A stretch of 24,000 bases of DNA from Candidatus Calditenuis fumarioli (GCA_030059665.1 JANVYR010000001.1:832087-856086), one strand, 5' to 3'. Counted from the stretch's first letter, positions 1-24,000 are shown. A program made the numbers and translations. Notes: generated from the letters alone by a model not told the origin.

Positions 1-21
1 AGCGGGCTGAGCACTGCTCCC

Positions 22-600
22 TCATAGGACCTCCACCTTCGGCAGCGCGAGCGCCCTGATCCTCTCGGCCGCGTCCTTCGCCCGCTCCTCATCGGAAAAG
101 GCCAGCTCGTACCTCCTCCTCTTCCCGGAGGCCGCGACGTCGATCCTGAGGCCGCTTCCTTTGACCCTCACGGTCACCTTGTCCAGATCGGCGTATGGGG
201 CTGCAAATGCCTCGACAAGCCCGCGGAACTTCATCCTCGGCCCGACGTATCTCTCCAGGAAGCGGGTGACGTCCTCAGGTCGGTCGCCGGAGAGCGCGCG
301 CAGCACCTCCTCCCTCTCCTCCCGCCTCTCCCTTTGGCCCAGCAGATCGTACAGGGCGTCGACCAGGACGTTGGTAGCTAAAGTGCCCAGCAGGTCGGTC
401 GCGCTTCCAGGGGTTCCCAGCGGCTTCGCGTAGAGCGACTCCCTCCTCGGGACGACCTCCGAGAGCCTATCCGTCTCCATCTCGATGAGCCTCGCGTCGG
501 TGAAGAGCAGGTAGCAGAGCCTGTAGCAACGGCCCAGCATCCTCAGCGCGAACGTCTCCCGCCACGCCTCGAGCGTCAGCACCACCTTCTCCCCGGTCAT
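22..600 (-). CDS. hypothetical protein, 192 aa, no family recognised
   Basis: Intact ORF from ATG 600 to TGA 22. A GAGGA element (minus strand, 614-610) lies 9 nt upstream of the ATG. Composition is balanced and protein-like, unlike the R/P/G-rich shadow frames. Divergent from lpdA. No catalytic or binding motif recognised by eye. Confidence 0.55.
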   Translation of the reverse strand: MTGEKVVLTLEAWRETFALRMLGRCYRLCYLLFTDARLIEMETDRLSEVVPRRESLYAKPLGTPGSATDLLGTLATNVLVDALYDLLGQRERREEREEVLRALSGDRPEDVTRFLERYVGPRMKFRGLVEAFAAPYADLDKVTVRVKGSGLRIDVAASGKRRRYELAFSDEERAKDAAERIRALALPKVEVL

Positions 601-632
601 CGCGTCCGGTCCTCATCGCGGTCGCTCATCTC

Positions 633-638
633 TTTTAT
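633..638. promoter_or_regulatory. TATA-like box (TTTTAT / ATAAAA) in the 53-bp divergent spacer between the hypothetical gene and lpdA
   Basis: This is the only A/T-rich hexamer in the 601-653 spacer. Its centre lies about 27 nt upstream of in-frame GTG 663 of lpdA and about 36 nt upstream of ATG 600 on the other strand. Confidence 0.3.
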
Positions 639-653
639 GCTACGCGTCCGACG

Positions 654-2078
654 TTGACCGAGGTGCCAGGTTTGGCGAGGTTCGACGCGGTTGTGATCGG
701 AGCCGGCCCAGCGGGCTATCTCGCGGCCCTGAGGCTGGCGCAGCTGGGGAGGTCGGTCGCGGTCGTCGAGCGGGAGAGGGTCGGGGGCGAGTGCCTGAAC
801 TGGGGCTGCATACCCTCGAAGGCGCTGATCGAGGTGGCGGATCTGGTTCACAGGGCCAAGAGGCTCTCGCAGCTGGGGATCGAGGTGGAGGTGCGCCGGA
901 TCTCGATGCCGGAGCTGATCAAATGGAAGGACTCGATCGTCGCGAAGCTGGTCAGGGGGATCGAGACGCTCTTCGACCACTACGGCGTCACCCTCATCAG
1001 GGGAGAGGGAAGGGTCAAGGCCGGCAGGAAAGTGGAGGTCCTCTCCGGGAACGGAAGGTCCGAGGTCGAGGCTGGGTCCGTGCTCCTCGCGGTGGGCTCG
1101 GTTCCCGTTACGATCCCCCAGATCCCCTTCGACGGCCGGAGGGTCATCGGCTTCAGGGAGGCGCTGTCGCTGGAGGAGGTGCCCTCGAGGCTCCTGGTGG
1201 TCGGCGGCGGAGCCATAGGCCTTGAGATGGCCTTCGCCTTCAGGAAGCTCGGATCCGAAGTGACCGTCGTCGAGCTCATGGACCGGGTTCTCCCGGCGAT
1301 GGACCCCGCCGTCTCCCGAGCGGTCCAGAGGAGCCTCGAGAGGCTCGGCGTCAGGACGCTGCTGAGGTCGACGGTCTCGTCATCGGAACCCAGAGGCGAC
1401 TCGGTCAGCGTCAGGATCGCGACGCCGAACGGCGAGCTGACGGAGGATTTCGACAGGGTGCTGGTCGCTGTGGGGAAGAGGGCGCCGGAGCTCCCGGTCG
1501 AGGGCTCAATCGGGCTCGAGCTGGACCAGCGCGGGTTCGTGAGGGTCGATGAGGCGATGAGGACGAACGTCGAATGGATTTGGGCCGCGGGCGACGTCAC
1601 AGGGCCTCCATTCCTCGCCCACAGGGCATACCGGCAGGGGCTCGTCGCGGCCGAGTCGATCGCCGGTAGGGTGACCACTTGGGCTCCGAAGTCCTACCCC
1701 GTTGCCGTCTTCACGGACCCGGAGGCCGCGTCGGTGGGGATGACGGAGGAGGAGGCATCGCGTTCCGGAAGGAGGTTCAGGTCCTTCGTCTTCCCGCTCG
1801 CCGCGCTCGGGAGGGCCCACACGGTCGGCGACGCGGAGGGCTTCGTGAAGGTCCTGCTGGAGGAGGGGACCGACGAGCTCCTCGGAGTCCACGTGGTGGG
1901 CCCGCACGCCTCTGAGCTGATCTCCGAGGCCTCGCTCGCGATGGAGAACCTGATGACACCCGATGACTTCCTGAGGGGAGTGAGGCCACACCCGACCTTC
2001 TCTGAGGCTCTGGCTGAGGCGGTGGAGCTCGCGCTCGGCAGGCCTCTTCACGTTGCCCTCAGAAAGGGCTCCTCCTGA
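654..2078 (+). CDS. lpdA: dihydrolipoyl (dihydrolipoamide) dehydrogenase, E3 component
   Basis: N-terminal FAD dinucleotide fold VVIGAGPAGY. Redox-active disulfide GGECLNWGCIPSK. Second GxGxxG (VVGGGAIGLE). C-terminal dimerisation/His-Glu region (HPTFSEAL). The start is ambiguous: TTG 654 from the ORF track, or in-frame GTG 663, which the TATA spacing favours. Confidence 0.93.
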   Translation: MTEVPGLARFDAVVIGAGPAGYLAALRLAQLGRSVAVVERERVGGECLNWGCIPSKALIEVADLVHRAKRLSQLGIEVEVRRISMPELIKWKDSIVAKLVRGIETLFDHYGVTLIRGEGRVKAGRKVEVLSGNGRSEVEAGSVLLAVGSVPVTIPQIPFDGRRVIGFREALSLEEVPSRLLVVGGGAIGLEMAFAFRKLGSEVTVVELMDRVLPAMDPAVSRAVQRSLERLGVRTLLRSTVSSSEPRGDSVSVRIATPNGELTEDFDRVLVAVGKRAPELPVEGSIGLELDQRGFVRVDEAMRTNVEWIWAAGDVTGPPFLAHRAYRQGLVAAESIAGRVTTWAPKSYPVAVFTDPEAASVGMTEEEASRSGRRFRSFVFPLAALGRAHTVGDAEGFVKVLLEEGTDELLGVHVVGPHASELISEASLAMENLMTPDDFLRGVRPHPTFSEALAEAVELALGRPLHVALRKGSS

Positions 2079-2730
2079 CGGAATCCAGCTGGACCTCGAG
2101 GAACACCGGGATGGCCGAGAGGATGTCTCCCAGCTCCCTGGCGAAGGCCTCCGCGAACTCCCTCACGCCGACCTCAATCCCGAGCTCGCGATGGAGAGAG
2201 GTCATCACGTCCGAGGGCATGCCGCAGGGCATGATGGCGTTGAACTTCGAGAGGTCAGTGGTCAGGTTCACCGCTATTCCGTGGAAGCTGACACCTCCTT
2301 TGATCGAGAGGCCGATAGAGGCGACCTTCCTACCCGAGACCCAGACTCCGGGCTTCCCCTCCACTCGACCGGCGTTCAGGCCGTAGCGCCTCAGCGCCCT
2401 GATGGCCGCTTCCTCCAGGACGTTGACGAGCTCCCTCGGACCGAGCCCCCAGTCTTCGAGACGGATTATCGGGTAAGCCACCAGCTGTCCCGGACCGTGA
2501 TAGGTGGGACCTCCGGCCCGCTCCACGTGGTGGACTGGGTGCTGGGGCCACAGCAGGTGCTCCGGCCTGGAGTTGCGTCCGAGCGTGTAGACGTGATCGT
2601 GCTCCGTCATCAGGACCACGTCATCGCCAGATCCAGAAACCCTCTCCTGGACCAGCTCCAGCATCAGCCTGTGGGCCTCGGAGTACTCGGTCCTGCCGAG
2701 CCACCAGAACCTGAGCTCACGCGTTCCCAT
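2059..2730 (-). CDS. lipB: octanoyltransferase (lipoyl(octanoyl) transferase)
   Basis: LipB signatures are present: [16 protein letters not shown], the catalytic Lys context KVASIGLSI and the catalytic Cys context MPCGM. ATG 2730 overlaps the lipA stop by 14 nt. The 3' end overlaps the lpdA 3' end by 20 nt (convergent). Confidence 0.9.
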
Positions 2731-3619
2731 CCGCCCTCCTCCTCAGCAGGGCCCTCACATAGGCCTCTCCCGCGAGATAGGAGCTCCTCACCAGCGGCCC
2801 AGAGGCGACGTAGAGGAACCCGAGTCCGTAGGCCATCCGCTCGAGGCGGCTGAACCTCTCCGGCGTCACGTACTCGACCACCGGCAGGTAGAGCGGTGAG
2901 TCCAGCGGCCTCAGGTACTGGCCCATCGTGACGATGTCGACCCCGACGGACCTCAGCTCCCTCAGCGCCTCGAGCACCTCCTCGTCCGTCTCGCCGAGGC
3001 CTAGCATCAGCGATGACTTCGTCAGGACCTCCGGCCTGAGCTCCTTCACGGTCCTCAGGACCCAGAGCGACCTGTCGAAGGAGGCCCTCCTGTCCCTGAC
3101 GAGGGGCGTGAGCCTCCGCACGGTCTCGACGTTGTGGCCGATCACGTCCGGTCCGGACCTCACCACCAGCTCGAGCGCCTCGGGGTCTCCGCCGAAGTCG
3201 GGTATCAGAGTCTCTACGAGGATCGATGGATCAGCGCGCTTGATCGCCCTGACGGTCTCCGCGAAGACCGATGCTCCTCCGTCGGGTAGGTCGTCCCGGC
3301 AGACGGAGGTGATCACCACGTAGCTCAGCCCCAGCTCCGCCACCGCCCCGGCCACCCTCTCCGGCTCGTCGTGGTCGATGACGCCTTTCGGGTTTCCGTG
3401 CGTAACAGCGCAGAACCTGCAGCCCCTGGTGCAGAGGTCTCCCAGGATCATGAAGGTGGCCGTCCCGGAACCCCAGCACTCGCCCACGTTGGGGCAGAGG
3501 GCCGACTGGCAGACGGTGTGGAGCCGGTACCTCCTCACGACGTCCCTGACCCGCTCGTAGGTGGGCCCCACGGGGAGCCTTACCTTCAGCCAGGGAGGCT
3601 TCGCTAGCGCAGTTCCCAT
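2717..3619 (-). CDS. lipA: lipoyl synthase (radical SAM)
   Basis: Auxiliary-cluster motif [12 protein letters not shown] (CX4CX5C) and radical-SAM motif CTRGCRFC (CX3CX2C) are both present. The N-terminus [10 protein letters not shown] is typical of LipA. The ORF track starts at GTG 3634. I prefer ATG 3619 because a TATA-like CTTTAG (3651-3646, minus) is centred about 27 nt upstream of it. Confidence 0.92.
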
Positions 3620-3686
3620 CCGGGAGCTAAACACGCTCAGCCCGGCTAAAGGCTTGCGGTCAGCAGTCGCCCTTCTGAGAGCTCAG

Positions 3687-4577
3687 CTAACCCCTGACGA
3701 CCAGCTCGACGTCGTTGCCGTCCTGGTCCTTCACGACGAAGCCGTATCGGCCAGCCAACGGCTCCGGGTCCTCGGAGATCCTCACGTTCATCGACCTGAG
3801 GTGCGCCAGAAGGTCCTCGAGGCTTCGCTCGTCGGGCAGTAGGAGGGAGAAGGAGAGGAGCCTCACCGATTCGGGAGGCGGACGGGGAGCGTCGATCCCG
3901 GCCCAGACGTTGGCGCCCACGTGGTGGTGGTAATCGCCCGCGGCGAAGAAGAGGGCTCCGTACCTGCTCCAGTCGAAGGTCACGTTCATGCCGAGCGCTC
4001 CTCGGTAGAAGGCCCTCGCCCTCTCGAGACGTGAGACGTGCAGGTGGACGTGGCCCATCACCGTTCCCTCCGGCAGCCGGTAACCCTCGCCGGGGACGTC
4101 GTCCTCGTCCCTCAGCTCCGAGAGCAGGGACCTCAAATCCAGGGGCAAAGTGTCCATGCTGAGCTCTCCGGTGGGAAGCCTCCTCCAGGTGCTCCTCGGC
4201 CGGTCGGCGTAGACCTCGATTCCGTGACCGTCAGGGTCGGAGAGGTAGAGGGCCTCGCTGACGAGGTGGTCAGACGCTCCGTGGAGGAACCAGCGCTCAG
4301 AGATCCTGAGGTAGGCCCTCGCGAGCTCCCTCCTGCTGGGCAGAAGGACCGCGAAGTGGTAGAGGCCGGTCGACCTCTGGGGCTTGGGCCTCGCTCCTCT
4401 CTGCTCCCTCAGCGCCACCAGCGGCTCGCTCCCGGCCCCCATCACGACCTCCTCGCCCGAGTCCCGGAGCTTGACCATCCCCAGCACCTCCCGGTAGAAG
4501 GCGATCGAGCGCTCGACGTCCGAGACGGATAGCCTCACCCAGCCCGGCCTCGTCCTCGGGTCTATCGCGAACCCCAA
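3687..4577 (-). CDS. two-module VOC-family protein (glyoxalase / extradiol dioxygenase-like, catechol 2,3-dioxygenase-like)
   Basis: Two tandem VOC modules, each opening with the typical strand-helix pattern (VRLSVSDVERSIAFYREVLGM and MGHVHLHVSRLERARAFYRGALGM) and carrying His/Glu metal-ligand candidates. TTG start at 4577, with a TATA-like CTTAAT (4609-4604, minus) centred about 27-29 nt upstream. Confidence 0.75.
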   Translation of the reverse strand: MGFAIDPRTRPGWVRLSVSDVERSIAFYREVLGMVKLRDSGEEVVMGAGSEPLVALREQRGARPKPQRSTGLYHFAVLLPSRRELARAYLRISERWFLHGASDHLVSEALYLSDPDGHGIEVYADRPRSTWRRLPTGELSMDTLPLDLRSLLSELRDEDDVPGEGYRLPEGTVMGHVHLHVSRLERARAFYRGALGMNVTFDWSRYGALFFAAGDYHHHVGANVWAGIDAPRPPPESVRLLSFSLLLPDERSLEDLLAHLRSMNVRISEDPEPLAGRYGFVVKDQDGNDVELVVRG

Positions 4578-4636
4578 CCCGGATCGAGCTCGCTGGCCAG
4601 GGCATTAAGCCGAGCGGTTCCGCTGGACATCAGGCG

Positions 4637-5752
4637 TCATCCGCGAAACCTGGTGGGGTCCAGGACCGGGGGTATCAGACCGGCCCTGATGGCGTGGTCC
4701 GCGAGCACGATGCCCACCATCGACTCGACCACGGGTACGGCCCTCGGGCCTATGACCGGGTCGTGCCTGCCGGTGACGACGACCTCCTCCTCTCTCATCG
4801 TGGAGAGGTTCAGGGTCCTCTGCGGCTTCGAGATCGATGCGGGAGGCTTGAAGGCCACCCTCACGAGGATCTCTCGTCCGGTGGAGAGGCCCCCGACGAT
4901 GCCTCCGGCGTTGTTCGTCCTCGGCAACACCTTTCCGTCGACCAGCGTAAGGGGGTCGTTGTTCTCGGAGCCCCTGCTGCCCACTGCCCGGAATCCCCTC
5001 CCGAACTCCACACCTTTGACCGCGGGGATTGCGAAGAGCGCCCTTGCGATGTCCGCATCGAGGGAGGAGAAGACGGGTTCGCCGAGGCCTACGGGAACGT
5101 TCACCGCGATGCACTCCACCAGGCTCCCTATGCTGTCGCCTGAGGCCCTCACCTGCTTGATCAGCTCGACCATGCGGGCCGCGGTCTCCTCATCGGGGCA
5201 CCTCACCTCGTTCGAGTAGCGCTTCTCCCTGATCTCGTCTACCGTGAGCTCGGGTGCCACAACTTCTCCCACCTGCTTCACGTACGCCATCACCTCGATC
5301 CCGAGCGTGACCCTGAGGAGCTTCAGCGCAACAGCACCTGCCATCACGAAGCCCGCGGTTATCCTCCCCGAGAACCTCCCTCCTCCCCGGTAGTCGTTGA
5401 AGCCTCCGTACCTCACCCTGGCGAAGTAGTCGGCGTGCCCCGGCCTCGGGACGTTCAGGAGCCTCTCGTAGCTCCTCGAGTCGACGTCCCTGTTCCAGAC
5501 GACCATCGCGATCGGAGCTCCTGTCGTGTGTCCCCTGAAGACGCCGCTGAGTATTTCCACCCTGTCCTCCTCCCTCCTCGGGGTTGCGATGGCCGACTGG
5601 CCGGGCCTCCTCAGGTCGAGGAGCGGTTGGACGTCCTCCTCCGACAGCGGAAGGCCGGCTGGGCACCCGTCGATGACCACCCCGACGCACCTCCCGTGGC
5701 TCTCGCCGAAGCTGACCACCACGAACCGCTCGCCGAGCACGTTACCCGGCAT
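4637..5752 (-). CDS. aroC: chorismate synthase
   Basis: The N-terminus GERFVVVSFGESHGRCVGVVIDGCPAGL, followed by LRRPGQS and SGVFRGHTTGAPI, is a canonical AroC signature. The ORF track extends to 5911. ATG 5752 gives a normal 371-aa protein and overlaps the aroA stop by 11 nt. Confidence 0.93.
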   Translation of the reverse strand: MPGNVLGERFVVVSFGESHGRCVGVVIDGCPAGLPLSEEDVQPLLDLRRPGQSAIATPRREEDRVEILSGVFRGHTTGAPIAMVVWNRDVDSRSYERLLNVPRPGHADYFARVRYGGFNDYRGGGRFSGRITAGFVMAGAVALKLLRVTLGIEVMAYVKQVGEVVAPELTVDEIREKRYSNEVRCPDEETAARMVELIKQVRASGDSIGSLVECIAVNVPVGLGEPVFSSLDADIARALFAIPAVKGVEFGRGFRAVGSRGSENNDPLTLVDGKVLPRTNNAGGIVGGLSTGREILVRVAFKPPASISKPQRTLNLSTMREEEVVVTGRHDPVIGPRAVPVVESMVGIVLADHAIRAGLIPPVLDPTRFRG

Positions 5753-7028
5753 CCCTGACCTCCACCTCGCAACCCACCGCCGAGAGGTCCCTGAGGAAGT
5801 TCGGGTAGGAGACGTCCACCGACTCGACGCCGAGCGTGGCCACCTTGCCCTGTGAGGCGAGCGAGAGGAGAGCGAAGGCCATGAAGAGCCTGTGGTCCCC
5901 CTCCGGGTCAAGAACGGCCTCCCTCAGCTCTGCACCTCTGACCACCAGACCGTCCCTTTTCTCCTCGACCGATGCTCCCGCCTTTGAGAGCTCCCTCGCC
6001 AGAACCGCGATCCTGTCGGTCTCCTTGTACCTCGCGTGACCGACGCCTGAGACGATCGTCTCGCCTTCGGCGAAGCACGCCAGCACTGCGACCACCGGAA
6101 GGAGGTCCGGAGCGTCCCGGAGGTCGACGTGGACTCCGTGGAGGTCGGACCCGAAGACCTCGACGTAGTTCTCACCCTCCCTGAACCTCGCTCCCATTTC
6201 GCGGAGGACCTCGAGGATCGCGGCGTCGGCCTGAGGCAGCGACCGGTCGAGGTTCCAGACCCTGACAGATCCCCCCATGAGCAGCGGCACGGCCATCAGG
6301 AACGCGGCCAGCCCGTAGTCGCCCGGCACGGCGAACTCCCTAGCCCTCAGACCTCCGCCCTCGACGAGGACCCTGCTGCCCTCGAGCGAGACGCGTCCTC
6401 CGAAGCGGCGGACCACCTCGCACGTGGCCTCGATGTAGGGCCTCGAGACGACCTCGCCCGTCAGGCTCACCTCCAGCGCCCCATCGGAGGCGGAGCCAGC
6501 CACGATCAGCCCGGAGACGAACTGGCTGCTCACGTCGCCCCTCATCGCGCACTTTCCCCTCAGGCCCCCTTCGCCCTTCACCACGACCGGAGCGCAGCCG
6601 TTGTTCCTCGTTGACCAGGCCTCCACGCCCAACTGCCCGAGCGCCTCGAGGAGCGGCCCCATCGGCCTCCTCCTCAGGCTACCGTCGCCGGTTAGGACCG
6701 TGTAACCGCCCTCGACCAGCGAGGCCACGGCGGTGGCGATCCTGAGCGTGGTCCCCGAGTTCATCGCGTCGATGACGTCCTCCGGTACCTGAGGCCTCTC
6801 CACGCCCTCCACGACCAGCAGTCCCTCCCTCTGGTCAACCTGAGCTCCGAAGGCCCTGACCGCGTTGATGGTGGCCACCGTGTCCCTCGAGATCAGGGGA
6901 GACCTGACGGTGGAGGTTCCGTCCGAGAGCGAGGCGACGAAGACGGCCCTGTGCGTGTAGCTCTTCGAGGGCGGTGCCGTCACGTCACCGAATACCTCCT
7001 CCCTCTGCCTGACCCTGACCAGCTTCAT
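5742..7028 (-). CDS. aroA: 3-phosphoshikimate 1-carboxyvinyltransferase (EPSP synthase)
   Basis: N-terminal motif GDVTAPPSKSYTHRA. The 428-aa length is typical. ATG 7028 forms an ATGA overlap with the aroE stop (7025-7028). The 119-codon upstream extension in the ORF track is R/G-rich and lies inside aroE. Confidence 0.92.
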   Translation of the reverse strand: MKLVRVRQREEVFGDVTAPPSKSYTHRAVFVASLSDGTSTVRSPLISRDTVATINAVRAFGAQVDQREGLLVVEGVERPQVPEDVIDAMNSGTTLRIATAVASLVEGGYTVLTGDGSLRRRPMGPLLEALGQLGVEAWSTRNNGCAPVVVKGEGGLRGKCAMRGDVSSQFVSGLIVAGSASDGALEVSLTGEVVSRPYIEATCEVVRRFGGRVSLEGSRVLVEGGGLRAREFAVPGDYGLAAFLMAVPLLMGGSVRVWNLDRSLPQADAAILEVLREMGARFREGENYVEVFGSDLHGVHVDLRDAPDLLPVVAVLACFAEGETIVSGVGHARYKETDRIAVLARELSKAGASVEEKRDGLVVRGAELREAVLDPEGDHRLFMAFALLSLASQGKVATLGVESVDVSYPNFLRDLSAVGCEVEVRDAG

Positions 7029-7867
7029 CCGCCCGACCACCGGACGCATGACCTCGCTATATGCTCCATCAGCCGGTGTCCCGGGTCGATCCCTGTCCAG
7101 AGCCTGAAGGAGTGGGCCGCCTGCCTCGCCAGCACCTCGATCCCGTCGACGACCTCGCATCCCGCCGCCCTCCCCAGCCTCGTCGCCGGCGGCTCGCCGG
7201 TCCTCGAGTAGACCAGGTCGACCAGGAAGGCGACCCCCCTGAGGTCCTCGACGTCGAGAGGGAGGTCCGCGTCGTGCGAGAGGCCCGCGGGTATCGCGTT
7301 CACCACCACCTCGGCTCCCCTCACCACGCGTCCCAGCTCCGACAGCGGCGCGAACCTCGCCGGAACACCGAACCTCTCCCCGCACGTCCTGGACAGCTCG
7401 AGGCCCCTCGACTCGGTCCTGTTGACGACCACCACTTCTCGGGCCCCTGTCCTTGCGAGCGCGTACGCAGCTGCCCTCGCAGCACCGCCAGCACCTATCA
7501 GAACGGCCCTCCGGAACCCCACCGCACCCCTCTCCCTCAGCGCCTCCTCTACGGCGACCCAGTCGGTGTTGTGGCCCTCCCAGCCGTCAGGCGTCCTGAC
7601 GAGGACGTTGACAGCACCGATCGCCTCGGCGTCCCGCGAGACCCTTACCGAGCACCGGAAGGCCTCCTCCTTGTGGGGGATCGTCACGTTAAGCCCGAGG
7701 AACCCGAGGTCGTGGAGGGACCTGAGGACGCTCCTGACAGCCTCTCGTTCTGAGACGTCGATGGCCACGTACCTGTGCGGCAGCCCCTTGATCAGACAGG
7801 TGACGGAGTGGATGACCGGCGAGAGGGAGTGCGATACGGGATGGCCTATCAGCCCGAGTAGCGCCAT
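7025..7867 (-). CDS. aroE: shikimate 5-dehydrogenase
   Basis: Motifs GLIGHPVSHSLSPVIHS, LNVTIPHKE, NTD and the NADP fold GAGGAARAAAYAL. ATG 7867 gives 280 aa and overlaps the aroD 3' end by 19 nt. Confidence 0.9.
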   Translation of the reverse strand: MALLGLIGHPVSHSLSPVIHSVTCLIKGLPHRYVAIDVSEREAVRSVLRSLHDLGFLGLNVTIPHKEEAFRCSVRVSRDAEAIGAVNVLVRTPDGWEGHNTDWVAVEEALRERGAVGFRRAVLIGAGGAARAAAYALARTGAREVVVVNRTESRGLELSRTCGERFGVPARFAPLSELGRVVRGAEVVVNAIPAGLSHDADLPLDVEDLRGVAFLVDLVYSRTGEPPATRLGRAAGCEVVDGIEVLARQAAHSFRLWTGIDPGHRLMEHIARSCVRWSGG

Positions 7868-8568
7868 GCTCCCAACAGCTCCGAGAGCGAGTGGGCGGCC
7901 CTCCTCGTCTCCTCGACCGTCATCTGTCCCGGAGCGACCTCCATCCCCTGAAGTGCGGCGTACGCGAAGGGAGCTCCGAGGACGAGGCTGAGGGGCCTCG
8001 TGAAGGCGTACTCCTTCCCGACGGAGAAGGCGATCAGGTTCCCCTTCGACCAAGGGAGGCTGTGGTACAGCGAGAGCGTGGCGATCGCTCCCACGAGCGA
8101 CGAGGGCCTGGTGACGACCTTGACCAGGTCGCCGTGCTCCCTCAGGGCATGGGCCAGCTCCGCGAGCTTCTCCGGGTCGGAGCCGTTGGGGCCGAGGTGC
8201 GCAGATGCGATGACCCTTGACCTTCCGAGCTCGGCCACGACCTGCCTGACCTGCTCGTGTCCGAGAGCGTGGGAGTCCACGTCGATCAGGTCCGATCTGG
8301 GACCGACCCTCCTGAGGACGTCAGCGGCCTCTTCCGGTCCCCCCGAGAACCTCCCTCCCTCCGCGGAGCTCCTGAGGGTTGCGACGGTCTCGATGCCGAG
8401 CGACCTCACCTCCCTGAGCGTGACATCGGCCTGATCGAGCCGATCGAGGTAGTCGATCCTCAGCTCCACCATGTCGGCCCCCTCTTCCTGCGCCCTCCTC
8501 GCCAGCTCCACCATCCGGCGGTGGCCCCCGGACGCAATCGAGACGCAGACCCTGTACCTCAAGCGCAT
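7849..8568 (-). CDS. aroD: 3-dehydroquinate dehydratase, type I
   Basis: Type I DHQase pattern: ELRIDYL, TLRSSAEGG and the Schiff-base Lys context DLVKVV. The ATG shares one nucleotide with the upstream aroB' stop (TGATG at 8566-8570). Confidence 0.88.
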   Translation of the reverse strand: MRLRYRVCVSIASGGHRRMVELARRAQEEGADMVELRIDYLDRLDQADVTLREVRSLGIETVATLRSSAEGGRFSGGPEEAADVLRRVGPRSDLIDVDSHALGHEQVRQVVAELGRSRVIASAHLGPNGSDPEKLAELAHALREHGDLVKVVTRPSSLVGAIATLSLYHSLPWSKGNLIAFSVGKEYAFTRPLSLVLGAPFAYAALQGMEVAPGQMTVEETRRAAHSLSELLGAWRYSG

Positions 8569-9551
8569 CAGACCTCGTCGATGAACTCCTCGACGGCGAT
8601 CCCCATGTGCCTCGCGGCTTTCTCGGACACCCTCACCAGGACCTCGTCGCCCTGGGAGAGGGAGGTGACGTCTAGGACCTCGCCCTTGGGGCTGACCAGC
8701 CTGATGGTCTCAGCCTTCTGGAGCGCGACCGACCCGGTGACGCCGTTCACCTCCGCGATCACGTTCACCAGCGGCCTCCGCTCGACCTTCACCCTCCCGA
8801 CCGAGACGATCCTGGTGGAGCCATCGACCGAGACCATCAAAACCCTAGACCCCGACCTGAGCTCGGAGAGGTAGTAGGTCCTCTCGGAGGGCCCGAGGAC
8901 GTAGCACTGGACGGATCCCGCGTTCACCCGGAAGGGCCTTGGTGGGGTCATCCGGCTGCCGATCGACTCGTTGTGGACGAGGAAGAGCATCCTCGCCATG
9001 TTCCCCACCAGCATTCCCTCGCCCGGCCTCAGCAGCGAGTTGGTGTCGACGCACGCCCTCTCGCCGGGACCGAGGCCCACGACGTCCTTTACCCTCGCGG
9101 CCCTGAGCTCCAACCTTCTGGGCGTCTCGACGAGCTCCCGGACGTAGTGAAGCTCCGAGAGGAGGTCCCTGGGGACCACGATCCCGTCAACTCCCCTCTC
9201 CAGGACGTGGATTAGGTCCTCGACCTCCTGGACGCTCCTCGCCCTCGCGAAGACCCTGACGCCCCTTCCCTGAAGGGCCGCTATCACGTTCTCGAGCGCT
9301 ATGATCCTCAGCTCCTCCGGCTCCACCAGGACCGCCTCCGTCCCCGGTCCGAGCGACCTGAGCATCGCCTCCACGTCCTTCTGGTCCCTGATCCTGAAGG
9401 TCTGCAATGAGCTGGGATTGTAGACGCGGATGCCGGCGTTCGCCGGTCCAACGTCGCCCAGCACCGCGTCGGCCCCGGCCTCGACGGCCCTCCTCAGGTC
9501 CTCCTCGCCGCCGACCTCTGCGATTAACTCCTTCCGCCTACCTCCGGACAT
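8568..9551 (-). CDS. aroB': 3-dehydroquinate synthase II (archaeal type)
   Basis: The family-typical block LLRPGEGMLVGN...FLVHNES...RPFRVNAGSVQCY matches archaeal DHQ synthase II. Its position between the ADH synthase gene and aroD fits. Overlaps the upstream gene by 14 nt. Confidence 0.85.
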   Translation of the reverse strand: MSGGRRKELIAEVGGEEDLRRAVEAGADAVLGDVGPANAGIRVYNPSSLQTFRIRDQKDVEAMLRSLGPGTEAVLVEPEELRIIALENVIAALQGRGVRVFARARSVQEVEDLIHVLERGVDGIVVPRDLLSELHYVRELVETPRRLELRAARVKDVVGLGPGERACVDTNSLLRPGEGMLVGNMARMLFLVHNESIGSRMTPPRPFRVNAGSVQCYVLGPSERTYYLSELRSGSRVLMVSVDGSTRIVSVGRVKVERRPLVNVIAEVNGVTGSVALQKAETIRLVSPKGEVLDVTSLSQGDEVLVRVSEKAARHMGIAVEEFIDEV

Positions 9552-10323
9552 GGATCAGGGCCTCCTCCGGCCTCTTCCCCTCGAGGACGATCGCCCGGAT
9601 CGCCCTGACTATCCCTCTCGGGTTCTCGTGCATGAAGACGTTCCTCCCTATCGTCACGCCCATGGCACCAGCCCTTACCGCACCCCACACCATCTCGAGG
9701 ACGTCCTCGTCGCGGTCGGACTTGGGGCCTCCTGCCATCACCACCGGCGCGGGGCAGGTCTCGACCACCTCCCTGAACGTCTCGGGTGATCCGGTGTAGG
9801 GGACCTTGACGACGTCGGCCCCGAGCTCGGCACCGACCCTCGCGACGTGGGCTATCACCTTCGGGTCGTTCGGGTCCTTCACGTTCTCCCCCCTCGGGTA
9901 CATCATGGCTATCAGCGGCACCCCGTACTCGTCGCACTCGTCTGCAACCATCCCCAGCTTCCTGAGCATGTGGGGCTCCGCTTTGCTGCCGATGTTGATG
10001 TGGACCGATACCGCATCTGCTCCCATCCTGAGCGCGTTCAGCACAGTCCCGTCCCTAACCTTCCAGTTCGGATCGGGACCGAGCGAGGTGCTGGCTGAGA
10101 GGTGTAGGATGAAGCCGACCCTCGGAGGTCTCGGCATGTGCTTCAGTATCCCCTTGTTCGTCAGGACAGCGGTCGCTCCTCCCTCCTCCACCAGCTCTAT
10201 CGTCCTGTAGATCCTGTCGAGCCCCTTCATCACGCCCGAGGAGACGGCGTGGTCCATCGGGATGCAGACCATCCTACCGTCCTGAGTTATCCGGGAAAGC
10301 CTCACCTGCTTGCCCCAGACCAT
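9538..10323 (-). CDS. aroA': 2-amino-3,7-dideoxy-D-threo-hept-6-ulosonate (ADH) synthase, class I aldolase family
   Basis: DeoC/FbaB-type class I aldolase fold with blocks IPMDH, PLIAMMYPRG, GAELGADVVKVPYTG (Schiff-base Lys), CPAPVVMAGGPK and GRNVFMH. The assignment as ADH synthase rather than FBP aldolase rests on operon context. Its ATG 10323 directly abuts the asd stop. Confidence 0.82.
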   Translation of the reverse strand: MVWGKQVRLSRITQDGRMVCIPMDHAVSSGVMKGLDRIYRTIELVEEGGATAVLTNKGILKHMPRPPRVGFILHLSASTSLGPDPNWKVRDGTVLNALRMGADAVSVHINIGSKAEPHMLRKLGMVADECDEYGVPLIAMMYPRGENVKDPNDPKVIAHVARVGAELGADVVKVPYTGSPETFREVVETCPAPVVMAGGPKSDRDEDVLEMVWGAVRAGAMGVTIGRNVFMHENPRGIVRAIRAIVLEGKRPEEALIHVRR

Positions 10324-11379
10324 CTATCCCAACCTCCCGGTCGCCTTGAGGAGCTCGGCCGTCAGGATCGCTATCCCCGCTGCCCCCCTCACTAGGTTGT
10401 TCGTCAGGCTCACGAACTTCACGGTCCGCTCCGACGAGCCCTTCCTGAGCCTGCCCACGTGGACTACCATCCCGGACCTGTCGTTCGATCCCGCGTCCAG
10501 CCTCGGCTGCGGCCTGTCCTCCTCACGCCTCAGCTCGATGGGCCTCGGTGGCGCCGTGGGAAGCTCCAGCTGCTGCGGCAGCCCCCTGAAGTCCTCGAGA
10601 GCCTCCGCCACCTCCTCGAGCTTCGCCTCCCGGGATAGCGTCACCGTCAGGGCCGCCAGGTGCCCCACCAGAGTGGGCACCCTCGTGCAGGTGGCGTCGA
10701 TCGGGACCTCAGCCGGCCTGAAACCTCCGTCCTCGAAGGACCCGAGTATCTTCCTCGGCTCGAGCTCCACCTTCTCCTCCTCCCCCGGGATGTAGGGGAT
10801 GACGTTCCCGAGGATCGCCATCGAAGGGACGCCGTTGTAGCCAGCGCCCGAGACGGCCTGCATCGTGACCACGTTGACGTGCCTCAGCCCGAACTCGTCG
10901 AGGAGCGGCTTCAGGGGCATGACGAAGGCCGTCGTGGTGCAGTTCGGGGTCGTCACGATGAACCCGTCCCACTTCCTCCGCCTCCTCTGTACCTCTATCG
11001 CGTCGAGATGCTCCGGGTTGATCTCGGGAACGATCAGCGGCACGTCCTCGTGGTACCTGTTCGCCGAGGCGTCGGAGACAACCGGGAACCCGGCCTCCGC
11101 GAATTTGTGCTCCAGCTCCCGGGCCGCCTTGGTGGGGAGGCAGCTGAAGACCAGGTCGGCGTCGACCTTCGCAGGGTCCGAGGGAAGGACCTCCAGGTCC
11201 CAGTACTTCCTAGGCACGTCGCCCTTCCCCGCATAGGCCTCGACCAGCTTCTTCCCGACGGTCGTGTTCCCCGTGACCGCGCTCACCTCGAACCACGGGT
11301 GGTCCGCGAGCATCTGCAGGTAGATCTGCCCGACCATTCCTGTGGCTCCCAGAACGCACACCCTCAACTTCCTTCCCAT
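10324..11379 (-). CDS. asd: aspartate-semialdehyde dehydrogenase (archaeal type)
   Basis: NAD(P) fold VCVLGATGMVGQ, active-site Cys context TTPNCTTT, QAVSGAGY, and His context VGHLAAL. ATG 11379 is preceded by GGAGGTG (11392-11386) with 6-nt spacing. The ORF-track extension to 11499 runs through non-coding structured sequence. Confidence 0.9.
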   Translation of the reverse strand: MGRKLRVCVLGATGMVGQIYLQMLADHPWFEVSAVTGNTTVGKKLVEAYAGKGDVPRKYWDLEVLPSDPAKVDADLVFSCLPTKAARELEHKFAEAGFPVVSDASANRYHEDVPLIVPEINPEHLDAIEVQRRRRKWDGFIVTTPNCTTTAFVMPLKPLLDEFGLRHVNVVTMQAVSGAGYNGVPSMAILGNVIPYIPGEEEKVELEPRKILGSFEDGGFRPAEVPIDATCTRVPTLVGHLAALTVTLSREAKLEEVAEALEDFRGLPQQLELPTAPPRPIELRREEDRPQPRLDAGSNDRSGMVVHVGRLRKGSSERTVKFVSLTNNLVRGAAGIAILTAELLKATGRLG

Positions 11380-11405
11380 ACGAGACACCTCCACAAACGA
11401 AGCCT

Positions 11406-11523
11406 GAGCGGAGGGGGCAAGGATGGAGGGAATTCCATTATCCCTCCCAGAAATAGAAGTAGGTATAGGCCGTGAAGGCGAACCCGAGCAGGTTAACACG
11501 GCCCATACCTACCCCCTCCGCTC
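11406..11523 (-). ncRNA. 118-nt structured 5' leader / candidate cis-regulatory RNA (three-way junction) upstream of asd
   Basis: Read on the minus strand there are three helices. P1 pairs 11523-11512 with 11417-11406 (12 perfect bp). P3 pairs 11511-11497 with 11474-11460 (15 bp including one G-U) and carries an apical AACC/GGUU mini-helix. P2 pairs 11447-11441 with 11431-11425 (7 bp). The single imperfect pair is G-U on the minus-strand transcript but A-C on the plus strand, which points to the minus strand. The element starts at the predicted +1 of the TATA box at 11552-11543. Confidence 0.5.
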
Positions 11524-11542
11524 GCACCTCGCGGCAAACCCC

Positions 11543-11552
11543 ATAATATAAA
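11543..11552 (-). promoter_or_regulatory. strong TATA box (TTTATATTAT) for the asd-aro operon leader
   Basis: This is the most A/T-rich decamer in the window. Its centre is about 26 nt upstream of G 11523, the first base of helix P1, which follows a pyrimidine (an initiator-like YR step). Confidence 0.5.
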
Positions 11553-11596
11553 CGTTCGAAGCAAGGGTTCGGAGAGCAGAGCGACGCGTCGAGCGA

Positions 11597-12133
11597 TCAC
11601 GAGATCCGGCCGCCATCGCCCTGCGCCAGCTTCATGCGCCTCTCCAGGACCTTCCTCCTGGGAGCGTGGTCCCTCTTCCAGACCATTACCGTCCTCCTGA
11701 ACTCGACGACCGGCACGTTGTCCTGGTTGTATCCGACGGTCCTGACCTTGACGATCCCCATTCCGGGCCTTGATCGGGACTCGCGCTTCTCGAGGACCTC
11801 GCTCTGGGCGTACAGCGTGTCGCCGGCGTAGACGGGGTGGAGGAACCTCACCTCCTCGAACCCCAGGTTGATGGCGTTCTGGCTCACGTCCATCACGCTC
11901 AGCCCCAGCACAACGGCCAGCGTAAGGGCACTGTTGACCAGCGGTCTGCCCCACTCAGTCTCTGCGCAGTAATCGGCGTTGACGTGGATCTCGTTCGGGT
12001 TCATCGTGAGCAGCGTGAACCAGACATTGTCTGCCTCGGTCACCGTCCTCCCGTAGGGATGAACGTAGACGTCTCCCAGCTCGAAGTCCTCGAAGTACCT
12101 GCCCTCCCAGCCCCTGAAGACCCTCCCCTTCAC
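11597..12133 (-). CDS. MaoC-family (hotdog fold) dehydratase / enoyl-CoA hydratase-like
   Basis: 178 aa with a MaoC-like N-terminal block (FEDFELGDVY...GRTVTEADNVWFTLLTMNPNEIHVN) and a hotdog-fold length. GTG start at 12133, with a TATA-like ATTTGT (12163-12158, minus) centred about 27 nt upstream. Confidence 0.82.
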   Translation of the reverse strand: MKGRVFRGWEGRYFEDFELGDVYVHPYGRTVTEADNVWFTLLTMNPNEIHVNADYCAETEWGRPLVNSALTLAVVLGLSVMDVSQNAINLGFEEVRFLHPVYAGDTLYAQSEVLEKRESRSRPGMGIVKVRTVGYNQDNVPVVEFRRTVMVWKRDHAPRRKVLERRMKLAQGDGGRIS

Positions 12134-12174
12134 GTCGCTCGTTCTGGAAGGAGGGCTACAAATCCTCTACGAGG

Positions 12175-12293
12175 TGCGGGGGGTGGGATTCGAACCCACG
12201 AACCCTTCCGCCCGGGTCTGGCCTGCGGGACCGGGTATCCCTTCAAGGGGGACCTTAAGCCCGGCGCCTTTGTCCTGGCTTGGCTACCCCCGC
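12175..12293 (-). tRNA. tRNA-Leu (anticodon UAA), intron-containing, 119 nt, CCA not encoded
   Basis: Acceptor stem GCGGGGG/CCCCCGC. Class II D-arm GCCAAGCCAGGACAAAGGC. Anticodon stem CCGGG/CCCGG with loop CUUAAG. T-arm GTGGG-TTCGAAT-CCCAC and discriminator A. A 17-nt intron follows position 37 (about 12253-12237). The variable region is 31 nt (12230-12200), about 17 nt longer than a normal Leu variable arm. Confidence 0.85.
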
Positions 12294-12318
12294 CCCGGAA
12301 CGCATCGGCGTCCGGAGG

Positions 12319-12324
12319 ATTTAG
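12319..12324 (-). promoter_or_regulatory. TATA-like box (CTAAAT) for tRNA-Leu
   Basis: Centred about 27-28 nt upstream of tRNA position 1 (12293). Confidence 0.35.
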
Positions 12325-12352
12325 CTGTGGTGAGGTTGAGCTCCCCGGTACG

Positions 12353-12359
12353 TAAATTA
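12353..12359 (+). promoter_or_regulatory. TATA-like box (TAAATTA) for the leuB-like gene
   Basis: Centred about 25-26 nt upstream of GTG 12381. This implies a leaderless mRNA and supports the shortened start. Confidence 0.4.
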
Positions 12360-12380
12360 CATCGGCGGTCGGGCGTGAGC

Positions 12381-13391
12381 GTGTTCAGGGTCTCGGTGAT
12401 CAGGGGCGACGGGATAGGGCCGGTGGTGGTGAGGGAGGCGATCAGGGTCCTCGAGGCGGTCGGCGACCGCTTCGGTCTCTCCTTCCAGTTCGTGGACGCT
12501 CCGGCCGGCGACGCTGTCCAGGCGGAGACCGGTGAGGCCCTTCCGAGGGAATCCCTCCAGAGGATAAGGGGTTCGGACGCCTGCCTCAAGGGCCCCGTGG
12601 GGGAGACGGCCCGTGACGTGATCGTGCTCCTCAGGAGGGAGCTGGACCTCTACGCCAACCTCAGACCCGCGAAGACCATGAAGGGCATACCCTCGAGGTA
12701 CGGGAACGTTGACCTGCTCATCGTGCGGGAGAACGTCGAGGACGTTTACAGGGGCGTCGAGGACGTCGGCCGGGACCACGCCGTGTCGCTCGCGGTCTAC
12801 ACCAGGCACGGAACCGAACGGATCGCTAGGGTAGCGTGCAGAGAGGCCCTGAAGAGGAGGAGGAAGGTGACGGTCGTGGACAAGGCCAACGTGCTCCTCT
12901 CCCACAGGTTCTTCAGGGAGGTGGCGTCGGAGGTGATCAGGTCCCACGGAGGGATCCAGCTCGAGTTCATGTACGTCGATAACGCCGCGTACCAGCTCGT
13001 CGTCAGGCCGGAGAGGTTCGACGTGATCCTGACCACGAACATGTTCGGCGACATACTGAGCGACGAGGCGGCCGGCGTCTGCGGGACACTCGGCGTGGCA
13101 CCGTCCGCCAACGTTGGGGACGCCTTCGGCCTCTTCGAGCCTGTGCACGGCTCCGCTCCCGACATAGATCCGGAGAGGGCAAACCCCACGGCGATGGTCC
13201 TAGCGGGTGCTATGATGCTGAGGTGGCTCGGCGAGACGAAGGGGGTCGAGGCGGCTCTGAGGGCAGCTGGTGCGGTGGAGAGGGCGGTGGAGCTCGTCCT
13301 GGCAGAGGGGAAGGTCAGGACGGTGGACCTGGGAGGGGGATCGATCGCGAGGGAGTTCTGCGACGCGGTGATCGCCAGGCTACAGGACTGA
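12381..13391 (+). CDS. leuB: 3-isopropylmalate dehydrogenase (isocitrate/isopropylmalate dehydrogenase family; homoisocitrate DH not excluded)
   Basis: Family blocks VIRGDGIGPVV, LLRRELDLYANLRP, NMFGDILSDEAAGVCGTLGVAPSAN and EPVHGSAPDI. The 336-aa length is typical of archaeal LeuB. The ORF-track start at 12174 would read through the tRNA gene. GTG 12381 (or 12375) gives the normal N-terminus. Confidence 0.88.
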   Translation: MFRVSVIRGDGIGPVVVREAIRVLEAVGDRFGLSFQFVDAPAGDAVQAETGEALPRESLQRIRGSDACLKGPVGETARDVIVLLRRELDLYANLRPAKTMKGIPSRYGNVDLLIVRENVEDVYRGVEDVGRDHAVSLAVYTRHGTERIARVACREALKRRRKVTVVDKANVLLSHRFFREVASEVIRSHGGIQLEFMYVDNAAYQLVVRPERFDVILTTNMFGDILSDEAAGVCGTLGVAPSANVGDAFGLFEPVHGSAPDIDPERANPTAMVLAGAMMLRWLGETKGVEAALRAAGAVERAVELVLAEGKVRTVDLGGGSIAREFCDAVIARLQD

Positions 13392-13393
13392 CC

Positions 13394-15100
13394 TCAGCCA
13401 GACGGCCCAGGCGAGGTAACCGCGCCCTTGCTCGCGGACTGGACGAGCGCCGCGTACTTCGCGAGCAGCCCTGTTCTGGCCCTCGGCGGCCTCGGCTTCC
13501 ACCCCTTCATCCTCCTCTCCAGCTCGGCCCGGTCCACGAGCAGCTCGATCCTCCCCTCCCTCGCATCGATGAGCACCCTGTCCCCCTCCTCCACCACCGC
13601 TATGGGCCCTCCGGCCGCGGCCTCGGGGGCCACGTGTCCCACCATCATCCCGCGGGTGGCACCGCTGAAGCGACCGTCCGTCACCATCGCGACCGAGTCT
13701 CCGAGTCCAGCTCCGACGATGGCCGCCGTCACCCTGAGCATCTCCGGCATCCCAGGCGCTCCCTTCGGCCCGACGTACCTGATCACGACCACGTCGCCCG
13801 GTTGGATCTCGTTGCGCCGGATCGCCTCGAACGCCGAGTCCTCGTCGTCGAAGGGCCTCGCCCTCCCCTCGAACCGCTCGATTCCCGTGGCGGCGACCTT
13901 CAGCACGGCTCCCTCCGGTGCGAGGCTCCCCCAGAGTATCCTGATCCCTCCGGTGGGCTTGATGGGGTTCGCGGGGTCCTTCACCACGTGGTCGTGCGGT
14001 ATGTCGACGAACCTGTACTCCCTCAGGCTCTCCGCCAGGGTCTTCCCCGTGACCGTGAGCGCCTCGCCCCTCAGGTAGCCGCGCTCGAGGAGCTTCCTCA
14101 GCACCAGCGGCACCCCTCCCACAGCGTCGAGGTCTGCCATCACGTACTGCCCTGCGGGTCTCATGCTCACTATGTAGGGGACCTTCCTGGAGATCTCGTC
14201 GATGTCGCGGAGCGTGAAGCTGACGCCGGCCTCGTGGGCTATCGCCAGCAGGTGGAGGATGCCGTTGGTGGAGCCACCCATCGCCATCAGCAGCACCGTC
14301 GCGTTGTAGAGGGCGTCGTAGGTCACGACGTCCCTCGCCTTGATGCCCGTCTCTATCAGGTGGCCCAGCGCCTTCCCCGAGAGGTAGCAGTACATCGCCC
14401 TCCTCGAGGAGGTCGCCACAGGAGTCGACGATCCCAGAAGCGCGATGCCCAACGCCTCCGAGAGGGAGGCCATCGTGTTAGCGGTGAAGAGGCCCGCGCA
14501 TGTCCCGACCGTCGGGTGAGCGTGCCTCTCTATCTCCATCAGCTCCTCCTCGGAGATCTTGCCGCTGACGTAGGCGCCGATCGACTCGTAGACGTCCTCT
14601 ATCGTGAGCTTCCTGTCGCCCAGGTATCCCGGCTCCGCGGAGCCCCCATAGACGTAGACTGAAGGCAGGTTGAGCCTGACCATCGCCATCATGATTCCTG
14701 GCTGAGTCTTGTCGCAACCGCCGATCCCCACGAGGCCGTCGAACGCGTGGGCCTGGACCTGGGCCTCTATCGTGTCAGCGATCAGGTCCCTGCTGACCAG
14801 GCTGTACCTCATCCCTTCGGTGCCCATGCTGATGTTGTCGTTCACCACCAGCGTCGGCACCGCGAGACCCGTGACGCCAGCGGCCTCCATCCCGGCCTTG
14901 ACGTGTCCTACCAGACCGAGCGTGTGGAAGTTGCACGGCCCGGCCTCGCTCCAGGAGACGACCACGCAGCCGAGCGGCCTGTCGATCGCCGCGTCGGAGA
15001 GACCGATGGCCCTGAGGAAGGCCCGGTGGCTCGCGTTGAGTACGCCGTGGTACCTCGCCCTGCTCGGGAGGCCCTCCTTCAGCTCCCTGACCTCCGACAT
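13394..15100 (-). CDS. ilvD: dihydroxy-acid dehydratase
   Basis: IlvD/Edd blocks [24 protein letters not shown] and [14 protein letters not shown] 15100 (GTG 15103 is the ORF-track start) lies 26-27 nt downstream of the TATA centre at 15124-15129. Its stop is 2 nt from the leuB stop. Confidence 0.93.
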
Positions 15101-15123
15101 CACCGCCTGAGGCTCCTACCCCC

Positions 15124-15129
15124 ATATAA
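15124..15129 (-). promoter_or_regulatory. TATA box (CTTATATG on minus strand) for ilvD
   Basis: The A/T core is centred about 26.5 nt upstream of ATG 15100. It is flanked by the inverted repeat CCTGAGGC (15106-15113) / GCCTCAGG (15141-15148). Confidence 0.45.
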
Positions 15130-15220
15130 GCAGAAGTCAGGCCTCAGGGTCCGGAGGCGGACGGCCCCACCCCACATGTGCGGATCACGTTTTTCACGAG
15201 GAAGTGGGGGAGCAGACCGG

Positions 15221-15637
15221 ATGGCGCAGGCGCTGAGGGTCGACCCGTACAAGACGGTCTTCGTCGGGAAGAGGAAGGAGGCGGTCGCGAGGCTGAAGGT
15301 CGAGCGCGGCCAGGGGAGGGTGATGATAAACGGGATGCCCGTTGAGCTGATCGGGAACTGGGTGGTGCGCGAGAAGATTCTGGTGCCCCTGCGGCTCGCG
15401 GAGGAGGTGTGGAGGACGCACAACTTCTACATCAACGTCCAAGGAGGCGGCATCATGGGTCAGGCGGACGCCTGTGCTATTGCGATAGCGAGGGCGATCG
15501 TCGCCATCGATCCGGACCTGAAGCCCGTCATCGAGCGGTACGATTACCACCTGCTCTCCGGAGACCCGAGGAGGACGGAGCCGAAGAAGCCCAACAGGAG
15601 GTCCGCGAGGCGCTTCAAGCAGAAGTCCTACAGGTGA
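15221..15637 (+). CDS. rps9: 30S ribosomal protein uS9 (S9)
   Basis: 138 aa. Contains the GGGIMGQADACAIAIARAI block and the C-terminal RRFKQKSYR typical of S9. ATG 15221 lies about 27 nt downstream of the T-run at 15190-15194. The ORF-track extension to 14747 is antisense to ilvD. Confidence 0.92.
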   Translation: MAQALRVDPYKTVFVGKRKEAVARLKVERGQGRVMINGMPVELIGNWVVREKILVPLRLAEEVWRTHNFYINVQGGGIMGQADACAIAIARAIVAIDPDLKPVIERYDYHLLSGDPRRTEPKKPNRRSARRFKQKSYR

Positions 15638-15641
15638 GCCC

Positions 15642-15673
15642 ACGGGCCCGTCACCGGCGGGTTCATAGTTTTT
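15642..15673 (+). terminator. possible terminator: GC palindrome plus T5 run after rps9 (the T-run may alternatively be the rpoN TATA)
   Basis: A perfect 10-nt palindrome ACGGGCCCGT (15642-15651) sits 5 nt after the rps9 stop and is followed by TTTTT (15669-15673). The same T-run is centred about 27-29 nt upstream of the rpoN ATG 15700, so the function is ambiguous. Confidence 0.3.
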
Positions 15674-15699
15674 ACGCGGCTATGGGTTGCTGAGGGGGA

Positions 15700-15930
15700 A
15701 TGCTGTTCCCGATAAGGTGCTTCAGCTGCGGCGCGCCGATCGGTCACCTCTGGGACAGATACAGGCAGATGGTCGAGTCCGGGAGGAGGCCGGGAGAGGT
15801 GCTGGACGAGCTGGGGGTGAAGAGGTACTGCTGCAGGAGGATGTTCATCACGCACGTGGAGTACATCGACGAGCTGCTCGAGTTCCACATGCAGCGCGTC
15901 CAGCAGCTCCGCAAGTCCGGAGAGAGGTGA
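15700..15930 (+). CDS. rpoN: DNA-directed RNA polymerase subunit N (Rpb10 homologue)
   Basis: MLFPIRCFSCGAPIG...LGVKRYCCRRM is the canonical Zn-binding CxxC...CC signature of RpoN/Rpb10. Confidence 0.93.
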   Translation: MLFPIRCFSCGAPIGHLWDRYRQMVESGRRPGEVLDELGVKRYCCRRMFITHVEYIDELLEFHMQRVQQLRKSGER

Positions 15931-15934
15931 GAGA

Positions 15935-17188
15935 TTGGAGAGCAGGCGGATCGAGAAACTGAGGGCGAGGGTCGTCTTCGACAGCAGGGGGGACAAGACG
16001 GTGGAGGTCGAGGTGACCGTTGACGGGTTCACCGCGAGGGCCGCCGCGCCCTCGGGGAAGAGCAGGGGTAAGAGGGAGGTCCAGCCCTTCGCGGAGGGAG
16101 GGGCAGAGGGCTCGGTCAGGGCGCTGACGGAGGCGTCGCGGAGGATCATCGGCGCGACCATGGACGACCCCCTTGCGGTCGACGTACTGCTCAGGGAGAT
16201 CGACGGGACCGAGGACTTCTCCCGCATCGGAGGGAACGCTGCCCTCGCCACCTCAGTGGCCGCGGCGATGGCATACGCCGGTTCCGGGGGCGTGCCGCTC
16301 TACCTGGCCCTCTCCAGGCACCTGGGGGTCGAACCCGGGATACCGCTGCCGCTCTCGAACGTTCTGGGCGGAGGCGCGCACGCCGGATCTGGGGCTCCCG
16401 AGTTCCAGGAGTACCTGCTGGTGCCGGTGGGCGCGAAGAGCGCGATGCAGGCCATCGAGGCCAACGTGCTCGCCTACAGGAAGCTGGGCAGGCTCCTCTC
16501 CCAGGAGGTGCGCGGCTACCCGCTCGGGAAGGGCGACGAGGGAGGGTACGCTCCGCCGATCAGCAACAGGAAGGCGCTGGAGCTGGTGGCCAGGGCCGCA
16601 CAGGAGGGCTCCGACGAGACCGGGGTCCGGATAGCCGTAGGGCTCGACGTGGCCGGAAGCAACGTCCTCGACCCCAAATCCGGAAGGTACGCGCTCAGGT
16701 CCGACGGCCTCTACCTCACCGGCGAGGAGATGGTCTCCTTCATCGGAGAGCTCGTGGACAGGTACGGGATCGTCTACGTCGAGGACCCCTTCGCCGAGGA
16801 CTCGCCCGAGCTCTTCGCGGATCTCCAGAGGTCCGTGCCGCGCGCCTTCGTCTGCGGTGACGACCTCGTGGTGACCAGACCGGACCTGATACGTTCTGCG
16901 ATGGAGAGGGGAGCGATCAGGGCTGCCATCATCAAGCCGAACCAGGTGGGCCTTCTATCCGTCGCTGCCGAGTCGGCACGGGTCTGCCATGGGCTCTCGG
17001 GTCTGCCCGTCGCGTCCCACAGGTCTGGCGAGACCACCGACGCTTACCTCTCCCACTTCGCCGTCGGGACCTGGTGTAGATTAATAAAATGCGGGCTGAT
17101 CGGGGGAGAGCGAATGGCGAAGCTCAACGAGCTGCTGAGGATCGGCGAGGAGTTGGGTGGTGGGAGGATGAGGGGGTTGAGCGGGTGA
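15935..17188 (+). CDS. eno: enolase (phosphopyruvate hydratase)
   Basis: All catalytic blocks are present: APSGKSRG, GGGAHAG...EFQEY, KGDEGGYAP, GLDVAGS, VEDPF, CGDDLVVT, IIKPNQVG, SHRSGETTD and LIKCG. TTG start at 15935 is preceded by GAGGTGA (15924-15930). The stop shares one nucleotide with the rps2 ATG (TGATG). Confidence 0.9.
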   Translation: MESRRIEKLRARVVFDSRGDKTVEVEVTVDGFTARAAAPSGKSRGKREVQPFAEGGAEGSVRALTEASRRIIGATMDDPLAVDVLLREIDGTEDFSRIGGNAALATSVAAAMAYAGSGGVPLYLALSRHLGVEPGIPLPLSNVLGGGAHAGSGAPEFQEYLLVPVGAKSAMQAIEANVLAYRKLGRLLSQEVRGYPLGKGDEGGYAPPISNRKALELVARAAQEGSDETGVRIAVGLDVAGSNVLDPKSGRYALRSDGLYLTGEEMVSFIGELVDRYGIVYVEDPFAEDSPELFADLQRSVPRAFVCGDDLVVTRPDLIRSAMERGAIRAAIIKPNQVGLLSVAAESARVCHGLSGLPVASHRSGETTDAYLSHFAVGTWCRLIKCGLIGGERMAKLNELLRIGEELGGGRMRGLSG

Positions 17189-17823
17189 TGTCGGACCTCG
17201 CGATCACGCCTGAGATGGAGGTCGCGGAGATTCTGGTGAGGTGCAACGCCCACATCGGCGCCAAGATCAAGGTGGCCCACATGGCGCGGTTCGTCTACAG
17301 GCAGCGGTCCGACGGTGTCCACCTCTTCGAGGTCAGGAGGATCCTCGAGCGGCTCAACCTCGCCGCGCGGCTCATCTCGCTCTACCCGCCGGAGAAGACG
17401 CTGGCGGTCTCCACGCACGTCTACGGCACCAGGGCAGTTCTCAGGTTCGCGGAGGTGACGGGGGCACGCGCGGTGGCCGGCAAGATACCGGCAGGGATGC
17501 TGACGAACAGGGAGCTCCGCTACTACGTCGAGCCGGAGATCGTGGTCGTCTCGGACCCGAGGTTCGATGCCCAGATCGTGAACGAGGCCAAGATCGCGAA
17601 GATCCCCGTGATAGCGATGTGCAGCACCGACAACACAACATCGAACGTCGACCTGGTTATCCCGATCAACAACAGGGGCAGGCACTCGCTGCCCTTCGCC
17701 TTCTGGTACCTGGCGAGGAGGGTCCTGATAGAGCGCGGTCAGGCGACGCCGGAGCTGCTCTCCTCGATCACGCTCGATCAGTTCGTGACCCACGGCGCGA
17801 CCGAGGAGGCAACCGAGGAGTGA
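17188..17823 (+). CDS. rps2: 30S ribosomal protein uS2 (S2)
   Basis: 211 aa. Archaeal S2 blocks NAHIGAKIKVAHMARFVYRQRSDGVHLFEV and IPVIAMCSTDN. ATG 17188 overlaps the eno stop. The in-frame ORF-track start at 17089 lies inside eno. Confidence 0.92.
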   Translation: MSDLAITPEMEVAEILVRCNAHIGAKIKVAHMARFVYRQRSDGVHLFEVRRILERLNLAARLISLYPPEKTLAVSTHVYGTRAVLRFAEVTGARAVAGKIPAGMLTNRELRYYVEPEIVVVSDPRFDAQIVNEAKIAKIPVIAMCSTDNTTSNVDLVIPINNRGRHSLPFAFWYLARRVLIERGQATPELLSSITLDQFVTHGATEEATEE

Positions 17824-20371
17824 GCACAAGGTACGGGACCGCCCAGACTGCCAGCGATAGCGCGACGATGGCGTAGAGGCCGTCGGAGGTCGTCAGGACG
17901 GCCCCGTTCTCCCAGGGCTCCAGAACCGCCGAACCGCCTGGAACGAGGATCGCCTTTTCGCGATCGCCCACAACCGTGAGCTCGGCAACGCCGTCCCATC
18001 CCGTGACGGAGTAGGACTCGACGACGCCTGCATCGTTGACCAGCCTGACATCCACACCCGGTGCGGGTAGGCCCAGAGCGTCCCTCACCAGCACCCTGAC
18101 GGTCCTGACCCGCAGGGGAACGAGGTAGTCTCCGCCGCCGAGCGGTGTCACCTGAACGTCTCCCTCCGTCTGGAGCGATCCCCTCCAGCTGACGCCCCTC
18201 ACCTTCCAGACCTCTGGTAGGAGCACCTGGGAGCCCTGAGCGACCTCGATCCTCAACCCGTTGGCCTCCACGACCACCGAGGAATCCGCCGGCCCGCCAA
18301 CCGAGACCCTCACCCTCTCGAGGAGCAGCACGCTCCCGGCCTCCACCTTCACAGGCCCTCTGACGACCACGCGCATTACCTCGGTTCCGAGCGAGACCAG
18401 CGCAAGCCTCCCGTCGGACTCCACGATCGCCTCCCGCGGAACGATCAGGAGCTCTCCGTCCCTCACCCAGAGCTCCCTGCTCCCCAGAGGCCCCATCTCG
18501 AGGAGGACCCTGTGCTGAAGCAGCCAGTTGGCCGACGCGACCAGCGGCCGCTCCACCTGGACCCGCAGGGTGCGCTCATCGGAGGCGACGTCACCGGACC
18601 AGCCGACGAAGACGTACCTCGATCCCTCGGAGGCCTCGTGGTGTTCGGGGACCGAGAGGGTGACGACCGAGCCGGCGTCCGCCCACAGTTCACCGGAGTA
18701 GGCCGTGACCTCCGACCTGACCTCGACCAGGTACTGGACGGCGTACCGTGCCAGAGCCGTCAGGGGCCGATCCACCCTAACGACCGTGACCGGCGATGAG
18801 GGGGCGACGTCACCAGCCCACGACCTGAACGCCAACCTGGTCCTGTTGCCGAGGTCCACCAGCTCCTCCGCCCTCAGCTCCAGCTCCGAGCCCTCCTCAG
18901 CCCAGAGCTCGGTGACCTTCCCGATGGGTTCGCGAACCACCCTCACCAGGTGCTCCCTCGCCCACACCAGCCGGAGCTCCATCGGCCCGCTCACCTCGAC
19001 GGACTCGACCGGTTGGCCGCCGACGTCGAAGCCCCTGGCGCTGAGCCTCGTTCCGTTTCCGAAGTCGACGACCGTCCTCCCAACGACCTCGCGGTAGCTC
19101 ACCCTGCTGCCCTCGTCGATCCAAAGGGAGAGCTCCCCGTCGAGCGCCGCGATCCTGAGGAGGTGCTGCCTCACGTAGACCGCCTGAGCCGAGATCGGGG
19201 AGTCCACGACGATCTCGACCGACCCGTCCACCACGTTCCCCGGGCCATCCCACCTGACGAACCGGAGCCGTGTGCCGTTGTTGAAGTCGATCACCTCGTC
19301 AATCCGGACCGAGATCCTCGTGCCCCTGTCGAACCAGCCCGAGACCGGGTCGACGGGCCGCTCCACCCTCACGAAGAACTGCGTGACGTACCTCTGAACC
19401 ACCGTTACGTGGTCTTTCGGCCTCAGGGTGGTCCTCGCATCGCCCGATATCCTCCTCCCCGACTCGTCCCACCAGCCCTCGAACCTGAACCTGATTCCGG
19501 CCGCGTCGGTGGGGTAGATCAGCCCTTCCGCGGTGAGCTCGACGCTCCCACCGGCCTCTACCAGGATCGTCCTCAGCGTGACGGGAGGGCCGTCGTCGAT
19601 CTGCCTGAGTATCGTCACCCTCATCCTGATCGGCAGGCCGTTGACGTCGAGCAGGTAACGGTACGGGATCGAGGCCGGAAGCTCGACCGATGATGGCACG
19701 TCTCCGGTGCCGCCGCGGAGCCAGGAGTAGGCCACGGCCAGCGCGTAAAGGTTCAGCGTGGAGGGCCTGGAACCCCTGACGACGTAGGGATACATCAGGT
19801 CCTGGGAGTTGTCGGTGTGGTCGAGGCCAAGAGCGTGGCCGAACTCGTGCGACGAGACCACCCTCACCAGCTCCATGTCGGAACCGACGCACCGGAGCGA
19901 TATCTGGACCCTCGCCGAGACGATCTCGTCCCCGTCTCCGTTCAGGTAGGTGACGCCGCAGATCCTGCTGCCGAGGTCGCCGGCGAAGGAGACCGTTATG
20001 TCGCCGGAGGTCCCGTTGACGCCCCTGATCAGCGTGACGATCGAGAGCCTGTCGAGGTGTTCGTTGCCGTAGAGCGCCGTGAAGACGCGTATCGCCCTTC
20101 CCCACCACCTTATCCCCTCGAGGGCGTTGAGGTTGTGGGCGTCGGACGTGTGGGGCTCGAGCAACACGGTGAGCGTCGACTTCCTCCAGGAGCCGATCAG
20201 GTCTATGCGTGACGTCGAAGAGGCCTCGAGCTGGACCTGGGCCCCTTCCTCGTAGAGGACCCTCACCGCCGTCCACGGACTCCCCTGCGGGCGCTCCCCT
20301 GACGCGAGGGCCGGCAACGGGACCGTCAGGATCAGCAGCACCAGCAACGCCAACCTACGGCCCAAGCTCAC
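17768..20371 (-). CDS. secreted, C-terminally membrane-anchored matrixin-like (metzincin, M10-type) zinc metalloprotease with tandem repeat modules
   Basis: Zinc site plus Met-turn HEFGHALGLDHTDNSQDLMYPY (19849-19793). The predicted signal peptide is M-SLGRRLALLVLLILTVPLPALA/SGE if translation starts at GTG 20371, which has a TATA-like CTTATC (20398-20393) centred about 25 nt upstream. There are six repeat modules of about 70 aa. The C-terminal TM helix is LYAIVALSLAVWAVPYLVL, followed by a basic tail. The ORF-track start at 20527 would overlap the divergent gene. Confidence 0.8.
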   Translation of the reverse strand: MSLGRRLALLVLLILTVPLPALASGERPQGSPWTAVRVLYEEGAQVQLEASSTSRIDLIGSWRKSTLTVLLEPHTSDAHNLNALEGIRWWGRAIRVFTALYGNEHLDRLSIVTLIRGVNGTSGDITVSFAGDLGSRICGVTYLNGDGDEIVSARVQISLRCVGSDMELVRVVSSHEFGHALGLDHTDNSQDLMYPYVVRGSRPSTLNLYALAVAYSWLRGGTGDVPSSVELPASIPYRYLLDVNGLPIRMRVTILRQIDDGPPVTLRTILVEAGGSVELTAEGLIYPTDAAGIRFRFEGWWDESGRRISGDARTTLRPKDHVTVVQRYVTQFFVRVERPVDPVSGWFDRGTRISVRIDEVIDFNNGTRLRFVRWDGPGNVVDGSVEIVVDSPISAQAVYVRQHLLRIAALDGELSLWIDEGSRVSYREVVGRTVVDFGNGTRLSARGFDVGGQPVESVEVSGPMELRLVWAREHLVRVVREPIGKVTELWAEEGSELELRAEELVDLGNRTRLAFRSWAGDVAPSSPVTVVRVDRPLTALARYAVQYLVEVRSEVTAYSGELWADAGSVVTLSVPEHHEASEGSRYVFVGWSGDVASDERTLRVQVERPLVASANWLLQHRVLLEMGPLGSRELWVRDGELLIVPREAIVESDGRLALVSLGTEVMRVVVRGPVKVEAGSVLLLERVRVSVGGPADSSVVVEANGLRIEVAQGSQVLLPEVWKVRGVSWRGSLQTEGDVQVTPLGGGDYLVPLRVRTVRVLVRDALGLPAPGVDVRLVNDAGVVESYSVTGWDGVAELTVVGDREKAILVPGGSAVLEPWENGAVLTTSDGLYAIVALSLAVWAVPYLVLTPRLPPRSRRGSRTDRA
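18323..19630 (-). repeat. six tandem protein-level repeat modules (period about 71-73 aa), beta-rich, InlB-B-repeat-like pattern
   Basis: Recurrent pattern: (Y/W)xxQ(Y/H/F)(L/F)VxV ... LW(a/i/v)(D/E)xGS ... (N)x(T)RLxFxxWxGd ... Vxvdxp ... A. It is seen at about aa 300, 381, 452, 523, 595 and 668 of the 919-aa ORF frame. The repeats are divergent at DNA level. Confidence 0.6.
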
Positions 20372-20483
20372 CCACCGGCCCAACACCCGGGTGATAAGCG
20401 ATTCCGCTGCTGACGCTTCGAGGTCCTGTGGCGGGCTCAGCTGAACGGTTATCCGGTAGGCCTCCGGCTCGGCCTGGAGGGGA

Positions 20484-21152
20484 TTGCGGCTCGCGGTCTC
20501 GTGGAGCACCGGCAAGGACAGCGCCATGGCGCTCCACAGAGTCCTCTCATCGGGGAGGCATCGGGTCGTCTGTCTGCTGACGACGCTGACCGAGGGCTAC
20601 GGTAGGGTCACGATGCACGGCGTGAGGCGGGAGCTGCTCCACGCGCAGGCCTCCTCCCTGGGCCTCGAGGTCTTCGAGGTCTGGATACCTCCGAACGCTC
20701 CGAACGAGGTCTACGAGGAGAGGATGGGCAGGGCCCTCGCCGAGCTCTCGCGCAGGTACGGAGTTGAGGGCGTCGTCTTCGGCGACATATGGCTGGAGGA
20801 CGTCAGGAGGTACCGGGAGGAGAGGATGCGGGACACGGGGATCGAGCCCCTCTTCCCCCTATGGGGAGAGGACCCGCTCGGGTTGGTGGAGGAGTTCCTT
20901 CGGCTCGGATACAGGGCGTTGGTCGCCGTGGTCGATGCGGATCGACTGGACCCATCGAGGTTCCTGGGAAGGACGCTCACGCTGGAGCTCCTCGAGGAGC
21001 TGAGGGAGGTCTCTGACCCCGCAGGGGAGAGGGGAGAGTACCACACCTTCGTCTTCGACGGCCCGGTCTTCTCCCAACCCGTCGCGTTCAGGACGGGTGA
21101 GGTCGTTGTCCGGGACGGGCGATTTCACTTCATCGATCTGCTTCCAGCCTGA
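20484..21152 (+). CDS. PP-loop ATP pyrophosphatase, MJ0570/Dph6-related (diphthine-ammonia ligase-like) family
   Basis: N-terminal PP-loop variant AVSWSTGKDSAMAL and the family-typical C-terminal block GERGEYHTFVFDGPVF. 222 aa, single domain. TTG start at 20484 is preceded by GGAGGGGA. The 3' end overlaps the GT2 gene 3' end by 23 nt. Confidence 0.85.
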   Translation: MRLAVSWSTGKDSAMALHRVLSSGRHRVVCLLTTLTEGYGRVTMHGVRRELLHAQASSLGLEVFEVWIPPNAPNEVYEERMGRALAELSRRYGVEGVVFGDIWLEDVRRYREERMRDTGIEPLFPLWGEDPLGLVEEFLRLGYRALVAVVDADRLDPSRFLGRTLTLELLEELREVSDPAGERGEYHTFVFDGPVFSQPVAFRTGEVVVRDGRFHFIDLLPA

Positions 21153-22338
21153 TCCCTCCTCTCCTCAGGTCGGCCGCGTACTTCCTTCCGTGCCACTCGA
21201 CCCTCGCCTTCCCCCTCACCGTCCACGCGGTGACCCTGATGAGGGCCGACAGGATGACGAGGTGGGCCACCGGTGCAGCCAGCGCGTAGACCGCCCTCTC
21301 ACCGATGCGCCTCAGGTACACCGCCTGAGCTACCAGCGAGGCGAGGATGGGGGAGAGGCACAGGCCGACCGTCACCGGATGGGATGCCAGGACCACCGCC
21401 ATCAACGGGAGCGCCGTCGGCCCTCCGAGGAAGACCAGCCCTCCGGCGAGGTACTTGGAGAGCCTACCGACGGGCCTACCGTTCCTCGAGGCCTCGTCCA
21501 GCGCGTACTGCGTGAAGAGCCTGATCAGGCCCCCGAAGTGGTCCCTGAGGCCTCCGGCGAACTCCGCCTCGTATCTGTCCGATGCGTCGAGCAGCGCGGT
21601 CCTCCTGCCCTTCGACTTCAGCAGCTCCCCCAACGCCTTGTCGTCCAGCAGCTCGCCCCTCACCGCCGCGTGACCTCCCACCGACTCGTAGGCCTCCCTC
21701 CTGACGGCGATGAACGCTCCGAAGAAGAAGGCCAGCCTCTCCCTCGGATCGTTCGACTTGCTGGGAGGAGCCAGGAGGTACATCAGCATCAGCAGCGCAG
21801 GGAGCATCACCTTCGACGCGAGGGTACGGGTGCTGAGCCTCGGTATCAGCGAGAGCGCGTCGAGGCCCTCTGAGGAGGCCGCGTCGAGGGCGTTCTGCAG
21901 CAGCCTCCGGTCCTTCAGCCTCACGTCGGCGTCGAGGAAGACCAGCCAGTCCCCGCGTGAGTTCAGGTATCCCACGTGGCACGCCCACGTCTTCCCCATC
22001 CAGCCCTCCGGCGTCCTGGGAGGGAGCACGTAAACAACGCCGCTTCGCAGGTACCGCGAGACGATTCGCTCCGTCCCGTCGGTCGAGTGGTCGTCCACCA
22101 CGATCAGCTCCATCGCGACGCCCTCCTGAGCCAGCAGCGATTCGAGCGTCTTTCCGAGCACGCTGGCCTCGTTCCGCGCCGGGACGATCACCGAGACCGT
22201 CGTGCTTTTCGAGCCGTCGCCTGAACCGGTGAGTTTCGGGACGCGGCCGAGGTTCCTCAGGGATAGGGCCAGAGCTCCCGCCCATGCGATCGCCACCAGC
22301 AGCGAGAACGCGGCCAATGCCAGCTCCTCCGCCCTCAT
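21130..22338 (-). CDS. membrane-bound family 2 glycosyltransferase (CrtQ/HpnB/AglD-like, probable lipid- or dolichol-linked sugar transferase)
   Basis: N-terminal TM helix, then a GT-A block VSVIVPARNE...LIVVDDHSTDGT, PEGWMGKTWAC, a DxD-type FLDADV, and several C-terminal TM helices. ATG 22338 is chosen over the ORF-track start 22509 because of the TM-first architecture and the TATA spacing. Confidence 0.85.
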   Translation of the reverse strand: MRAEELALAAFSLLVAIAWAGALALSLRNLGRVPKLTGSGDGSKSTTVSVIVPARNEASVLGKTLESLLAQEGVAMELIVVDDHSTDGTERIVSRYLRSGVVYVLPPRTPEGWMGKTWACHVGYLNSRGDWLVFLDADVRLKDRRLLQNALDAASSEGLDALSLIPRLSTRTLASKVMLPALLMLMYLLAPPSKSNDPRERLAFFFGAFIAVRREAYESVGGHAAVRGELLDDKALGELLKSKGRRTALLDASDRYEAEFAGGLRDHFGGLIRLFTQYALDEASRNGRPVGRLSKYLAGGLVFLGGPTALPLMAVVLASHPVTVGLCLSPILASLVAQAVYLRRIGERAVYALAAPVAHLVILSALIRVTAWTVRGKARVEWHGRKYAADLRRGGIRLEADR

Positions 22339-22362
22339 CCGGCCCCACGCCCGGAGGCCCGG

Positions 22363-22369
22363 ATTTTGA
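22363..22369. promoter_or_regulatory. single shared A/T element (ATTTTGA / TCAAAAT), candidate bidirectional TATA
   Basis: This is the only A/T-rich element in the 55-bp spacer 22339-22393. Its core centre (about 22365-22366) is 27-29 nt from both divergent start codons (ATG 22338 on minus, GTG 22394 on plus). Confidence 0.35.
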
Positions 22370-22393
22370 GGTGAGCCGAGGCCCAAAGGCAAT

Positions 22394-23065
22394 GTGCTCC
22401 ATACGTTCATATCCGCCGAAGGGGTCCGCGAGGCGGTGCTGAGGATACACGGCAGGGGCCTCAGGGTGGGCGTGGTGCTGAGGGACCCCGCGACCGCCAG
22501 CAGGGTCATCGAGGCCGCGCGATCCCACGGCTTCAGGCCCTTCTGGGCGCTCTCGCCAGAGGAGCTGCCCCTGGACGTCGAGGTGGTCCTGCACGACGGC
22601 TCCTACCCGGCACAGCGGAGCATCGCCTCCCTGGAGCTGCGGGGAGGTGAGGACCCGGAGGAGGCCCTGCTCAGGGCCCTCTCGCTCTACGCGTCCCGCA
22701 GGCCCGGAGGGCTTGAGGTCGCCGTGGATCCGGGAATCAGGACGGGTGCGGTCTTCGTGAAGGGCGGCTTCCTCCTCTGCTCAGGCGTCTTCAGCGGCCC
22801 GGGCGAGCTGCTGGACGCCATCAGGTCCGTCTCAAGGGCTGTCGGTGAGGAGCCCCGGGCGATCTACGTCGGCATGACCTCCGCACCGCCGCCGTTGGAG
22901 CTTGTCGAGGAGCTGAAGCGCGCCTTCCCCCGAGCGAGGATCGAGATGGTCCCCGAGGGGCCGATGAGGGACCTGAGGGTGCCTGAAGACCTGAAGGGCG
23001 ACGAGCTGGACGCCTACTTCATCTACCTCAGGGCGGTCACGTGGGGAGCCCAGACCGAGCCCTGA
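22394..23065 (+). CDS. hypothetical protein, 223 aa; C-terminal half with RNase H-fold / RuvC-like (DUF460-like) nuclease signature
   Basis: Intact ORF with protein-like composition. LEVAVDPGIRTGAVFV resembles the first catalytic-Asp strand of RuvC/YqgF/DUF460 proteins (xGxDPGxxxxGxA). The C-terminal GDELDAYFIYLRA resembles the last acidic motif (DxxDA). The N-terminal ~100 aa are unassigned. The stop directly abuts the dnaJ stop (TGATCA). Confidence 0.6.
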   Translation: MLHTFISAEGVREAVLRIHGRGLRVGVVLRDPATASRVIEAARSHGFRPFWALSPEELPLDVEVVLHDGSYPAQRSIASLELRGGEDPEEALLRALSLYASRRPGGLEVAVDPGIRTGAVFVKGGFLLCSGVFSGPGELLDAIRSVSRAVGEEPRAIYVGMTSAPPPLELVEELKRAFPRARIEMVPEGPMRDLRVPEDLKGDELDAYFIYLRAVTWGAQTEP

Positions 23066-24000
23066 TCAGGGCGGCTTGATCCCGTCCCTCATGCGCCTGC
23101 CGATGGAGGACTCGACGCCGTAGACGGCCTGGTAGTGTCCCCTGAGCTCAGAGGTCAACTCGTCCGGCGGAACTATCGAGACCCGCACTATCAGGTCCCC
23201 CCTTCCTCCGTCCCTCCCCCACCATCCCCTTCCCCTGATCGCGAACCTCTGACCCGATCTGGTTCCCGGCGGTATCCTGACGGTGATGGGGCCGTCGAAG
23301 GACTCGAACCTCACCTCTGTCCCGAGGACCGCCTCGCTCGGGGTTATCGGCACCCTCACGTGGACGTCCTGGCCGACCTTACGGAAGTGCTTGCCGCCGT
23401 CGATCCGCAGCAGAAGCCTCAGGTTCCCCACCTCCCTGTCCCGGACCTCGATCAGCTGGCCGTCCTCGACGATCCTCGGTATCCTCACCTCCACCTCCCG
23501 GTTCAGCCGGACCACTCCCCTCCCCGCGCAGACCGAGCAGGCCTTCTCGACCACCTTTCCCCTGCCCATGCAGGACCTGCAGGTGGTGACCGTCGTCATG
23601 AAGACGCCCGCCGATACCCTGCGGTAGACGACCTGTCCGGAGCCGTTGCAGTCCCTGCAGACCCTCAGGTGTCCCGGCTCGGCACCGGTACCGTTGCACC
23701 GCGCGCAGACCTCCTCGACTGGGACCGTCAGCCTCACCCTGCCTCCGTTGAAGGCCTCCCTCATCCCGACCGTCACCTCGTAGACCCGCTCCTGCCTCAC
23801 CTCACCGCCGAAGCCCGTCCACCCGAAACCGATGTCCCTGAAGAGCCGCTCGAAGAGCGAGTCGAAGGCCCCGAACCCGAGGTCCCTCAGGACCTCCTCT
23901 ATGTCCCTCCAGCTGGACCTGAATGCCTCCCGCTGGAACTCCTGCTGGGATGCGTACTGCCCGGAGAGGCCCTCGTGGCCGTAGAGGTCGTAGAGCCTCC
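23066..24000 (-). CDS. dnaJ: chaperone DnaJ (Hsp40), 5'-truncated by window edge
   Basis: Four CxxCxGxG zinc-finger repeats (CARCNGTG, CRDCNGSG, CRSCMGRG, CSVCAGRG) and C-terminal substrate-binding domains. The reading frame stays open upstream of 23800 through a G/F-rich region (GFGWTGFGG) and the end of the J-domain (RLYDLYGHEGL) to position 24000. The ORF-track start at 23800 is therefore internal. Confidence 0.9.
   Translation of the reverse strand, partial: RLYDLYGHEGLSGQYASQQEFQREAFRSSWRDIEEVLRDLGFGAFDSLFERLFRDIGFGWTGFGGEVRQERVYEVTVGMREAFNGGRVRLTVPVEEVCARCNGTGAEPGHLRVCRDCNGSGQVVYRRVSAGVFMTTVTTCRSCMGRGKVVEKACSVCAGRGVVRLNREVEVRIPRIVEDGQLIEVRDREVGNLRLLLRIDGGKHFRKVGQDVHVRVPITPSEAVLGTEVRFESFDGPITVRIPPGTRSGQRFAIRGRGWWGRDGGRGDLIVRVSIVPPDELTSELRGHYQAVYGVESSIGRRMRDGIKPP

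Follow-up and report, generated by a model that had tools for sequence, protein, structure and literature searches.

The window analysed here is a stretch of 24,000 nucleotides from Candidatus Calditenuis fumarioli (GCA_030059665.1 JANVYR010000001.1:832087-856086), a Calditenuis-like archaeon of the Caldarchaeales (Aigarchaeota), with positions counted from the first letter of the stretch. On its minus strand lies asd (10324-11379, ATG at 11379), which is preceded by the Shine-Dalgarno (SD) sequence GGAGGUG (GGAGGTG in the DNA; 11392-11386) and separated from a MaoC-like gene by a gap of 217 nt. Downstream of asd and on the same strand follow aroA' (DeoC-family aldolase, the ADH synthase), aroB' (DHQ synthase II), aroD (DHQ dehydratase), aroE (shikimate dehydrogenase) and the genes for EPSP synthase and chorismate synthase, all assigned by Pfam and arranged in a gene order that is identical in relatives; together with asd they occupy 4637..11379. 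Its genes cover every step of the DKFP-type route that leads from aspartate semialdehyde to chorismate, and this span from asd to chorismate synthase matches the aromatic amino acid sensor proposed below for the leader. The window Asd shares 89% identity with its homologues in two Candidatus Calditenuis / Calditenuaceae assemblies and 66% with the one in another 'Nitrososphaerota' MAG, and the JGI metagenome contig L118 carries the window sequence again. The growth range of Calditenuis includes 75 and 85 °C (PMC12979851).

Structure of the asd leader

A sequence-only reading of the window had proposed that the gap upstream of asd holds a three-helix RNA that begins at the predicted transcription start of the operon and may act as a cis-regulatory leader, and the positions it gave for the TATA box, the helices P1, P3 and P2, a G-U pair, the asd SD, the asd ATG and the 217-nt gap all agree with the sequence. 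All features described in the following lie on the minus strand. The TATA box of the leader promoter, TTTATATT (11552-11545, followed by AT, to 11543), precedes the first P1 base by about 25 nt. A TATA-like box is found about 21-26 nt before the 5' end of P1 also in the relatives inspected, including L001, L003, L127, L131, L133 and L135, and from this conserved spacing the 5' end of the transcript is predicted at about 11523, that is, at the first base of P1. Helix P1 joins GAGCGGAGGGGG (11523-11512) to the anti-SD-like strand CCCCCTCCGCTC (equivalent to CCCCCUCCGCUC; 11417-11406) in 12 perfect pairs. P3 is formed by 11511-11497 and 11474-11460, contains one G-U pair (11504/11467) and ends in an apical 5-bp hairpin, AACCU-GCUC-GGGUU, while P2 (11447-11425) is a hairpin of GGAGGGA (11447-11441) and UCCCUCC (11431-11425).

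Minimum free energy (MFE) folding of 11530-11400 yielded -73 kcal/mol (z = -6.39) and recovered P1, P3 and P2 as they had been drawn, and none of 200 dinucleotide shuffles was as stable. Refolded at 37, 60, 75 and 85 °C, the 118-nt core (11523-11406) does not change its structure and has z-scores of -7.6 to -9.1; its energy is -30.5 kcal/mol at 75 °C and -20.5 kcal/mol at 85 °C (z about -8). Since the plus strand is nearly as stable on folding (z = -6.17 versus -6.39 for the minus strand), folding energy alone cannot assign the strand. The assignment to the strand of asd, which the sequence-only reading had made from a single pair, is borne out by conserved G-U and U-G pairs, which would be A-C on the opposite strand, together with a co-oriented open reading frame. 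Of 12 sequences, 8 have G-U and 4 have A-U at 11504/11467, and U-G pairs occur also within P1.

Homologous loci were collected from three sources, namely a genome collection, a metagenome scan with a DNA pattern and look-ups of Asd homologues at 56-73% identity. The metagenome scan returned 46 matches, 12 of which were true, and in all true matches with a contig reaching past the element asd is the next gene. Thirteen distinct leaders have the common architecture, with lengths of 109-123 nt (116-123 nt in the twelve aligned by the covariance model described below). The leader is kept in 12 other Caldarchaeales lineages, each time directly upstream of asd-aroA'-aroB'-aroD-aroE; its upstream neighbour differs by lineage, being a MaoC-like gene, a divergent GHMP kinase gene or an unknown gene, whereas the downstream asd-aro genes are constant. 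A covariance model built from five sequences matches exactly one copy per locus, always 5' of the operon, and no copy elsewhere in the roughly 338 kb searched, among which were asd loci of other archaea.

In an alignment of 12 sequences fitted to this model, standard pairs make up 94% of the alignment cells as opposed to 44-53% after a shift of the 3' partners by 1-3 columns, and both sides have changed in 12 of 27 pairs (39 cells) as opposed to 0-3 pairs in these slid controls. None of 500 shuffles attains the observed pairing and covariation values. Within the same model-fitted alignment, 99% of the P1 cells are paired and both sides have changed in 6 of the 12 P1 pairs, from GAGCGGAGGGGG/CCCCCUCCGCUC to CAAGAGCAGGGGG/CCCCCUGCUCUUG and to GAACAGGGGG.../...CCCCCUGUUC among relatives, as they have in 6 of the 15 P3 pairs. 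RNAalifold, run on an unfitted MAFFT alignment, found P3 independently with 8 of 17 pairs compensatory. P2 is less uniform; in relatives a hairpin recurs around the stop codon of the reading frame described below, with variable sequence and strength (CCCGAG/CUCGGG in L131, UCUGAG/CUCGGA in L133), and the P2 equivalents of L003, L127 and L129 are weak. The structure and its conservation confirm that a real, conserved cis-acting leader precedes the asd-aro operon, as had been conjectured from the single sequence.

The RNA belongs to no family that we could recognise by search, in line with the sequence-only reading. Rfam 15 gave nothing in the window at gathering score save an intron-containing tRNA elsewhere, and at E <= 10 only chance miRNA-like matches; the leaders of eight relatives had no Rfam match, and ARAGORN reported nothing. 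On these negative Rfam and ARAGORN results we rejected known RNA genes as candidates, that is, a 5S rRNA-like three-way junction of about 120 nt, tRNA, C/D or H/ACA sRNA and known riboswitches. A 5S rRNA-like identity is unlikely also because the P3 apex is wholly different between species whose Asd is 89% identical, and a 5S loop is not expected to differ completely between such close species.

The leader open reading frame

Within this structure lies a short open reading frame (uORF) of 22 codons (11506-11438; ATG 11506-11504, TAA 11440-11438) encoding the peptide MGRVNLLGFAFTAYTYFYFWEG. Its putative SD, GGAGG (11519-11515), is part of the 5' strand of P1 and lies 8 nt before the ATG, which itself falls in the 5' strand of P3. 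The 3' strand of P3 corresponds to the codons T12-A13-Y14-T15-Y16, and the stop codon UAA provides the first three loop bases of P2. The candidate sensor codons, whose core is kept in relatives, extend over 11482-11447 and comprise F9 (11482-11480), F11, T12, Y14, T15, Y16, F17, Y18, F19 and W20 (11449-11447). They include the linker CTTCTATTTCTGG (RNA CUUCUAUUUCUGG), which reads UUC UAU UUC UGG, the codons for Phe-Tyr-Phe-Trp. The uORF was overlooked in the first reading of the sequence, and what would pass for a conserved single-stranded linker consists of these codons. The same reading had named a weaker TATA-like sequence, TTCTATTT (11458-11451), as a promoter that might replace the upstream one. 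It is made up of Phe and Tyr codons and appears as TTCTAC, TTTTAC or TTCTTT in relatives; as a poor TATA box that is not TATA-like in relatives, it was rejected as an internal promoter.

A homologue of the uORF is found in frame in 13 of 13 family leaders despite 50-90% nucleotide divergence; no other frame is open in every one of them, and each homologue starts either behind an SD or with an ATG that is leaderless. All relatives keep the core [F/W]-T-x-Y-x-Y-F-Y-F. The peptides of the family include MGRATSVTFGFTAYTYFYFWEG, MGSKNFKLIGFATYAYFYAWIS (with GTG start), MVLSSVNAFWFTTYPYFYFGN, MVQNSLVMKRFTTYPYFYFGQRR and MSRGRGIGRKGIQLFGWTATYAYFFGPRE, and further MNRGRGIGRKQVQYSEWFTTYAYFFGL, MSRGRGVGRSDLTLQTATTTYAFYFGPYA, MGGGRTIGRSFAPIYHLWATTYAYYFKG and MGADLRYTLGFTSDGRAYFYTDAP. 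Differences within the aromatic run are confined to TTC/TTT, TAT/TAC or an exchange of Phe and Tyr, and since this pattern lacks free exchange of U and C, the run is not a pyrimidine tract under RNA-level constraint alone. The apex of P3, which varies, encodes the equally variable N-terminal half of the peptide, with its length maintained in such a way that the uORF frame is preserved. In seven lineages the uORF starts with ATG or GTG, and the change from ATG to GTG is compensated in P3 by a change from TAT to TAC. In four lineages ATA or GTA is found in place of the former start, and the predicted transcription start coincides with another ATG in the same frame, which would make the uORF leaderless.

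Aromatic residues account for 8 of the 22 residues of the window peptide (36%), compared with 5.8% in 17 window proteins, and the binomial probability of at least 8 aromatic residues in 22 is about 2e-5 at a background of 6.0%. Over the family leader peptides Phe, Tyr and Trp together reach 27.8% and Thr 10.9%, against 5.8% and 4.3% in the 17 window proteins, and among background small ORFs (n = 7,545) five aromatic residues in eight occur in 0.5% and six in eight in 0.04%. The geometry of the family is as follows: the aromatic codons mostly occupy nt ~32-86 with the dense run ending at nt 73-86, the stop codon lies at nt 81-90, the 3' strand of P1 follows 16-26 nt past the stop, and the next start codon lies 18-33 nt past P1 (53-57 nt in the L003 type). 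As far as can be judged from sequence, these comparisons show a conserved uORF that is rich in aromatic and Thr codons, is biased towards aromatic residues and carries predicted translation signals. Of the initial proposal of a cis-regulatory leader, the structured and conserved element has stood, and the notion of a purely non-coding, riboswitch-like RNA has not, given the conserved, SD-preceded 22-codon ORF inside it.

Related leaders in more distant Caldarchaeales

In more distant Caldarchaeales the gene for aspartate kinase (AK) stands ahead of asd. The leaders of these AK-asd(-aro) operons are unrelated in sequence to the asd-aro leader and again contain Tyr-rich uORFs, which encode ...NGYSYYRYS... 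in L137, ...NSWYFPYYRYS... in L140 and MKAAHFYRFSGYTYYRI in L142 (Tyr-rich part FYRFSGYTYYRI); the divergent leader of L138 encodes MWLFFSMALNRHDAVS. In L137, L140 and L142 the uORF lies within a closing helix of 9-10 bp that begins about 20-25 nt after the TATA box, and in the MFE folds of L140 and L142 the 3' strand of this helix pairs with the AK SD. The L137 and L140 leaders additionally have a hairpin followed by U3-U4. These independent cases of a similar design speak for the attenuator reading set out below, under which the AK-asd leaders and the asd-aro leader would make up a small regulon-like family in Caldarchaeales. At 71 asd loci of other archaea and bacteria no convincing aromatic uORF was found within 260 nt upstream and the covariance model had no match, on which grounds generality outside Caldarchaeales was rejected; within the order, L141 (Caldarchaeum sp.) has no aromatic uORF.

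Interpretation of the leader

These findings are best accounted for if the leader of the asd-to-chorismate operon in this Calditenuis-like archaeon acts as a leader-peptide attenuator that depends on the ribosome, a reading to which we assign a probability of roughly two in three. Translation of the uORF, stalling on it, the direction in which expression responds and the level at which control is exerted (translation or FttA-type termination) are the parts of this reading that we infer.

The RNA could instead be a riboswitch-like three-way junction that binds a metabolite or protein, with the ORF incidental to it. Its compact junction, the strong covariation of P1 and P3 and the combination of a variable apical region with conserved junction nucleotides would suit such an element, and the lack of an Rfam match would leave room for a new aptamer class. 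However, the 'junction' nucleotides vary as codons (TTC/TTT, TAT/TAC, Phe/Tyr), and the frame, the start codon (with in-frame replacement) and the stop within P2 are kept in 13 of 13 leaders. A search for conserved unpaired nucleotides that vary independently of the frame found none, as the conserved tract follows the codon pattern, and what the AK-asd leaders have in common is the aromatic uORF and the closing helix rather than the junction. We consider a ligand-binding junction improbable, with about one chance in ten.

Slightly less probable is a constitutive structure without conditional control that would only shield the 5' end and so keep a thermophile's mRNA stable. This would be consistent with a 5' end locked into a 12-bp GC helix, which persists at 75-85 °C, and with an asd SD that is predicted to be free in the full fold. 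Yet it leaves the aromatic uORF, the uORF SD and the stop codon in P2 unexplained; moreover, no such leader was found at ilvD, the one other first gene inspected, and the sequence-only reading calls about ten other first genes of the window leaderless.

A shade less likely again is that the uORF encodes a functional aromatic micro-protein of 22-29 aa that is co-transcribed with the operon and has no sensing role. The ORF is conserved and equipped with translation signals, and its C-terminal motif is kept at the amino-acid level, but its N-terminal half is unconserved, its length and the residues past the aromatic run vary, and only the aromatic and Thr content is kept. Moreover, unrelated peptides (MWLFFS..., ...GYTYYRI) occupy the same place, and start and sensor codons are locked in conserved helices, as in attenuators. 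A look-up of ten leader peptides in a 15-billion-protein collection gave no match among its called genes, although ORFs as short as these are seldom called.

An element acting at the DNA level, either a mobile inverted repeat or a protein-binding palindrome, would explain why both strands fold about equally well, but is highly improbable given the single copy per locus with none elsewhere in the ~338 kb, the conserved G-U and U-G pairs that would be A-C mismatches on the opposite strand and the fixed position relative to the TATA box and asd; a mobile or repeated element in particular was rejected, as no repeat family of the window involves the leader.

Partner exchange and a possible mechanism

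The sequence-only reading had thought it conceivable that SD-like and anti-SD-like strands of the leader exchange partners, and folding in silico agrees that they can, although the alternative is weak at 75 °C. The 5' end of P1 is SD-like (GGAGGGGG), and its anti-SD-like partner strand is followed after a spacer of 13 nt by the asd SD. In this strand CCUCCGC (11414-11408) can alternatively pair with GUGGAGG (11394-11388) in the region of the asd SD; the counterpart in L129 is UCCGCCUC:GAGGUGGA. When the 5' strand of P1 is masked, the predicted accessibility of the SD falls in 15 of 17 leaders at 37 °C and in 17 of 17 at 70 °C, and the 3' strand, deprived of its partner, pairs with the asd SD in most lineages. 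At 75 °C this pairing is weak (-3 to -5 kcal/mol) and it is absent in L003 and L109; compared with composition-matched shuffled strands it is significant only in L129, L142 and, marginally at 75 °C, in the window. The sensor codons form the 3' strand of P3, which covaries; the choice between P1 and its 3' strand paired with the SD is, in silico, weak and unevenly significant.

Placing a ribosome mask on the aromatic codons or at the stop codon of window-type leaders gives identical equilibrium accessibility of the asd SD, with P1 formed both ways. Equilibrium folding as an explanation of a difference between a stalled ribosome and one at the stop was accordingly dropped for window-type leaders, where only the mask on the P1 5' strand lowers SD accessibility. 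Three further candidates were set aside. The idea that the aromatic tract itself pairs with the asd SD, on the pattern of the mycobacterial case discussed below, was rejected as the duplex energy is not better than that of shuffled tracts in 15 of 15 leaders. A bacterial-type intrinsic terminator was absent from a terminator scan of 11200-11700, and by inspection the window leader has no T5 tract, its longest run being T3. A starvation-induced +1 frameshift into the asd frame was suggested by the window, where the asd frame, which is +1 to the uORF, has no stop as far back as 11499; it was rejected because the relation of the two frames is 0, +1 or +2 in relatives.

For the attenuator favoured here, the following course of events may be envisaged. 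Transcription would begin at the first base of P1, and a ribosome would load on the uORF, with its SD in the 5' strand of P1 and its AUG in the 5' strand of P3, before the partner strands exist. It would then read a peptide the second half of which is almost all Phe, Tyr and Trp with Thr interspersed, and the position of this pioneer ribosome would determine which helices can form. With charged aromatic tRNAs scarce, the ribosome would stall on codons 14-20, in the 3' strand of P3 and the following tract; with charged aromatic tRNAs plentiful, it would reach the stop codon in P2. P1 would serve as an anti-sequestor, its C-rich 3' strand mimicking an anti-SD that otherwise pairs with the asd SD.

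A stalled ribosome would keep P3 open and leave about 30 nt or more of free linker, so that the 5' strand of P1 could capture the emerging 3' strand first. The asd SD would then be free, asd would be translated co-transcriptionally, and the whole operon would escape archaeal polarity. A ribosome at the stop codon would instead block closure of P1 briefly while the SD is being synthesised. In the window type, P3 would have re-formed behind that ribosome, and with a linker of about 14 nt the closure of P1 would be sterically hindered; in the AK-asd type, the ribosome at the stop would sit on or reach the 3' strand of P1 directly. The 3' strand of P1 would then pair with the SD and expression would be reduced, untranslated asd being exposed to the polarity attributed to FttA. 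Polarity exists in Archaea and has been attributed to this factor (PMC12548453).

The sign of the response in this scheme is our own kinetic and steric argument. Several simple physical readings would predict the opposite sign, with stalling lowering expression, in that a stalled ribosome covers the 5' strand of P2 and frees a second CCCUCC strand, and in that P1 must enclose the ribosome. In its most specific form, the proposal is that this is the first leader-peptide attenuator in Archaea, in which a Phe/Tyr/Trp (possibly also Thr) uORF lets the position of the pioneer ribosome report the supply of charged tRNA and controls a DKFP-pathway chorismate operon by way of an SD-mimic/anti-SD closing helix and probably archaeal coupling and polarity, in place of a bacterial-type terminator; taken as a whole, we hold this to be somewhat better than an even bet.

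Relation to known attenuators

Ribosome-mediated attenuation is a textbook bacterial mechanism that needs coupled transcription and translation, and the two processes are coupled in Archaea too. The bacterial leader-peptide transcription attenuators are exemplified by trpL, pheL/pheA, hisL and thrL of E. coli. Like these, the leader described here precedes an operon for amino-acid biosynthesis and contains a short ORF, in which codons for the end products of the pathway are clustered and a few codons separate the run from the stop; its sensor codons are part of conserved RNA helices. In combining Thr with aromatic codons it is reminiscent of multivalent leaders, of which thrL is an example. 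It differs from the E. coli attenuators in its archaeal host, in having no hairpin-plus-U-run terminator after the leader, and in that the sensor codons pair upstream with the uORF's own start region (P3) and not with a downstream segment. Moreover, the entire uORF lies inside the terminal helix P1, the transcript is predicted to start exactly at P1, and in some lineages the uORF appears to be leaderless.

The closest likeness is to the polycysteine leaderless sORFs of mycobacteria, which act by translational attenuation (bioRxiv 10.1101/834739), and there is a likeness also to the ermC/cat leaders. As with the mycobacterial Cys sORFs, the uORF of the present leaders is specific for certain amino acids, appears to be leaderless in four lineages and lies in a leader whose fold is of exceptional stability; the control proposed acts on SD accessibility with polarity on downstream genes and would work without an intrinsic terminator. 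The mycobacterial tract of sensor codons itself pairs with the downstream SD (bioRxiv 10.1101/834739), whereas here tract:SD pairing is at the level of composition-matched shuffled sequences and the candidate sequestor is the 3' strand of P1. The archaeal fluoride/crcB, preQ1 and TPP riboswitch candidates are likewise structured 5' leaders of archaeal mRNAs, but unlike them the asd leader has a conserved ORF inside and no Rfam family match.

The coding leader-peptide element would represent a known type of mechanism in a new domain of life. The known archaeal amino-acid regulators are, to our knowledge, proteins. The full-text literature searched held no case of an archaeal leader peptide or of ribosome-mediated attenuation in Archaea; as its coverage is incomplete, an earlier description is possible. 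An archaeal transcriptome paper of 2014 described attenuators as being without any in vivo support in Archaea (PMC4247193). If the proposal is true, it becomes testable whether archaeal ribosomes serve as amino-acid sensors, how such a switch operates without hairpin-dependent termination, and whether the regulation exploits FttA-type polarity. It would also tell what to look for at other archaeal operons: where most first genes are leaderless, a long 5' leader that carries a uORF with many codons for the cognate amino acid and a closing helix beginning at the transcription start. Calditenuis is now in cultivation (PMC12979851), which makes experiments on the leader feasible.

Small open reading frames around the leader

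A second open reading frame begins at an AUG that overlaps the stop codon of the uORF, the aromatic-rich 22-codon leader ORF within the 118-nt leader RNA upstream of the asd-aro operon (UAAUG; window 11438-11436 onward, minus strand). The AUG near the uORF stop occupies the identical alignment column in five sequences with dissimilar flanks, and the frame opened by it spans the 3' strand of P2, the 3' strand of P1 and the asd ribosome-binding site, ending 1-15 nt beyond the asd start. Among related loci, the overlap takes the form AUGA in L129 and L136, while in L127 the AUG lies 2 nt past the uORF stop. The encoded peptide shows no conservation among the sequences compared. The second ORF could provide a termination-reinitiation link within the proposed ribosome-dependent attenuator, or its open frame may be a mere consequence of C-rich sequence.

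In the clade formed by the related loci L003, L109 and L112, 53-57 nt separate the leader RNA from asd, and an additional small ORF is found between the two (L003 2942-3001, with equivalents in L109 and L112). Its Shine-Dalgarno sequence (GAGGUG) adjoins the 3' end of P1, its AUG is located at 12 nt past P1, and it overlaps the asd start, as AUGA in L003. The asd frame itself is open for 40 codons 5' of the ATG, to GTG 11499 (window 11380-11499, minus strand), in the +1 frame relative to the uORF. Since this frame relation is not kept in relatives, we treat the open asd frame as a by-product of GC-rich sequence.

A possible variant and distinct leaders

A 1.1-kb metagenome contig (L122, Ga0187840_10012941) carries a partial element at 1-110, from the 5' strand of P3 onward, with unrelated sequence in place of the P1 5' strand that brings its own TATA box and a ATGGGCAAGTT... 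start. The contig is an assembly chimera, or else a P1-less variant that occurs naturally.

Three loci of more distant Caldarchaeales (L137, L140 and L142) contain Tyr-rich uORF leaders upstream of aspartate kinase (about 1660-1790), at the head of AK-asd operons, that are distinct from the asd-aro type. Between the uORF and the kinase Shine-Dalgarno sequence, L137 and L140 share a hairpin that is conserved and covaries (stems CCAUC/GAUGG versus GCCGAU/AUCGGC), with a U3-U4 run behind it. L142 retains the aromatic leader although no aro genes follow its kinase-asd operon.

Neighboring features

Upstream of ilvD (window 13394-15103, minus strand), a TATA-like box (CTTATATGG) is located about 25-30 nt 5' of the start, and the upstream region (15104-15140, minus strand) contains neither a leader nor a uORF; its regulation is therefore unlike that of the aro operon. 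Rfam also matches a tRNA at window 12175-12293 on the minus strand (46.7 bits), which was not detected by ARAGORN. The match covers 119 nt and hence includes an intron; by eye, its sequence resembles that of a tRNA-Leu(UAA) whose variable arm is long.
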